The translations under genes were made by a program, and so were the position numbers. This document shows, piece by piece, positions 1 to 64,000 of a DNA stretch of 64,000 nucleotides. Position 1 is the stretch's first letter. Every line of letters begins with the position of its first letter. Below the pieces are notes generated by a model. The model saw nothing but the letters and a program-made list of their open reading frames with translations, did no database searches and had not been told where the DNA came from. The DNA comes from Patescibacteria group bacterium (lineage in GTDB: Bacteria; Patescibacteriota; Patescibacteriia; UBA1558; UBA10009), in contig JBAZSE010000001.1 of assembly GCA_041662565.1 (NCBI GenBank), forward strand, positions 193,084-257,083. The letters are read 5' to 3'.

Positions 1-29
1 CCAAATTTTTTGCTGCCAGCTCTCTTAAC

Positions 30-473
30 TTGCCTGCATTTAACGTTAACAGCATAAATCCGGCGGATTTAAATAAACAATATCAAGAAGATGTTCTTAA
101 TCCTTTAAATGACAATCAACCATCGGATAACAATGCCAATGCTAATGCAGATAACGGCAATGTTAATGATCAGGCGATTTTACCCGAAGTTCCTGGGCAA
201 GTTGAAACTGATTTAAACAACAATGTTAATGCGCCGGCTATTTTGGATTCCGATAAGGATGGTTTAGATGATGAAGAAGAGGCAACTTTAAGCACTAATC
301 CTAATGAACCGGATTCCGATGGCGACGGTTTATTTGACCGTGAAGAAGTTAAAGTGTACTTAACCGATCCGTTAAATCCTGATTCCGATGGCGATGGCTA
401 TTTGGACGGTGCCGAAGTCAAGGGCGGTTATAATCCCAAGGGAGCTGGTAAACTTTTAGATACTAATTTTTAA
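30..473 (+). CDS. Secreted or surface protein fragment with thrombospondin type-3-like Ca-binding repeats (DxDxDGxxDxxE, three or more copies); probably continues upstream of the window
   Basis: Repeats DSDKDGLDDEEE, DSDGDGLFDREE and DSDGDGYLDGAE read directly from the translation; N-rich low-complexity linker. Confidence 0.5.
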   Translation: MPAFNVNSINPADLNKQYQEDVLNPLNDNQPSDNNANANADNGNVNDQAILPEVPGQVETDLNNNVNAPAILDSDKDGLDDEEEATLSTNPNEPDSDGDGLFDREEVKVYLTDPLNPDSDGDGYLDGAEVKGGYNPKGAGKLLDTNF

Positions 474-481
474 TTTATTTC

Positions 482-1804
482 ATGTTTACTCCCACCAATA
501 ACCAAGAACAATTTTCCGCCAATTCGGGCCAAGGTAAAGAACCTGTGCAGGATAATGCCGACGAACAATTGGATGTTCATACCATGCCCGAAAAGTTTTT
601 CCAGTCAACTATGACCCCTCCCGAGCATAAGCAGTTGAACTGGGTAATTTTAGGCGTAATTGTTTTTTTGGTTTTAGGCGGAATTATTGCCGGAGTTTTG
701 TATTTTATCAATCAACAGGCAGTACCTACGGTGACAGAATTGCCTCAACAGCCGGCAAATAATAATGCCAATCAACTTTTGGAAAATGAAAACGCCAATC
801 TTAATGCCAATGATAACCAAAATCAAAATGTTAATTCGGGCGATATTTTGGCTACGCCCTCAGCTAGAGATGCACAGCGTTTAACGGATATTAGCGCCTT
901 AAGGAGCGCCTTGGCTTTATCTGCCGGTACCCTGCAAATTTACCCTAATTCTTTAGCTAGTTTGGTAGGTCCAATTTTAAAGGAGCTACCTTTAAATCCC
1001 AGTGCTGTTGGCGAAAGCGTGCCTTATATTTATCTGGTGAGCGAGGATAAAGCAGATTATGAAATAAGTTTTTCTTTAGAACAAGGCGGCGAGTGGGGTA
1101 TTGTTAAATTGCCTCAAGGCGATTATTTAGCCACTGCTTCAGGTATTATTCCGGCAAGTTCTGGCAATAATTCCGAGCAAGGCAATGGCAATGAAAATAC
1201 CAATTCCGGTTTGCCGGAAGTTCCTTCAACTCCGGTGGTGCCCAGCAAGGGCTTGGATAGCGATGGCGATCAGTTAACCGATATTGAAGAAAATCTTTAT
1301 CAAACAAATCCTGCCTTGGCCGATACGGATGCCGATGACTTTACCGATGCGGCGGAAATTTTAAGTTTATATGATCCCATTAAATCCAAAGCCCGATTGG
1401 TTGATTCCGGCTTAGTTGGTATTTACCAAAATCCCACTTATGGTTCCTCGGTTTTTTATCCCAAGTCGTGGTCTGTTCGGTCTTTAAACCCTACTAATAG
1501 CGAGGTTATTTTTACTTCCAATACCGGAGAATTTATTGAAACCATTGTTCAACCCAACGCCTTGGGAGTTTCGGCCCGCAATTGGTATTTGGATAAAAAT
1601 AAAACTGCGGATCCGGCATCGCTAAAAAATGTGGTAGTGGGCGGTTTGCCGGCAATTCAAACTGCCGACGGTTTAACAACCTATTTGGCCGTTGGCTCCA
1701 ATGTTTACATTTTGTCTTATGATATCGGCAACCAACAACAGATGAATTTTTACGCCACCTATGAATTATTTTTAAAGAGCTTTATTTTTCTCCAAGGTGT
1801 TTAG
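482..1804 (+). CDS. Membrane-anchored N-rich hypothetical protein with two TSP3-like Asp repeats
   Basis: Single N-terminal TM helix (LNWVILGVIVFLVLGGIIAGVLYF); DSDGDQLTDIEE and DTDADDFTDAAE repeats; no recognisable catalytic motif. Confidence 0.45.
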   Translation: MFTPTNNQEQFSANSGQGKEPVQDNADEQLDVHTMPEKFFQSTMTPPEHKQLNWVILGVIVFLVLGGIIAGVLYFINQQAVPTVTELPQQPANNNANQLLENENANLNANDNQNQNVNSGDILATPSARDAQRLTDISALRSALALSAGTLQIYPNSLASLVGPILKELPLNPSAVGESVPYIYLVSEDKADYEISFSLEQGGEWGIVKLPQGDYLATASGIIPASSGNNSEQGNGNENTNSGLPEVPSTPVVPSKGLDSDGDQLTDIEENLYQTNPALADTDADDFTDAAEILSLYDPIKSKARLVDSGLVGIYQNPTYGSSVFYPKSWSVRSLNPTNSEVIFTSNTGEFIETIVQPNALGVSARNWYLDKNKTADPASLKNVVVGGLPAIQTADGLTTYLAVGSNVYILSYDIGNQQQMNFYATYELFLKSFIFLQGV

Positions 1805-1820
1805 CCTACATTAATAATTT

Positions 1821-2222
1821 ATGTTCAGTTTGGAATTTAACAATCTTATTAAAGCGCCTCAAAATTACGGGGCTCTTTTTAATAAGTTAGGACAGCAAAC
1901 AATCAAGAATTTGGGCATTAAAAACCTGGCTGTTTCGGCCGCTTTAATCAGCCCTCAGGAAATTCAGGAATTTAATAAAATTTATCGCCATAAAAACAAG
2001 GTCACCGATGTTTTATCTTTTGAGGAAGTTAATGAAGTGGTGATTTGTTACGCCAAAGCCAAAGAGCAAGCCAAAGAACATGGTCATTCTCTTAAAAAAG
2101 AGCTAGCGATTTTATTTGTCCACGGTCTTTTGCATGTTTTGGGCTACGAAGATAAAACCCTACGGGGAGCTAGAGAAATGGATGAGTTGGGAGCCCGAAT
2201 AATCAGCAAGTATCGTTTATAA
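1821..2222 (+). CDS. ybeY: rRNA maturation endoribonuclease YbeY
   Basis: HGLLHVLGYEDKT matches the YbeY HxxxHxxGxxH zinc motif; size about 130 aa. Confidence 0.75.
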   Translation: MFSLEFNNLIKAPQNYGALFNKLGQQTIKNLGIKNLAVSAALISPQEIQEFNKIYRHKNKVTDVLSFEEVNEVVICYAKAKEQAKEHGHSLKKELAILFVHGLLHVLGYEDKTLRGAREMDELGARIISKYRL

Positions 2223-2288
2223 GGAGTGAACATCTTTTTTGTTCAAATGTGGAAAAGTTTTTTAGTTGCCTTAATTGCCTTTTTTTAT

Positions 2289-2294
2289 TATAAT
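2289..2294 (+). promoter_or_regulatory. TATAAT -10 box of a candidate ftsA-ftsZ promoter
   Basis: ttattaTAATtag just upstream of the 44-bp palindrome; no SD before ftsA. Confidence 0.35.
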
Positions 2295-2307
2295 TAGTAG
2301 TGAGGAA

Positions 2308-2351
2308 GAAATGTTGTAGTGACAATTCATGAATTGTCACTACAACATTTC
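2308..2351 (+). promoter_or_regulatory. 44-bp perfect palindrome (22-bp arms, no spacer) in the ftsA leader
   Basis: gaaatgttgtagtgacaattca / tgaattgtcactacaacatttc are exact reverse complements. Confidence 0.7.
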
Positions 2352-2447
2352 GACCGAACGCCCTAATTACACACAGTATAATTAGTACTGATAGACAGAA
2401 AAAGTTATATCGCTTTTATTCAATTTTACTAACATAAATCATCAGTC

Positions 2448-3695
2448 ATGACTCAAGCTCAAATTATTACCGGTTTGGATATTGGTTCCAGCAACATTAG
2501 GGCCGTTGTTTTGCAGCAAACCCACGAAGGCGGTTGGCAAATTATTGGTGCCAGCGAACGCTTGGCCGAAGGCGTGGCCAAAGGCATGGTTACCAATATT
2601 GAAGATCTGGTTTCATCCATTTCCGAATGTTTGGAGCAGGCCGAAAGAATGACCGGATTACCAATCGAAAGAGCGGTCGTGGGCATGAATGGCACGCATA
2701 TTAAAACTTTGGAATCAACCGGCGTAGTGGCGGTGGCTAAAGCGGATAAAGAAATAACCGAAGAAGATGTCGAACGGGCGATTGAAGCGGCTCAAGCCGT
2801 GGCCACGCCGGCCAATTACGAAATTCTCCACGTTATTCCCAAGGACTTTACCATAGATGGCCAATCGGGCGTTAAAGATCCGGTAGGCATGACCGGCATT
2901 CGGCTGGAAGTGGCAACCCAAATTATTATGGGTTTATCTTCGCAGGTTAAAAATTTAACCAAATGTATCTACCGCACAGGGGTAGATATCAATGATGTGG
3001 TTTTTGGCGTATTGGCGGCAAGTGAAAGTACTTTGGTTAAAAAACAAAAAGAATTGGGCGTGGCTTTAGTTAATTTAGGCGCCCAAACAACAAGCTTGAT
3101 TGTTTATGAAGAAGGAGATGTTTTACATACTGCCGTACTGCCCATTGGCAGTAACCATATTACTGCCGATATTGCCATCGGTTTAAGGATTTCTATGGAA
3201 ACCGCCGAGGCCTTAAAACTAGAAATTGCCCAGGCCGATAGCTCCAAGGTTAATAAAAGAGATGAAATTGATTTGGCCAGATTTTCGGTCAACGAAAAAG
3301 AAAGAACAATGGTTTACGTTAAACAGATTGCCGAAATCGTTCAGGCCAGGGTAGAAGAAATTTTCAGTTTGATTGATAAGGAATTAAAAAAAATCAACCG
3401 TTCCGGTTTATTGCCCTCGGGCGTTGTTTTAACCGGGGGCGGGGCCAAGCTTCCCGGAATTTTAGAGCTAGGCAAAGAAAAATTAAAGTTGCCGGTGTTT
3501 GCCGGTTTTCCCTTGGGTTTGGAAAATAATGCCATTGATAAAGTTAATGATCCCAGTTATGCCACGGCTTTGGGCTTGGCTATTTGGGGAACTCAAGGGG
3601 CAGCTGCCAAACACGGTCTGCATTTGCCCTCTTTTTCTTCGGTTGATCAGGTTGTAGGAAAAATGAAAGATTGGTTTAAATCATTATTGCCTTAA
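2448..3695 (+). CDS. ftsA: Cell division protein FtsA
   Basis: ITGLDIGSSNIRAVV actin-fold N-terminus; 415 aa; immediately upstream of ftsZ. Confidence 0.9.
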   Translation: MTQAQIITGLDIGSSNIRAVVLQQTHEGGWQIIGASERLAEGVAKGMVTNIEDLVSSISECLEQAERMTGLPIERAVVGMNGTHIKTLESTGVVAVAKADKEITEEDVERAIEAAQAVATPANYEILHVIPKDFTIDGQSGVKDPVGMTGIRLEVATQIIMGLSSQVKNLTKCIYRTGVDINDVVFGVLAASESTLVKKQKELGVALVNLGAQTTSLIVYEEGDVLHTAVLPIGSNHITADIAIGLRISMETAEALKLEIAQADSSKVNKRDEIDLARFSVNEKERTMVYVKQIAEIVQARVEEIFSLIDKELKKINRSGLLPSGVVLTGGGAKLPGILELGKEKLKLPVFAGFPLGLENNAIDKVNDPSYATALGLAIWGTQGAAAKHGLHLPSFSSVDQVVGKMKDWFKSLLP

Positions 3696-3731
3696 CTCAT
3701 TAAATTTACCAAATTTTAATATCACAATATC

Positions 3732-4934
3732 ATGTCTATAAATGTCAAAGTCAAACCGATGGAAGTTAAGCCGGAAATGGAAACTTTCGCCAAAATTAAA
3801 GTTTTTGGCGTAGGTGGGTCCGGCGGTTCGGCCATTAATCGAATGATAAAATCCAAAATCAGAGGTGTGGATTTTATTGCGGTTAATACCGATGCCCAGG
3901 CCTTAAACAGTAATGCGGCGCCAAAAAAAGTCCATATCGGCAAAGGCACAACACGGGGTTTGGGCGCAGGCATGGATCCGGAAACCGGGGCTCAAGCGGC
4001 CGAAGAAGATGAAGATGAAATCAGATCGGCCATTCAGGGCGCTGATATGGTTTTTATCACTTGCGGTCTTGGTGGAGGCACTGGCACCGGTGCGGCGCCG
4101 ATTATTGCGGCCGCGGCCAGAGAGCTTGGTGCTTTAACCATTGCGGTAGTTACCAGGCCTTTTAGTTTTGAAGGCGCCCAGCGCCGGAGCATTGCCGAAA
4201 GGGGTTTGGATAAGTTAATTGATAAAGTTGATACCATTATTACCATTCCCAATGACCGTTTATTGCAAGTGATTGATAAAAAAACTTCCTTATTGGATGC
4301 GTTTGCCATTGTGGATGAGGTTTTAAAACAGGGCGTGCAGGGCATTTCGGAAATTATCACCATTCCGGGTTTAGTTAATGTGGATTTTGCCGATGTTAAA
4401 GCAATTATGAAAGATGCCGGCAGCGCTTTAATGGGCATTGGTCGCTCCAGCGGTGAAAATCGGGCAGTAGAAGCGGCCAGAGCCGCTATTGAAAGTCCGC
4501 TTTTGGAACTTTCCATCAAAGGCGCTAAAGGAGTATTGTTTACCATTACCGGCGGAACGGATCTAACCATGCATGAAGTAAACGAAGCGGCCGAAGTTAT
4601 AACATCTTCCATCGATTCCAATGCCAAAGTAATTTTTGGCGCCGTGATTGATGAATCTTTGAATTCGGAAGTGAAAATTACGGTTATTGCCACCGGCTTT
4701 AGTCCAAGCAACAGGGGAGAATCCGAAGTGGAAAGAATGCAAAAAGAAGATCGGCCTTTTACCGTTGTCCAGCCCGTTAACCAGCAATTGGAAGAAAGGC
4801 AGAATTTAGCGGCCAAAAATATTTTTTCCAAAAAGGGCAAAACCATAGAGCATAAACTGGAAGTGCCGGTTAAATCCAAAGAAGAAGAAGAATTGGAAGT
4901 TCCGGCTTTTATCAGAAGAAAGATGGGTAAATAA
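3732..4934 (+). CDS. ftsZ: Cell division GTPase FtsZ
   Basis: GGGTGTGAAPIIA tubulin signature; NTDAQAL; 400 aa. Confidence 0.95.
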   Translation: MSINVKVKPMEVKPEMETFAKIKVFGVGGSGGSAINRMIKSKIRGVDFIAVNTDAQALNSNAAPKKVHIGKGTTRGLGAGMDPETGAQAAEEDEDEIRSAIQGADMVFITCGLGGGTGTGAAPIIAAAARELGALTIAVVTRPFSFEGAQRRSIAERGLDKLIDKVDTIITIPNDRLLQVIDKKTSLLDAFAIVDEVLKQGVQGISEIITIPGLVNVDFADVKAIMKDAGSALMGIGRSSGENRAVEAARAAIESPLLELSIKGAKGVLFTITGGTDLTMHEVNEAAEVITSSIDSNAKVIFGAVIDESLNSEVKITVIATGFSPSNRGESEVERMQKEDRPFTVVQPVNQQLEERQNLAAKNIFSKKGKTIEHKLEVPVKSKEEEELEVPAFIRRKMGK

Positions 4935-4942
4935 TTTAACCT

Positions 4943-5422
4943 ATGCGTTGCCCGGTTTGTTTAACTCAAGATACTAAGGTAACCGATTCCCGGTTGGCGG
5001 AAGAAGCTTTTGTTATTAAAAGGCGTCGGGAATGTTATAGATGTGGCTTTAGATTTTCCACCTATGAACAGATGGAAATCCTTAACTTAACGGTAGTTAA
5101 AAGAACGGGCAACAAAGAGCCCTACTTGCGTGAAAAATTGGAATCAGGTTTAAAAAAATCTTTGGAAAAAAGGCCCTACACCCAGGATAATTTTAAAAAA
5201 TTAGTTAGCACCATTGAGCGCGATATCCAAAAAAGAAAGCAAGATGAAATTACCACTTCGGAAATCGGCGAAATAGTCATGAAACGGCTGAAACTTTTCG
5301 ATAAAGTGGCTTACATCAGGTTTGCTTCCGTTTACCGAGCCTTTGAGGATGTAAAAACTTTTCAAAAGGAATTAAACAGCTTACTAAAATCTCCAGCGGC
5401 TTTAAAAAGCAAGAAAAGATAA
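4943..5422 (+). CDS. nrdR: Transcriptional repressor NrdR (zinc ribbon plus ATP-cone)
   Basis: MRCPVCLTQDTKVTDSR...CYRCGFRF zinc ribbon followed by an ATP-cone; 159 aa. Confidence 0.9.
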   Translation: MRCPVCLTQDTKVTDSRLAEEAFVIKRRRECYRCGFRFSTYEQMEILNLTVVKRTGNKEPYLREKLESGLKKSLEKRPYTQDNFKKLVSTIERDIQKRKQDEITTSEIGEIVMKRLKLFDKVAYIRFASVYRAFEDVKTFQKELNSLLKSPAALKSKKR

Positions 5423-5428
5423 TTTGCC

Positions 5429-5911
5429 ATGTTAGAACGTTTTAATACAACTACCAGATTGATTATTGCCGTTTCTTTGGCAGTGGTTATTTGGATTGCC
5501 GGCGTTTTAGTTGGCCAGGAACAAACCGTGACCATTTTAAATCCGCAAGGCGGTTTGAACCAGATTATTAACCGCCAAGTAAATATTAAAGTCAGTTTAA
5601 TGTTGGATTTTGGCGAAGGTAAAATAATTGTTTATCCCGAAACTCAAGTTAAGTATGGCCAAACAGTTTTAAACTTATTGCAAAAAATCAGCCAAGAAGA
5701 TAAAAGCGGGCTAAAGCTGGTATATGATTTGGATGCTAAAACAGGTGAATTGAAAAAGTTTTCTTTGCAGGGTATATCCGGCAATTTAACCGGCCGACAA
5801 TGGTTGGTTTGGCTTAATAACCAATTGCAAACCCAGCCCATAAATTCCATTAAACTCAAGAGCAAGGATATTATTGAGTTAAAATACGTAAAATTAATTT
5901 CCAACCCATGA
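5429..5911 (+). CDS. Hypothetical signal-anchored protein
   Basis: N-terminal TM helix; no motif recognised. Confidence 0.35.
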   Translation: MLERFNTTTRLIIAVSLAVVIWIAGVLVGQEQTVTILNPQGGLNQIINRQVNIKVSLMLDFGEGKIIVYPETQVKYGQTVLNLLQKISQEDKSGLKLVYDLDAKTGELKKFSLQGISGNLTGRQWLVWLNNQLQTQPINSIKLKSKDIIELKYVKLISNP

Positions 5912-6282
5912 CCAACTTTAACGCTGCTCCCATCGAAGAACAGGTTAAAAATTTATTGGAACAGAATCTGGCTTATTCCAAGCAGATTTATTTAATCTCC
6001 AAAAAACTCAAGGCCTATATGCTTTTGGGTAGGATTATGAGCACCATCAGCATTTTGTTTGTGGTCGGACCTTTAATTTTAGGCCTGGTTTATTGGCAGG
6101 ATATCATGGGTTATGTTACCAGCGCCGTAATGCCGGTGGGTTTAGGGCAGGAGCAGGGGGCCTTGAATAATTTATTACCTGGCGGTAAAATTAATCAGCA
6201 GGATCTTTTAAAAGCCATTAATGATCAGGGAGGAATTTTTAACGCTTATAAAAATATCTTGGATTTAAACAATCAGCAGTAA
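5908..6282 (+). CDS. Hypothetical small membrane protein
   Basis: Start overlaps the upstream stop (ATGA); one TM helix. Confidence 0.3.
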   Translation: MTNFNAAPIEEQVKNLLEQNLAYSKQIYLISKKLKAYMLLGRIMSTISILFVVGPLILGLVYWQDIMGYVTSAVMPVGLGQEQGALNNLLPGGKINQQDLLKAINDQGGIFNAYKNILDLNNQQ

Positions 6283-6341
6283 ATAATTAACGACTAAACC
6301 AAACGGAGCCTAAAAAACTTTGTTTTTTAGTCAGCAAAATT

Positions 6342-7691
6342 ATGCCAATATTAGAACCAAAAAACAAAAAGTTCTCTTTTTGGCCGAAATTTTGGCCAGA
6401 ACATTTAATGCCGGTAATTTTAACCAGCTTGATCGTGGGAATTTTATCCGGCGGAGCGGCGGGGTTTTTTACCGCCACCCTTTTTTCCGGGTCTTTCAGC
6501 CAATGGTTGAGTAATCCTTTGGGTTTTAAAATCAATAATTCCAAACCCACAGGTGTTAATGAAAATAAACCGCTTGATTTTAAAATTGCCCAAAGCGAAG
6601 ATAAAAGCGAAAATGAAGAATCATCCAGCACCCAGGCCGTAGCCAAGGTTTCTCCGGCTGTGGTCAGTATTGTTATCAGTAAAGAACTTCGGCAGTATAA
6701 CAATAATTTTGGCTCGGGCCTACCTTTTCCCGATATATTTAATTTTCCGTTTGATCAGTTTTTTAACATGCCTAATATTCAGCCAGCGCCGCAGGCGCCA
6801 ACTCAACCGTCTTCCCCTTCACAAAAACAAAAAATTGGCGGAGGCACGGGTTTTATTATTACAACTAACGGTTTGATTGCAACTAACAAACACGTGGTAG
6901 AAGATGCCGAGGCTGATTATTCGGTAGTTATGTCGGACGGTAAAACCTATGATGCCAAGGTTGTGGCCAGGGATCCGCTAAATGATGTGGCTTTTATTAA
7001 GATTGAAGCAGATAATTTGCCGATTGTTACCTTGGGTGATTCTGCTAAATTAAAAATCGGTCAAACTGTTTTGGCTATCGGTTTTTCTTTGGGAGAATAC
7101 TCTAACTCAGTTACCAAAGGTATTATTTCGGGTATTAATCGGGATATAGTGGCAGGCGGTATGGGTACCAGTGAAAATTTGCAGGGCGTTATTCAAACCG
7201 ATGCCGCTATTAATCCCGGCAATTCTGGCGGCCCGCTGATTAATTTGGCGGGCGAGGTAATTGGTATTAATACGGCCATTAATCAATCAGGTCAGTTGGT
7301 GGGTTTTGCTTTGCCCATAAATAATGTTAAGCAGGTAATAGAAACGGTTAAAGCCAAGGGTAAAATTGTTAGGCCTTATTTGGGCGTAAGATATGTGCCT
7401 ATTACCGCGGACTTGGCAACAAAAAATAAATTGCCATATAAAACCGGTGTTTTAATTGTTCGCGGTCAAAATAATACCGAATTGGCAGTTGTTCCGGGTT
7501 CCCCGGCCAATAAAGCGGGTTTAGTGGAGAATGATATAATTTTGGAGATCAACGGCATTATTTTGGATCAAAACCATTTGCTGGCCGAAGAAATTACCAA
7601 ACATCAACCAGGCGATTTAATTAATCTCAAGGTGTTTCATCAAGGCAGTGAAAAAACCATTAATCTGGAATTGGCCCAATATCCCGAATAA
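6342..7691 (+). CDS. htrA: HtrA/DegP-family periplasmic serine protease with C-terminal PDZ domain
   Basis: TNKHVV catalytic His region, GNSGGPLINLAGEVIGINTA serine motif, PDZ-like C-terminus. Confidence 0.85.
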   Translation: MPILEPKNKKFSFWPKFWPEHLMPVILTSLIVGILSGGAAGFFTATLFSGSFSQWLSNPLGFKINNSKPTGVNENKPLDFKIAQSEDKSENEESSSTQAVAKVSPAVVSIVISKELRQYNNNFGSGLPFPDIFNFPFDQFFNMPNIQPAPQAPTQPSSPSQKQKIGGGTGFIITTNGLIATNKHVVEDAEADYSVVMSDGKTYDAKVVARDPLNDVAFIKIEADNLPIVTLGDSAKLKIGQTVLAIGFSLGEYSNSVTKGIISGINRDIVAGGMGTSENLQGVIQTDAAINPGNSGGPLINLAGEVIGINTAINQSGQLVGFALPINNVKQVIETVKAKGKIVRPYLGVRYVPITADLATKNKLPYKTGVLIVRGQNNTELAVVPGSPANKAGLVENDIILEINGIILDQNHLLAEEITKHQPGDLINLKVFHQGSEKTINLELAQYPE

Positions 7692-7696
7692 GCTAT

Positions 7697-9016
7697 TTAC
7701 AGATATTTGGCAATTTCCCAGGGTGTAACTTCCAATCGCGCTTCTTGGATGTCCTGTTTTGATGCGGTTATAATGGCTTTAAGGGCATGTTCTCCTAAAA
7801 GTTTGGTTAACACTTCATCACGCTCCAACTCTGCCAGGGCCTCGGTTAAAGAGCCGGGCATGGTAGTTACGCCTTTGGTTTGCCTGGCTTGATCCGTTAA
7901 TAAGTAAACATTTTCTTCAATTGGTTCCGGTACGGTTAAATTATTTTTAATGCCATCCAAACCGGCTGCCAGCATGGCCGCAAAAGCCAAATACGGATTG
8001 GTTAAAGCATCCGGGCATCTAAGCTCAATTCTAGTTGATTGCGGCCTATTGGGGCTGATTTGTGGAATTCTGATTAAGGCCGAACGGTTAATAGTGCCCC
8101 AGCAAATATTAACAGGCGCTTCATAGCCTGGCACTAAGCGTTTGTAGGAATTAACCGTAGGATTAACAATGGCTGCCAAGGCGCGGGCATGCTTAAGTTG
8201 GCCCGCTAAAAAGTTATAAGCCAAAGGCGAAAGATGATAACGGTCAGTTGGGCTGTAAAACGCGTTAGTTGAACCATTAAACAAACTTTGATGAATATGC
8301 ATGCCCGAACCGTTAATGCCCATAATGGGTTTGGGCATAAAAGTAACTTTTAAAGTTTCTTCATTGGCATAGGCCTTAAGTGCCGCTTTAACGGTTAAAA
8401 CATTATCGGCGCTTTTTAAGGCGTTATCATACATCACGTCAATTTCGTGCTGGCCCTCAGCTACTTCATGATGATATGTTTCACCTCTAATGCCGAAATT
8501 TTTTAAGGAATCCATAACCCGTCGGCAAATGCGCGAGGCCCTGCTGGTGGGCGTGTAATCAAAGTAACCTTTATGGTCATGGGGCACTAATTCGGGCAAT
8601 TTATTTTTTTCAAATAAAAAGAATTCCAATTCGGCGGCCGTATAATAATCAAAGCCCAGAGTTGTTTTGGCTTCATTTAAGATTTTTTTTAATATATACC
8701 TGGGGTCTCCGGTAAAGGGCTGGCCATCGGGCAGATAAATATCGCAAATTACCCTGGCCGCTTTAAATTCGGTATTGGTCCAAGGCAAAATGGCAAAGGT
8801 GGAAAGATCCGGCTTTAACAGCATATCGCTTTCAAAAATACGGGCGTGGCCTGTTACCGAAGATCCATCGTACCAAGCGCCGTGAGCGCAGATATCCGCA
8901 AAGCGGTAGGCCTCGGTTTCCACTACTTTAATTTTACCCATCAAATCCGAAAATTGCAGCAAAATGGTTTTAACTTCTTGGTTTTTTATCAAGTCCTGAA
9001 TTTCTTCAAGATTCAT
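7697..9016 (-). CDS. glnA: Glutamine synthetase type I
   Basis: 439 aa; N-terminal beta-grasp region, YFDYTP, NGSGMHIHQS and NPY motifs typical of GS. Confidence 0.9.
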   Translation of the reverse strand: MNLEEIQDLIKNQEVKTILLQFSDLMGKIKVVETEAYRFADICAHGAWYDGSSVTGHARIFESDMLLKPDLSTFAILPWTNTEFKAARVICDIYLPDGQPFTGDPRYILKKILNEAKTTLGFDYYTAAELEFFLFEKNKLPELVPHDHKGYFDYTPTSRASRICRRVMDSLKNFGIRGETYHHEVAEGQHEIDVMYDNALKSADNVLTVKAALKAYANEETLKVTFMPKPIMGINGSGMHIHQSLFNGSTNAFYSPTDRYHLSPLAYNFLAGQLKHARALAAIVNPTVNSYKRLVPGYEAPVNICWGTINRSALIRIPQISPNRPQSTRIELRCPDALTNPYLAFAAMLAAGLDGIKNNLTVPEPIEENVYLLTDQARQTKGVTTMPGSLTEALAELERDEVLTKLLGEHALKAIITASKQDIQEARLEVTPWEIAKYL

Positions 9017-9316
9017 ATATTTGGCCTGTTGTAATTTATTAAATCCAACGGGCGATTAATGGTTAATTGATATTTTTTTATAGTGAAAAGCTCCTCTTGT
9101 GGAGGGGCTTGAATTTTTGAGGTTTTTTATTTTTTAGACAGTAAAAAAACTCAAGCCCCTCTTGAGTTTATTATTATTTTGATTACGGAAAATTTCTTGT
9201 TTCATAAATCAATAGTATAATTTTAATCCAACTGTTTTTATCTGGCAAGCACGTGAGTTGGGGATAAATCCTTTCTAATTGCTAAAGATAGGGGTTTTTG
9301 CTACAATTTCAATATT

Positions 9317-10408
9317 ATGAATGAAATTTTATCAAAAGTTAATGATCTTAAATTAAAGATTGAAGCTCTTAAAGCCAGGGTTGATTTGGCTTCCAAACAA
9401 GGGAATATTGATAGTTTAGCAGGAGAAATGAATGAACCGTCTTTTTGGCAAAATCCAGAGAGAGCCCGGTTGGTTTCCCAGCAAGTTGCCAATCTAAAAG
9501 CCGAAATAGAATCCTGGCAACAGTTGGAACAGCAGATTAATGATTTATTAATTTTATCACAAGAAGATGAAAGCGATGATTCAGTTAGTTTAGATAAAGA
9601 AATTTCCGACCAGTTTTATATCTTGGAAAAACAATTCAAGCAATTGGAAGTTAAAACGGTTTTAAATGGTAAATACGATGTTGATAATGCCGTCTTAACA
9701 ATTTATGCCGGCGCTGGCGGAACAGAGGCGCAGGATTGGGCGGAAATGCTTAAACGGATGTACTTAAGATTTTGTGAAGGCAAAAAGTGGCCAATTAAAA
9801 TTATTGATGAATCGCGGGGCAATGAAGCGGGCATTAAAAGTGTTATGATGGAAATTTCCGGCAACTTTGCTTACGGATTTTTACGGGCAGAATCAGGCGT
9901 GCATCGCTTGGTGCGCCTCTCGCCATTTGATGCCGATCATGCGCGGCACACCTCTTTTGCTATGGTGGAAGTAACGCCGGAAATTGAGCAAGAGGATTTT
10001 TTGCTTAAAGATGAAGATTTAAAAATTGAAGCCAACACGGCTACGGGTCATGGCGGCCAATCGGTTAATACCACTTATTCCGCTATACGCTTAACTCATT
10101 TACCAACGGGCATTAAGGTCTCGTGCCAAAATGAAAGAAGCCAACTGCAAAACAGAGAAACTGCCTTAAAGATTTTAAAAGGCAAGTTGGCTAAATATTA
10201 CGAGGCGCAAGCGGAAGAAGAGCGGATGCGGATTAGGGGTGAACTAACCGAAGCGGCTTGGGGCAACCAAATTCGCTCTTATGTGCTGCATCCTTATAAA
10301 ATGGTTAAAGATCACCGCACCGATTATGAAGAGCATGAACCGGATAAGGTATTGGATGGCGAGTTGGATGGTTTTATAGAACAGTATTTGAGGAGCCAGA
10401 TAAAGTAA
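9317..10408 (+). CDS. prfB: Peptide chain release factor 2, encoded as one uninterrupted frame
   Basis: SPF tripeptide (RF2-specific) and GGQ motif (GGQSVNTTYSAIRLTHLPTG); 363 aa with no internal frameshift site. Confidence 0.85.
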   Translation: MNEILSKVNDLKLKIEALKARVDLASKQGNIDSLAGEMNEPSFWQNPERARLVSQQVANLKAEIESWQQLEQQINDLLILSQEDESDDSVSLDKEISDQFYILEKQFKQLEVKTVLNGKYDVDNAVLTIYAGAGGTEAQDWAEMLKRMYLRFCEGKKWPIKIIDESRGNEAGIKSVMMEISGNFAYGFLRAESGVHRLVRLSPFDADHARHTSFAMVEVTPEIEQEDFLLKDEDLKIEANTATGHGGQSVNTTYSAIRLTHLPTGIKVSCQNERSQLQNRETALKILKGKLAKYYEAQAEEERMRIRGELTEAAWGNQIRSYVLHPYKMVKDHRTDYEEHEPDKVLDGELDGFIEQYLRSQIK

Positions 10409-10451
10409 ATTTGACTAAATTTTCCTCATCATTTAAGATATAAATAGGGTC

Positions 10452-10475
10452 ACCTAAGAACTAAGAAGCTTAGGT
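10452..10475 (+). promoter_or_regulatory. Inverted repeat ACCTAAG-N10-CTTAGGT abutting a TATAAT -10; candidate operator
   Basis: cACCTAAGaactaagaagCTTAGGTATAAT read directly. Confidence 0.4.
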
Positions 10476-10501
10476 ATAATTAATAAGAAAAGCGAAAATA
10501 T

Positions 10502-10726
10502 ATGCAAGATAGTGAATTAAGGGGTTATTTTACCTCAATTAAGCAAGATGCTAACCGTGTCGAAGAACGGTTAGATAAGCAAGACCAGATCCTTGAGCAA
10601 ATCGCCAGAACCGTCGCTTTGATTTTGGATATGCTATCCGCTCATGAGACAACTATGAATTATCACGGCAATATGTTGGGTAATCACGAAAGAAGAATTG
10701 GCAAGTTGGAGCGCCAAATATCCTAA
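10502..10726 (+). CDS. Hypothetical small coiled-coil protein
   Basis: 74 aa; heptad-like charged pattern; downstream of the operator-like IR. Confidence 0.3.
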   Translation: MQDSELRGYFTSIKQDANRVEERLDKQDQILEQIARTVALILDMLSAHETTMNYHGNMLGNHERRIGKLERQIS

Positions 10727-10883
10727 TTTGACAAGTTGTAAAACATCAGTTAAGTTTAAATTAATATGAATTATATCTTAAAGAGCCAAGTTTGTTGTTC
10801 TACTTGTTCCTCCCAAACCATGGGTGGCTTCTTTGGATATACAAACTTTGCTTAAACTTTTGTAAATTATATCTCTTAAGAAT

Positions 10884-10912
10884 CCTCTCAAATGGTTTGA
10901 GGGGATTTTTTT
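10884..10912 (+). terminator. Rho-independent terminator
   Basis: CCTCTCAAA-TGG-TTTGAGGGG stem followed by a T7 run. Confidence 0.6.
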
Positions 10913-10935
10913 GTACCTTATAAAAAGGAGGTTGC

Positions 10936-11262
10936 ATGAAGATTCATTTACCTAATGGTTGGCCACAGAAGACCATTCGGCTACAAGTGAATGTGTTGGC
11001 TTTGCAGGAAAAGGATATTCAGGAGGTTTATCCTTGTCCTACGGATTCTCAGCAGATTGGGCTGGAAATCAAAGGTGTCTTTCATCGGTTCGGCTTACAG
11101 CCGGAATGGGCGGAGCAGCTACAGGCGCTAGATGAAAAACCATTTGGGAATGCCGTGTTTCATGGACACCCAGGGGTTTTAATCCTTAAAGCTCAATCAA
11201 CAGGCGAACTGGTGTTGGAACTTAAACCAGCTCACTACGATGTAGTGTTTATCGGTTGCTGA
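10936..11262 (+). CDS. Hypothetical protein (strong AAGGAGG RBS)
   Basis: 108 aa; aaaggaggttgcATG; GC higher than neighbours. Confidence 0.35.
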   Translation: MKIHLPNGWPQKTIRLQVNVLALQEKDIQEVYPCPTDSQQIGLEIKGVFHRFGLQPEWAEQLQALDEKPFGNAVFHGHPGVLILKAQSTGELVLELKPAHYDVVFIGC

Positions 11263-11343
11263 TAAGCCAATGAGGGGAGGAGGCACCAGCTTCTTTCCCT
11301 CAATTTTTTTGCCAAAACCCCATTAAAAGAGTAAAATATCATT

Positions 11344-12717
11344 ATGGATAAATTATTTTTGTACAACACATTAACCCGCCAAAAGCAGGAATTTATCCCT
11401 TTAAAAAAGGGTAAAGTTGGTTTATACACTTGCGGGCCCACAGTTTATAATTTTGCCCATATCGGCAATTTGCGTACTTATATTTTTGAAGATATTTTGC
11501 GTCGGGTTTTGGAATACAATAAATACAAAGTTAAGCAGGTTATGAACATTACCGATGTTGGCCATTTAACTTCCGATTCCGATACCGGTGAGGATAAACT
11601 GGAAAAAGGTTCTGCCAGAGAAGGAAAATCCGTTTGGGAAATTGCCGAGTTTTATACCAAGGCCTTTCGTCAGGATTTGAAAAATTTGAATATCCAGGAA
11701 CCTGATAAATGGATTAAGGCAACCGAGACGATTAAAGAGCAAATTGATTTTGTTAAAAAGTTGGAGAAAAAAGGTTTAACTTATAAAACTTCCGACGGAA
11801 TTTATTTTGATACTGCCAGGTATATTGATTACCCTCATCTTGCCAAACTTAATTTAGCCGGACAACAAGAAGGCAGTCGGGTGGAAATAAATAATGAAAA
11901 AAAGAATCCGACCGATTTTGCGCTGTGGAAATTTTCGCCAAAAGATTCTACAAGACAGATGGAATGGAAATCGCCGTGGGGCGTTGGTTGGCCGGGCTGG
12001 CATTTGGAATGTTCGGCTATTAGCATTAAAGCACTGGGCAAGGAATTTGATATTCATACAGGAGGCATTGATCATATTCCCGTGCATCATACCAATGAGC
12101 GCGCGCAAAATTGGGGTTTGTTGGGCCAAGAAGCTGTTAGATATTGGTTGCATGGCGAATTTTTGGTAATCAACCAAGAAAAAATGGCAAAATCAGAAGG
12201 TAATTTTATTACTATCCAGTCCCTTAAAGATAAAGGCATTAATCCTTTGGCTTACAGATACTTTTGTTTGCAAGCGCATTACCGATCCAAACTGAATTTT
12301 AACTGGGAAGCGTTGCAGGCCGCGCAAAATGGTTATAATAATTTAATTAAAGAAATTTCAACTTTGGAAAAACCAAAAGGGGATTGTTTTGAATTTGAAG
12401 CCAAATTTACTCAAGCTATTAATGATGATTTAAATATGCCCGAGGCCCTGGCGATTGTTCAAAAATTATTAAAGTCGGATAATCCTTCATCGGCTAAAAG
12501 GGCTTCAATTATCAAATTTGACAAAGTTTTGGGCTTGGGGTTAAATACTTATAAAGTTGCCACTAAGATCAGTCCGGAAATTCAGCTATTAATAAATGCC
12601 AGACAAGAGGCCAGAAAAAATCAAGATTGGCACAAGTCGGATGAGTTAAGAAAAAAAATTGAAGATCAGGGGATTAAAATTCAGGATTTGTCTGATGGCG
12701 GGTATGAAATAGAGTAG
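11344..12717 (+). CDS. cysS: Cysteinyl-tRNA synthetase
   Basis: HIGNLRTY (HIGH motif), KMAKSEGN (KMSKS motif), CGPTVYN zinc site; 457 aa. Confidence 0.9.
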   Translation: MDKLFLYNTLTRQKQEFIPLKKGKVGLYTCGPTVYNFAHIGNLRTYIFEDILRRVLEYNKYKVKQVMNITDVGHLTSDSDTGEDKLEKGSAREGKSVWEIAEFYTKAFRQDLKNLNIQEPDKWIKATETIKEQIDFVKKLEKKGLTYKTSDGIYFDTARYIDYPHLAKLNLAGQQEGSRVEINNEKKNPTDFALWKFSPKDSTRQMEWKSPWGVGWPGWHLECSAISIKALGKEFDIHTGGIDHIPVHHTNERAQNWGLLGQEAVRYWLHGEFLVINQEKMAKSEGNFITIQSLKDKGINPLAYRYFCLQAHYRSKLNFNWEALQAAQNGYNNLIKEISTLEKPKGDCFEFEAKFTQAINDDLNMPEALAIVQKLLKSDNPSSAKRASIIKFDKVLGLGLNTYKVATKISPEIQLLINARQEARKNQDWHKSDELRKKIEDQGIKIQDLSDGGYEIE

Positions 12718-12734
12718 ATTTAATAAAATTTAGC

Positions 12735-12770
12735 AAACAGGGTCAAAGATTTTTGACCTTGTTTTTATTT
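12735..12770 (+). repeat. AAACAGGGTCAA element copy A: hairpin terminator after cysS
   Basis: aaacagggtcaaag-atttt-tgaccttgttttt, a 12-bp stem plus T run; core 12-mer shared with copies at 36148, 42554 and 51731. Confidence 0.6.
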
Positions 12771-12773
12771 GTT

Positions 12774-14168
12774 ATGAAATTCAGAAAATCACAATTTGTT
12801 TTTTATGCTTGCATGAGCTTTATTATCGGAGTTGGTTTAGCTTCATTTTTTACCATTTCATGGACTGTTATTTATTTTGCCGGACTAGTCAGCATTATTA
12901 TGATAATTTTTAGTAAAGCCAAATCATCGTGGCAACTGGCTTTTCTTTGTTTTTTGTTTTTTGTTCTGGGTTATGGGCGTTACCAATTATCAATTCCTAT
13001 CATAAATGAAAACCAGATAGCATTTTATAATAATCAAAAAGTCGTTTTTCAAGGTGTGATAGCAGATGAGCCCGATGCAAGATTGGATCAGGTTAAATTA
13101 ACAATTAAAAGTTGGAAGCTTAAAGCAAAAACCGGTTGGCAAGATATCCAAGGTAATGTTTTGGTTAATACCAATTTATATCCTCAATATAATTATAATG
13201 ATATTGTGGAAATTTCCTGTAAGCTGGCCGCGCCGGAGCCAATAGAAGATTTTCAGTACGATAAATATCTGGCCAAATCCGATATTTATTCTGTTTGCTA
13301 CCGTGGTCAGATTAAATTAATCGGCCATTTTCAAGGCAACTTTGTTAAATCTTTCATTTTAAAAATTAAAAACAAAGTGGTTTGGCTTGCAGGCCAGATT
13401 TTACCCGAACCCCAGGCCTCGTTTTTGGGGGGATTGTTGTGGGGCGCTAAAAAGGGTCTACCGCCCGAAATTTTAAATGATTTTACCGCTGCCGGTGTAA
13501 CTCATATTATTGCTGTTTCCGGCTATAATATTACGATTATTGCTGTGGCGTTAACCAGCATATTTGTAGCTTTAGGTTTTGGCAAAAAAACCGTTTTTTG
13601 GCTGATTGTTTTATGTATTGCTTTTTTTGTGGCAATTACCGGTTTTCCCGCTTCTATTATCAGGGCGGGTATTATGGGCATTATTGTTTTAATGTCACAA
13701 ACTTTGGGCCGGGTTTCTAACATAAAAAATACTTTAGCCCTAACGGCTTTGGTTATGCTGCTAGTTAATCCTAAAATCTTAATCTGGGATGCTGGTTTTC
13801 AATTATCTTTTTTATCTACCATCGGTTTGGTTTATTTGTCGCCACTTATGGTCAAATGGTTAAAGTGGCTGCCGAATTTTTTAGGCATTCAGGATTCATT
13901 AAGTACAACTCTTTCGGCAATTGTTTTTACCACCCCGTTAATATTATGGCAATTCGGCAGATTTTCTGTTGTGGCGCCGCTGGCAAATTTGCTTATTTTA
14001 CCGGCCATTCCTTTGATGATGTTGTTGGGTTTTATAGCCATTGCTCTGGGTTTAATTTGGTTGCCAGCGGGCAGTGTGGCTGCCTGGCCCTTGTGGCTGG
14101 GCTTAACTTATATTTTAAACACGGCACATTGGTTAGCCGCTCTGTCGTGGTCAAATATTAATTTATGA
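12774..14168 (+). CDS. comEC: DNA internalisation competence protein ComEC/Rec2 (membrane domains only)
   Basis: FLGGLLWGAKKGLPPEILNDFTAAGVTHIIAVSGYNITII competence domain; polytopic; the track ORF began at an upstream TTG inside the hairpin, ATG at 12774 preferred. Confidence 0.8.
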   Translation: MKFRKSQFVFYACMSFIIGVGLASFFTISWTVIYFAGLVSIIMIIFSKAKSSWQLAFLCFLFFVLGYGRYQLSIPIINENQIAFYNNQKVVFQGVIADEPDARLDQVKLTIKSWKLKAKTGWQDIQGNVLVNTNLYPQYNYNDIVEISCKLAAPEPIEDFQYDKYLAKSDIYSVCYRGQIKLIGHFQGNFVKSFILKIKNKVVWLAGQILPEPQASFLGGLLWGAKKGLPPEILNDFTAAGVTHIIAVSGYNITIIAVALTSIFVALGFGKKTVFWLIVLCIAFFVAITGFPASIIRAGIMGIIVLMSQTLGRVSNIKNTLALTALVMLLVNPKILIWDAGFQLSFLSTIGLVYLSPLMVKWLKWLPNFLGIQDSLSTTLSAIVFTTPLILWQFGRFSVVAPLANLLILPAIPLMMLLGFIAIALGLIWLPAGSVAAWPLWLGLTYILNTAHWLAALSWSNINL

Positions 14169-15067
14169 AAAAAAAATTTAAAATTCTGATTTGGTTTTTT
14201 TCGGCAGTTTTATCATTATCAGTAATTGCCTGGCAAGCAAGTAGCGATAATGATTTAAAGGTCTATTTTTTTAATATTGGCCAAGGTGATGGTATATTAA
14301 TCAGAACTCCCGATAGGCAAAATATCGTTATTGACGGCGGACCTGATAATTCGTTTATTACTAAACTCGGGGCAACTTTGCCTTTTTACGACCGTACGAT
14401 TGATTTAATGATTTTAACTCATCCCCATGCCGATCATGTCACCGGTTTAATTACGGTTTTGGAAAGGTATCAAGTTAAACAGGTTTTATCTGCTGGCGTA
14501 ATTTATCAAAGCGCTCCGTATTATGGATGGTTAAAACTAATTCAAGAAAAAAATATTCCGATTGTGTTTGCTCAAGCAGGCCAAGAGTTTATTTTTGGTG
14601 AAGTAGATTTAAAAGTAATTTATCCTTGGCAAAATTTTGCTAACAAGGAAATCGTGGAAAAAGGCGATGAAGCCGCAACAAGCGGGTCAATTGATAATTT
14701 AAATAACACCTCGGTGGTTTTAAAAATGGTTTACCGGCAAAATTGCGTTATTTTTACCGGTGATTTGGAAATACCCGGCGAAGAGTTGATTTTAAAAAGT
14801 AAACAAAATATTACGGCCGACATATTAAAAGTGGGCCATCATGGCAGTGATACGGCCACAAGTGAAAAATTTTTAGCCCAAGTTAACCCTAAATACGCCG
14901 TCATCCAGGTTGGCCAGGATAATAAGTTCGGTTTGCCGGATTTGCGGGTTATCAAAAGATTAGCCAAAAAACAGATAAAAATCTACCGGACAGACCAAAA
15001 CAATGATGTGCTTTTCCGTTTAACCGGGCAAAGCATTACAGTTGATTATCCACCGCCCAAACCTTGA
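14165..15067 (+). CDS. Metallo-beta-lactamase fold hydrolase, equivalent to the ComEC C-terminal domain, encoded as a separate overlapping gene
   Basis: LTHPHADHVTGL HxHxDH motif; ATGA overlap with the comEC stop; signal-anchor N-terminus. Confidence 0.8.
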   Translation: MKKKFKILIWFFSAVLSLSVIAWQASSDNDLKVYFFNIGQGDGILIRTPDRQNIVIDGGPDNSFITKLGATLPFYDRTIDLMILTHPHADHVTGLITVLERYQVKQVLSAGVIYQSAPYYGWLKLIQEKNIPIVFAQAGQEFIFGEVDLKVIYPWQNFANKEIVEKGDEAATSGSIDNLNNTSVVLKMVYRQNCVIFTGDLEIPGEELILKSKQNITADILKVGHHGSDTATSEKFLAQVNPKYAVIQVGQDNKFGLPDLRVIKRLAKKQIKIYRTDQNNDVLFRLTGQSITVDYPPPKP

Positions 15068-15112
15068 TTTTCTTTAAAATGTTGGTATAATAGGTATAGT
15101 TTTAACTAATAT

Positions 15113-15508
15113 TTGACCATAATAAAAAATATGCCCGATAAGCAATACAACGTCCTTTTAATTGAAGATGAAGAAATGCTGGCCAGCATGTACGAAACCA
15201 AGTTTAAAAATGAGGGTTATAACATCCGCAAGGCCTTGGATGGTGAAACCGGCCTTAAGTTAGCCCAAGAAGAAAAGCCAGATATTATTTTGTTGGATAT
15301 TATTATGCCTAAACTGGATGGCTTTTCGGTTTTAAAAAAAATCAGGGAAATTGAAAAATTCAGTAAAGTGCCGGTTATTTTATTAACCAATTTGGGCCAG
15401 GATGAAGATGTTAAAAAGGGCACGGCTTTAGGCGCTAACGGCTATTTGGTTAAGGCCAACATGACGCCGACCGAGGTAGTGGATAAAGTTAAAGAGTATT
15501 TAAAGTAA
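15113..15508 (+). CDS. Stand-alone CheY-like response-regulator receiver domain
   Basis: VLLIEDEE...DIILLDIIMPKLDG...K; 131 aa, no output domain. Confidence 0.8.
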   Translation: MTIIKNMPDKQYNVLLIEDEEMLASMYETKFKNEGYNIRKALDGETGLKLAQEEKPDIILLDIIMPKLDGFSVLKKIREIEKFSKVPVILLTNLGQDEDVKKGTALGANGYLVKANMTPTEVVDKVKEYLK

Positions 15509-15538
15509 GTAATTAGGAAAATTATTAAATAAATATAT

Positions 15539-16003
15539 ATGGAAAGAACATTAATTATCATGAAGCCCGATGCTTTGCAAAGAAGCTTGGTGGGCGAGAT
15601 AGTGGGGCGGTTTGAAAAAAAAGGCCTTAAAATCGTGGGCATGAAAATGATGGAACTGGATGATCTTAAGTTGGATGATCATTATGCTCATCATAAGGAT
15701 AAGCCATTTTTTGGCAACTTAAAAAAATTCATGAAAAGTTCGCCGGTTTTACTGATGGTTTTGGAAGGCATAGAAGTGGTTAAAGCCGTGCGTATTATTG
15801 TGGGTTCAACCAAACCGATTGAAGCCGATAGCGGAACAATTAGAGGCGATTTGGCCATGACCAATTGGAATTTGGTCCACGCTTCCGATTCATTGGAAAC
15901 CGCCGAAACCGAAATCAAGCGTTTCTTTAATCAGGATGAATTATTTAATTACAATAAGGTTGGTTCCGAGATGGTTTACGAATCAGAATTCATCGCTAAT
16001 TAG
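15539..16003 (+). CDS. ndk: Nucleoside diphosphate kinase
   Basis: ERTLIIMKPDALQRSLVGEIVGRFEKKGLKIVGMK; NxxHASD active-site His region. Confidence 0.9.
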   Translation: MERTLIIMKPDALQRSLVGEIVGRFEKKGLKIVGMKMMELDDLKLDDHYAHHKDKPFFGNLKKFMKSSPVLLMVLEGIEVVKAVRIIVGSTKPIEADSGTIRGDLAMTNWNLVHASDSLETAETEIKRFFNQDELFNYNKVGSEMVYESEFIAN

Positions 16004-16009
16004 TTGAAT

Positions 16010-16037
16010 TTGACAGATTTTTCGTCTTTGCTATACT
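16010..16037 (+). promoter_or_regulatory. Sigma70-like promoter TTGACA-N16-TATACT
   Basis: Read directly; overlaps the ndk stop. Confidence 0.45.
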
Positions 16038-16050
16038 TATATTAACCATT

Positions 16051-16131
16051 ATGTCCAAGCAAGAAACCATTAGAAATTCCAGTATTTTCAGCCAAACAGT
16101 AAATTTTGGTTTCTTTTTTACTTTTATCTAG
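16051..16131 (+). CDS. Candidate micro-ORF (26 aa, MSKQETIRNSSIFSQTVNFGFFFTFI) between promoter and terminator
   Basis: ATG 20 nt after the -10; hydrophobic C-terminus; no SD; could instead be a small RNA. Confidence 0.2.
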   Translation: MSKQETIRNSSIFSQTVNFGFFFTFI

Positions 16132-16182
16132 CTTGCCTGATGGGTTAGTTGATTTAACATAAATCATCGAGCTGAGCTCGAC

Positions 16183-16211
16183 AAAACTAGTCCATCGGTG
16201 GCTAGTTTTTT
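16183..16211 (+). terminator. Hairpin terminator AAAACTAG-N11-CTAGTTTT plus T run
   Basis: Preceded by the 15-nt palindrome TCGAGCTGAGCTCGA at 16167-16181. Confidence 0.5.
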
Positions 16212-16329
16212 GTTATAACCGGATTTGTTGTTCTAAAATTCCAGTTTTCAATCATTGATTGGCAATTAGAATTTTTGAACAATAAACAAAGCAAATTGGA
16301 CTATTTGTCCACATCAAGGAGAATGCAGA

Positions 16330-16563
16330 ATGAAGTGTTCGTGCCAGCGGAAAATAACCCGCATCATTGCCAGGCAATACTATAACACTGCTTTAATCGG
16401 CGGTGGCATTGCTACAGATGTCGTGGGTTGGGAATTGACCCTCCAGGGCCATTGCTCAAACGGCTGCGGGCCTGTTAACTTGGGCTCCGCCCGATCAATT
16501 CAGGAAGTGCAAACAAGGTACCCCAACATAAGCATTGAGGAGAAGGCCAATGCCGCTTATTAA
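16330..16563 (+). CDS. Hypothetical Cys-containing small protein (GC-rich islet, gene 1)
   Basis: 77 aa, MKCSCQRK...HCSNGCGP; aaggagaatgcagaATG RBS; local GC about 50% against roughly 38% background. Confidence 0.3.
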   Translation: MKCSCQRKITRIIARQYYNTALIGGGIATDVVGWELTLQGHCSNGCGPVNLGSARSIQEVQTRYPNISIEEKANAAY

Positions 16564-16798
16564 TGACAAGAGCTGTGTCTGCGGCCGACCAATCAGCGTG
16601 ATTACCATCAGGGCTGGCGATCAGCCAGATGCTGATGCAGTTTCGCTCAACGTCCAGCATGGCTTTCACGCTTATGGCAGCTGTCATAACAACAACTGCA
16701 ATAAGGTCTATCTGGGCTTTGGCCTTGATGAGCGTAAGTTGGCCGATGACATGCAGCTTACATTTGTGGCCACCTGGCGCTGCACAAACTTTACTTGA
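16550..16798 (+). CDS. Hypothetical Cys/His-rich small protein (GC-rich islet, gene 2)
   Basis: 82 aa, MPLINDKSCVCGRP...GSCHNNNC; gaggagaagg SD; overlaps gene 1; followed by terminator AAGGGGGTTT..AAACCCCCTCTTTTTTT. Confidence 0.3.
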   Translation: MPLINDKSCVCGRPISVITIRAGDQPDADAVSLNVQHGFHAYGSCHNNNCNKVYLGFGLDERKLADDMQLTFVATWRCTNFT

Positions 16799-16865
16799 AT
16801 CCGATCAACGATTCAGCCAAGGGGGTTTATTGCCAAAACCCCCTCTTTTTTTCCACAAATTTTAT

Positions 16866-16893
16866 TTGACAAATATTTTTGATTTGCTATGAT
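16866..16893 (+). promoter_or_regulatory. Sigma70-like promoter TTGACA-N16-TATGAT
   Basis: Read directly. Confidence 0.45.
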
Positions 16894-16904
16894 ATCCATA
16901 AGTT

Positions 16905-16973
16905 ATGAAAAATTCACTTAAAAACCAGAATTTGTTAAATATTATTATTACGCTGATTAAGGTAGTCAGGTAA
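16905..16973 (+). CDS. Candidate micro-ORF (22 aa, MKNSLKNQNLLNIIITLIKVVR)
   Basis: Sits between the promoter and a perfect hairpin terminator; hydrophobic core; no SD. Confidence 0.2.
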   Translation: MKNSLKNQNLLNIIITLIKVVR

Positions 16974-16995
16974 TTTTTTAGTAAATTTAAAAAAT

Positions 16996-17025
16996 AACGC
17001 TGACTGCCAAGGTCAGCGTTTTTTG
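16996..17025 (+). terminator. Rho-independent terminator AACGCTGAC-N8-GTCAGCGTT plus T5
   Basis: Perfect 9-bp stem. Confidence 0.65.
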
Positions 17026-17116
17026 TTAAGCAGAAAATTTCTTCTCAAAAGTATTAAAGCCTTGGGCAGAAGATTTTTGCTGAACATTTCACAATCAAAT
17101 ATTTTGGAGTTCCAAA

Positions 17117-17407
17117 ATGCTGACCGCAGAAGAAAAGGCGAAATTCGCCGAAGGGTTTTATCATGATTTATTTGGGCGCTACGCAGTGCCCGGTGTTCAT
17201 GTCAATCCCGATGTTGTTTCAATTTCGGCCTTAAATAACGGAGGCGTGCCTCATAACCATGCAGGTTGCGCCGCCAAATTGGAGTGGGAAATTCTTTCCC
17301 ACGATCCAATAACAGGCAATATTCCTGTTCTGGTTTGCCCGGTTTGCAAGCAAAGCGGGCAAGAATCCAAGATCGCCAAAATCGATAGTTTGTGGCAATT
17401 AGCTTGA
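17117..17407 (+). CDS. Hypothetical small protein with HNHAGC and CPVCKQ motifs (possible zinc ribbon)
   Basis: 96 aa; ggag SD. Confidence 0.3.
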   Translation: MLTAEEKAKFAEGFYHDLFGRYAVPGVHVNPDVVSISALNNGGVPHNHAGCAAKLEWEILSHDPITGNIPVLVCPVCKQSGQESKIAKIDSLWQLA

Positions 17408-17571
17408 CTAATAGCTGTAAGGATTGCTACAATCTAACTCCGGTATTTTCCGGAAAACAATTCCAAGGGGGCCAAAGTTGACCCACGATAGAGATAACTC
17501 TTCTAATGTCAGCGGTTTACCGCCTGAAGAAGAGCAGTTCGATCCACCTAAACCAATTCTGGAGGATCACG

Positions 17572-17760
17572 ATGTCTGAGTCCGATCATTCGGACGCTGA
17601 TTTTGCTACCATCACTGCAACCCAATCGTCAACGAATACAGATACAGAAGTTCAGCCATTGTTTCTGCTGCCGCCTAATCTAACTGGAATTGCTCGTGAT
17701 AAGCAGATCCAGAGAGATGCTATCAGAGCAGCTAGGACCAAAAATTCAAGTCGTCATTAG
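17572..17760 (+). CDS. Hypothetical acidic Ser/Thr-rich small protein
   Basis: ggaggatcacgATG; 62 aa. Confidence 0.3.
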   Translation: MSESDHSDADFATITATQSSTNTDTEVQPLFLLPPNLTGIARDKQIQRDAIRAARTKNSSRH

Positions 17761-17783
17761 GACGATGTTATGGAGGATAGCAT

Positions 17784-17966
17784 ATGTCCCTTGCCAGCCT
17801 AGAGCAGATGGGGCTCGTGGATAACGAAGTGATTTATGATGTCTGGTCTCGTCGAGGATCCTTTGAAGGGGTAGTTACTTCCAAGATACAAGAGGTAACT
17901 AATCCAACAAACCAGTCTTCATCTGCCAGTCAGGCAGAGCCCTCTCATAGAGGGGCGAGGAAATGA
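17784..17966 (+). CDS. Hypothetical small protein
   Basis: ggaggatagcatATG; 60 aa; followed by a hairpin plus T7 at about 18003-18040. Confidence 0.3.
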   Translation: MSLASLEQMGLVDNEVIYDVWSRRGSFEGVVTSKIQEVTNPTNQSSSASQAEPSHRGARK

Positions 17967-18042
17967 TCTTCGTTTCTAAGAGCGTCTCAATGACGTTTCT
18001 AACCGCTTACCACATCAATGGTCAGCGGTCTTTTTTTACCCA

Positions 18043-18651
18043 TTAATCAATGGGTAAATCAATCGGAGTTTTATCTTCCGTTTTATTTTTAACAAGCGGC
18101 TGATAAATTTCGTAATTGTTATTTTGATCTGGAGTTGCGCCAAAGGGATTAAGCAAAGCATCGGGCCCCTTATCATGTTCATGATTTACAGGCAGAGGTG
18201 TTTCGGCAAAAGCCGGACGAATATATGTTGGTGTGGCTGCTTTAATTGTTGGTTCCGTAACTGGTTTTTTATTGTCGGCCATAATTTCATCCATTCTTCT
18301 TTGGGCTTTAATTCTTTTGGTTTTGGCCTCCTCTCCGATTTTTAATTTGTCTTTTTCTTGGGCTTGGTTTTTAACAAAACTATTAACCTTGCCCAAAACA
18401 TTTTTTGGAGTATGCTTAAAAATTCCGGCCTTGCCCCAAGCTTTAACAGCGGCTACGGCTTCTTTTTTTGAAAGTGCTTTAGGATCATAGCCGCCCTTTA
18501 ATCCTTTGGCGATTTTTTTTGCCCTAACAGAATCAAAGCCGGCATCAATCAGGGCTTTTTCATTCAAGGCCTTAAGCTTTAATGATTTGGGGGTTAGGCC
18601 TAAAGCCAAGTTACCCATTTTTTTCATTAATGGATTGTAGGCAATTTTCAT
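18043..18651 (-). CDS. Hypothetical Lys/Ala-rich protein
   Basis: 202 aa, no TM helix; KAxGKxG repeats. Confidence 0.35.
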   Translation of the reverse strand: MKIAYNPLMKKMGNLALGLTPKSLKLKALNEKALIDAGFDSVRAKKIAKGLKGGYDPKALSKKEAVAAVKAWGKAGIFKHTPKNVLGKVNSFVKNQAQEKDKLKIGEEAKTKRIKAQRRMDEIMADNKKPVTEPTIKAATPTYIRPAFAETPLPVNHEHDKGPDALLNPFGATPDQNNNYEIYQPLVKNKTEDKTPIDLPID

Positions 18652-18971
18652 ACTTGTATTTTATCATATGCCGGCGTATTTGCCCATTTTTAACCAAAGA
18701 GCTATACTTAAAGTGCCCTATTTGATGAAGGCAGATTGGAACTTTACAAAAACATGACTTGGGAGTTTTATATTAGGCCTGGCCGTGGCTAGTCCTTGCA
18801 AACACCCTGCAGCCGTAACTGTCTTTCCACCGGTTATTGAGGTTCACTTTAATGACTTGCGGATGATAAGTGGCTCGCTTGGTATTATCGTAACTTCCAA
18901 TCATGCTCTTTTACAGATAGGGCTTTTAGTTTTGCCTTATTTTGTAACAAAAGCCCGGCTTTTCCGTCTTA

Positions 18972-19003
18972 TTAAGTATAGGCCCGATGCTTGAAGGGCC
19001 TGT
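18972..19003 (+). terminator. Hairpin AGGCCC-N10-GGGCCT plus T7 immediately before the ABC transporter start
   Basis: Read directly; indicates the ABC gene starts at ATG 19017 rather than 18987. Confidence 0.5.
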
Positions 19004-19016
19004 TTTTTCATCCAGT

Positions 19017-20780
19017 ATGCATAATAACTACACAAAACAGACATTTAAGATTTTTTGGCAACATGTTGTGCCTCACCGCGGCCTTGGTTTAATAATGATG
19101 GCCGGGGTGGTTTTGGCGTCGGTGGCGCATCTTATCGTGCCTCTTTTTTATAAAGATTTTTTTGATATTATCGCTACCGCTCCCAATCCCGGCGTAGTTG
19201 TTCCCAATTTGATTGCCATTTTGGTTAAAGTGTTTATTTTTTACCTCATCATGTGGGCGTTTTGGCGCGTGGCCACTTTTTCTTTAAGCTACTTTCAAAA
19301 CATGATTATGGTGGATTTGGCCAACACTTGTTTTGCCTATATCCATAAACATTCCATTTCTTTTTTTAACAACACTTTTGTCGGTTCGCTGGTTAAAAAG
19401 ATTAATCGTTTTTCGCGTTCTTTTGAAATGATTGTGGATACCATTGTTTTTGAATTTTTGCCGATTTTGGTTGATGTGGTATTTGTTACGGTTGTTTTAT
19501 ACAGCAGGAACCGTTGGTTAGGTTTAATAGTTTTGGCCTGGGTAATTGTTTACATAGTAGTTAATTATTTTTTCAGCTTGTATAAATTAAAGTTTGATTT
19601 TAAAAAAAGCGAAGCTGATTCCCGAGTTACGGGGGTGCTGGCCGATTCCATTACCAACCACCAAAACATTAAATTTTTTAACGGTTATGAACGGGAAAAA
19701 AGTTTTTTTACCAACGTTAATAATGAGTTAAAAAAGATCCGCCAGTATTGCTGGGATTTGGCCAATATTTTTGAAGCTGTTCAGGGCTTACTAATGTTTT
19801 GTTTGGAAGTGGGAATTTTTTATCTGGCCGTTAAATTGTGGCAAAAAGGTTTGGCCACCATCGGCGATTTTGTGCTCATTCAGGCCTATTTGATTACCAT
19901 CTTTAACAGGATGTGGACCTTTGGCCGGATTATCAGGCACTATTACGAGCATTTGGCCGATGCCAATGAAATGACTGAGATTTTGGAAACCTCTCATGAA
20001 ATTCAAGATATTAAAGGCGCTGCTGATCTTAAGGTAACTAAGGGCGAAATTGAATTTAAGGAAGTCAGCTTTAGTTATCATCAAACCAGGCGGGTAATTA
20101 CCGACTTTAATTTGGCTATTAAATCCAAAGAAAGGGTGGCTTTAATCGGTCCATCCGGCGGAGGCAAATCAACTTTGGTTAATTTGCTACTCAGGAATTA
20201 CGATTTGGAAAAAGGCAAGATTTTAATTGATAATCAAAAAATCTCCGCTATAACTCAAGCAAGTTTGTGGCAAAACATTAGCGTTGTTTCGCAGGATCCG
20301 ATTTTATTTCACCGGACAATTTTGGAAAATATCCGCTATGGCCGGCCAAATTCCAGCGAAGCAGAGGTGATTAAGGCGGCCAAACTGGCTAACGCCCATG
20401 ATTTTATTTCAAATTTTTCCGCAAATTACCAAACCATGACGGGCGAGCGCGGTGTTAAACTTTCGGGGGGAGAAAGGCAACGCGTGGCTATTGCTAGGGC
20501 GATATTAAAAAACGCGCCGATTTTAATTTTGGATGAAGCAACTAGCAGTTTGGATAGCGAATCCGAACGGCTGATTCAAGAGGCCTTGCAAACTTTGATG
20601 AAAAATAAAACGGTTATTGTTATTGCCCACCGGCTATCCACCATTATGAAAATGGATAGAATTATTGTTTTAAAGGATGGCCAATTGTTTGAACAAGGCA
20701 CACATCAAACCTTGATAAACAAAAAAACCGGCCTTTACAAAATGCTGTGGGAACGGCAAGTGGGTGGATTCATTCAATAA
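19017..20780 (+). CDS. ABC exporter, fused permease and ATPase (MsbA/multidrug-like)
   Basis: Six-TM N-terminal half; Walker A GPSGGGKST, signature LSGGERQRVAIARA, Walker B ILILDEATS. Confidence 0.85.
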   Translation: MHNNYTKQTFKIFWQHVVPHRGLGLIMMAGVVLASVAHLIVPLFYKDFFDIIATAPNPGVVVPNLIAILVKVFIFYLIMWAFWRVATFSLSYFQNMIMVDLANTCFAYIHKHSISFFNNTFVGSLVKKINRFSRSFEMIVDTIVFEFLPILVDVVFVTVVLYSRNRWLGLIVLAWVIVYIVVNYFFSLYKLKFDFKKSEADSRVTGVLADSITNHQNIKFFNGYEREKSFFTNVNNELKKIRQYCWDLANIFEAVQGLLMFCLEVGIFYLAVKLWQKGLATIGDFVLIQAYLITIFNRMWTFGRIIRHYYEHLADANEMTEILETSHEIQDIKGAADLKVTKGEIEFKEVSFSYHQTRRVITDFNLAIKSKERVALIGPSGGGKSTLVNLLLRNYDLEKGKILIDNQKISAITQASLWQNISVVSQDPILFHRTILENIRYGRPNSSEAEVIKAAKLANAHDFISNFSANYQTMTGERGVKLSGGERQRVAIARAILKNAPILILDEATSSLDSESERLIQEALQTLMKNKTVIVIAHRLSTIMKMDRIIVLKDGQLFEQGTHQTLINKKTGLYKMLWERQVGGFIQ

Positions 20781-20826
20781 AAATAGGCCTTGCCTTTACT
20801 GGTCAAGGCCTATTTTATTTTTTCGC
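20781..20826. terminator. Bidirectional terminator between convergent genes
   Basis: AGGCCTTG-N10-CAAGGCCT flanked by A and T runs. Confidence 0.7.
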
Positions 20827-21284
20827 GTATTCACAAAATAAACCAGCCAAGCCCAAATTAAAGCAACTAAAAAAATAGTTGAACCGATAAAACAAGGGGT
20901 TGTAAAAGGATTGGTGGTAATTTGGCCGGAACAACCAATTGTTGGCTGGCCGTTATTTTTTAAAAATTTAAATAGAACAAAGCTAAAGTTGCTCCAGGCA
21001 AAAATTGTGCCGGCAATTAAAAAAATGCCCAAATGTTTTAATGATTTAAGCTTAGTTAAAATTTCCTTTTTATTTAGGTTGAGCGACCAAATTAAAGCGA
21101 TTAAAAAAGCCCAAGATCCCCAAAAACAAGGGGTGGTAACGGGGTTGGGAATCTGGCAATCTTGGATTTTAAAAAACGTCCATTCTATGGCGTAAAATTT
21201 GTTAAAATCCTGGGCTACCGTGTAAAAAGCAAAAACCGTTCCACCAAATAAAATAAGATTTAAAATATAGTAAAGTTTTTTCAT
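20796..21284 (-). CDS. Four-TM membrane protein with an internal duplication (NPVTTPCFWGSWAFL / NPFTTPCFIGSTIFL)
   Basis: Two homologous halves each with NPxTTPCF before a TM helix; no family recognised. Confidence 0.4.
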   Translation of the reverse strand: MKKLYYILNLILFGGTVFAFYTVAQDFNKFYAIEWTFFKIQDCQIPNPVTTPCFWGSWAFLIALIWSLNLNKKEILTKLKSLKHLGIFLIAGTIFAWSNFSFVLFKFLKNNGQPTIGCSGQITTNPFTTPCFIGSTIFLVALIWAWLVYFVNTRKNKIGLDQ

Positions 21285-21299
21285 GAGTTTAATGTATTT

Positions 21300-21407
21300 G
21301 GCCTCTCGACCTTGCTCGAGGCCATTCGACTCATTTTTATGGTTGAAGCTACGACTTTATGTCGTAGCGAAAACCATGAGCGACTCCGCTTCGGCGGAGG
21401 AGTCGAA
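21300..21407 (-). other. Highly structured roughly 110-nt leader 5' of the membrane-protein gene (nested hairpins, UUCG loop)
   Basis: 10-bp long-range pairing cattcgactc/gagtcgaatg enclosing hairpins ctacgac/gtcgtag, atggtt/aaccat and ctccgc-ttcg-gcggag; plus ggcctc..gaggcc. Confidence 0.4.
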
Positions 21408-21440
21408 TGGTCGGGGTGACCCGATTTGAACGGGCGACCT
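21408..21440 (-). ncRNA. tRNA 3'-half-like fragment (T-arm GCCCG-TTCAAAT-CGGGT, acceptor CACCCCG, A, CCA) with no matching 5' half adjacent
   Basis: The reverse complement of 21408-21479 lacks a D-arm and anticodon arm; its acceptor strand is complementary to the CGGGGTG at 21654-21660. Confidence 0.45.
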
Positions 21441-21490
21441 TCCGCCTTCGCGTTCCGCTACGGCGGACAGGCATGCACCTAAAAATAAAT

Positions 21491-21567
21491 TGGTCGGGGT
21501 AGCGGGATTTGAACCCACGACCTCACGCACCCCATGCGTGCGCGCTAGCCAACTGCGCTATACCCCG
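21491..21567 (-). tRNA. tRNA-Pro (anticodon GGG) with encoded CCA
   Basis: Manual cloverleaf: CGGGGTA-TA-GCGC-AGTTGGCTA-GCGC-G-CACGC-ATGGGGT-GCGTG-AGGTC-GTGGG-TTCAAAT-CCCGC-TACCCCG-A-CCA. Confidence 0.8.
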
Positions 21568-21622
21568 TTGTGAATATTAAATTTAAGCACCTTTACCCGC
21601 CATAGCCGAAGGCGTCGGCGGG

Positions 21623-21660
21623 CCATGCGTGCGCGGCACAGCCAACTGCGCCACACCCCG
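21623..21660 (-). ncRNA. tRNA 5'-half-like fragment (acceptor strand CGGGGTG, D-arm, anticodon stem, ATGG) homologous to tRNA-Pro, then diverging into a GC hairpin
   Basis: CGGGGTGTGGCGCAGTTGGCTGTGCCGCGCACGCATGG followed by CCCGCC..GGCGGG; no T-arm or 3' acceptor follows. Confidence 0.45.
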
Positions 21661-21669
21661 ATTACTGGC

Positions 21670-21697
21670 ATTATAGTTGAAAATTTATATTTTACAA
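21670..21697 (-). promoter_or_regulatory. Minus-strand promoter TTGTAA-N16-TATAAT with predicted start at the 5' tRNA-like fragment
   Basis: Reverse complement of + 21670-21697; predicted TSS near 21663. Confidence 0.45.
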
Positions 21698-21757
21698 GCC
21701 CTAGCTGGCTAATGCGATTTTTTCCATTTTGATATATACTTATAATAGATTAAACTT

Positions 21758-22516
21758 ATGCCCAAAAAATATTGGATTATTATTTGCTTTGTTTTGGCCG
21801 TTGGTATTTATTTAAACCGGTCTTATGCTTATATTTATCAAAGAATAGATAAAGCCGGCTTAAATCCGCCTGTTCAAAATCAGCTTTATTCATTTGGCTA
21901 CACCAATGATGTTCCAAGTTACGAAGATTACGCGCTCTATGTGGCTTTAGGCGATAGCTTAACCGCCGGAGTTGGGGTTGATCAATATGAACAATCTTTT
22001 CCTTATCTGCTAGCAAAAAAAATAGCCGATGCCAAACAACCAAAAGTAATAACCTTAAAAACCTTGGCTGTGCCCGGAGCCAAAACCGCGGATGTTTTAA
22101 CTCTTCTTCCCACGGTTATTGCCAACAAACCACAGGCAGTAATTTTATTGATAGGCGTTAACGATATTCATGGTAACGTTTCTAAAGATGATTTTAAAAA
22201 AAATTATGAACAAATTGTAAGCGAGTTAACTAAAAAAACGTCAGCTAAAGTTTATTTAATCAATCTGCCGGCTATTGGCGCTAATAATTTATTGTTATTG
22301 CCCTATAATTATTACTTCAGGGCATTAACTAAAAATTTTAATAAAGTTATTAAAGAGTTGGCCGAGCAATACAATCTTACTTATATTGATTTGCATACGC
22401 CCACGGCCGATGTTTTAAAACATAACGGCAATTATTATTCAGTTGATTTTTTTCACCCCTCGGCTATTGGTTATCAGCATTGGGCCGAAATAATTTATGC
22501 AGATTTACATAAATAA
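21758..22516 (+). CDS. SGNH/GDSL-family hydrolase
   Basis: ALGDSLTAGVG block I Ser, GVNDI block III, DFFHPS catalytic Asp/His; signal-anchor N-terminus. Confidence 0.75.
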   Translation: MPKKYWIIICFVLAVGIYLNRSYAYIYQRIDKAGLNPPVQNQLYSFGYTNDVPSYEDYALYVALGDSLTAGVGVDQYEQSFPYLLAKKIADAKQPKVITLKTLAVPGAKTADVLTLLPTVIANKPQAVILLIGVNDIHGNVSKDDFKKNYEQIVSELTKKTSAKVYLINLPAIGANNLLLLPYNYYFRALTKNFNKVIKELAEQYNLTYIDLHTPTADVLKHNGNYYSVDFFHPSAIGYQHWAEIIYADLHK

Positions 22517-23603
22517 TCCCACTTCAGCAACTTGGATTTTTGGTCTGATTTTAATAATCGGTTTGATCGTATCCTCTCGTTGGAAAAAAAATCAAGATCT
22601 GTTTCCGGTTTCATTAACCCAGGAATTAAAAGGCCTGGCTATTTTAGCGGTTATTTTTTCACATATCGGCTATATTTTGGCTACTGATAATCGTTTTTTG
22701 TTTCCTTTATCGATTTTTGCCGGCATTGGGGTAAATTTATTTTTGTTTTTATCCGGCTATGGCCTGACTGCCAGCGCTTTAAAAAAAAATTCCTCAATAA
22801 TTAAATTTTATAAATCAGGATTGATTAAATTATTTACGCCGCTTTGGGCCAGCTTGATTTTATTTTTTTTGTTGGATTTTTTTATTCTTAAATTAAATTA
22901 CAGTTGGCAAACTATTTGGCAATCGTTTGTAGGATTTTTTCCAAACGCCGATGTTAACAGCCAATTAAATTCTCCTCTCTGGTATTTTACATTGATTCTT
23001 TTTTACTACTTAATTTTTCCCATTGTATGGTTTAAAAAGTATCCTTGGGTTTCCGCCCTTATTTTATATGGCTTGGGTTATTGGTTTATCCGGTTTAATC
23101 CCTTTTGGCTGGTGAATGTTAAACATTTATATGAAGTTCATGTTGTTGCTTTTCCTTTGGGAGTGGCAGTGGCCTGGTTATTTTCTTGGCCGGTTTTTTT
23201 GGCAAAATTAAACTTATTAAAAATCGATAAAATTTGGCTTAAAAAAATCGGGCATTATATTTTATTGGCAACATTAATCATTATTATTTGTTATACCGCT
23301 TATTATTCGGGTGTGGGCAAGGGGCCCGTTTTAGAACAAAGGTTAAGTTTAATTACCATGTCGGCAATCGTGCTGCTTTTTTTGGTTAAAAAAATCGAAT
23401 TTAAATTGCTGTATTGGCTGGGTTTTTATTCTTTCGAAATATATTTATTACATTGGCCTATTTTATTCCGTTATGATTTTTTATATCGCTATTTGCCCAC
23501 CTACCCTTGGCTGGCAACCGCTTTTTATGTAATTGTTTTTTTGTTTTTAGGCATAGGTTTAAGAAAACTTTCCAATGTTGTAAGTAAAAAAATTAATTGC
23601 TAA
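22497..23603 (+). CDS. Acyltransferase-3 family membrane O-acyltransferase (OatA-like AT3 domain)
   Basis: Polytopic; LKGLAILAVIFSHIGY region; overlaps the SGNH gene by 20 nt. Confidence 0.6.
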   Translation: MQIYINNPTSATWIFGLILIIGLIVSSRWKKNQDLFPVSLTQELKGLAILAVIFSHIGYILATDNRFLFPLSIFAGIGVNLFLFLSGYGLTASALKKNSSIIKFYKSGLIKLFTPLWASLILFFLLDFFILKLNYSWQTIWQSFVGFFPNADVNSQLNSPLWYFTLILFYYLIFPIVWFKKYPWVSALILYGLGYWFIRFNPFWLVNVKHLYEVHVVAFPLGVAVAWLFSWPVFLAKLNLLKIDKIWLKKIGHYILLATLIIIICYTAYYSGVGKGPVLEQRLSLITMSAIVLLFLVKKIEFKLLYWLGFYSFEIYLLHWPILFRYDFLYRYLPTYPWLATAFYVIVFLFLGIGLRKLSNVVSKKINC

Positions 23604-23631
23604 GTCGGTTTTATTCAGTTATAATATCTTC

Positions 23632-24267
23632 ATGATTTTAAATTTATTGTTTCAAGATCCGTTAATGTTTGTGGCCTGGCTCATGGCTATTGTTTACGGC
23701 ATTACGGTTCATGAATTTTCGCATGCTTGGGCGGCAACCTGGCAAGGGGATGATACGGCTCGTTTATCCGGCCGGTTAACTTTAAATCCTTTGGCTCATT
23801 TGGATATGGTGGGCATGCTAATGCTGGTGTTGGCTGGTTTTGGCTGGGGCAAACCGGTGCCGGTTAATCCTTATAATTTAAAGCGCGGCAAACTAAGCGA
23901 TAATTTGGTTTCTTTGGCAGGCATTATTGTTAACTTGGTTAGCGTTTTTATTTTTGGTTTTTTATTGAAGTTTTTTCTAACTCAAACCAATTTGGGAGGA
24001 GATAATCTACTGATCAATTTTTTATACATGTTGGTGATGGTTAATTTGATTTTGGCGGTTTTTAACCTTATTCCTATTCCGCCGCTTGATGGCTCACATA
24101 TATTAATGAATGTTTTACCGGAAAGGTTTGATAATTTTAAAGCCAGATTAACCGCCCAAGGCCCCTTTGTTTTATTGATTTTTATCTTAGCCGATAATTT
24201 TTTAAACTTGGGTATTTTTTCTTCTTTATTCCAGTTTTTCTTTAATTTGGTAGGCAGATTGTTTTAA
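23632..24267 (+). CDS. Site-2 protease family (M50-like) membrane metalloprotease
   Basis: HEFSHAWAA HExxH in a TM helix; LNPLAHLD; 211 aa. Confidence 0.7.
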   Translation: MILNLLFQDPLMFVAWLMAIVYGITVHEFSHAWAATWQGDDTARLSGRLTLNPLAHLDMVGMLMLVLAGFGWGKPVPVNPYNLKRGKLSDNLVSLAGIIVNLVSVFIFGFLLKFFLTQTNLGGDNLLINFLYMLVMVNLILAVFNLIPIPPLDGSHILMNVLPERFDNFKARLTAQGPFVLLIFILADNFLNLGIFSSLFQFFFNLVGRLF

Positions 24268-24327
24268 GTGTTGACTTTTAATTAGGGGGGGGTAATATTA
24301 ATTTATCAAAGGGTTAATAATAAAAAT

Positions 24328-25548
24328 ATGGAAACTATATATATTATATTAGGCGCACTCCTTATTTTTGTTTGGGTTATACAAATAGATAAAATGAGTT
24401 CCGAGGTAATCCCTGAACAACATCCAAGAAGGTTTTTGTTTTATTCAATTACTTTGGCTACTGTTTTTTTCTTTTTTGTTGTACCATTTTTTACTACTTT
24501 TCCTTTCATAGGGCCGCTTGTTCCTACAATTTTGAGTTTTCGATTTTTTGAAGTTTGGATGGAAAAACATTCAATCTTTTCAATTTTAGGCGTTTTTGTT
24601 TTTATTTTTATTGGCGGATATGAACTTAGCTGGTATTTATCTAAAAATTACAATATCAAAAAAATGCTTTTTGGCTGGTTGCCATTGTTAATGGTTATTT
24701 TGGTAACGCCTCTTTGGCTTTATTATCAGTATGACCGTTTAGCTGACCTCGGCATTTATCAATATAGACAAACGGAGCATAGCATCTCTTCGGCTTTAAG
24801 AGAAAAAAAAGCTGAAAAAATAAAAGAAGAACTTATTCAAAAGGCTATTCAGCAAAAAAATTTAAATATTTGTAAAACAGATGCCATTGATCCAAACAGG
24901 CAAGATCAATGCTATGTTGAAGTAGTTAAGCATTTAACCAATCCTAGCCCCGATTTATGTAACGCCATAAGTGAAGATAGTTACAACGGGACGGATAAAG
25001 ATGGATCTCTAATTTATCTTAGAAAAACATGCTACTATAATGTAGCTATTGCTACTGGATATATAGAGTTATGTAATAACGGCGCTCTAGCTAGTACCTC
25101 TCTTTCACAAGATGAAAAAAATCAATTTTGTTTTAATCAATTTTTGACAAATTTAGCTCTCACTACTCGGGATATCACATTATGTAATTATGCCGATCAG
25201 CCAGCTAATAGAATGTTTCGTTATGAAAAAAAACACCCATCTTGTTTGAGTGAATTTATATCAAAATATAAAAATAAAAGTTTATGTTACCAATATAGTA
25301 GTTACGAGGACTGCCTTGTCTTATACGCGGGGATCACAGGCGATATTTCTGCCTGTAAAGAATTTCCAGATGGTAATAGTGGTAATAGATTTTGGTGCTA
25401 TACAAATATTGCTATTTTTCATAGGGATAGTAATATTTGTGAACAAAATCTTGGTGGAACTGATTTGGAGGCATGTCTTTCGGGTGTTAAGGATAGAATA
25501 AGTTGCGACAATAAAGATTCGGAAGTAAATTACGATGGGTGCTATTAG
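24328..25548 (+). CDS. Hypothetical membrane protein with a large Cys-rich extracytoplasmic domain
   Basis: Four N-terminal TM helices then about 20 Cys in a 230-aa tail; AT-rich codon usage. Confidence 0.3.
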   Translation: METIYIILGALLIFVWVIQIDKMSSEVIPEQHPRRFLFYSITLATVFFFFVVPFFTTFPFIGPLVPTILSFRFFEVWMEKHSIFSILGVFVFIFIGGYELSWYLSKNYNIKKMLFGWLPLLMVILVTPLWLYYQYDRLADLGIYQYRQTEHSISSALREKKAEKIKEELIQKAIQQKNLNICKTDAIDPNRQDQCYVEVVKHLTNPSPDLCNAISEDSYNGTDKDGSLIYLRKTCYYNVAIATGYIELCNNGALASTSLSQDEKNQFCFNQFLTNLALTTRDITLCNYADQPANRMFRYEKKHPSCLSEFISKYKNKSLCYQYSSYEDCLVLYAGITGDISACKEFPDGNSGNRFWCYTNIAIFHRDSNICEQNLGGTDLEACLSGVKDRISCDNKDSEVNYDGCY

Positions 25549-25575
25549 GTAAGTTTAATATTTAAAATTTTAATT

Positions 25576-26025
25576 ATGGAGTATAAAGTAACAAAAACAA
25601 TTGAATATTTTACCGTTGTTAATTTTTGTTTGACTATATTTTTTTTAGTTCAAATGTTTAGGCGTCCATTTTCTAGTTCCGGAAGCGGTACGCTTTCTCT
25701 GTATATGAGTTATACAGTATATTATTCTTTCTTTTTAGTTATTTTTTTGATATTTTCAATCCATCTGAAAAATAAAAAGGCATTCCTTATAAATTTTATT
25801 TTTTCAGTCGCATTACTGTTGATAGTTGGATATGTAGCTCTTCCTTTAACAAAGTATTATGCCCGAAAACAATGGCAAAAAATAATGTTTAACGCTATTA
25901 AACAAGGAGATGTTGGCGCTTGTGATGGTATACAAAAGGGTTTATCGGGATTTTATATGGGCGGTAATATATCGGAATGTCAACGTCGCGTATTACATGA
26001 AAACGACTATAACACATCTGAATAA
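25576..26025 (+). CDS. Hypothetical membrane protein
   Basis: Three to four TM helices; AT-rich. Confidence 0.3.
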   Translation: MEYKVTKTIEYFTVVNFCLTIFFLVQMFRRPFSSSGSGTLSLYMSYTVYYSFFLVIFLIFSIHLKNKKAFLINFIFSVALLLIVGYVALPLTKYYARKQWQKIMFNAIKQGDVGACDGIQKGLSGFYMGGNISECQRRVLHENDYNTSE

Positions 26026-26224
26026 AACCTCATATTGACTTATTTTAATCACTCTGATATAATCGTTTTAAGTGTAAAAGTGAATATCATCAGTAGGGGA
26101 ATAATAGTACTCTATATGACTACGGCCGGTAATTGGTCAAATTTCACTTTGTGTTATCCGAAATCTTGACTAGTTACCTTTTTTATTAAATTAAGAAAGC
26201 AAATAATCAAATTATTAATTAATT

Positions 26225-26270
26225 TTCGAAATTCTGAATTCAATCGAAATTCAAAATTCGAAATTCATAA
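26225..26270 (+). repeat. Five or more copies of GAAATTC/GAATTC upstream of rpsL
   Basis: cgaaattctgaattcaatcgaaattcaaaattcgaaattcataattc. Confidence 0.5.
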
Positions 26271-26278
26271 TTCAACAT

Positions 26279-26704
26279 ATGCCTACAATTAATCAGTTGG
26301 TTAGACATTCCAGGAGCAAAAGCAAAAAAAAGTCCAAGACACCGGCTTTATTGCTTAGACAGAATACTTTAAGGAGAAACAAAAAAGAAGAAGCCAAGGG
26401 CTCGCCTTTTAAACGCGGTGTTTGCGTTAAAGTAACCACCACCACTCCTAAAAAACCAAACTCGGCTTTGCGTAAAATTGCCCGTGTCCGCCTTTCAAAC
26501 GGCATGGAAGTTACCGCTTATATTCCGGGTATTGGGCACAATTTGCAGGAACACTCTATCGTGATGATCCGCGGCGGTAGGGTAAAAGATTTACCTGGTG
26601 TTCGTTATCATATTGTTAGAGGCCGTTATGATTCCCGCGGTGTTGAAGGTAGAAAACAAGGTCGTTCATTATACGGAGCTAAGAAAGAAAAAGCTAAGAA
26701 ATAA
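26279..26704 (+). CDS. rpsL: 30S ribosomal protein S12
   Basis: MPTINQLVR...[10 protein letters not shown]. Confidence 0.95.
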
Positions 26705-26716
26705 TCTATATAATAT

Positions 26717-27181
26717 ATGAGAGGAAAACAAGCACCAAAAAGAAAAATCGCCCCGGAATCAAGATTCAGGAGCGTTAAGATAGCCAAGTTTATTAATTAC
26801 ATCATGCGTGACGGCAAAAAATCCACCGCCCAAAGGGTTGTTTATCAGGCCTTTGATATTGTGGCCGAAGTAACCAAAACGGATCCTTTGCAAATTTTTG
26901 AAGAGGCCTTAAAGCATGTTTCGCCATCCGTGGAAGTAAAAGGTAAAAGAATCGGTGGCGCTAACTATCAGATTCCTATGGTGGTAGCCGGCGATCGCAA
27001 ACTTTCTTTGGCTTTCCGTTGGCTGATTACTGCCGCCCAAAAGAGAAAAGGCAAACCAATGTCCGAAAAGTTAGCCGGTGAACTTATGTCTGCTGCTAAA
27101 GGTGAAGGTGAAGCAGTTAAAAAGAGAGAAGACACCTATCGCATGGCCGAAGCCAACAAGGCCTTTGCCCATTTTGCATAA
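26717..27181 (+). CDS. rpsG: 30S ribosomal protein S7
   Basis: Conserved S7 blocks; 154 aa. Confidence 0.95.
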   Translation: MRGKQAPKRKIAPESRFRSVKIAKFINYIMRDGKKSTAQRVVYQAFDIVAEVTKTDPLQIFEEALKHVSPSVEVKGKRIGGANYQIPMVVAGDRKLSLAFRWLITAAQKRKGKPMSEKLAGELMSAAKGEGEAVKKREDTYRMAEANKAFAHFA

Positions 27182-27372
27182 GATTGCTCCCGAGGCTAAA
27201 AAAATTTTTCGTCCTCGGCTCCCTCCTTCGTCTCGCCGCACTCTCGCTTCGGCCAGTTAAACTGGCCTTCGCTCGGTACGGCTCGCTCGGGGGACCCGCC
27301 TCGGACAGAGAAAAATTTTACTTACCCTCGCTCGCTTGATTATAAATAAAACTCATTAAAAATAAACTTACT

Positions 27373-29454
27373 ATGGCTCGTAAATATCCATTGGAAAAAT
27401 ATCGCAACATTGGCATTATTGCCCACATTGACGCCGGCAAAACCACCGTTTCCGAACGTATTTTGTTTTACACCGGCAAAAAACATAAAATTGGCGAGGT
27501 GCACGAAGGCGCCGCCGAAATGGACTGGATGGAACAAGAAAAAGAGCGCGGCATTACTATTACTTCAGCCGCTACTACCTGTTTTTGGCAGGATTGCCAA
27601 ATTAACATTATTGATACTCCGGGCCATATTGATTTTACCGTTGAAGTCCAACGCTCTTTAAGGGTGTTGGACGGCGGTGTGGTGGTATTTGACGGCGTGG
27701 CCGGCGTGGAACCACAATCCGAAACAGTTTGGCATCAGGCCGAAAAATTTAAAGTTCCTCGTATTTGTTTTATCAATAAAATGGACCGCATGGGCGCGGA
27801 TTTTTATAAAGATGTGGCCTCCATTCACAATCGCTTAACCAAAGCGGCTTATCCCGTGCAATTGCCAATCGGCGCTGCCGAAACATTTAAAGGCATTGTG
27901 GATTTACTTGGACGTAAGGCCTATTATTACCGCGATGATTTAGGTAAGGATGTGGAAGAAACCGAAGTGCCGGAAGATATGAAAGAGTTGGTGGAAAAAT
28001 ACCGCGAACAGTTGTTTGAGGCCGTGGCTTCAACCGACGAGGTTTTGATGAATAAATTTTTGGAAGGCCAGGAAATTTCCATTGCCGAATTTAAAAAGGC
28101 CGCCAGGCAAGCGGTTATTACCAATCAATTAGTTTTGATTTTTTGCGGCAGTGCTTTAAAAAACAAAGGCGTTCAGTTTTTGTTGGACGCGGTTTGTGAT
28201 TATCTGCCTTCACCCTTGGATATTCCACCCTTGGAATGTTACGAGCCGGGCGATAAAGAGCATAAAATTATTCGCAAGCCCGAAGATACCGAACCGTTTA
28301 CGGCCTTGGCTTTTAAAATTGCCACCGACCCTTACGTGGGTAAATTATGCTTTTTTAGGGTATACGCCGGAACATTAAAAGCCGGTTCCTATATATACAA
28401 TACTTCAACCGGTGAAAAAGAAAGAGTTGGCCGTATTTTAATCATGCACGCCAATCACCGCGAAGAAGTGGACGAAGTTAACTCGGGCGATATTGCCGCC
28501 TTGATCGGCTTAAAGGCCACCTATACCGGCAATACTTTATGTGATGAAGATCATCAGGTTGTTTTGGAATCCATTACTTTCCCCGAGCCGGTTATTTCCA
28601 TTGCCATTGAGCCCAAAACCAAACAAGACCAGGAAAAAATGGGCAATGCCATGCAGAAACTTATGGAAGAAGATCCAACTTTCCGCGTTAAAACCGATGA
28701 AGAAACTTTGCAAACCATTATTTCCGGCATGGGTGAACTTCATTTGGATATTATTGTTGATAGAATGAAGCGTGAATTTAAAGTTGAATGCAATGTGGGT
28801 AAGCCCCAGGTTGCTTATCGCGAAACAATTAGAGGCGAAGCCGAAGCCGAAGGTAAATACATTAGGCAGTCGGGCGGACGCGGACAATACGGCCATTGTT
28901 GGATTAAGATTGAACCTCAAGAAAGAGGCAAGGGCTTTGAATTCGTGGATCAGATTAAAGGCGGTAGCATTCCCAAGGAATTTATCGCTCCGATCCAAAA
29001 AGGTATTAAAGAGGCCTCTGATAACGGCGTGTTGGCCGGTTACCCATTTGTTGATTTTAGAGCCACGGTGTTTGATGGTTCTTACCACGATGTTGACTCT
29101 TCCGAAGCGGCCTTTAAAATTGCCGGTTCTATGGCTTTTCAATCAGCCGCCCGTAAAGCCGGTTTGGTTTTGCTGGAGCCGATGATGAAAATTGAAATTG
29201 TGACTCCGGAAGAATTTATGGGCGATGTGATTGGCGATCTTAGCTCCAAGCGAGGCCAAATCAATGAAATGACCGAGCGCTCTCAAATGAAAGTCATTGA
29301 CGGTTCCGTACCGTTGGCTTCAATGTTTGGCTATGCCACTTCGCTTAGATCCTTAACTCAAGGTAGGGCTTCGTACTCCATGGAATTTGACCATTACGCC
29401 GAAGTGCCTAAAAACGTGGAAGCGGAAATCGTGGAAGCCAGAGGCAAAAAATAA
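27373..29454 (+). CDS. fusA: Elongation factor G
   Basis: [10 protein letters not shown]1 motif, [12 protein letters not shown]; 693 aa. Confidence 0.95.
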
Positions 29455-29483
29455 TAGATAAAGATAACAAATTGAATTTTAGC

Positions 29484-29520
29484 AGGCCGATGCCTTAAGG
29501 CATCGGCCTGTTTGTTTTTT
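29484..29520 (+). terminator. Strong rho-independent terminator after fusA
   Basis: AGGCCGATGCC-TTAA-GGCATCGGCCT plus a T-rich tail. Confidence 0.8.
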
Positions 29521-29547
29521 ATAATGTTTGTGTTATAATATCATTCT

Positions 29548-29940
29548 ATGATAATCCAAAAACATCTGTACTTGATCTCTTTGTTGTTTTTGTTTTCGGT
29601 TATTTTAATGCCTTTGTCATTATCCAACTGTGGCCTTCAGGGTTTTTATATTGCTTTGGGTTGCCCCACACTGCACGCCAATTCGTGCGGAGGTATGAAT
29701 TTGGATCATTTCGGTTTTATGCTGGGCATGCTGACTTTTGGGCTGGCGGCCATTTTTTACTTTTTTTGCCCGCAAATTTTAAGGAAAAAACTTTTTTCTT
29801 TAATAGATTTGATTAAAAAACAATTTTTTATTCAAGCTAAATTTTTTGCCAATCAAGGTAATTTAATCGGCAATCTTAAGCCGTTTGATAATTTATTATT
29901 AGCTTATTCAAGCGGCATAATTCAACCAAAAACTTTTTAA
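29548..29940 (+). CDS. Hypothetical small membrane protein
   Basis: Two to three TM helices; Cys pairs. Confidence 0.3.
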   Translation: MIIQKHLYLISLLFLFSVILMPLSLSNCGLQGFYIALGCPTLHANSCGGMNLDHFGFMLGMLTFGLAAIFYFFCPQILRKKLFSLIDLIKKQFFIQAKFFANQGNLIGNLKPFDNLLLAYSSGIIQPKTF

Positions 29941-30017
29941 ATAAAATTTTCAGGTTTCTTTATCCGCCAAAGCCCTAAGCAAAGGCGGAAATCATTAATC
30001 TTTAATTTTGAACCATT

Positions 30018-30773
30018 ATGTTTGATGAAAAAAAAGACGGCATTTTTGCCAATCAGAATCCCAAAACAACCTTTATCTTTGGTTTAATCGGCGGATTGTT
30101 GGTTGTTTGCACCATTGGTTTTTTTATTTTATTGGCTAATGTTTTAGCCAATAATGATGATAGTGAAAAAGCTCCGGTGGCAAAAGGCAATGCGGTAGTT
30201 AACGATCCCTCTAACAACGCGCCGGTGGCTCCAACCGTAGGCGGAAAAGTGGAAATTAAACTTTCGGGCACCGAATATATCAGAGGCAATAAAAATGCCA
30301 AAGTTAAAATCGTAGAATTTTCCGATTATCAATGTCCTTTCTGTTCCAGATTCCATCCTACTATGCAACAGGTTATGGCCGATTACGGCGATAAAGTTGC
30401 TTGGATTTACAAGCATTTTCCTTTGGATTCTCTCCATCCTAATGCCCGTCCGGCTGCCGAAGCCAGTGAATGCGTTGGCGAACAAAAAGGCAATGACGGT
30501 TTTTGGCAGTTTACCGATGGCCTTTACGGCGAACAAGATAAAATAGGGCCCGATTTTTTTAAAGAATTGGCTCAAAAGATCGGGGTTAATATGTCTGAAT
30601 TCAACAATTGCGTTTCTTCCCGTAAATATCAGCAAAAGGTAGAAGCCGATTATCAAGAGGGCTTATCTTACGGTGTAGATGGTACTCCCGGAAGTTTTGT
30701 TAACGGCGTGCCGGTTAAAGGCGCTTTGCCTTACGCTTCCGTTAAACAGATTATCGATTCTGAACTTAATTAA
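30018..30773 (+). CDS. DsbA-like thioredoxin-fold thiol:disulfide oxidoreductase
   Basis: Signal anchor; CPFC active site in DYQCPFCSRFHP. Confidence 0.7.
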   Translation: MFDEKKDGIFANQNPKTTFIFGLIGGLLVVCTIGFFILLANVLANNDDSEKAPVAKGNAVVNDPSNNAPVAPTVGGKVEIKLSGTEYIRGNKNAKVKIVEFSDYQCPFCSRFHPTMQQVMADYGDKVAWIYKHFPLDSLHPNARPAAEASECVGEQKGNDGFWQFTDGLYGEQDKIGPDFFKELAQKIGVNMSEFNNCVSSRKYQQKVEADYQEGLSYGVDGTPGSFVNGVPVKGALPYASVKQIIDSELN

Positions 30774-30805
30774 ACAACCAAACAAATATAAATTGGATTA
30801 ATTTT

Positions 30806-30890
30806 CGAGCTATGTCGAGCTATTTTGAGCTAAGTCGAGCTAAGCTCGATAAGCTCGATAAGCTCGATAAGCTCGATAAACTCGATTTGG
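30806..30890 (+). repeat. Tandem decamer/nonamer repeats: four copies of TCGAGCTAnn then five copies of CTCGATAAG; the two blocks are mutually reverse-complementary
   Basis: tcgagctatg tcgagctatt ttgagctaag tcgagctaag ctcgataag (x3) ctcgataaa ctcgatttg. Confidence 0.7.
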
Positions 30891-30923
30891 TTCAGTTATT
30901 TTTGTTGTGGTTAAACGATCATT

Positions 30924-32300
30924 ATGCTTAATCAAGAAAATAATCTTTATCAATGTAAAATTTCCGGCATGCACTGCGAGGCCTGTGAAATTTTATTGGA
31001 ACGAAAATTAAAAGAAGCATCGGGCGTTATTTCGGTTAAGGTAAACCATGCCAATGGCAAAGCCAAATTAATTTGCACTTCTGAGCCCGATTGGAAAAAT
31101 CTACAAGCCATTGTGAAGCATGAGGGCTACGATTTAACTTATTCGACTGATGGTCAGGCAAAGCAGGCAAATAATCTTGAAAAAGTTAATCATTGGCAGA
31201 TTGCCGGATTTTTTCTGGTGGTAATTGTTGGGCTTTGGCTGTTAAATAAACTGCAATTATTGCCGGAAGGTTTTGGGGTAAGTAATAACATGAGTTACGG
31301 GTTAATTTTTGGCATTGGTTTGGTAGCGGCCGTTTCCAGTTGTTTGGCAGTCACCGGCGGTTTACTATTGGCATTAGCTGCCAAAGAACAAACGCTTAGG
31401 CCAAACTTAACCGGCTGGCGCAAATTTAGGCCCTATTGGCATTTTAATTTAGGTCGGCTGGTTGGCTATACTGTTTTTGGTGGTTTAATTGGCGCGTTAG
31501 GTTCGGGCTTAAGTTTATCGGTCAGTGTTAGCAATTTAGTTACAATTATCGCCAGCATAGTGATGATTTTATTGGGCTTTAATTTGCTACAGCTTTTTCC
31601 ACAATTAAGGGTTTTGCATCCCAGGATGCCAAAATTTTTAGGCCATAAAATCCATGACTTGGTTCAGCAAGAAAATTCGGTTGGACCGTTTATTTTAGGC
31701 GGTTTGACTTTTTTCCTGCCCTGCGGTTTTACCGTTGCTTTGCAGTTGTATGTTTTATCCCAAGGCGGAATTTTAACCGGTGCCTTAACCATGCTGGTTT
31801 TTGCGCTTGGAACTTTGCCGGCTTTGCTTTTTATCAGCATTTTATCCAGTTTTATCAAAACTTCTTGGCGAAATTATTTTATAAAGTTTGCAGGAGTTTT
31901 GGTGGTGGTTATCGGTTTGCTGGGTTTAAAAAGCGGTTTGGCTTTTTTAAGGGGCACTCAAACGGGATCTGTTAAACAAGGGGTTTCAAGCCAAAATTCC
32001 AGTAGTGTTTATTTGCCTTTGGTTGATGGTAAGCAAATTGCTCAAATGGAAATTAACGGTTTGGGTTATTATCCTTCAATCTTTAAAGTTAAAGCGGGTA
32101 TTCCGGTGGAATGGCAGATTGATGGCACCAAGGCCTCGGGTTGCGCCCAAGTAGTTGTTTCGCGCGGGCTTGGTATTCAGGAAATCATTCCACGAACAGG
32201 TATTAAAACCATTACTTTTACCCCAACTCAAACAGGCAAGATAGCTTTTAGTTGCCCCATGGGTATGACAACTCCGGGCTCGGCTTTTATTGTTGAATAA
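30924..32300 (+). CDS. Heavy-metal-associated (HMA) domain fused to a polytopic permease (TauE/SafE- or CcdA-like) and a C-terminal beta-rich domain
   Basis: GMHCEACE HMA motif; about eight TM helices with Gly-rich helices; C-terminal FSCPMGM. Confidence 0.5.
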   Translation: MLNQENNLYQCKISGMHCEACEILLERKLKEASGVISVKVNHANGKAKLICTSEPDWKNLQAIVKHEGYDLTYSTDGQAKQANNLEKVNHWQIAGFFLVVIVGLWLLNKLQLLPEGFGVSNNMSYGLIFGIGLVAAVSSCLAVTGGLLLALAAKEQTLRPNLTGWRKFRPYWHFNLGRLVGYTVFGGLIGALGSGLSLSVSVSNLVTIIASIVMILLGFNLLQLFPQLRVLHPRMPKFLGHKIHDLVQQENSVGPFILGGLTFFLPCGFTVALQLYVLSQGGILTGALTMLVFALGTLPALLFISILSSFIKTSWRNYFIKFAGVLVVVIGLLGLKSGLAFLRGTQTGSVKQGVSSQNSSSVYLPLVDGKQIAQMEINGLGYYPSIFKVKAGIPVEWQIDGTKASGCAQVVVSRGLGIQEIIPRTGIKTITFTPTQTGKIAFSCPMGMTTPGSAFIVE

Positions 32301-32312
32301 TATTGAACATTA

Positions 32313-32435
32313 GGGGCAGGCAGAATTAAATTATTTTTTCGCTCGCATAACTCGCTTGCCCGACTACGCCTTCGGCTTGTCGGTCTTAGCTCAAACAGAT
32401 CCTCGCTTCAAAAATAATTTAATTCTGCCTGCCCC
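32313..32435 (+). repeat. 26-bp perfect inverted repeat flanking a 70-nt spacer, immediately upstream of copA
   Basis: ggggcaggcagaattaaattatttttt ... aaaaataatttaattctgcctgcccc; spacer contains CCGAC..GTCGG. Confidence 0.7.
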
Positions 32436-32460
32436 CACACTGATATTAATAATTTATTAT

Positions 32461-34635
32461 ATGAAAGAAATAAATTTTAACATAGCCGGCATGCATTGTG
32501 CTTCGTGTTCTACTCGCAATGAAACCAGCTTAAAAAAATTGAGGGGCGTTAAAGAGGCCGTTGTTAATTATGCTTTGGGTACGGCTAGGGTAAACTACGA
32601 TGAACAGTCGGTTTCGGTTAAGGCCATGCATCAGGCAGTAGAAGCCAACGGTTACAAAGTGGTTGATCAAACAGGCGAGGGCCATATGCATCATGATAAT
32701 TCCGTTCAAGAATTACAGCAGGCAAAAAATAAAGCCCTACTTGCTTTAGGCTTGGCTTTACCGGCTTTAATTATGGCCATGTTTAAAATTAATTTTCCTC
32801 TGGAATTTTGGGGATTTAATTTAAGCGTTTGGCTGCAAGCCGGCTTAAGTTTAGCGATTATTTTGGGCTTGGGTTTTGAATTTCATGTTGGCATGCTTAA
32901 GCAACTTAGGCATTTTACCGCTAACATGGATAGTTTGATTTCTATTGGCACGCTTGCTGCCTTGGTTTACAGTTTTTGGGCTATGACAAACGGTTTAGAG
33001 GATTTTTACTTTGAAACCGGCGCGGTGATTACGGCTTTAATTTTGCTAGGTAAATATTTTGAAGCCCGCAGTCGTGGCCAAGCCAGCCAAGCCATTAGTA
33101 AATTAATGCAATTGGGCGCCAAAGAAGCCACAATTTTAATCAACAATCAGCAAAAGCTTGTGCCTATTGATCAGGTTAAAACAGGGGATCGTTTACTGGT
33201 TAAACCGGGTGAAAAAATTCCGGTTGACGGCAGGGTGGTTAAAGGCAAAAGTAATGTTGATGAAGCCATGTTAACCGGAGAAAGTTTGCCGGTTGGTAAA
33301 AAAATCGATGATGAAGTTTTTGGCGCGACCGTAAATATTGACGGTTCATTAGAAATTATCGCCACTAAAGTTGGGGCCGAAACCGTTTTGGCACAAATTG
33401 TTAAATTAGTGGCCGACGCGCAAAATACCAAAGCCCCAATTCAAAAATTAGCCGATAAAATTTCGGGAATTTTTGTGCCGATTGTTATGTTGCTGGCCAC
33501 TATTACGGCGCTGGCTTGGTATTTTTTTACCGGCGATTTAACCAGTGGGTTGATTTCGGCTGTGGCGGTTTTAGTTATTGCTTGCCCTTGCGCGCTGGGC
33601 TTGGCCACGCCAACAGCCATTATGGTGGGTACTGGTTTAGGCGCCAAAAGGGGAATACTTATTAAAAACGGCCAATCATTGGAAAGGGCGGAAAAAATAG
33701 ATGTGATGATCTTTGATAAAACCGGCACGTTAACCCAAGGCAAGCCAAAAGTTACTGATATTATTAATTTGTCCGAAAAATTATCTTTGGATGAAGTGTT
33801 GGCTTTAGCTGCCGGAGCAGAAATTTTATCCGAACATCCTTTGGCCAGGGCCGTGGTTCAAGCGGCTTTGGATAAAAAATTGGTTTTGCCGGAAGTTGAT
33901 GATTTTGAAAATTTAGCCGGCCAAGGAGTTAAGGCCAAAATTAAAAACAGTTTGTTGCTGGTGGGCAGTTTGCGCTTGCTGGAGCAGTTAAATATTCCCA
34001 CTAAGCAATTAGAACAAAAATTAAATCAATTAGCCAATGAAGCCAAAACGGTAATTGTTGTAGCTTACGAAAATCAAGCTGTTGGCTTATTGGCAATTGC
34101 CGATACAATTAAAGCGGAAGCCGTTCAAGCCATTATTCAATTAAAACAATTGGGCGTTAAAACCATCATGATTACCGGTGATAATAGGCAAACCGCCCAA
34201 GCTATTGCCAGCCAATTAAATATAACCGAGGTGTTGGCGGAAATTTTGCCTCAAGGCAAAGCCAGCGAGGTTAAAAAATTACAAAGCCAGGGTTTTAAAG
34301 TGGCTTTTGTAGGCGATGGCATTAATGACGCGCCTGCCTTGGCCCAAGCGGATTTGGGTTTGGCTATGGGAACGGGAACAGATATTGCTATGGAAGCCGG
34401 CAACATTGTTTTGGTTAAAGGCAATCCGGTTAAAGCAGTGGAGTCGCTTAAACTGGCTCAAGCCACTTTGCGGGCGATTAAGCAAAATTTATTTTGGGCT
34501 TTCTTTTATAATGTTGTGGCTTTGCCTTTAGCGGCTTTTGGCTTACTTAATCCTATGATAGCCGCCGCAGCCATGTCATTCAGTTCCGTTTCGGTAGTTC
34601 TTAATTCTTTACGTCTCAAAAAGATTAAATTATAA
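32461..34635 (+). CDS. copA: Copper-translocating P1B-type ATPase
   Basis: N-terminal [11 protein letters not shown]; CPC ([11 protein letters not shown]); DKTGTLT; GDGINDAP; start taken at 32461 because the upstream extension overlaps the IR. Confidence 0.9.
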
Positions 34636-34639
34636 ACAT

Positions 34640-35206
34640 ATGGATATATTTATCTATTACTTTAAGGAATTTCTTAATTATTTAACGTTAATTGGAACGG
34701 GGATTGCGGTGATATTATTACTGAATATAATTTATCTAAAAGCGACATCCAAAAGTTCTAATTGGCTGGCTCAATTGATTCAAAATAAGGCGCTGTTATG
34801 GGTATTTATTGTTTCTTTAATTGCCACTTTGGGTAGTTTGTTTTATTCCGAAATTGCCGGTTATCAGCCCTGCAAATTATGCTGGTTTCAGCGGATCTTT
34901 ATGTATCCCTTGCCTTTATTAATCTTAATGGCTCTGATTAGAAAAGAAATTTGGATTAAGCCCTATGCTTTAGCAATGTCGGTAATTGGGCAGGTAATCT
35001 CTTTGTACCATTATTTTTTGCAAGTTGGAACATTATACAATATTCCGGTTAATAGTTTGGCTCCTTGTTCGGATGTTGGTGTTAGTATTTCCTGCACTTC
35101 TTTTTCTTTTATCCGCTTTGGCTATATTACGATTCCCATGATGTCGTTTATCGCGTTTTCTTTAATAACCATTATTTTGCTGACAAAAACAGATAAGAGA
35201 AATTAA
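34640..35206 (+). CDS. DsbB/BdbC-family disulfide bond formation protein
   Basis: CKLCWFQRIFMYPL resembles BdbC CxxCWYQRI; four TM helices; second Cys pair near the C-terminus. Confidence 0.7.
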   Translation: MDIFIYYFKEFLNYLTLIGTGIAVILLLNIIYLKATSKSSNWLAQLIQNKALLWVFIVSLIATLGSLFYSEIAGYQPCKLCWFQRIFMYPLPLLILMALIRKEIWIKPYALAMSVIGQVISLYHYFLQVGTLYNIPVNSLAPCSDVGVSISCTSFSFIRFGYITIPMMSFIAFSLITIILLTKTDKRN

Positions 35207-35289
35207 CAAAAGTTTGTACTTGAGTAATTGCGGATTCCGCGGATTTAAGGTCTGTGGAATCCGTTTTGAATTCGTGATATCATAAATAC

Positions 35290-36102
35290 ATGCTTATCAC
35301 CAAGGCCTCGGGCGAGCAGGTTCAATTCAGCCGCCCAAAATACGAAGAATCTTTGCGTAAGGTTGGCTTAACCGTGGCCGAAGCCAAAGAAATTTCCGCC
35401 CAAATTTATCAGGATTTGTATCCTTCTATTAATTCAGCAGAAATTTATTCTAAAACCCAAATTGTTTTAAAGCAAAAAAACCGTATGTTTGCCGCCAAGT
35501 ATTCTCTTAAAAGAGCTATTATGAGCTTGGGGCCAACAGGTTTCTTTTTTGAACGCTATATGGCGGCGGTGTTAAGCGCTTACGGTTATCAAACCAAGTA
35601 CAATCAATTTTTGCGAGGCAAATGCGTGGAGCACGAAGTTGATATTGTGGCCGAACGATCAGGCAAAAAATACATGATTGAATGCAAGTATCATAACCAG
35701 CCCGGCGTTAAATCGGATGTTAAAGTGGCTTTATATATTTACGCGCGTTTTTTGGATTTGCGTGAGGCGCAAAAATTTGATGAGCCGGTGTTGATTACCA
35801 ATACATTATGCACTACCGAGGCCATTAAGTACGCCCGTTGTTCGGGCTTAAAAATTATTGGTTGGCATTATCCTTTGGGCAACCAAAGTTTGGAGCATTA
35901 TATTGAAGCCAAAAAACTTTATCCCGTTACCGTTTTAACTTCTTTAACCGCTTATTTAAACGCCGCTTTTAGAGAAGCCAACATAGTTTTAGCGAGCGAC
36001 TTGTTAAAATTTAGCGTTACGGCTTTAGCCAAGAGGTTTAAAATCAAAGAAACCTTGGCGCAAAAATTAATTTCTGAAGCAAAAGAACTAACGGAAGTTT
36101 AA
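35290..36102 (+). CDS. ATP-cone domain fused to an Mrr-like PD-(D/E)xK restriction-endonuclease-fold domain
   Basis: ATP-cone N-terminus (ITKASGEQVQFSRPKYEESL); HEVDIVAE..MIECKYH PD-ExK motif. Confidence 0.55.
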   Translation: MLITKASGEQVQFSRPKYEESLRKVGLTVAEAKEISAQIYQDLYPSINSAEIYSKTQIVLKQKNRMFAAKYSLKRAIMSLGPTGFFFERYMAAVLSAYGYQTKYNQFLRGKCVEHEVDIVAERSGKKYMIECKYHNQPGVKSDVKVALYIYARFLDLREAQKFDEPVLITNTLCTTEAIKYARCSGLKIIGWHYPLGNQSLEHYIEAKKLYPVTVLTSLTAYLNAAFREANIVLASDLLKFSVTALAKRFKIKETLAQKLISEAKELTEV

Positions 36103-36147
36103 AGTATTGACATAAAAATCAAAAAGTTATAAGCTGGAAAAAATAAT

Positions 36148-36192
36148 AAAACAGGGTCAAATGCCTTTATCAGGCCGGCCCTGTTTTATTTT
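36148..36192 (+). repeat. AAACAGGGTCAA element copy B, preceded by TTGACA-N15-TATAAG
   Basis: aaaacagggtcaaatgcctttatcaggccggccctgttttatttt. Confidence 0.55.
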
Positions 36193-36282
36193 GATTGAAA
36201 TTTCTATTTTTCAACAATCTTGCAATTAACCAAATCATTTGTCATTTAAAGATAAATAATGATTAATTAACATGTCAACTCT

Positions 36283-36774
36283 ATGGAAAATTTAAAGAAT
36301 AATTATGCCTTTATTGACAGTCAGAATTTAAATTTGGGCATAAGAAGCCAGGGATGGCTTTTGGATTTTAGTCGCTTTAGAGTTTATTTAAAAGATAAAT
36401 ATCATATTAGTAAGGCGTTTTTATTTATCGGCTATGTTGCCGGTAATGAAGTCAGATATGCTGATTTACAACAAGCCGGATATATTATTATTTTTAAACC
36501 CACCTTGGAACAAAAAATTGGTAACAAGGTGGTGGTTAAGGGTAATGTTGACGCTGATTTGGTTTTACATACCATGATTCAATATGGTAATTACAGCCAA
36601 GCCGTTATTGTTTCTGGCGATGGGGACTTTTATTGTTTAGTTGAATATTTAACAGAAAAAGAAAAATTATTGAAAATTATTGTACCTAATAAAAAATACT
36701 CCTCTTTATTAAGAAGATTTAGTTATTTTATTGTTAATATTAGTTTATTCCGGAGTAAACTTGAGAGAAAATAA
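36283..36774 (+). CDS. NYN/LabA-like (PIN-fold) domain protein
   Basis: YAFIDSQNL..NVDADLV..VIVSGDGDF conserved acidic residues. Confidence 0.65.
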   Translation: MENLKNNYAFIDSQNLNLGIRSQGWLLDFSRFRVYLKDKYHISKAFLFIGYVAGNEVRYADLQQAGYIIIFKPTLEQKIGNKVVVKGNVDADLVLHTMIQYGNYSQAVIVSGDGDFYCLVEYLTEKEKLLKIIVPNKKYSSLLRRFSYFIVNISLFRSKLERK

Positions 36775-36930
36775 AAGAGAGGCATTCCCTCGGGACAAAA
36801 CCCTTTGGTAGTCCTCTCATCGTGATAAAGTTATTTTACCAAATTGGTTTTATTTGTAAATATTGACATAATTCATAAAAGATGGTATCTTAATATATTA
36901 AGCTATTGTTCATTAAATTTTACCTAATAT

Positions 36931-36979
36931 TAGCCACGGTTTTTAGCTTGTTTAAAAAATAGGTTGAAAACCGCGGCTA
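36931..36979 (+). promoter_or_regulatory. 13-bp near-perfect inverted repeat TAGCCACGGTTTT/AAAACCGCGGCTA upstream of ORF 37046
   Basis: Read directly; one mismatch. Confidence 0.4.
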
Positions 36980-37045
36980 ATGGCAGCTAGCGGCATAAAC
37001 CAGGCATATCCTATAGAGGGTGCGCCACAAATTTAGGAGTACACC

Positions 37046-37627
37046 ATGCAGGTGAATTCTAAAACGTCCGAATTAGATGAAGTATTCGGAAAAGAACTCG
37101 GATTGGTCCACAAGGCCATTGTTAGAGGCCGCAATTTAGGCGCTAACAAGGCATTTTGGACAGCACTCGCCGATGACTCAATTTTTTTCGGCGAAGTTAT
37201 GGATCTTTATAAGAACAGGTCATATTTTGATAACGACCAAAGGAAGTTTGGTTGGAAGCTATTGAAAGACAATAGCGATCTTGCTGAATTTTCGATTGAT
37301 CTTTTTAAGGAGGTTGTACTTCTCCAACAGGGGGAAAGTTCAATCAATGGCCTCGAGATGATTCAGCGAGCTGTAAAACTTAAGGCCAATCTTGGCCAGC
37401 GGCAGGCTGAATGGTTGTTGAAAAACGGAGACAAGATCCCGATCGGGTTGCGCAACAAAATTTTGGTTTTTCCCGAAACCATTTGGCAGGACATCGATGG
37501 TTTCTTCTGGGTAAGTATCATCTACCATAACGGGATGATCTGGAAAATGAATGGTAGATGTCTAAATCAAAATTTCGATGACATCTTTTATCTGGTTCGT
37601 TTGCGCGATCTACCCTTGGCCGCCTAG
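37046..37627 (+). CDS. Hypothetical protein (GC-richer than surroundings)
   Basis: 193 aa; aggag SD. Confidence 0.3.
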   Translation: MQVNSKTSELDEVFGKELGLVHKAIVRGRNLGANKAFWTALADDSIFFGEVMDLYKNRSYFDNDQRKFGWKLLKDNSDLAEFSIDLFKEVVLLQQGESSINGLEMIQRAVKLKANLGQRQAEWLLKNGDKIPIGLRNKILVFPETIWQDIDGFFWVSIIYHNGMIWKMNGRCLNQNFDDIFYLVRLRDLPLAA

Positions 37628-37676
37628 GCACCCTGTCCTTTATCTAGGATATCTGATCCTTGGATTCTTGACACTT

Positions 37677-37738
37677 CGACCGACTGGACTAAATATGTGT
37701 TCAACAACACCTCTATTTAGTCCAGCGGTCGGTTTTTT
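37677..37738 (+). terminator. Long hairpin terminator (about 18-bp stem) plus T6
   Basis: cgaccgactggactaaata ... tatttagtccagcggtcgg tttttt. Confidence 0.75.
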
Positions 37739-37816
37739 ATTTTGCCTAAATTGTGGTATAATTTTGGGGAAAAGAGGGCGAGGAAGCCCTTTGGTTTTTT
37801 ATTAATTTCAAGCTTT

Positions 37817-38266
37817 ATGGCTAAAAATAGAAAAATTTACATTGGCTCGGATCATGCCGGCTTTAAGCTTAAGGAAGAATTAAAGAAATATTTAAAAACC
37901 CTTGGTTTTGCATGCCAGGATCTGGGCAATACCAAGTTTGAGCCCCTGGACGATTATCCCGATTACGCTACCAAAGTGGCTCGCCAGGTGGTTAAAAATA
38001 AAGGCGCCAACGGCATTTTAATTTGTGGCAGCGGGGTGGGCATGTGCATGGCCGCTAATAAGGTTAGGGGAGCCAGAGCCGTAAACGCCTCTGATGAAAA
38101 AATTGCCCAGGCCTCGCGTGAACACAATCAGGCCAATATTTTATGTTTTGGCCAAAGCTATATTAAACCGGCCTTAGCTAAAAAAATTACCAAAGTTTGG
38201 CTAAATACTCCTTACAGTACCGAAGATAGGCATGTGAGGCGAGTAATAAAAATGAATAAATTATGA
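37817..38266 (+). CDS. rpiB: Ribose-5-phosphate isomerase B
   Basis: IYIGSDHAGFKLKE, ILICGSGVGMCMAANK; start ATG at 37817 preferred over 37742. Confidence 0.85.
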   Translation: MAKNRKIYIGSDHAGFKLKEELKKYLKTLGFACQDLGNTKFEPLDDYPDYATKVARQVVKNKGANGILICGSGVGMCMAANKVRGARAVNASDEKIAQASREHNQANILCFGQSYIKPALAKKITKVWLNTPYSTEDRHVRRVIKMNKL

Positions 38267-38895
38267 AAAAAATCATTCCCGCCATTTTAACCAACGATGT
38301 AGAAGATTTAAAAACCAAACTGGTTCAGCTTAAAGGTTTGGTTGACTGGGTGCAAATAGATATTATGGATAATATTTTTGTGCCCAACCAATCTATAGGC
38401 GTGGCTGAATTAAAAAGCATCAGCCATGCTTTTAATTTAGAAGCCCATTTAATGGTAGAACAGCCGGAAAAATATTTTCATGATTGTTTGGAAGCCGGTT
38501 TTAAAAGGGTGATTTTCCACGTGGAATGTTGCCACGATTTGGCCATGGTTTTTAACGAAGCCAAAAATTACGGTTTTGAAATAGGCATAGCTTTAAACCC
38601 CGAAACTCCTATTGAACACGTTTTGCCTTTTTTGGATAAAGTCAAATTAGTTTTGTTTTTAACCGTGCATCCCGGTTTTCAGGGGCAAGAATTTATTCCG
38701 GAAGTTATGCTTAAAATTAAAAAACTCAAAGAAATGCATCCAGAAATTTTATTGGCCATTGATGGGGGCTTAAAATTGGAAAATATTCAACTGGCCGCCA
38801 GTTCGGGGGCTGATTATTTGTGCGTGGGTAGCGGGGTTTTTAAAAACGGCGATCCTATTCAAAATCTTAAACAATTAAATGAAGCGGTAAGTTAA
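38263..38895 (+). CDS. rpe: Ribulose-phosphate 3-epimerase
   Basis: VQIDIMDNIFVPNQSIG matches the Rpe HxDxMDGxFVPN pattern; TIM barrel size. Confidence 0.75.
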   Translation: MKKIIPAILTNDVEDLKTKLVQLKGLVDWVQIDIMDNIFVPNQSIGVAELKSISHAFNLEAHLMVEQPEKYFHDCLEAGFKRVIFHVECCHDLAMVFNEAKNYGFEIGIALNPETPIEHVLPFLDKVKLVLFLTVHPGFQGQEFIPEVMLKIKKLKEMHPEILLAIDGGLKLENIQLAASSGADYLCVGSGVFKNGDPIQNLKQLNEAVS

Positions 38896-38900
38896 AAAAT

Positions 38901-40901
38901 ATGTCCGATCAACAACTGGATAATTTGTGCGTTAATACTTTAAGAATTTTATCCGCTGAAATGGTAGAAAAAGCCAAAAGCGGGCATCCTGGTTTGCCTT
39001 TGGGCGCCTCTCCTATGGCTTATGTTTTATGGACCAAGTTTTTACGCCATAATCCGGGTAATCCAAAATGGCAAAATCGCGACAGGTTTATTTTATCAGC
39101 TGGGCATGGTAGCGCACTCTTATACAGTTTATTGCATTTAACGGGCTACAATTTACCACTGGAAGAATTAAAAAATTTCCGCCAATGGGAAAGTAAGTGC
39201 CCGGGCCATCCGGAATACGGTTTAACGCCCGGCGTAGAAACCACCACCGGCCCGCTAGGCCAAGGGTTTGCCAATGGCATTGGCATGGCTTTAGGGCAAA
39301 GTATTTTAGCCGCCAGATATAATAAAGAGGGATATAAGCTTTTTGATTACACTATTTACGGTTTGGTTTCGGATGGCGATTTAATGGAAGGCATAAGTTC
39401 CGAAGCCGCTTCATTTGCCGGCAGTACTTTTTTGGGCAAATTGATCTATTTTTACGACAGCAATAAAATTTCCATTGAAGGTTCTACCGATTTAAGCTTT
39501 AAAGAAAACGTTAGTGAGCGTTTTAAGGCCTATAATTGGCAGGTGCTAGAAGTAGCTGATGGAAATAATTTGGCAGAAATAGCCAAAGCCGTTAATGAAG
39601 CTAAAACTGATGTTCGCCCGACCTTAATTAATGTTAAAACCCATATTGGTTTTGGCAGCCCTAAACAGGATAGCGCCGAAGCCCATGGCGAACCATTGGG
39701 GAGCGAGGCCTTAAAACAAACAAAAATTAATTTGAACTGGCCGCTAGAGCAGGAATTTTATCTGCCTCAAGAAGCAGTTGATTATTTTAGGCAGGCAATA
39801 ACGGAAGGAGAAAAACAAGAAAATTCTTGGCAAGAACTTTTTAAAAATTACCAAAATGCTTTTCCGGATTTAGCCAAAGAATTAACCAATGAAAATTTAC
39901 CTGTTGGTTGGGATGCTGATTTGCCTGTTTTTGATCCTGCTAAGGATGCCAGTATGGCCACTCGAGCTGCTTCGGGCAAGGCCTTAAACGCTTTGGCTAA
40001 AAAATTACCATTGCTCTTGGGCGGTTCAGCCGATTTAGCGCCTTCGAATAAAACCTATTTAACGGGTTTTGCCGATTTTACCGATCAAAAGGCAACCACC
40101 GAAGCACGCAATATTCATTTTGGGGTACGCGAACATGCCATGGGCGCAATTTTAAACGGTTTAGCTTTAACCAGCCCCATTATTCCTTATGGCGGAACCT
40201 TTTTTATTTTTACAGATTACTTTAAGCCGGCCATCCGTTTGGCCGCATTAATGAATTTGCGGGTGATATATGTTTTAACTCATGATTCCATTGGCGTAGG
40301 CGAAGACGGACCAACGCATCAACCCATAGAACATTTAATGGCCTTGCGAGCTGTGCCAAATTTATTAGTCATTAGGCCAGCGGATGCCAATGAAACGGCC
40401 ATAGCTTGGCAAACGGCCATAAACAATACCACAGGCCCTACCGCGTTGGTTTTAACCAGGCAGAATTTAGCCACTATTGACCGAACAAAATTCGCTTCAG
40501 CCCAAAATTTAACTAAGGGCGCTTATGTTTTAAATCCGCAAGTTGCCAATCCTGATTTGATTATCATAGCTACCGGATCGGAAGTGGAATTAGCCCTGGC
40601 TTCAGCCGTTGTTTTGCAAGAAAAAAATATCCAAACCAGAGTAGTTAGCATGCCTTCTTGGAGATTATTTGAAGCACAATCGGCAGAATATAAAGAACAG
40701 GTTTTACCGGCCAATATCACGGCTCGTTTAAGTATTGAGGCAGGGTCTACACAGGGCTGGCAAAAATATATTGGTTTAAACGGCATGGCCATTGGCCTGG
40801 ATCGTTTTGGCGCTTCCGCTCCGGCAAAAGTTAATTTTGAAAAATTCGGTTTTACGGTAGAAAATGTTGTGGCACGCGCCCTTAAACTTTTAAATAAATA
40901 A
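38901..40901 (+). CDS. tkt: Transketolase
   Basis: SGHPGLPLGASPMAYVLW TPP-binding region; 666 aa. Confidence 0.9.
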   Translation: MSDQQLDNLCVNTLRILSAEMVEKAKSGHPGLPLGASPMAYVLWTKFLRHNPGNPKWQNRDRFILSAGHGSALLYSLLHLTGYNLPLEELKNFRQWESKCPGHPEYGLTPGVETTTGPLGQGFANGIGMALGQSILAARYNKEGYKLFDYTIYGLVSDGDLMEGISSEAASFAGSTFLGKLIYFYDSNKISIEGSTDLSFKENVSERFKAYNWQVLEVADGNNLAEIAKAVNEAKTDVRPTLINVKTHIGFGSPKQDSAEAHGEPLGSEALKQTKINLNWPLEQEFYLPQEAVDYFRQAITEGEKQENSWQELFKNYQNAFPDLAKELTNENLPVGWDADLPVFDPAKDASMATRAASGKALNALAKKLPLLLGGSADLAPSNKTYLTGFADFTDQKATTEARNIHFGVREHAMGAILNGLALTSPIIPYGGTFFIFTDYFKPAIRLAALMNLRVIYVLTHDSIGVGEDGPTHQPIEHLMALRAVPNLLVIRPADANETAIAWQTAINNTTGPTALVLTRQNLATIDRTKFASAQNLTKGAYVLNPQVANPDLIIIATGSEVELALASAVVLQEKNIQTRVVSMPSWRLFEAQSAEYKEQVLPANITARLSIEAGSTQGWQKYIGLNGMAIGLDRFGASAPAKVNFEKFGFTVENVVARALKLLNK

Positions 40902-40937
40902 TCAATTATTGTTATACTCAAATAATTAAATAATTTT

Positions 40938-41657
40938 ATGGCTACCAAAAACAAACAAAAAGGCAAAAAAGTTGTGGAGTACCAGGGCTATAGGCCCGAT
41001 ACGGCTTTAAAGGTCAGTGATAATGAAATAGAAACCTGGCGGATTTTTAAAATCATGGCCGAATTTATTTCCGGCTTTGAATTTATTAGCAAGTATGAAA
41101 AAGAAGTCACTTTTTTTGGTTCAGCCAGAGCCGGTTTTGATAAAGGTATTTATCAAGAAGCCACCAAACTGGCTTACCGCCTTTCCAAAGAAGGTTACGC
41201 CATTATGACGGGCGGCGGGCCCGGCATTATGGAAGCGGCTAATAAAGGCGCATACGAAGCCGGCGGACCATCATTGGGCGCCAACATTAAATTGCCGGAT
41301 ACTTCCATGGGCACCGAAAGGCGCAACGCTTACGTTAAAGAATCCTGCGTGTTTGATTATTTTTTCGTGCGTAAAGTTATATTATCCATTACTTCGCAGG
41401 CCTACATTTTCTTTCCCGGAGGTTACGGCACTTTGGATGAATTATTCGATATGATCACTTCCATTCAAACCAAAAAAATAAAAAGAGTGCCGATTATTTT
41501 GGTTAACACCGAATTTTGGACACCGCTTTTGGCTTGGATAGATGAATATGTTTGCACGCGCAATAACGCCATTAATAAAGAAGATATGCAAATTTATCAA
41601 CTTGTAAATAATGCCGACGACGCCTTTAAATTAATCAAAAAGCTTTTAAAGAATTAA
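40938..41657 (+). CDS. LOG-family protein (TIGR00730 Rossmann-fold nucleotide-binding, cytokinin riboside 5'-monophosphate phosphoribohydrolase-like)
   Basis: GGGPGIMEAANKGA and PGGYGTLDELFD motifs. Confidence 0.8.
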   Translation: MATKNKQKGKKVVEYQGYRPDTALKVSDNEIETWRIFKIMAEFISGFEFISKYEKEVTFFGSARAGFDKGIYQEATKLAYRLSKEGYAIMTGGGPGIMEAANKGAYEAGGPSLGANIKLPDTSMGTERRNAYVKESCVFDYFFVRKVILSITSQAYIFFPGGYGTLDELFDMITSIQTKKIKRVPIILVNTEFWTPLLAWIDEYVCTRNNAINKEDMQIYQLVNNADDAFKLIKKLLKN

Positions 41658-41661
41658 AATA

Positions 41662-42510
41662 ATGAAAACCAAAATATTTTTGGATAGCGGAGATCCGGCG
41701 GAAACAAAAATTGCGCATGAGTTGTTGGGTTATTTGGATGGGCAAACCACCAATCCCAGTTTGATTGTTAAACATCCGGAGGCGCAAGCCAGGGCGCAAG
41801 CAGGAAAAAAATTCTCTCAAGAAGAAATTTTTGATTTTTACCAAAAAGTTATTACCGAAATTTCAGCTTTAATTCCTGTTGGTTCAGTTTCGGTAGAAGT
41901 TTATGCGGATAAAGATACGAAGGCCGAAACAATGATCGAGCAGGGCTTAAAAATGAACAGTTGGATACCTAACGCTTGGATTAAGTTGCCAATTACCCCC
42001 GAGGGTTTAAAAGCGGCCACGGAATTGGTTAAGCAAAAAGTCCGCTTAAATTTAACTTTATGTTTTTCGCAATCCCAAGCGGCCGCAGTTTATGCCGCAA
42101 CTTTGGGTGCCGGTAAAGGCGAAGTTTTTGTTTCACCTTTTGTGGGTCGGTTGGATGATAGGGGAGAAAACGGTATGGATTTAATTGCCAATATCGTTAA
42201 AATGTATTCATCGGGCGATGGGCATGTGGAGGTTTTATCAGCCAGTGTGCGTAATCAAGAACATTTTAATGAATCCTTGCGTTTGCAGGCCGATATTATT
42301 ACTGCTCCCTTAAAAGCGATTCAACCTTGGGCCCAAGCCGGGCAAATAGTTCCGGGTGATGAATACGTTTATCCTAAGGGCAATTTAACGGCTATACCGT
42401 ATCAAGAAATTTCTTTAACTAAACCTTGGCAAGAATACAACATCCAGCACGATTTAACCGATAAAGGTTTGGAAAAGTTTGCTACCGATTGGAATGCGTT
42501 GATTGGTTGA
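41662..42510 (+). CDS. tal: Transaldolase / fructose-6-phosphate aldolase family
   Basis: IFLDSGDPAETK N-terminus; Schiff-base Lys context in a TIM barrel. Confidence 0.65.
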   Translation: MKTKIFLDSGDPAETKIAHELLGYLDGQTTNPSLIVKHPEAQARAQAGKKFSQEEIFDFYQKVITEISALIPVGSVSVEVYADKDTKAETMIEQGLKMNSWIPNAWIKLPITPEGLKAATELVKQKVRLNLTLCFSQSQAAAVYAATLGAGKGEVFVSPFVGRLDDRGENGMDLIANIVKMYSSGDGHVEVLSASVRNQEHFNESLRLQADIITAPLKAIQPWAQAGQIVPGDEYVYPKGNLTAIPYQEISLTKPWQEYNIQHDLTDKGLEKFATDWNALIG

Positions 42511-42553
42511 TAATTGACAAATTTTAAGGGTTTTGTAAAATAGAATAAATACA

Positions 42554-42600
42554 AACAGGGTCAAACAGCTATTATTAATGGCTTTGGCCTTTTTTTATTA
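42554..42600 (+). repeat. AAACAGGGTCAA element copy C (left copy of a 45-bp direct repeat), preceded by TTGACA-N16-TAAAAT
   Basis: aaacagggtcaaacagctattattaatggctttggcctttttttatta. Confidence 0.7.
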
Positions 42601-42670
42601 ACGACGTAGAGCGAGAGAAGCGAAAAGGTAATCTTTTCGCTTCCGAGCCGAGGAGTTAATATGTAATCAT

Positions 42671-42976
42671 ATGAAAATACAGATTTTGCCAGCAGTCAAT
42701 CAATTTGTATTTTCTTTAGACGAATCAATTATAGCCAAAGTTTTAAGAACTATTGATTTATTGGAAAGATTCGGCAATCAATTACAATTACCTCACAGTA
42801 AATCAGTTGGCCACCGCCTGTTTGAGTTAAGAATTCACGGCCGTCAAGAAATCCGTATTTTTTATGGTTATTATGAAAACAGAGCAATTTTGCTTCATGG
42901 TTTAATTAAAAAATCCAATAAAATTCCAAAACATGAATTAAGTACAGCTTATAGTCGTTTTAAAGATTTGACATAG
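42671..42976 (+). CDS. HigB/RelE-like (Gp49 family) type II toxin
   Basis: LFELRI..RIFYGYY..ILLHGLIKKSNKIPKHE pattern; toxin precedes an XRE antitoxin. Confidence 0.65.
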   Translation: MKIQILPAVNQFVFSLDESIIAKVLRTIDLLERFGNQLQLPHSKSVGHRLFELRIHGRQEIRIFYGYYENRAILLHGLIKKSNKIPKHELSTAYSRFKDLT

Positions 42977-43039
42977 TATAACATATACGTTATAATTGGC
43001 AATGAGTGAGGAGAGAAAATTTATTTTCTCTCCAAACGA

Positions 43040-43345
43040 ATGAACCAATTATATAAAATATACTTATTTTATATGGAATCCTATAAAAATTTTAAAAACA
43101 AGCTGTTAAAGAATCCAAATATTAAAAAGGCCTATGATGAATTAGGGCCTGAATTTGCCGTTATTCGGATGATTATAGCTAAAAGGCTCGCCGCTGGGCT
43201 TACCCAAACTCAGTTGGCTAAAAAATTGGGCACCAAGCAATCGGCTATTTCACGTCTGGAACAGGGATCGGCTAATCCATCCCTGGCTTTATTGGTTAAA
43301 CTTTCCAAAGCCCTTAATGCCAAGCTGGAAATTTCCATTTCTTAA
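43040..43345 (+). CDS. HigA-like XRE-family HTH antitoxin
   Basis: LTQTQLAKKLGTKQSAISRLEQG helix-turn-helix. Confidence 0.7.
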   Translation: MNQLYKIYLFYMESYKNFKNKLLKNPNIKKAYDELGPEFAVIRMIIAKRLAAGLTQTQLAKKLGTKQSAISRLEQGSANPSLALLVKLSKALNAKLEISIS

Positions 43346-43375
43346 AAGTATTAAGTTAAGGTGTGAAATTAAATT

Positions 43376-43573
43376 ATGATAAAAAATTTAAAAAATAAGA
43401 AAAATATTTGTAAACACGATTATAAAAATGCAGTACAGGTTGGCAATATTGATTATCAATGTCGTTTGTGTGGAAAATTACTCGATCCATGCGAGTGGTT
43501 TTTGATGAATAGTTTTGAATTTATTGATGTTGATGTAGTGAATAAAAAAATAACAAAAAAACGCCCTAGTTAA
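43376..43573 (+). CDS. Small zinc-ribbon-like protein
   Basis: CKHDY...CRLCGKLLDPC; 65 aa. Confidence 0.3.
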   Translation: MIKNLKNKKNICKHDYKNAVQVGNIDYQCRLCGKLLDPCEWFLMNSFEFIDVDVVNKKITKKRPS

Positions 43574-43688
43574 AGGGCCTTTTCAACCACGTTCCTATGC
43601 CGGTTGTCCCAGCCACGCCACCATCCGGTGACAGTTCGGAATACAGGTTTTTGTTTTTTTACGATATAATAACTTATTAACAGTGTCA

Positions 43689-43714
43689 AACCGCCCTCTC
43701 TGGGCGGTTTTTTG
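43689..43714 (+). terminator. Hairpin AACCGCCC-TCTCT-GGGCGGTT plus T6 in a GC-rich 220-nt spacer
   Basis: Read directly. Confidence 0.6.
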
Positions 43715-43797
43715 CACCCCAATCCACCACCGCCTGGTCCGCCTAGACGTAGTGCTGGCGGATTGCCAAACCAATATGAAAGTGGTACATTTTATAA

Positions 43798-44154
43798 ATG
43801 AATAATGATCAAAATACCAAACTCATTGAGCTTAAGGATTTCATTGATCAGTTTAGACAAGTCAGGGATTGGCAAAAATTCCATAACCCCAAGGATTTAG
43901 CCGAGGCCATAAGTGTGGAAGCGTCTGAGCTAATGGAATTGTTTTTATGGGGCGATAAACAGGAGTTTACCGATAAGGTTAATAACGATCCTGAATTTAA
44001 AACCAAGGTCAGTGATGAACTAGCTGATGTTTTAATCTACTGTATTGAATTTTCGCTTACCACGGGCATTGATCTATCAACTGCCATTATGGAAAAAATG
44101 ACCAAAAATGCTATTAAGTATCCGGTGGAGAAGGGTAAAAGGGAAGTTGGATAA
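43798..44154 (+). CDS. MazG-like nucleoside triphosphate pyrophosphohydrolase (all-alpha NTP-PPase)
   Basis: EASELMELF...DELADVLIYCIEFS EExxE/DxxxD motifs; 118 aa. Confidence 0.7.
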   Translation: MNNDQNTKLIELKDFIDQFRQVRDWQKFHNPKDLAEAISVEASELMELFLWGDKQEFTDKVNNDPEFKTKVSDELADVLIYCIEFSLTTGIDLSTAIMEKMTKNAIKYPVEKGKREVG

Positions 44155-44159
44155 GTATA

Positions 44160-44924
44160 ATGGGTTATGAAATTATGGCAAATTTAACCACGCTTGAAAA
44201 ACAGGTACTTGAAAAATTATTCCAAATGAATGGTGGTTATGTTTTGAATTTTTCAGATCGGACAATGAGAGAGTTTTTTAGAGACGATATAGGAATTGAT
44301 ATTTACAATCAAAAATATAACTATTTAAGCGGTTCAAAAGCTAATCGTATGCGTGGTTTGTGGTTAGAGGCAGATGAGAAAACTGTAGGTAAAAGTTTGT
44401 TGAAACTTATTGAATACATTGAAAATGAAATTTTGCTTGATAATTTAAAGCGAGTAGATTTTCCGAACGATAGAATGACCACTGTAAAAAATATTGGGGA
44501 AAAACTTCTTGGAACAAAAATAAAAATGGAAAATAAATCGCAAGCTACTTTTAAAAATGGCAACATAAATATAACCTTACAAAAAGAAGTTTTTGATCAT
44601 GTGCAAAAATTGTTGAATAGCGGGCATTATTTTAATGCCGTAGAAGAAGCTTATAAAATTGTTAGAAAAAAATTAAAAGACATTTCAGGAAAAGAGAAAG
44701 CTACAGATGCTTTTAGTTATGAAAATTGCGAAAAGATTTTTGGACATCCGCCTGTCGATGATGCAGAAAATGATTTTTTTGAAGGTATAAAATTTTTGCA
44801 TATGGCAATCCAGTTTTTAAGAAACGAAAAGGCGCACACGCCAGCTCGTGATCTCGATAAAAATTTAGCCATTCACTACATTTCGCTTGCTAGTTTGGCG
44901 TATGATCTAATAACCAGAAAATAA
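44160..44924 (+). CDS. HEPN-domain protein (Rx4H motif; TIGR02391-like)
   Basis: C-terminal FLRNEKAHTP matches HEPN Rx4-6H; alpha-helical; 254 aa; 5 nt after mazG-like. Confidence 0.5.
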   Translation: MGYEIMANLTTLEKQVLEKLFQMNGGYVLNFSDRTMREFFRDDIGIDIYNQKYNYLSGSKANRMRGLWLEADEKTVGKSLLKLIEYIENEILLDNLKRVDFPNDRMTTVKNIGEKLLGTKIKMENKSQATFKNGNINITLQKEVFDHVQKLLNSGHYFNAVEEAYKIVRKKLKDISGKEKATDAFSYENCEKIFGHPPVDDAENDFFEGIKFLHMAIQFLRNEKAHTPARDLDKNLAIHYISLASLAYDLITRK

Positions 44925-44926
44925 TC

Positions 44927-45910
44927 ATGACGAATAAATCATCAAATAAAAACTTGCGTAAGGCAAGCCAAGCAAAGAAAGACGAGTTTTATACCCAACT
45001 TTCTGATATTGAAAATGAGCTTAAGCATTATAAAGATCAATTTCGTGGCAAAGTGGTATTTTGTAATTGTGATGACCCCAAAGAAAGCAATTTTGTCAAA
45101 TATTTCAGCATGAATTTTGAGCATTTAGGATTGAAGAAATTAATCGCCACGCACTATAAAGATGCGAATTTGTTTACTAAAGAAGCGCCATATAAATTGG
45201 AATACACCGGCGATAAAAACGGTAATCGCACACCCGATCCGAGTGAATTCATGAAAAAGATGATTGGTACGGGCGACTTCCGTAGCGAAGAATGTATCAA
45301 ACTGCTTAAAGAAGCCGATATAGTGGTGACCAACCCGCCATTTTCTCTATTCCGTGAATACGTTGCGCAGCTTATCGAATACAGGAAGAAATTTTTGATT
45401 ATGGGTAATCAAAATGCGATTACTTATAAAGAAATTTTTAAATTAATTAAAGAGAATAAGATGTGGCTCGGGCAAAGTCTAAATGGTAAAAATATCTTAT
45501 TTGAAATTCCAGATTATTATGAAAGTTACTACAAAATTATAGGCGGTAAAAAATATGCATTTCCAAAAGGTGTAGTATGGTTTACTAACCTTGATGTGCC
45601 AAAACGAAGTGAAGAAATGGTATTGTACAAGAAGTATATTAAAAAAGATTATCCTACATATGATAATTATGATGCGATAAATATCGACAGGACAGAACAG
45701 ATTCCTCTAGATTATGCTGGAGGCATGGGCGTGCCGATTACTTTTTTACATAAATACAATCCTAAGCAATTTGAGATTTTAGATGGGCTTAATCGTTATA
45801 GTATTTTATTTGGACCCACTAAGGAAACTAGAGGTAAATATTTAGCACAAATAAATGGTAAGCCTATTTATGTTCGAATTGTAATTAAAAACAAGAAAGT
45901 AAAAAAATAA
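44927..45910 (+). CDS. N6-adenine DNA methyltransferase-like protein (NPPF motif IV)
   Basis: VVTNPPFSLF catalytic motif; EFYTQ N-terminus; 327 aa; 2 nt after the HEPN gene. Confidence 0.6.
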   Translation: MTNKSSNKNLRKASQAKKDEFYTQLSDIENELKHYKDQFRGKVVFCNCDDPKESNFVKYFSMNFEHLGLKKLIATHYKDANLFTKEAPYKLEYTGDKNGNRTPDPSEFMKKMIGTGDFRSEECIKLLKEADIVVTNPPFSLFREYVAQLIEYRKKFLIMGNQNAITYKEIFKLIKENKMWLGQSLNGKNILFEIPDYYESYYKIIGGKKYAFPKGVVWFTNLDVPKRSEEMVLYKKYIKKDYPTYDNYDAINIDRTEQIPLDYAGGMGVPITFLHKYNPKQFEILDGLNRYSILFGPTKETRGKYLAQINGKPIYVRIVIKNKKVKK

Positions 45911-45911
45911 T

Positions 45912-47003
45912 ATGAAAATTGAATTACATAAAATTCCAGTATATAAGGTGATTGCCGGTTACAGGGATAGCGCCGAGGAGGGCGTGGTGGCTTATAGCGG
46001 TAAACTTGATATTCGTCCGAAGTATCAGCGTGAGTTTGTCTACAAGGGTCACCAGCGTGACGCCGTTATAAAGACAATCAAAAACGGTTTTCCTCTTAAC
46101 GTGATGTATTGGGTTAAAACTGACGAGGGTAACTTTGAGGTTTTAGACGGCCAACAGCGTACTATTAGCGTAGGCCAATATGTAAACGGAGATTTTTCAC
46201 TTAATGATCGTTTTTTTCATAACTTGACTAATGAGGAACAAAGGCAGATTTTGGATTATGAACTCATGATTTATTTTTGCGAGGGCACGGACAAAGAACG
46301 GCTAGACTGGTTCAGGATAATTAATATTGCTGGAGAAAAATTGACTGACCAGGAATTGCGCAATGCAGTGTACACCGGCTCATGGTTGAGTGATGCTAAA
46401 TTGAAATTTAGCAAATCAAACTGTGCGGCATATCATCTAGCAAATGATGGCGGACAATTAGTAAGTGGATCACCAATACGACAAGAGTATTTGGAAACGG
46501 CACTTTCGTGGATTAACGATGGCAAGATAGAGGACTACATGGCTAAGCATCAGCATAATAAGAACGCTGACGAGCTGTGGGAATATTTTCAGAGTGTAAT
46601 TGCATGGGTACGAAAGACTTTTACAAATTATCGTCGAGAAATGAGCGGTGTACAATGGGGCGAACTGCATAACAAATTCAAAGACAAGAAACTGAACGCT
46701 GGCAAATTAGAAGCCGAAATCAAAGATTTAATGCAAGATGAAGATGTAACGAAAAAATCCGGTATTTATCCGTATGTTTTAACTCAAAATGAAAAATTTC
46801 TAAACATCCGTGCTTTTACCGATAAACAAAAGAGAGAGGCCTACGAAAGACGGAAAGGCGTTTGTGCAAAGTGTAAAAAATCTTTTGAAATTGGAGAAAT
46901 GGAAGCTGATCATATAAAACCTTGGCATGAGGGCGGTAAAACTGTTTCAGAAAATTGCCAGATGTTATGTAAGCAAGATAACAGAACTAAGTCTGGAAAA
47001 TAA
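45912..47003 (+). CDS. DUF262 (ParB-like, DGQQR motif) fused to a C-terminal HNH endonuclease
   Basis: IRPKYQREFVY and VLDGQQRTISVG DUF262 signatures; CAKCKK..EADHIKPWHEGGKTVSENCQMLCKQDNRTK HNH motif; start 1 nt after the MTase stop. Confidence 0.7.
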   Translation: MKIELHKIPVYKVIAGYRDSAEEGVVAYSGKLDIRPKYQREFVYKGHQRDAVIKTIKNGFPLNVMYWVKTDEGNFEVLDGQQRTISVGQYVNGDFSLNDRFFHNLTNEEQRQILDYELMIYFCEGTDKERLDWFRIINIAGEKLTDQELRNAVYTGSWLSDAKLKFSKSNCAAYHLANDGGQLVSGSPIRQEYLETALSWINDGKIEDYMAKHQHNKNADELWEYFQSVIAWVRKTFTNYRREMSGVQWGELHNKFKDKKLNAGKLEAEIKDLMQDEDVTKKSGIYPYVLTQNEKFLNIRAFTDKQKREAYERRKGVCAKCKKSFEIGEMEADHIKPWHEGGKTVSENCQMLCKQDNRTKSGK

Positions 47004-47094
47004 AAACGGCAGTATTAAGATTTAATAGATTGTATGTATTTATTGCAAAATTTTAAGAAAAGTGATAAAGTCATGGTGAATTATCTATAAAAAT

Positions 47095-48120
47095 ATGGAC
47101 AAAAAAGCATTTATTCAACAAATTGAAAAATTAAGGAATTCTAAGGTTATTACCTATTTAACTAGTGATAGGCAGGGTCCTGTTAACGCTAGAATTGCCA
47201 TGGATATAGTGCCTATTATAAGCAAGCAGTTAATGGCTATTGGTAAAACTGAAAATATCGATCTATTTTTGTATAGTTCGGGTGGCGACACCATGGTGCC
47301 ATGGAGATTGGTTTCCATGATCCGCGAATACTGCGAAAAATTTTCAGTTATCATTCCATATAAAGCTCATAGTTCCGCAACTATGATTTCTTTAGGCGCT
47401 GATGAAATTGTTATGAGTAATCTTTCAGAGCTTTCGCCAATTGATCCATCAACAGCTAATGTTTTTAATCCTAGTGATCCACAGAATCCTCAAAATAAAA
47501 TTCCTATCTCTGTAGAAGATGTGATGGCTTATTTTGATCTAGCAAAGAATAAGTTTGGCATTAAAAATGACGAAGATCTGGCTAAGATTTTTAATAAATT
47601 TGTGGAAGCCAATCCTCAAATTCATCCTTTGGCCCTAGGTAATATTAATAGGACTCATAATTTAATACGTAACCTCGCTAAGCGTTTACTAAAAAGTCAT
47701 AAAACGCCAATGAGGGAAGAAGAAATTGGTAAAATTGTTGATGATTTTACGGAAAAACTATATTCCCACCAATATTTTATTGGTCGTAAAGAAGCTAAGG
47801 AGGATTTAGGTTTAAAAAATGTTGTTTTTGCTGATGAAAGTTTAGCTAAAGCAATGACCGATTTATACGAAGAATATGCTAGGGAAATGGAATTTGGGAT
47901 TATGTGGAGTCCGGAAAATGAACTTGGTCTTAATGTTATGCAAAACACGAAAGATTATAAGATTGCTTTTATTGAGAGTGATAGTATTATTAATTGTTTT
48001 GAGTTAAAAATTGAATATAGGAAACAACAGATTAATATTATTCAACAAACTCCTCAGGGTCCAATCCAGGTGCCTCAAGAGCAGGTTGGATTTAAGATCG
48101 TTGAGCAGGGTTGGAAATAA
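47095..48120 (+). CDS. SDH-family (S49/ClpP-fold) serine protease
   Basis: LYSSGGDTMVPWRLVSMIRE..AHSSATMISLGADEIVM matches the SDH/ClpP-fold Ser nucleophile region; 341 aa. Confidence 0.55.
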   Translation: MDKKAFIQQIEKLRNSKVITYLTSDRQGPVNARIAMDIVPIISKQLMAIGKTENIDLFLYSSGGDTMVPWRLVSMIREYCEKFSVIIPYKAHSSATMISLGADEIVMSNLSELSPIDPSTANVFNPSDPQNPQNKIPISVEDVMAYFDLAKNKFGIKNDEDLAKIFNKFVEANPQIHPLALGNINRTHNLIRNLAKRLLKSHKTPMREEEIGKIVDDFTEKLYSHQYFIGRKEAKEDLGLKNVVFADESLAKAMTDLYEEYAREMEFGIMWSPENELGLNVMQNTKDYKIAFIESDSIINCFELKIEYRKQQINIIQQTPQGPIQVPQEQVGFKIVEQGWK

Positions 48121-48147
48121 ACTTTAATTAACATAAAAAATTTAACT

Positions 48148-48537
48148 ATGTCAAAACCAGTATTAAATTATATTATAATTTGTGAATCAGTGATAGTATC
48201 AGAGGATGGAAAATTTTCTATATTAAATATTTTTAGTGAAATTAATGCTAAACAATTTCCCGCAGCCCATCCAAAATTTGTTATTGTTAGTAATACCAAG
48301 GGGGAGCCTGGTAATTATAAACAAAAAATAGAAATCGTTAATTTACAAGATAATTCAGTAGCGGCTAAGGTTGAGTCAAGTTTTGGAATTAAAGAGGGCG
48401 GTATTAATGTTTTTTTTGGCAATTTTGTTAACACCATTTTTAATAATTCTGGCAAATATTGGATAAAAGTTACTTATGATGATAAAGATGTGGTCACTAA
48501 TGAAAATGATAACTTTTTCTTTGTTAAGCAGTTATAG
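48148..48537 (+). CDS. Hypothetical beta-rich small protein
   Basis: 129 aa, no motif. Confidence 0.3.
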   Translation: MSKPVLNYIIICESVIVSEDGKFSILNIFSEINAKQFPAAHPKFVIVSNTKGEPGNYKQKIEIVNLQDNSVAAKVESSFGIKEGGINVFFGNFVNTIFNNSGKYWIKVTYDDKDVVTNENDNFFFVKQL

Positions 48538-48539
48538 TT

Positions 48540-49082
48540 GTGTATATGAAAAATTTTGAGTTTAAAACAAATGATGATACTTCTACTACGACCAAGTCTG
48601 ATACATTAATCAGCGAAAGCGAGATAGGGGGAACTTTAAAATTTTTAAATGATCAAATTGTCAAGTTACAAGATAAGGCTAATGAGACAGCTGAAGATTT
48701 TAATCGTTTGGAAGGGCGTACTAACGTATTTAGTAATTTTATAATGGGATTAACATCTTTAGTAGCCGGAGTATTTTTTATTAGTGGAATATTTATTTTT
48801 TTAGATTATTGGAAATATAACCCGGAAAGGTTTGAAAAATTTATGGATAAAACAGAAGAAATTAAAGATAATTTTTATACAAAACAAGAAATGGATAAAA
48901 ATATCAATAATCATTATTTAACTATTAAAGATCAGTTAAATAAGGCTTTTGGCTTTGAAGTGGATTTAGATAATCAAAGTCAAGAGCTTGGGGAATTACG
49001 CAAGAGCAATGAATATTTATTAAAAGTAATTAATTGCCAAAAGGATAAGAGATATTGGCAATTTGAACAATGTTATAAATAA
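48540..49082 (+). CDS. Hypothetical single-TM protein with flanking coiled coils
   Basis: TM LTSLVAGVFFISGIFIFL; 3-nt gap after the previous gene. Confidence 0.3.
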   Translation: MYMKNFEFKTNDDTSTTTKSDTLISESEIGGTLKFLNDQIVKLQDKANETAEDFNRLEGRTNVFSNFIMGLTSLVAGVFFISGIFIFLDYWKYNPERFEKFMDKTEEIKDNFYTKQEMDKNINNHYLTIKDQLNKAFGFEVDLDNQSQELGELRKSNEYLLKVINCQKDKRYWQFEQCYK

Positions 49083-49227
49083 TAAATATTTTTTATTTTA
49101 TAAAATTTTTCCCTTTCTGTGGGATTTTTTATTTTCTTGATCCCCCTCTAAAATCATGCTATAATTCCTAAACAATTTAAATAAATTTGGCCTAAACTCT
49201 AGCTATTGCTGGGGCATGGTATAAAAT

Positions 49228-49325
49228 CGTTGAACACATCCAACCCGTCATTCAGGGCGTGTTCAACGTTGCGTAGGGAAACTTACGTAAGGCCCGCAAG
49301 GGCCTCCTGGTGGCGGGTTTTGTGT
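49228..49325 (+). other. GC-rich structured element (10-bp IR, GNRA hairpin GGCCC-GCAA-GGGCC, terminator-like CCCGC..GCGGGTTTT) in the leader of ORF 49370
   Basis: cgttgaacac..gtgttcaacg; ggcccgcaagggcc; gcgggtttt read directly. Confidence 0.4.
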
Positions 49326-49369
49326 TTCCGACATTTTAAGTCAGTCATTATTAACTAACTTTTTGTTTT

Positions 49370-49831
49370 ATGCAAACAACAAAAAATAAGGAAGAAATAA
49401 TCAACAAAATTTTAAATATTATTGAAACAGCCAAGCGTGAACAAATAGCTTATGATGTGCCAGATTGCGAGGGAGCGTTATGCTTTGATCTGGATTTTAG
49501 TGATATTACCCAGGCGGAAAAGTATAAAATTGGAGGTATTGCCCTGCATGTTTTTGGCGATTACGTAAAAAAGAGGGTCACTAAAGTGGAACAATCAGCT
49601 ATGTTAAAAATCGGCCAAGATGTGATGCTTGGTTCTTTTTTGGCGGCTAGGTTAGGGCATAAGGAGCTCTCGGACGAAATAACCAGGCGTTTGCTGGAAG
49701 CCCGATTGGGTTTACTAAAAGAAAACAAGGAGTTTAATTTTTATGAGCTTTTAGATCAGCAGTTTACGGAATATTTGGAGTTTTGCCAGCAGTATGACAG
49801 TCAAATTGCTTTGGAAAGAGGGGTTGTTTAA
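49370..49831 (+). CDS. Hypothetical protein
   Basis: 153 aa. Confidence 0.3.
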   Translation: MQTTKNKEEIINKILNIIETAKREQIAYDVPDCEGALCFDLDFSDITQAEKYKIGGIALHVFGDYVKKRVTKVEQSAMLKIGQDVMLGSFLAARLGHKELSDEITRRLLEARLGLLKENKEFNFYELLDQQFTEYLEFCQQYDSQIALERGVV

Positions 49832-49874
49832 GATATCTAAGTTGAGCAAAACTTTTTAAAATGGTAGTATTTAT

Positions 49875-50447
49875 ATGATGATAAAAAATCAAATAAAGCT
49901 ACATCAAAAGAATATTAAATATACTCTTCGAGTTAGCGCACGGGCACGGCAAATGAGGTTGGCGATATACTGTGACGGTAATTTTGTAGTTACGGTTCCG
50001 CAAAATGTGAGTGCTAATATTATAGAACAATTTATTATTACCAAGGCGCAGTGGATACTTAATAAATTGGAATATTTTAAAAGTATTGCTGGGCGGGTAT
50101 TTCCGGGCGGAAATAAAAAAGAGTATTTACAATATAAAGATAAGGCGCAGGTGCTGGCGCAAGAAAGGATAGGGTATTTTAATCAAACCTATAATTTTAA
50201 ATTCCATAAAATCAATATTAAAAATCAAAAGTCCCGCTGGGGCAGTTGTTCTAAAAAAGGCAATTTAAATTTTAATTATAAAATAGCTTTGCTTTCAGCG
50301 CGTTTGGCTGATTATATTATTGTCCACGAATTGTGTCATTTAGGGGAATTTAATCATTCCCGCAAGTTTTGGAATTTGGTGGCCTGCGTGATACCTGATT
50401 ATTTGGCCAGAAGAAATGAATTAAAGAAAAATAGAATTAAAAAATAA
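49875..50447 (+). CDS. YgjP-like (DUF45/M48-like, WLM-type) metal-dependent hydrolase
   Basis: C-terminal VHELCHLGEFNHSRKFW HExxH..H motif. Confidence 0.65.
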   Translation: MMIKNQIKLHQKNIKYTLRVSARARQMRLAIYCDGNFVVTVPQNVSANIIEQFIITKAQWILNKLEYFKSIAGRVFPGGNKKEYLQYKDKAQVLAQERIGYFNQTYNFKFHKINIKNQKSRWGSCSKKGNLNFNYKIALLSARLADYIIVHELCHLGEFNHSRKFWNLVACVIPDYLARRNELKKNRIKK

Positions 50448-50450
50448 AAT

Positions 50451-51674
50451 ATGAAAATAAATAATTATCTCAAATTAGTTATCACCGTTTTAGTTTCTTT
50501 ATCAGCCGGTTATCTTGGTTCATTTTTTACTACCCCGGCTATTCCCACTTGGTATGCCAATCTTGTTAAACCGGCTTTAAATCCGCCCTCATGGGTGTTT
50601 GCGCCCGTGTGGACCATTTTGTTTATTTTAATGGGTATTGCCGCGTATTTAGTGTGGCAAAAAGGTTTTAAACGGCAAGAAGTTAAATACGCTTTGGTTA
50701 TTTTTGCGGGCCAACTGATTTTAAATATTGTTTGGTCGGGTATTTTTTTTGGCTGGCAAAACCCGGGTGTTGCCTTTTTGGAATTAATTGTTTTATGGCT
50801 GGCGATTTTATCAACCATCAAGGTTTTTGCCAAAGTTTCTAAAACCGCGGCTTGGCTGTTAGTGCCATATATTTTATGGGTCAGTTTTGCCGGCTATTTA
50901 AATTTTTCCATCTGGCAGCTTAATAATTCGCCTGCGGTGGTAAAAAACAATTCTATTTTTGATCCCCAAAATTGTGCTTATGTTATAGAAGATCAGCCCG
51001 TTGTTTTAACTAATGGCTTAAGCGTGCAGGATGTTGTTGATGCCAACGCCAAAATTACCACCAAATATTTTGGCAATCAAGTTAATGCCGATTTTAATGC
51101 TGATGGTTTGGTTGATGTTGCTTTTTTGGCAACGCAAACTTCGGGCGGAAGTGGAACATTTTATTATACGCTGGTGGCTTTAAATACTTCTACTGGTTGC
51201 CAGGGTTTGGCAGCAGATTTTATCGGGGATAGAATTGCTCCGCAAACTACCGAATTTAAAGATGAGATGATTATCGTAAATTACGCCGATCGTAAAGCTA
51301 CTGAAAGTTTTGATGTGGCGCCATCAATTGGTTTAAGTAAATACTACAAAATTATTGATGGGCAGTTAAGAGCGGTTGTGCCGCCAATGTTGGATTACCG
51401 TAACGATCCAACCGTATTGGCTATTCAAAAAATGCTGATTGCCAAATATCCCAAGTATGCCAAAACCTTAGCCGTTAACCTTAGGCAGCAAACCGATATT
51501 TACGCTGTGGGTGCCATTAGTTTTGAGCCCGGTGAAGCCGGTGGCCAGTATTTAGCCGTAAAAGAAGGGGATAGCTGGCAATTGGTTTACGAAGGCAATG
51601 GCAGTGTTGATTGCGTTGCCATTAAGCAAAATTATCAATTTCCAACCGAAATGCTAGCCGGCTTTTGTGATTAA
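50451..51674 (+). CDS. TspO/MBR (tryptophan-rich sensory protein) domain fused to a roughly 250-aa C-terminal beta-rich domain
   Basis: Five TM helices with Trp-rich loops (PSWVFAPVWTILFILMG); long soluble C-terminus. Confidence 0.6.
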   Translation: MKINNYLKLVITVLVSLSAGYLGSFFTTPAIPTWYANLVKPALNPPSWVFAPVWTILFILMGIAAYLVWQKGFKRQEVKYALVIFAGQLILNIVWSGIFFGWQNPGVAFLELIVLWLAILSTIKVFAKVSKTAAWLLVPYILWVSFAGYLNFSIWQLNNSPAVVKNNSIFDPQNCAYVIEDQPVVLTNGLSVQDVVDANAKITTKYFGNQVNADFNADGLVDVAFLATQTSGGSGTFYYTLVALNTSTGCQGLAADFIGDRIAPQTTEFKDEMIIVNYADRKATESFDVAPSIGLSKYYKIIDGQLRAVVPPMLDYRNDPTVLAIQKMLIAKYPKYAKTLAVNLRQQTDIYAVGAISFEPGEAGGQYLAVKEGDSWQLVYEGNGSVDCVAIKQNYQFPTEMLAGFCD

Positions 51675-51730
51675 AAATAATGTATCAAATTTGACAAAGG
51701 TAGTTATTTTTCTTAAGATATTAATATAAT

Positions 51731-51776
51731 AAACAGGGTCAAGTAGCTATTATTAATGGCTTTGGCCTTTTTTATT
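51731..51776 (+). repeat. AAACAGGGTCAA element copy D (right copy of the 45-bp direct repeat), preceded by TTGACA-N17-TAAGAT
   Basis: aaacagggtcaagtagctattattaatggctttggccttttttattt; about 95% identical to copy C. Confidence 0.7.
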
Positions 51777-51779
51777 TCC

Positions 51780-52172
51780 ATGGATAAAGAATTTCAAAAA
51801 TGGCATTCTAAAAAAGAAAAATTACATAATGAAGCGTTAAGGTTGTTTTTTCATGAAAGAGAAGTTTGGTGGTGTTCTTTGGGGGTGAATATAGGTTTTG
51901 AACAAGATGGTAAGGGGGTTATTTTTTCTAGACCTATCCTGGTCCTAAAAAAATTTAACAACGAGGTATTTTGGGCATTATCCTTAACTACTAAGATAAA
52001 ACAGGGCAAGTTTTATGCCCCAGTTATTCTAAATGATAATGTACCCAGGTGTGTGATTGTTTCTCAGCTTCGTTTGATTGATGCTAAGCGGCTCATTGAT
52101 AAAATCGGCACAATCGGCAAAGAAAATTATAATCAAATTAAAAAAACAACCATAAATCTTTTTGATTCATAG
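51780..52172 (+). CDS. MazF/PemK-like toxin-fold protein
   Basis: G.EQDGKGVIFSRPILVL...ALSLTTK resembles the PemK GxEQxGxRPxLVxS..PxTS pattern; start taken after the repeat. Confidence 0.5.
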   Translation: MDKEFQKWHSKKEKLHNEALRLFFHEREVWWCSLGVNIGFEQDGKGVIFSRPILVLKKFNNEVFWALSLTTKIKQGKFYAPVILNDNVPRCVIVSQLRLIDAKRLIDKIGTIGKENYNQIKKTTINLFDS

Positions 52173-52316
52173 TCGTTCATTTCTGGGTAGCTTTTTTAGA
52201 GCCAACCCGAGGCCGAAGCCATTTATAAATATACTTTAACATATCAATAAAGCTTGTCAAGACGGTTATTTGACAAAACCCTTTATTTTCAATAAGATAA
52301 GCCGACAAAACACTAT

Positions 52317-52574
52317 ATGGAACGTCTTAAAGAAATTATTGAATTAATAGAAATAACCGGCGATAAATGCATTATTTTACAGCCGGATAAAGGGGCTTAT
52401 GTTGTCATGAAAATGTCGGATTATAGAGTTTTGGTGGAAAATGGCTTAAAAATAAGGCCAACTCCACAAATCAGCTCTTTTGCCAGGCCCGAAACAGATA
52501 TAAAACTGTACGAAATTCCCCAAATTGGCCAAAAAAACGCTGAAGCAGATATTTATTATCCCGAACCTGCTTAA
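52317..52574 (+). CDS. Phd/YefM-like antitoxin-fold protein
   Basis: ITGDKCIILQPDKGAYVVMKMSDYRVL pattern; preceded by the TTGTCAA-N10-TTGACAA operator-like IR. Confidence 0.5.
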   Translation: MERLKEIIELIEITGDKCIILQPDKGAYVVMKMSDYRVLVENGLKIRPTPQISSFARPETDIKLYEIPQIGQKNAEADIYYPEPA

Positions 52575-52765
52575 GCACACAAAAGGGCCTGCCCCGACTT
52601 CGCTTTAGCGAACTTCGTGGCTAATGTTAGTAAAGTGGGGATAGAGCAATTTTATTTAAGATATAAAATGGCTTGTCTTAAATCTTACAAAGTTCAATTT
52701 TATGGCTAATATTAGCCATAAATTAGTTTAAAAAGCAAAATTAAATCAATAGTGGTCAGGGGTAC

Positions 52766-52794
52766 TTGCATTTTTTTTTACAACTTGCTATAAT
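52766..52794 (+). promoter_or_regulatory. tuf promoter TTGCAT-N17-TGcTATAAT (extended -10)
   Basis: Read directly; 90-nt leader ending in aaggag SD. Confidence 0.6.
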
Positions 52795-52884
52795 CAACCC
52801 TGACTTTTAAATAATTAATTTAGACGGCTGGGTAAAACTGCTCTACTATCAGGGCAGGCCGTTATCAAAAAAGGAGTATTTCAT

Positions 52885-54072
52885 ATGGCTGAAGCATTTG
52901 ATCGCTCAAAGCCCCACGTCAATATCGGAACCATTGGTCACGTTGACCACGGCAAAACCACCTTAACCGCCTGTATTTTAAATTACATCGCGGCTACCGG
53001 CGGTAAAGCCCAAAAGAAAAACGTTGATCAGATTGATAACGCTCCGGAAGAAAAAGAGCGCGGTATTACTATTGCCACTGCTCACGTGGAATATGAAACA
53101 GCCAAAAGGCATTATGCCCACGTTGACTGTCCAGGACACGCCGACTACGTTAAAAACATGATTACCGGCGCAGCTCAGATGGACGGCGCAATTTTAGTCG
53201 TTAGCGCTGCTGACGGCCCTATGCCTCAAACCCGCGAGCACATTTTGTTGGCTCGTCAGGTTGGTGTACCTTATATTGTAGTTTTCTTAAACAAAGTAGA
53301 TCAAGTTACCGATCCTGAATTAATTGATTTGGTTGAAGAAGAAGTTAGGGATTTATTGAAGAAATATGAATTCCCTGGCGATGAAACCCCAATTATCAGA
53401 GGTTCGGCTTTAAAGGCCTTGGAAGATCCAAAAGGTGAATACGGCGCCGCTATTCAAAAACTGTTGGATGCCGTTGATAGCTACATTCCGGAACCTGTTA
53501 GAGATATTGCCAAACCTTTCTTAATGCCTGTTGAAGATATCTTTTCCATTGAAGGCCGCGGCACCGTTGTTACCGGTAGAATCGAAAGAGGCGTGGTTAA
53601 AATCAATGAAGAATTGGAAATTATCGGTTTGGGTGATACTAAAAAAACCGTTATTACCGGTATTGAAATGTTTAACAAGTCCTTGGACGAAGGCCGAGCT
53701 GGCGATAATGCCGGATTGCTTTTAAGAGGCACTAAAAAAGAAGAAATTCAAAGAGGTCAGGTTTTGGCTAAACCGGGTAGTGTTACCCCTCATGCCGAAT
53801 TTGAATCCGAAGTTTATATCTTAAGCAAGGATGAAGGCGGTAGACACACTCCTTTCTTTAAGGGCTATAAACCTCAATTCTACATTAGAACCACCGATGT
53901 TACCGGAGAAGTGGAATTGCCGGAAGGCGTGGAAATGGTTATGCCTGGGGATACCATTACCTTCAAAATTAAGTTAATTCAACCGGTTGCTTTGGAAGAA
54001 AAGCAGAGATTTGCCATTCGAGAAGGCGGTCATACTGTTGGCGCCGGCGTTGTAACCAAGTTTATTAAATAA
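52885..54072 (+). CDS. tuf: Elongation factor Tu
   Basis: [22 protein letters not shown]; 395 aa. Confidence 0.95.
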
Positions 54073-54142
54073 TTTTCAAATTCCCTCCCTCGCTTTTTTA
54101 AGCGGGGGAGGGTTTATAAAACATTAAACAGTTCTTTCAACA

Positions 54143-54517
54143 ATGACTACCACTAAAACAGCAGCTAAAACAGAAACAGGAGTAATCGCCGCTAAAACCG
54201 AAAGCCAGCCGATTCCCAAGGTCAGAATAAAGATCAGGGCTTATGATCATAAAATTATTGATCAATCAGCCAAGACCATTATTGAAACCGCCAAAAGGAC
54301 CGGCGCTGAAGTGTTGGGCCCGATTCCTTTACCGACCGAAAAGAGCAAGTACACTGTTTTAAAATCAACTTTTGTCCACAAAGATGCCCGTGACCAGTAT
54401 GAATTGCGCATCCACAAAAGATTGATCGATATTGTTAATTTAACGCCTAAAACCATTGATTCATTGATGAACTTAAGCTTACCGGCAGGCGTTGATGTGG
54501 AAATTAAGATGAGTTAA
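54143..54517 (+). CDS. rpsJ: 30S ribosomal protein S10
   Basis: [15 protein letters not shown]...PIPLPT. Confidence 0.9.
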
Positions 54518-54758
54518 ATTATTTCCCTAAGTTTGATTCAAGTAACCCCTATTTAAGGGAAGTGCTTAAAAAGAATTTCTGGGGAAGTGAAAGTTTGAAA
54601 ATCAGAGAAATTTACAATTGGCTTGTGCAACATCTAGCAAATTGATGTTAACAAAGGCCGCGATGTTACCTGGAATCACTCGGGTTTGCTACAAAGCAAC
54701 TTTCGAAGAAATGGGGTAGTATCACGGTTTTTGGTTTAAACACAGATGTATATCGTTT

Positions 54759-55535
54759 ATGAGATTTATCTTAGGAAAAAAAGTAGAAATGACCCAGATT
54801 TTTAAAGCAGACGGCAATGTTGTGCCTGTGACTGTTGTTCAGGCCGGCCCTTGCCAGATTACCCAGGTTAAAAATTTGGACACAGACGGTTACGTTGCCG
54901 CCCAAATTGGTTATGGCGAAAAAAACAAATTGTTAAAACCGCTTTTGGGGCATTTAAAAAACTTTCCTAAATACAGATATTTGCGCGAATTTCGTTTAGA
55001 GGATGGTCAAGAAGTTAAACAGGGCCAAACAATTACCGTTTTAGCATTTACCGAAGGTGAAAAAGTTAAATTAACCGGCATTTCCAAAGGTAAGGGTTTT
55101 CAGGGTGTTGTTAGAAGGCACGGTTTTAAAGGTAGCCCCGCTTCGCATGGTCATAAAGACCAATTAAGAATGCCTGGTTCCATCGGTTCCACCGGACCGG
55201 CCCACATTTACAAAGGCACCCGCATGGGCGGCCGCATGGGCAACGATTCTACTACTTACAATTTGGAAATAGTTAAAATTGATGAGGAAAAAAATTTATT
55301 ATACATTAAAGGCGCTTTGCCCGGAGCCCGTAACGGTTTGATTTTAATCCAGGCCAAGGGCGATTTAAAAGAAATTATTAAACAAGAAGCCAAAGTTGAA
55401 GAACCGATTGTTGAACAGGTTGCTCCTGTTGTAGAGGCACCGGTTATTGAAGAAGCAAAGATTTCTGCCGAAGGCGAAGTTGTTTCCAACACAGAAGAAA
55501 CTGCAGCAGTTTCGGAAACAGAAGTTAAAAGTTAA
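54759..55535 (+). CDS. rplC: 50S ribosomal protein L3 with an acidic C-terminal extension
   Basis: MRFILGKKVEMTQIF..; C-terminal EAPVIEEAK tail. Confidence 0.9.
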   Translation: MRFILGKKVEMTQIFKADGNVVPVTVVQAGPCQITQVKNLDTDGYVAAQIGYGEKNKLLKPLLGHLKNFPKYRYLREFRLEDGQEVKQGQTITVLAFTEGEKVKLTGISKGKGFQGVVRRHGFKGSPASHGHKDQLRMPGSIGSTGPAHIYKGTRMGGRMGNDSTTYNLEIVKIDEEKNLLYIKGALPGARNGLILIQAKGDLKEIIKQEAKVEEPIVEQVAPVVEAPVIEEAKISAEGEVVSNTEETAAVSETEVKS

Positions 55536-55538
55536 TTT

Positions 55539-56168
55539 ATGAAAGCAAAAGTTTACAATTTAGCAGGAGAAGTTTTAAGGGAACAGGAACTGGATGCCAA
55601 GTTTTTTGGCATTAAAGTCAAAGCCGAAGTTATCCAGCAATCCGTTACCGCTCAAGCTGCCAATGCCCGCGAAGTTTTGGCTCACGCCAAAGGCCGGGCC
55701 GAGGTAAGAGGCGGTGGTAAAAAACCTTGGAAACAAAAAGGTACCGGCCGAGCCAGACACGGTTCTACCCGTTCTCCTATTTGGGTTGGTGGCGGTGTAA
55801 CTTTTGGCCCAACCAAAGAACGTAATTTTTCCGTTTCGATCAATAAAAAAGCCAAAAAAAGAGCTTTGCAAATGGTTTTGGCCGATAAAGCCAATCATGA
55901 ACATTTGATTTTAATCGATGAATTAACGGTTGACGCCCCTAAAACCAAAAAGATGGCGCAAATTTTAAAGAAATTGCCGTTAAACAACAAATCCACTTTG
56001 ATTGTTTTGGACAAAAAAAATGATGCGGTTGTTAGAAGCTCCAGAAATATTGCTAAAGTTATTACCGCTTCAGCCGATAGTATAAATATTATAGATTTAT
56101 TAAAGTGCGAGTATTTATTGATGCCTGTTAAGGCCTTGCCCAAAGTTGTTAAGCACTATTCGTTTTAA
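55539..56168 (+). CDS. rplD: 50S ribosomal protein L4
   Basis: RGGGKKPWKQKGTGRARHGS. Confidence 0.9.
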   Translation: MKAKVYNLAGEVLREQELDAKFFGIKVKAEVIQQSVTAQAANAREVLAHAKGRAEVRGGGKKPWKQKGTGRARHGSTRSPIWVGGGVTFGPTKERNFSVSINKKAKKRALQMVLADKANHEHLILIDELTVDAPKTKKMAQILKKLPLNNKSTLIVLDKKNDAVVRSSRNIAKVITASADSINIIDLLKCEYLLMPVKALPKVVKHYSF

Positions 56169-56173
56169 AAAAT

Positions 56174-56647
56174 ATGGGATTATTTGATAAATTAAAAACC
56201 AAATCAGCTGCTTCCAGCCACAATGTTTCTCCCCGCAGCACCAAACAGCCGGTTAAGGCCGATTTAACCTTGGCCGAATTAAAGCAGGAAAAAGGTTTAG
56301 AGAGCGCCCCAACTTTAGCACAAGCGCAAAAAGCAACCAATAAGATTTCTAAAGATGATACCAAGGGCGCTTATAAAATTTTAATCAAACCGCTAGTAAC
56401 CGAAAAAGGCAGTTACTTTGCCGCCAGCGGAAAATATTTATTCGAAGTTTATCCCGGAGCCAATAAAGGGCAGATTAAAAAAGCCATCGAAGCGGTTTAC
56501 GGAGTTAAGCCGGTTAAAGTCAATATCGTGCGGTTGCCCGGTAAAAGCGTTCGGTACGGAAAAGTTACCGGTACTACTAAAGATCAAAAAAAAGCAATTG
56601 TAACTTTAAGAAAAGGTGAAACCATTGAGGTTTACGAAGGCGTTTAA
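56174..56647 (+). CDS. rplW: 50S ribosomal protein L23 with a roughly 55-aa N-terminal extension
   Basis: ILIKPLVTEK..FEVYPGANKGQIKKAIEAVYGVKPVKVN. Confidence 0.85.
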   Translation: MGLFDKLKTKSAASSHNVSPRSTKQPVKADLTLAELKQEKGLESAPTLAQAQKATNKISKDDTKGAYKILIKPLVTEKGSYFAASGKYLFEVYPGANKGQIKKAIEAVYGVKPVKVNIVRLPGKSVRYGKVTGTTKDQKKAIVTLRKGETIEVYEGV

Positions 56648-56653
56648 AATAAT

Positions 56654-57499
56654 ATGGCAATAAGAATTTACAGACCAACAACCCCCGGCCGCCGTAAAAC
56701 ATCAGTGATGATTACGAGGCATTTGGATAAGGTAAAGCCCTTAAAGAGTTTGGTTGTTTACAAAAAAAGATTTGCCGGCAGAGGTAATACCGGTAGAATT
56801 AACGTTAGACATCAGGGCGGCGGAGCCCGAAAAATCGTTCGCCAAATTGATTTTTTTAGAAACAAATGGGATATCCCCGGCAAAGTTGCTACACTGGAAT
56901 ACGATCCTAACCGCAACGCCAGCATTGCTTTAGTTAATTTTGTAGACGGTGAAAAAAGATATATTTTATGCCCCGAAGGTTTGGTTAAAGGTATGACGGT
57001 TGTTTCTTCGCAAAAAACCTTTACCCAACAAGTTGGTAATGCTTTTCCTTTGGATTTAATTCCGCCAGGAACTTTTATTCACAATGTAGAGCTGGAACCC
57101 GGTAAAGGCGGAAAAATGGCCAGAGCGGCCGGCAGCGGCATTATTTTACAGGTTATCGAAGGCCAGCACGCTCAGTTAAAAATGCCTTCAGGCGAAATAA
57201 GATTATTGCCAAAATCATGTTTGGCCACAGTTGGTACCGTTTCCAATGCCGATTTTAGACACATTAGATGGGGCAAAGCCGGCAGAATGAGACACAGAGG
57301 CATTAGGCCAACCGTTAGAGGTAAAGTTATGAACCCGGTTGATCATCCTCATGGCGGTGGTGAGGGCTCCAACTCCATTGGTTTAAAGAAAGGCCCGATG
57401 AACGTTTACGGTAAAAAAGCCATGGGTATTAAAACCCGCAAGCATCACTTAATTTCAGCCAAATTGATTTTAACCAGAAGAAAGAAAAAGAGCGCTTAA
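56654..57499 (+). CDS. rplB: 50S ribosomal protein L2
   Basis: MAIRIYRPTTPGRR..HPHGGGEG. Confidence 0.95.
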   Translation: MAIRIYRPTTPGRRKTSVMITRHLDKVKPLKSLVVYKKRFAGRGNTGRINVRHQGGGARKIVRQIDFFRNKWDIPGKVATLEYDPNRNASIALVNFVDGEKRYILCPEGLVKGMTVVSSQKTFTQQVGNAFPLDLIPPGTFIHNVELEPGKGGKMARAAGSGIILQVIEGQHAQLKMPSGEIRLLPKSCLATVGTVSNADFRHIRWGKAGRMRHRGIRPTVRGKVMNPVDHPHGGGEGSNSIGLKKGPMNVYGKKAMGIKTRKHHLISAKLILTRRKKKSA

Positions 57500-57512
57500 T
57501 TAAGAAATTACT

Positions 57513-57806
57513 ATGTCCAGAAGTTTAAAGAAAAATCCTTGGATTGATCCCAAGTTATTAAAAAAACTTTCCCGTTTAAAGCCCGGCGATAAAACCGTTA
57601 TCAAAACCTGGGCCAGGGCCTCAACCATTACTCCCGAAATGGTGGGTTTGACCATTGGCGTGCACAATGGCAAACAGCACTTACCGGTTTTTGTGGTAGA
57701 AAATATGGTAGGCCATAAACTGGGCGAGTTTTCACCCACCCGCAAGTTTATTTCCCACGGTGGTAAAATGGCCAAGGAGCAATCAAAAGACGCTGGTTCC
57801 AAATAA
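57513..57806 (+). CDS. rpsS: 30S ribosomal protein S19
   Basis: [25 protein letters not shown]. Confidence 0.95.
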
Positions 57807-57840
57807 AGATTAAAGCCAAGGAATTTTAAATCAATTTATT

Positions 57841-58398
57841 ATGAGCAAGTTAGCCAACAAAAAAACCAACCAACCAACCTCCAAAGAACAGGAGATTAAG
57901 GTTTTGGCGGCCGAATCCGTTAAAGAAACCCCTAAAGCCAAAGAAGGCGGCCAAGAAAAAAAAGCCGTTACTTCGGCCCGGGCTTTGTTGCGCTATTACA
58001 AAGTTTCCCCCCGCAAGGTTCGTTTGGTAATTAATGAAATCAAGGGTTTGCCGGTTATGGAGGCCTTAGCCAGATTACAGTTAATGCAAAAAATTTCCGC
58101 CCGCGATATTGCCAAGTTGTTAAAATCGGCTATTGCCAACGCGGAAAATAATTTTAAATTAAAAAAAGAAGATTTATTCGTTAAAAGCATAGTAGCCAAT
58201 CAGGGCCCTTCACTTCACCGTTTTATGCCTGCCGCCTTTGGTTCGGCCCATGATATTTTAAAACGCAGTTCACACGTGGATTTAACGATTGCCTTAAAAG
58301 AAGAAAATAAAAAAAAGAAAGAACAACCGGTTAAGAGCAAAAAAACGATTAAGCCGGAAATTAAGAAAGTAAAAAAACCAGTAACCAAAAAATCCTAA
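57841..58398 (+). CDS. rplV: 50S ribosomal protein L22 with Lys-rich N- and C-terminal extensions
   Basis: ARALLRYYKVSPRKVRLVINEIKGLPV core. Confidence 0.85.
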   Translation: MSKLANKKTNQPTSKEQEIKVLAAESVKETPKAKEGGQEKKAVTSARALLRYYKVSPRKVRLVINEIKGLPVMEALARLQLMQKISARDIAKLLKSAIANAENNFKLKKEDLFVKSIVANQGPSLHRFMPAAFGSAHDILKRSSHVDLTIALKEENKKKKEQPVKSKKTIKPEIKKVKKPVTKKS

Positions 58399-58422
58399 TT
58401 CCTAGTAACTAGCACCTAATCT

Positions 58423-59142
58423 ATGGGACACAAAGTAAATCCAAAAGTTTTCCGCCTCGGTCAAACCCTAGCTTGGTCTTCCAAGTGGTTTGCCAGAGAT
58501 AAAGATTATGCTGATTTGTTAAAGCAGGATGTTTTGATTAGGAAATTTTTAAAAACGAAGTTAAAAGAAGCTATTTTGGAAAAAGTGGAAATCGAAAGAT
58601 CCAATGCCCAGTTAACCCTTAATTTAACGGCATCTAGGCCCGGAACCATTATCGGCCGTGGGGGAGAAGGCATTGAAGGTCTTAAAAAAGAGTTGATGAA
58701 AAAGTTTTTTGCCAACAGCAGGCAAAATATTAAAATCAATATCCAAGAAGTGGCCAATCCCAATTTGTCACCCGAAGTTATGCTGCATTTCATGATTGCG
58801 GATATTGAAAAGCGTATGCCTTTTAGGCGCATTATGAAACAATCCATAGATCGGATTATGAAAGCCGGAGCGTTGGGAGTTAAGGTTATCATGGGCGGCC
58901 GCTTAAACGGAGCCGAAATCGCCAGAACCGAAAATTTATCCCAAGGCAAAATTCCTTTACATACCTTAAGAGCCAACATTGATTACGCCCGCGGCGTGGC
59001 CCGCACCACTTTTGGAGCCATCGGCATTAAGGTTTGGATTTATAAAGGCGATGTTTTTGAAAAATCAGCCGAAGAAAAAAACGAAGCCGCAGCTGCAAGC
59101 GCGGCCAAAGTCGAAAAACCTTTTAGTTTGATTAATAAATAA
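58423..59142 (+). CDS. rpsC: 30S ribosomal protein S3
   Basis: MGHKVNPKVFRLGQT; KH domain. Confidence 0.95.
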   Translation: MGHKVNPKVFRLGQTLAWSSKWFARDKDYADLLKQDVLIRKFLKTKLKEAILEKVEIERSNAQLTLNLTASRPGTIIGRGGEGIEGLKKELMKKFFANSRQNIKINIQEVANPNLSPEVMLHFMIADIEKRMPFRRIMKQSIDRIMKAGALGVKVIMGGRLNGAEIARTENLSQGKIPLHTLRANIDYARGVARTTFGAIGIKVWIYKGDVFEKSAEEKNEAAAASAAKVEKPFSLINK

Positions 59143-59189
59143 AGTATACGGATCAAGCGATCAACTACCAGTAAAGAATCAATAACATT

Positions 59190-59612
59190 ATGTTAGCGCC
59201 AAAAAAAGTAAAACACAGGAAGTGGCAAAAAACCGATCAGATTAAGGGTAAAGCCACCAGAATGAATAACATTGCTTTCGGACAGTTTGCCCTTAAGGCG
59301 ATTTCGGCTGGCTGGGTTAGTTCCAGGCAGATCGAATCCGCCAGAAGGGTTATGACCCGTTACGTAGCTAAAGGCGGCAAGATTTGGATTAGGATTTTCC
59401 CCGATAAGCCAATAACCGCCCACGGTTCCGAAATGCCTATGGGTAAAGGTAAAGGCGCGGTTGATCATTTTGTGGCCGTAGTTAAAGCCGGAACGATTTT
59501 GTTTGAAATTTCGGGCATTAGCCGAGATCAGGCACACGAAGCCATGACTTCCGCCAATTACAAATTACCGATCAGATCAAAATTTATTGAAAAGACATCG
59601 ATCAGCCATTAG
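59190..59612 (+). CDS. rplP: 50S ribosomal protein L16
   Basis: [14 protein letters not shown]. Confidence 0.95.
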
Positions 59613-59618
59613 GTTTTA

Positions 59619-59864
59619 ATGAATTATCATATGGATTTTAAAGAATTAAAAAAAGTATCCGTTGCCGAATTGGTAAAGCTGTTGGCCAAATACCGCGAGC
59701 AATTGCGCGATTTGCGTTTTTCCATTAGCGCCAAACAGCAAAAAAACATTAGGCAGATCAGAGAGCCCAAACAGATGATTGCCCGCATTTTAACTTTATT
59801 GAATAATCACAAAGCCGATGAATCTACCGATCAAACCGTAGCCGGCGACAATTTAAATAAATAA
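59619..59864 (+). CDS. rpmC: 50S ribosomal protein L29
   Basis: LKKVSVAELVKLLAKYREQLRDLRF. Confidence 0.8.
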   Translation: MNYHMDFKELKKVSVAELVKLLAKYREQLRDLRFSISAKQQKNIRQIREPKQMIARILTLLNNHKADESTDQTVAGDNLNK

Positions 59865-59872
59865 TCATCAAT

Positions 59873-60127
59873 ATGACCGAAGTTCAAAAAAAAGTTTTAA
59901 GAAAATTCGAAGGCCTGGTGGTTTCCGATAAAATGGCTAAAACCGTTGTGGTTAAGGTTGAGCGCAAAGTGGCGCATAAAAAGTACGGTAAAAAATTCGC
60001 CATCAGCCGCAATTTTAAATGTCATGATGAAAAGAACGAATATAAAACAGGCGATAAGGTGTTATTTGCCGCTTGCCGCCCGATTTCCAAAGATAAAAAA
60101 TGGCGGGTTATTAAAAAGCTTTCATAA
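59873..60127 (+). CDS. rpsQ: 30S ribosomal protein S17
   Basis: GLVVSDKMAKTVVVKVER. Confidence 0.9.
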   Translation: MTEVQKKVLRKFEGLVVSDKMAKTVVVKVERKVAHKKYGKKFAISRNFKCHDEKNEYKTGDKVLFAACRPISKDKKWRVIKKLS

Positions 60128-60153
60128 TATTATAGTTTAGATTCTGGAAACAT

Positions 60154-60525
60154 ATGATCCAATCACAAACAATTTTAAATTCAGCCGACAACAGCGGCGC
60201 CAAAAAATTATACTGCATTAAGGTTAATGGCGGTTACAAAAGGCGCTATGCCGGCATTGGCGATATTATTACGGTTAGCATTAGAGAGGCCCAGCCCCAC
60301 AGCGGAGTTAAAAAGGGTCAGGTTGCCAAAGCGGTTATTGTTAGGCAAAGAAAAGAAATCAGACGCGCTGATGGCACTTATATCAGATTTGACGATAATG
60401 CCGCGGTGTTGGTTGATCCCAAGAGTTATGATCCCAAAGGCACCAGAATTTTTGGGCCGGTGGCCAGAGAATTAAGGGCCAAGGGTTTTAATAAGATTAT
60501 TTCTTTAGCCGTTGAAGTTTTATAA
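60154..60525 (+). CDS. rplN: 50S ribosomal protein L14
   Basis: [18 protein letters not shown]. Confidence 0.95.
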
Positions 60526-60844
60526 AATCAGATATATGAAAATCAAAAAAGGCGACAACGTTATCATTATAGCCGGCAAAGATAAGGGCAAAACCGGTAA
60601 AATTACCCAGGTTTTTCCCGAGCTTTTAAAAGTGGTTGTAGAAGGCCTAAATACCCATTTTAAAAATATGCGCCCTAAGCGCCAAGGTGAAAAAGGCCAA
60701 AAGATTGAATTTTCTGCGCCTTTGGATGTTTCTAACGTTATGCTGGTAGATCCTAAAACCGGACGCGCTACCAGAATCGGTACCAAAACCCTAGCATCAG
60801 GTGAAAAAGTCAGAATTGCTAAAAAATCCAACGAAGTAGTTTAA
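60512..60844 (+). CDS. rplX: 50S ribosomal protein L24
   Basis: [24 protein letters not shown] motif. Confidence 0.9.
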
Positions 60845-60882
60845 ATTATGCGGTTTACGGCATTTGCCTCCAAGTTAGCTAA

Positions 60883-61451
60883 ATGAATAATATGAATTTA
60901 AAAGAACAATATCAAAAAGAAGTGGTTAATAAAATGAAAGCGGCTTTTGGCTTTAAAAATAATTTGGCTGTGCCAAAGATTTTAAAAGTGGTTTTAAACG
61001 TGGGCATTGGTCGCAGCAAGGATGATCCTAAACTGGCCGAAATAGCCGAGAGCAATTTAAAAAGAATTACCGCTCAAGCGCCCATTTACACTATTTCCAA
61101 AAAATCAATTTCCGCTTTTAAGGTTAGAGAAGGTATGAAAGTAGGTTTAAAGGTTACCTTAAGAGGCCAAAGAATGTGGGATTTTTTGGAGAAATTGGTT
61201 AAAATCACTTTGCCTCGCGTGAGAGATTTTAGAGGTTTGGATCCTAAATTGTTGATAAAACCGGCAATTTGAGCATTGGCTTTAAAGAGCATTTGGTTTT
61301 TCCCGAGATTAAATCCGATGAGGTTGATAAAATACACGGTTTGGAATTAGCCGTTAGCACCACTGCCAAAAATCACGCCGAAGGCCTGGCCTTATTTAAG
61401 AATCTGGGTTTTCCGTTTAAAGAAGAAGAAGGCAAAAAAGCCGCTAAATAA
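60883..61451 (+). CDS. rplE: 50S ribosomal protein L5, interrupted by an apparent 1-nt frameshift near 61250
   Basis: Frame 1 gives ..ITLPRVRDFRGLDPKLLIKPAI*; frame 0 from 61248 gives IVDKTGNLSIGFKEHLVFPEI..TTAKNHAEGLALFKNLGFPFKE, aligning with L5 ..[27 protein letters not shown].. Confidence 0.8.
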
Positions 61452-61481
61452 ATAAAGAAAATATTTTAATAACACAGTAAA

Positions 61482-61667
61482 ATGGCAATTCAATCACAAA
61501 TAGAAAAATCCAAAAGAGTTCCTAAATTTTCCAGCAGAATAGTCAGGCGCTGTTGGCGTTGTGGCCGCAATCACGGCTATATGCGCAAATTTAAAATCTG
61601 CCGGATTTGTTTTAGGGAGCTAGCCAACCAAGGCGCCATTCCTGGCATGAAAAAAGCCAGTTGGTAA
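61482..61667 (+). CDS. rpsN: 30S ribosomal protein S14 type Z (zinc-binding)
   Basis: 61 aa with CWRCGR...CRIC zinc knuckle. Confidence 0.9.
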
Positions 61668-61735
61668 ACCAAGCATGACCGCCTTTAAGGCAAGTTTAAA
61701 TAATTAACAAACTATTCAATTATCAAACAATCTGT

Positions 61736-62128
61736 ATGATGACCGATCCCATAGCCGACATGTTAACCAGAGTAAGGAACTCACTGGCTGTCCATAAGTC
61801 AGAGGTTATTTTGCCGTATTCCAAAATTAAATTTGAAATTGCCAAAATTTTAAAAAATGCCGGTTATTTGGTTGAAGCGGAAAAAGTGGAAGAAGATTTT
61901 ACCAAAATAAAACTGGTCTTGGCTTACAAAGAAAACAATCAGCCGGCCATTACCCATATAAAAAGAATCAGCAAGCCGGGTTTGCGGGTTTATGTTTCCC
62001 GCGATAAAATTCCCTATGTTTTAAATAATTTGGGTATAGCCATTTTGTCTACTTCCAGGGGCTTAATGACCAATAAGCAGGCCAGAAGGGCCAGAATCGG
62101 CGGAGAATTAATCTGTGAAGTTTGGTAA
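61736..62128 (+). CDS. rpsH: 30S ribosomal protein S8
   Basis: MMTDPIADMLTRVRN. Confidence 0.95.
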   Translation: MMTDPIADMLTRVRNSLAVHKSEVILPYSKIKFEIAKILKNAGYLVEAEKVEEDFTKIKLVLAYKENNQPAITHIKRISKPGLRVYVSRDKIPYVLNNLGIAILSTSRGLMTNKQARRARIGGELICEVW

Positions 62129-62171
62129 TTAAATTGAAAATTTTGCTTTTGAAATTTAAAATTCAGCATAT

Positions 62172-62720
62172 ATGTCAAGAATAGGAAAAAAACCAATCCC
62201 CATTACTGCAGGCGTCGAAGTCAAACTTGACGGCGGTTTAGTCGTGGTTAAAGGCTCCAAGGGCCAGCTGGAACAGCGTTTACATCCTTTAGTTAAGGCC
62301 GAAATCAAAGATAACGAAATCATTATCAGCATTCCGGATGAAAATGACAGAAGCCAGAAGGCGTTGTGGGGCTTATCCAGAACTTTGGTCAGCAATTTGG
62401 TGGAAGGTGTAACCAAAGGTTTTTCTAAAGAATTGGAAATCAACGGCATTGGTTTTAAAGCAGCCGTGAGCGGAGAAGTTTTGCTTTTAAACGTCGGTTT
62501 TTCGCACCAGGTTGAATTTAAATTTTCCAAAGATATCAAGATTACGGTGGAAAAAAATTTAATTACCGTTTCCGGCATTGATAAGCAAAAAGTCGGTCAG
62601 ATTGCCGCCGAAATCAGGGCCATTAAAAAACCAGAGCCCTACAAAGGCAAAGGTATTAAGTATAAAGAAGAAGTTATCAGACGCAAGGCCGGCAAGGTGG
62701 TTAAGGGTTCGGCCGGTTAA
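62172..62720 (+). CDS. rplF: 50S ribosomal protein L6
   Basis: MSRIGKKPIPI.. Confidence 0.95.
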   Translation: MSRIGKKPIPITAGVEVKLDGGLVVVKGSKGQLEQRLHPLVKAEIKDNEIIISIPDENDRSQKALWGLSRTLVSNLVEGVTKGFSKELEINGIGFKAAVSGEVLLLNVGFSHQVEFKFSKDIKITVEKNLITVSGIDKQKVGQIAAEIRAIKKPEPYKGKGIKYKEEVIRRKAGKVVKGSAG

Positions 62721-62759
62721 ATTTAAATTAATTTTCAGCTTGCCCTCTTAAAACATGTT

Positions 62760-63143
62760 TTGGGCAAGAGGCGAACAAGCAAGAATCATATGAAAGATTT
62801 AAATAAAATTAAAAAAGATTTAAGGCAAAGAAGGGTTAATCGGACCAGATCCAAAGTGTCTGGCAACGCATTAAAGCCCCGCTTAGCCGTGTTTAAGGGT
62901 TTAAGGCAGCTTTCTATCCAAGCGATTGATGATGTGGCAGGTAAAACCGTAGCCAGCGCTTATGATAAGGAAGTAACGGCCAAAACCAATATGGAAAAAG
63001 CCAAAGGCGTTGGTTTATTGATTGCCAAAAAATTGCAGGAGAAAAAAATTTCCCAAGCCGTTTTTGATAAAAGGCACTATAAATACCATGGTTTGGTTAA
63101 GGAAGTAGCCGATGGCGCCCGTGAAGGCGGTTTACAATTTTAA
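62760..63143 (+). CDS. rplR: 50S ribosomal protein L18
   Basis: RPRLAVFKGLRQLSIQAIDD. Confidence 0.9.
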   Translation: MGKRRTSKNHMKDLNKIKKDLRQRRVNRTRSKVSGNALKPRLAVFKGLRQLSIQAIDDVAGKTVASAYDKEVTAKTNMEKAKGVGLLIAKKLQEKKISQAVFDKRHYKYHGLVKEVADGAREGGLQF

Positions 63144-63169
63144 ATTTTTATTTAGGAATTCAATCAAGT

Positions 63170-63844
63170 ATGTCTAAACCAGTTAAAAATAACAGCCGTG
63201 GCGGTTTTAAAGAAAGGCCGCAAATGGAATACGAACAGAAGATTGTTGACTTAGCCAGAGTTACTAGGGTTATGGCTGGCGGCAAAAGGATGCGTTTTAG
63301 AGCAGCCGTTGTTTTGGGTGATAAGCGCGGTAAAGTCGGCTGGGGTTTGGCTAAAGGAGCTGATGTGGCTATTGCCGTTGGCAAAGCCGTGGCTCAGGCC
63401 CAAAAAAGCATGATTAAAATCCGTTTTGTTGAAGGAACAATTCCTCATCAGATCGAGGTTAAGTTTAAAGCGGCCAGAATCATGTTAAAACCGGCTGTTA
63501 AAGGCACGGGTATTATTGCCGGCGGAGCTGTTAGGAGCGTTTTGGAATTAGTCGGTATACCCAATATTTACAGTAAAATTTTAAGCAAGAGTAGTAATAA
63601 AATTAGCAATATTCAAGCAACTTTTAAGGCCTTACAATCATTGCAGTATCAAGCGGAAGATAAAGGCACCGAAATTGCTGTGGGCGAAGCTGTTGAACCG
63701 ATAGTGATTGAACGGGATTTGGATAAAGAAGAAGAATTGGATAAAGAACAAAAAAGATTGCTTAAAAAAGCCGGCCTAGATGCTGATTTGTCAAAATCGG
63801 CTTTAGCCAATTTAAAAACCGGCTCCAAGGGCAAAATCAGCTAG
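63170..63844 (+). CDS. rpsE: 30S ribosomal protein S5 with a C-terminal extension
   Basis: RVTRVMAGGKRMRFRAAVVLGDKRGKVGWGLAKGADV. Confidence 0.9.
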   Translation: MSKPVKNNSRGGFKERPQMEYEQKIVDLARVTRVMAGGKRMRFRAAVVLGDKRGKVGWGLAKGADVAIAVGKAVAQAQKSMIKIRFVEGTIPHQIEVKFKAARIMLKPAVKGTGIIAGGAVRSVLELVGIPNIYSKILSKSSNKISNIQATFKALQSLQYQAEDKGTEIAVGEAVEPIVIERDLDKEEELDKEQKRLLKKAGLDADLSKSALANLKTGSKGKIS

Positions 63845-63881
63845 GTATTAATATTTTAGAATTTCAATAATATGACCATGA

Positions 63882-64000
63882 TCGGTTTACATAATTTACA
63901 GGCCTCCAAGGGCAGTAATAAAAGAAAAATTCGCCGTGGCCGAGGTAATGCTTCGGGCAAGGGTAACTATTCCGGCTGAGGCGGTAACGGTCAAAGAGCC
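63882..64000 (+). CDS. rplO: 50S ribosomal protein L15 N-terminus (runs off the window); contains an in-frame TGA at 63947-63949
   Basis: ..LQASKGSNKRKIRRGRGNASGKGNYSG*GGNGQRA aligns with the L15 GxGSGxGKTxGRGxKGQ pattern; no L30 gene between S5 and L15. Confidence 0.6.

Follow-up and report, generated by a model that had tools for sequence, protein, structure and literature searches.

The DNA analysed here, a stretch of 64,000 nt from a Patescibacteria (CPR) genome which we call the window, raises the question whether seven closely packed genes between positions 43798 and 49082 together constitute one undescribed defence system, as a first-pass annotation had proposed. All seven ORFs proved real, all are located on the + strand, and every domain assigned to them was borne out by Pfam, PADLOC and NCBIfam-type profiles. 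From their neighbourhoods in other genomes, we consider it quite likely that the region is instead a mosaic defence-type island, in which a type II restriction-modification (R-M) system, a Ymh-family passenger gene, a one-off MazG-like gene, an SDH protease and a DUF6941–TM pair move independently as gene-sized blocks. The gaps between the ORFs amount to 5, 2, 1, 91, 27 and 2 nt in gene order, which reproduces the first three values of the annotation, differs marginally from the 90 nt given for the fourth and corrects the last from 3 to 2 nt. Tight spacing had been taken to imply translational coupling. This argument does not discriminate, since genes in this compact genome are generally separated by short gaps, and functionally unrelated neighbours in the window (rpe/tkt, LOG/transaldolase, YgjP/TspO) are equally close at 3–5 nt.

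The surroundings agree with a defence island. A 65-nt direct repeat brackets 9.1 kb, with its left copy at 42531-42595 and its right copy, 82% identical, at 51709-51773. This right copy shares sequence with the promoter region and the first codons of a PemK/MazF-like ORF (51756). Profile matches confirmed this ORF as well as the Gp49/HigB-like gene with its HTH partner and YgjP, while the Phd-like call is weak, its match of 7e-4 lying below the cut-off. The placement of the block inside the str operon holds only loosely, as fusA ends at 29454 and tuf starts at 52885. Nucleotide homology (blastn) to 177 loci is limited to three segments, 44170-44923, approximately 44917-47007 and approximately 47086-48128, and stops within about 10 nt of ORF boundaries; for MazG, DUF6941, the TM protein and the remaining island genes no ORF-length blastn homology was found in these loci. 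As homology stops at the ORF edges, we interpret the island as a mosaic of gene-sized mobile blocks.

The third and fourth genes appear to form a conventional, already known type II R-M system, judged by family membership. The methyltransferase (44927-45910, + strand), a predicted N6-adenine DNA MTase with an NPPF catalytic motif, matches the EcoRI methylase family (PF13651, 5.8e-128) and the PADLOC profile MTase_II PDLC03297 (2.4e-122), both over full length. The putative endonuclease (45912-47003, + strand) combines a DUF262/ParB-like N-terminal domain containing DGQQR (GmrSD_N/DUF262, PF03235, 6.6e-17) with a C-terminal HNH nuclease (PF01844, 9.4e-12) carrying a Cys4 zinc ribbon, and its residues 1-363 align to positions 1-372 of the PADLOC profile REase_II PDLC03418 (1.2e-134). 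The label type II rests on this profile membership and on synteny, the PADLOC profile names not pointing to a REBASE prototype. More than 8000 relatives of the endonuclease were found at E<=1e-20, the best matches being 84-91% identical and spread over CPR lineages, and the pair is present in at least 574 species-level genomes. In 77 of the 80 other genomes compared, the MTase gene immediately precedes the endonuclease gene and shares its strand, commonly with a gap of 1 nt. The proposal that both genes form a self/non-self pair is thus well supported by full-length profiles and synteny, and the pair is already catalogued instead of undescribed. The EcoRI-family MTase would mark host DNA, and the DUF262-HNH enzyme would cut DNA lacking this mark. 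With regard to the recognition site, palindromes were checked for depletion, and none was depleted specifically in system-carrying genomes.

It should be noted that the DUF262/ParB-like N-terminus is more familiar from type IV enzymes, and the fusion of a DGQQR-containing, NTPase-like domain to a His-Me-finger nuclease is shared with the DUF262-DUF1524 enzymes GmrSD, BrxU and SspE. The window enzyme could therefore be imagined as a modification-dependent type IV enzyme next to an unrelated or antagonistic MTase, and weaker PADLOC matches to NsnA and PD-T4-2_A point in the same direction. We regard this as very unlikely. The type II profile is far ahead and covers the full length (1.2e-134 vs 2e-25), the C-terminus is a classical HNH in which a Pfam search did not find the DUF1524/GmrSD_C domain, and the strict order of MTase and endonuclease, often with the 1-nt gap, is what a cognate pair would be expected to display. 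The type II pair also resembles R-M systems in PADLOC and DefenseFinder in that a small HTH controller-like gene precedes the pair in some of the related loci (7 of 39 upstream slots). The window copy differs here, with Ymh and MazG in place of the HTH gene. Across the 80 loci the flanks of the pair are variable at every other position: the upstream slot is occupied by Ymh in 2 of 39 cases and by MazE, PemK, AbiEii, Fic or NUDIX genes in others, and in 17 of the 80 loci MTase and endonuclease are separated by further ORFs, with Pfam matches including DUF2130, T5orf172, RhuM and AAA_21.

Directly upstream of this pair lies the Ymh-family HEPN gene, a predicted latent RNase (PF09509, 1.5e-14; TIGR02391, 1.4e-25), which contains the Rx4H motif FLRNEKAH in its C-terminal HEPN domain, while the N-terminal domain of about 139 aa matched no family. 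Its ORF (+ strand) opens at 44160 and ends at 44924. Since database homologues are 249-250 aa long and the nucleotide sequence shared with other loci sets in at 44170-44173, the gene most likely starts at 44175, which widens the gap to MazG to 20 nt. Close relatives reside inside a type II or type I R-M operon in all 14 other loci. The order Ymh–MTase–endonuclease, in some cases interspersed with an HTH gene or other inserts, is found in L002/L007, L008, L167 and L170-L175, and Ymh is placed between MTase and endonuclease in L168 and probably in L169, whose flanking genes have no family call. In the type I contexts it lies between hsdM and hsdS, with hsdR further along (L176), or ahead of hsdS (L177). 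Anantharaman et al. 2013 (PMC3710099, Table 1) already list Ymh with a conserved Rx4-6H motif as "in operon with R-M" and propose a PrrC-like back-up mechanism for R-M-linked HEPN families including Ymh. The toxin or abortive-infection role suggested for the HEPN protein is likely. Judged by gene neighbourhood, Ymh is an accessory gene riding inside R-M operons, and the association itself is known. By analogy to PrrC-EcoprrI, an anticodon nuclease within a type Ic R-M operon, Ymh would most likely act as a latent RNase restrained by the R-M proteins and released when a phage neutralises restriction, providing a suicidal second line of defence. The analogy extends to an Rx4H HEPN gene inside R-M operons and, in L176, to a place within a type I operon, flanked by hsdM and hsdS. 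It differs in that Ymh contains neither the ABC-ATPase nor a paraMORC regulatory domain, that its host system in the window is type II and that its RNase role is a prediction.

The first gene (43798-44154, + strand) encodes a MazG-like protein, an all-alpha NTP pyrophosphohydrolase of the dCTP pyrophosphatase (RS21-C6/DCTPP1) type, with matches to PF12643 (1.8e-14), the pyrophosphatase family phrog_3301 (1.5e-17) and the PDB entries 4qgp (4.5e-17) and 6sqw, a DCTPP1 structure (1.9e-14). The clear sequence relationship (E ~1e-14) suggests dCTP, canonical or modified, as a possible substrate. A housekeeping role in nucleotide house-cleaning is equally plausible. Known nucleotide-depletion defences use dCTP deaminase or dGTPase folds, and MazG is absent from PADLOC and not linked in a conserved manner to any defence gene. 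A toxin module of MazG and HEPN had been proposed. We found no independent genome carrying this pair; MazG is present in 0 of the 14 other Ymh loci, the only further contigs with both genes are 100% identical to the window and thus the same strain, and the nucleotide block conserved around Ymh begins past the MazG stop codon. We infer from these comparisons that MazG is a lineage-specific neighbour outside the conserved Ymh–R-M block. In the window strain it takes the slot held by a small HTH controller gene in related operons.

MazG is probably co-transcribed with Ymh and the R-M pair in the window strain, although not a conserved partner. No terminator is predicted between the four genes, which may well share one transcript. 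Reading the sequence by eye, we noted a hairpin followed by a T-run on the + strand at 43688-43713, upstream of MazG. Given this terminator-like hairpin and the lack of a predicted internal one, MazG may interact functionally with Ymh and the R-M pair locally. A stronger version, in which the four genes are a true unit in this strain and MazG either tunes a nucleotide signal gating the HEPN protein or depletes nucleotides itself, appears unlikely to us, with the distribution over Ymh loci, the conserved block boundary and the PADLOC result all standing against it. Candidate signals would be dCTP, modified dCTP or an alarmone. In its favour, just 20 nt separate MazG from Ymh and no terminator is predicted in this gap, dTTP regulates PrrC, and in E. 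coli the mazG gene is part of the mazEF operon. One of the 80 R-M loci (L028) contains a second MazG-like gene, 42% identical and separated from the R-M pair by two genes, and followed immediately by a Panacea-HTH antitoxin and a MazF toxin. MazG domains are additionally listed among computationally predicted, not validated, defence domains (PMC13092281).

The 80 R-M loci also bear on the original question. Partners of the pair were found there only rarely: Ymh in 2 loci, MazG in 1, SDH in 3, DUF6941 in 1 and the TM protein in 0. Conversely, the R-M pair is missing from all 44 SDH loci with room upstream. That all seven genes, or the four- and three-gene modules jointly, act as one undescribed system is suggested by their co-orientation and packing within the repeat-bracketed island and by the 3 R-M loci with SDH within a few kb, once together with DUF6941 (L084). 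These 3 loci could also reflect a weak functional affinity instead of shared island residence. With homology breaking at every gene boundary and unrelated housekeeping genes spaced just as closely, we consider joint action extremely improbable and, as far as sampling allows, refuted: the R-M core is already named, and the seven-gene set is not co-conserved.

On the mosaic reading, the only remaining potentially novel piece is the downstream part. The SDH-type ClpP-fold serine protease (47095-48120, + strand) matches PF01972 (2.4e-14), NF047768 (8.5e-17) and phrog_11747 (5.3e-42). Residues G63, G64, S93, D117 and H225 are invariant across homologues of 22-37% identity, so that the intact triad Ser93-Asp117-His225 predicts a catalytically competent enzyme. 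Its upstream neighbours vary, RadC being the commonest (17 of 80 loci), as do those downstream, and in 47 E. coli genomes it is a solo prophage gene in the moron slot between Q and holin. From these contexts we consider it an independently mobile gene unrelated to the R-M pair, and the block would comprise an active protease with many alternative small, often membrane-spanning neighbours. The 129-aa beta protein of the annotation (48148-48537, + strand) belongs to DUF6941 (1.2e-18), and an MSA-based structure model displays a standalone, Ig-like all-beta sandwich (pLDDT 96.5), probably a binding module. The last gene (48540-49082, + strand) encodes a single-pass membrane protein without a family in Pfam, PADLOC or NCBIfam. 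Its one hydrophobic helix is predicted around residue 63, its N-terminal half is coiled or disordered, and its C-terminus carries a conserved tail of the pattern Cys...Trp...Cys-[F/Y].

The latter two genes form a conserved pair judged by synteny, with or without SDH. At 28-40% identity the pair accompanies SDH in L099, L113, L115, L162 and L181, and lacks it in L182, while in L185 the contig ends within the upstream gene; L183 and L184 contain DUF6941 with neither partner. This pair and SDH co-occur repeatedly, and a membrane effector under the control of the protease is a speculative reading of the two blocks. That the trio is a new self-contained conflict module, anti-phage or exclusion, with the beta-sandwich as sensor or adaptor, is possible, yet we hold it as a tentative reading, below even odds. 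It is favoured by recurrence of the trio in five loci, by an SDH–DUF6941 pair of about 30% identity in L084, which also carries the R-M pair, by the intact triad, by the E. coli moron slot and by nearby RadC, AbiEii, Fic, MTase and R-M genes. Against it, SDH has many alternative partners and stands alone in E. coli, DUF6941 occurs with the TM protein or by itself in loci lacking SDH, the trio matched no PADLOC profile and a literature search found no paper on it, and a role outside defence, for example in the processing of envelope proteins, would agree with these data as well. The succession of a protease gene and small membrane-spanning proteins in mobile, defence-rich surroundings recalls bacterial gasdermins with their proteases and RexAB-type Abi pairs of a sensor and a membrane effector. 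This is a mechanistic analogy only, as the folds (SDH/ClpP-type protease, Ig-like sandwich, single-TM Cys-loop protein, none gasdermin-like) are different and the partners of SDH are interchangeable. A further point in favour of the trio is that TM proteins follow SDH in 26 of 54 loci, an enrichment over the ORFs upstream of it (5 of 69). In L181, L182 and L185 the homologous TM partner abuts or overlaps DUF6941 with its C-terminal motif conserved.

All seven ORFs of the first-pass annotation are present in the window, co-oriented on the + strand, and every domain call it had made from sequence alone was confirmed by profile searches. The claim built on them, a single undescribed seven-gene defence system, did not withstand comparison with other loci. 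Its core is an already named, catalogued system and its genes are not co-conserved elsewhere, two outcomes which the annotation itself had named as refuting it: the MazG-like gene is absent from all 14 other Ymh loci, and the R-M pair occurs in none of the 44 SDH loci with room upstream (among 80 metagenomic SDH loci). A false lead is thereby removed. What had looked like one operon consists of unrelated cassettes placed side by side with a type II R-M system already in the catalogues and with a HEPN passenger whose kind was described in 2013; the finding adds a member to known kinds, namely type II R-M with a Ymh HEPN gene embedded in it. Tight spacing had been taken as a sign of translational coupling. 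The gaps between the seven ORFs amount to 5, 2, 1, 91, 27 and 2 nt in the window translation, and unrelated housekeeping neighbours also lie 3–5 nt apart, so that short intergenic gaps are uninformative in this window.

On profiles and synteny, the third and fourth genes (44927–45910 and 45912–47003) are classed as a catalogued type II R-M system, and the pairing of methyltransferase and DUF262-HNH protein proposed in the annotation was borne out. The MTase, with NPPF in its translation, matched both PF13651 EcoRI_methylase (5.8e-128) and the PADLOC profile MTase_II PDLC03297 (2.4e-122) over its full length, and residues 1–363 of the REase aligned to positions 1–372 of REase_II PDLC03418 (1.2e-134). 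The other five proteins (MazG, Ymh, SDH, DUF6941 and the TM protein) matched no PADLOC-DB v2 family at E ≤ 0.1. REase relatives number more than 8000 at E ≤ 1e-20, the best being 84–91% identical and coming from many named CPR lineages, and 574 genomes carried one in a scan with one genome per species. In 77 of 80 compared R-M loci the MTase lies upstream of the REase on the same strand, mostly directly abutting it. The N-terminus of the REase is a DUF262/GmrSD_N domain (PF03235, 6.6e-17) with a DGQQR motif, which is common to the type IV enzymes GmrSD, BrxU and SspE and could have placed it among them. However, those enzymes carry DUF1524 (GmrSD_C), whereas the window REase shows no PF07510 match and ends in an HNH domain instead (PF01844, 9.4e-12); they also act without a cognate MTase, in contrast to the MTase-paired family described here. 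Since the type II profile additionally beats the PADLOC profiles NsnA and PD-T4-2 by about 100 orders of magnitude, the type IV reading is unlikely and was rejected on synteny and profile evidence in favour of type II.

Only the M–R order is constant across the 80 R-M loci, with heterogeneous genes downstream. Among tightly linked upstream ORFs, small HTH controller-like genes (7/39) and Ymh (2/39) were found beside MazE, PemK, AbiEii, Fic, NUDIX and SDH. One or two additional ORFs separate MTase and REase in 17/80 loci; the loci named with such inserts are L016, L021, L023, L024, L028, L034, L036, L039, L051, L054–L056, L059, L063, L064, L066, L072 and L085. The inserts match DUF2130, T5orf172/MUG113, RhuM and AAA_21/AAA_15 in Pfam, one of them with a TM/coiled-coil protein, and accessory genes seem to insert preferentially at the M–R junction. 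Comparison of the window with these loci (L007–L086) showed the MTase to be less conserved than the REase, with a median identity of 55% vs 78–89%. In type II pairs it is usually the REase that diverges faster, rendering the reverse pattern of this family unusual. The MTase of L028 has an insertion of ~40 aa upstream of NPPF, its C-terminal part being still conserved. From observed/expected k-mer ratios (Markov model; palindromic 4- and 6-mers and all 5-mers; window, 80 carrier and 80 control loci, with 1.0 Mb from the 80 carrier genomes vs 0.53 Mb of control sequence), no 4-, 5- or 6-mer site was depleted specifically in R-M carriers. Sequence searches of solved structures gave no match for REase, MTase or Ymh, and the literature on DUF262, HNH and type II enzymes did not name a prototype enzyme.

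The second gene (44160–44924) belongs to the Ymh family, with 54.3 bits against PF09509 (cut-off 25; 1.5e-14) and 89.8 bits against TIGR02391 (cut-off 39.45; 1.4e-25), and its translation holds the Rx4-6H motif as FLRNEKAH. The idea of a HEPN toxin was judged right, in the sense of a predicted RNase. Its real start is probably at 44175, since homologues are 249–250 aa long and nucleotide homology sets in at 44170–44173. We found 1357 relatives, of which those listed are ~76–90% identical and of CPR origin. In each of the 14 other loci with a close relative of Ymh, that relative sits within an R-M operon, of type II or type I. The order Ymh-M-R is found in L002/L007, L008 and L167, and HTH-Ymh-M-T5orf172-R-AAA_21 in L170–L175, where the gene in the HTH slot of L174 has no family call. 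Ymh lies between M and R in L168, with a fragmented REase, and probably also in L169, where the flanking genes have no family assignment. In the type I operon of L176 (3448–10753), a Ymh 78% identical to that of the window lies between hsdM and hsdS, followed further on by hsdR and accompanied by an AAA_33-like gene; L177 shows a truncated version of this arrangement. A single HEPN passenger thus serves more than one type of R-M system.

Ymh (PF09509) was listed by Anantharaman et al. in 2013 (their Table 1) with a conserved Rx4-6H motif and the remark 'in operon with R-M', and for R-M-linked HEPN RNases it was proposed, in analogy to PrrC and EcoprrI, that they are inactive under the R-M proteins and freed once a phage disables restriction (PMC3710099). 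By this analogy, Ymh would be a predicted RNase kept silent by the R-M proteins, and a phage that blocks restriction would unleash it. We infer such a latent-RNase role, guarding R-M, as the best available mechanism. PrrC and RloC differ from Ymh in that an N-terminal ABC-ATPase is fused to their HEPN domain; the N-terminal 139 aa of Ymh match no Pfam or P-loop family and hold no ATPase domain, so that Ymh is not a member of the PrrC family, although a PrrC-like mode of action may apply. No papers on TIGR02391 were found. Occurring at ~80% identity at two positions of type II operons and in a type I operon, Ymh offers a natural test case for the as yet unproven model of an R-M-guarding HEPN protein.

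By profile and structure matches, the MazG-like ORF (43798–44154) is clearly related to dCTP pyrophosphatases of the RS21-C6/DCTPP1 type (PF12643, 54.1 bits, cut-off 27, 1.8e-14; PDB 4qgp, 4.5e-17; DCTPP1, 1.9e-14). A MazG–HEPN toxin module, as the annotation had suggested, finds no counterpart in other loci. Among the 80 R-M loci a MazG gene, 42% identical, occurs only in L028, where Fic flanks it on one side and a Panacea-HTH/MazF pair on the other, so that it does not adjoin the MTase. The other contigs with MazG followed by Ymh, retrieved by exact-sequence look-up, are all 100% identical to the window and therefore represent its own strain, and the conserved Ymh nucleotide block begins past the MazG stop codon. 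MazG is thus, as far as comparison of loci indicates, a one-off neighbour without comparative support for a joint module. MazG domains have been predicted, not validated, as defence-associated (PMC13092281), and a local role in the window strain may exist.

An Rfam DUF3800-IX RNA motif on the − strand (43581–43649; 54 bits, gathering score 36.8) lies 149 nt upstream of MazG, in a GC-rich spacer. The motif also occurs in antisense 160–380 nt upstream of the MTase in L072 (6069–6149) and L013 (6510–6590), and in 0/80 SDH loci; the idea that it regularly accompanies the R-M cassette was dismissed, since only 3 of ~81 R-M loci have it. Two Logan contigs of the window's strain both break at 43625, within the motif, which suggests that it is multi-copy in those samples. 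Between the motif and MazG, a hairpin with a T-run was read by eye on the + strand at 43688–43713 (accgccctctctgggcggtttttt); it was absent from the + strand output of a terminator scan. Such a hairpin would insulate MazG-Ymh-M-R from upstream transcription.

The fifth gene (47095–48120) encodes an SDH protease with 53.5 bits against PF01972 (cut-off 31.3; 2.4e-14). It reached 61.5 bits against the NCBIfam equivalog, below the cut-off of 250, and is therefore a family member, not an equivalog. Six homologues of 22–37% identity all keep Gly63-Gly64, Ser93, Asp117 and His225, and since the family-defining Ser-Asp-His order is intact, the protease is probably active. Its relatives (n = 2391; the best 80–85% identical) come from CPR and Omnitrophota, and a Patescibacteria MAG at NCBI carries an annotation of the exact protein. 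RadC is the commonest gene upstream (17/80 loci). Downstream, at least six alternative families occur, including a pair of 61 and 82 aa, DUF6941 and a ~200-aa family with N-terminal TM; a TM protein is predicted in the first two downstream slots in 26/54 loci, vs 5/69 upstream ORFs. The ~200-aa family, ending in ...KLK(R/K)IA(R/K)M(K/D), is the commonest downstream partner (13 ORFs) and has no Pfam match; examples are L028 6036–6635, directly downstream of the REase, and L092 5189–5800, with 12 related ORFs. In lambdoid prophages of E. coli, a full-length homologue of 35% identity stands solo, flanked by the Q antiterminator and a lambda-family holin and read from the opposite strand; it was found in 47/5426 complete genomes (e.g. 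L178 2229–3224, plasmid NZ_CP081704, and L188 3501–4496, EC11 chromosome). Accessory or defence morons typically occupy the interval between Q and holin. The solo occurrence implies that the protease can act without DUF6941.

The 129-aa 'beta protein' (48148–48537) was identified by profile search as DUF6941, a family of 454 clusters at 50% identity, nearly all standalone and 125–135 aa long. The last ORF (48540–49082) has one hydrophobic helix and no family match in profile searches. In the window, L099, L113, L115, L162, L181, L182 and L185, the ORF after DUF6941 encodes a small protein whose TM helix is central, and the two ORFs overlap in L181, L182 and L185. In the window, L162, L181, L182 and L185 this partner has a tail of the form Cys-x(6-9)-Trp-x(2-5)-Cys, after which comes Phe, Tyr or Leu. 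SDH precedes DUF6941 in the window, L099, L113, L115, L162 and L181, but does not in L182; DUF6941 stands without SDH and the TM partner in L183 and L184, and L084 has a divergent SDH-DUF6941 pair beside the window's R-M system. Since partners vary among loci, the association is recurrent but facultative. The DUF6941 fold was taken from an MSA-based model, single-sequence AF2 reaching a pLDDT of only 49, and fold searches gave generic Ig-like sandwich matches without a functional lead. DUF6941 had no match in plasmids, viral contig scans with MazG, SDH or DUF6941 as single queries gave no relatives, and literature searches yielded no papers on DUF6941 and nothing on SDH proteases in defence. 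SDH in combination with small membrane partners that vary, the DUF6941/Cys-loop pair among them, was in no defence database or paper searched. A protease-controlled membrane effector formed by the three genes is a plausible guess, but no more than that. We regard it as a rather doubtful proposition that 47095–49082 is an undescribed mobile conflict module, in which interchangeable small membrane effectors would answer to a ClpP-fold protease, and that, separately, Ymh is a portable 'guard' in type I and II R-M operons. The three genes could be a candidate module common in Patescibacteria and Omnitrophota, with solo SDH relatives in E. coli prophages. The E. coli relative is tractable. The candidate merits a separate controlled survey.

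A blastn search with 42400–52900 against the 177 fetched loci resolved homology into three blocks, 44170–44923 (Ymh), ~44917–47007 (M-R) and ~47086–48128 (SDH), whose ends lie within ~10 nt of ORF boundaries; ORF-length homology was absent in these loci for HigBA, MazG, DUF6941, the TM protein, orf153, YgjP and TspO. As the blocks stop at ORF boundaries, the locus is an assembly of gene-sized blocks circulating independently among CPR genomes. Compared with 44170–48128 of the window, REase, Ymh and SDH proteins of loci L007–L086, L087–L166 and L167–L177 are 76–91% identical although they come from Omnitrophota and from CPR lineages that diverged deeply, which suggests that gene-sized units are swapped at high frequency across them. 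CPR organisms are often described as defence-poor. A CPR defence-gene pool 80–90% identical across deep lineages, with homology ending at ORF edges, points to very active gene-sized exchange.

The island context named in the annotation stood in most parts: a Gp49/HigB-like gene with HTH partner, a PemK-like gene, YgjP and a flanking repeat are present, but the 'Phd-like' match was sub-threshold. GC content is 0.29–0.34 over 44–49 kb, compared with ~0.40 elsewhere. A 65-nt direct repeat (42531–42595 and 51709–51773; 82% identical, the last ~45 nt nearly so) brackets 9.1 kb, inside which no integrase was found. Its right copy takes in the start of the PemK/MazF-like ORF (51756), with start codon and first six codons, as expected if insertion duplicated the ORF's 5' end. 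Within the bracketed block, 3 nt past YgjP, an ORF (50451–51674) joins a TspO/MBR domain (residues 13–155) to a ~250-aa extension without family match. The placement 'inside the str operon' holds to the extent that the island lies within the 23 kb between fusA and tuf, but no closer. These ~23 kb separate rpsG-fusA (26717–29454) from tuf (52885–54072), breaking the usual str-operon continuity in this genome, and also hold copper-ATPase, DsbA-like and pentose-phosphate genes. An Rfam LOOT RNA motif (49189–49305, + strand; 79 bits, gathering score 46.4) separates the TM Cys-loop gene from orf153; one more copy was observed in L062 (13150–13262), ~4 kb downstream of its REase.
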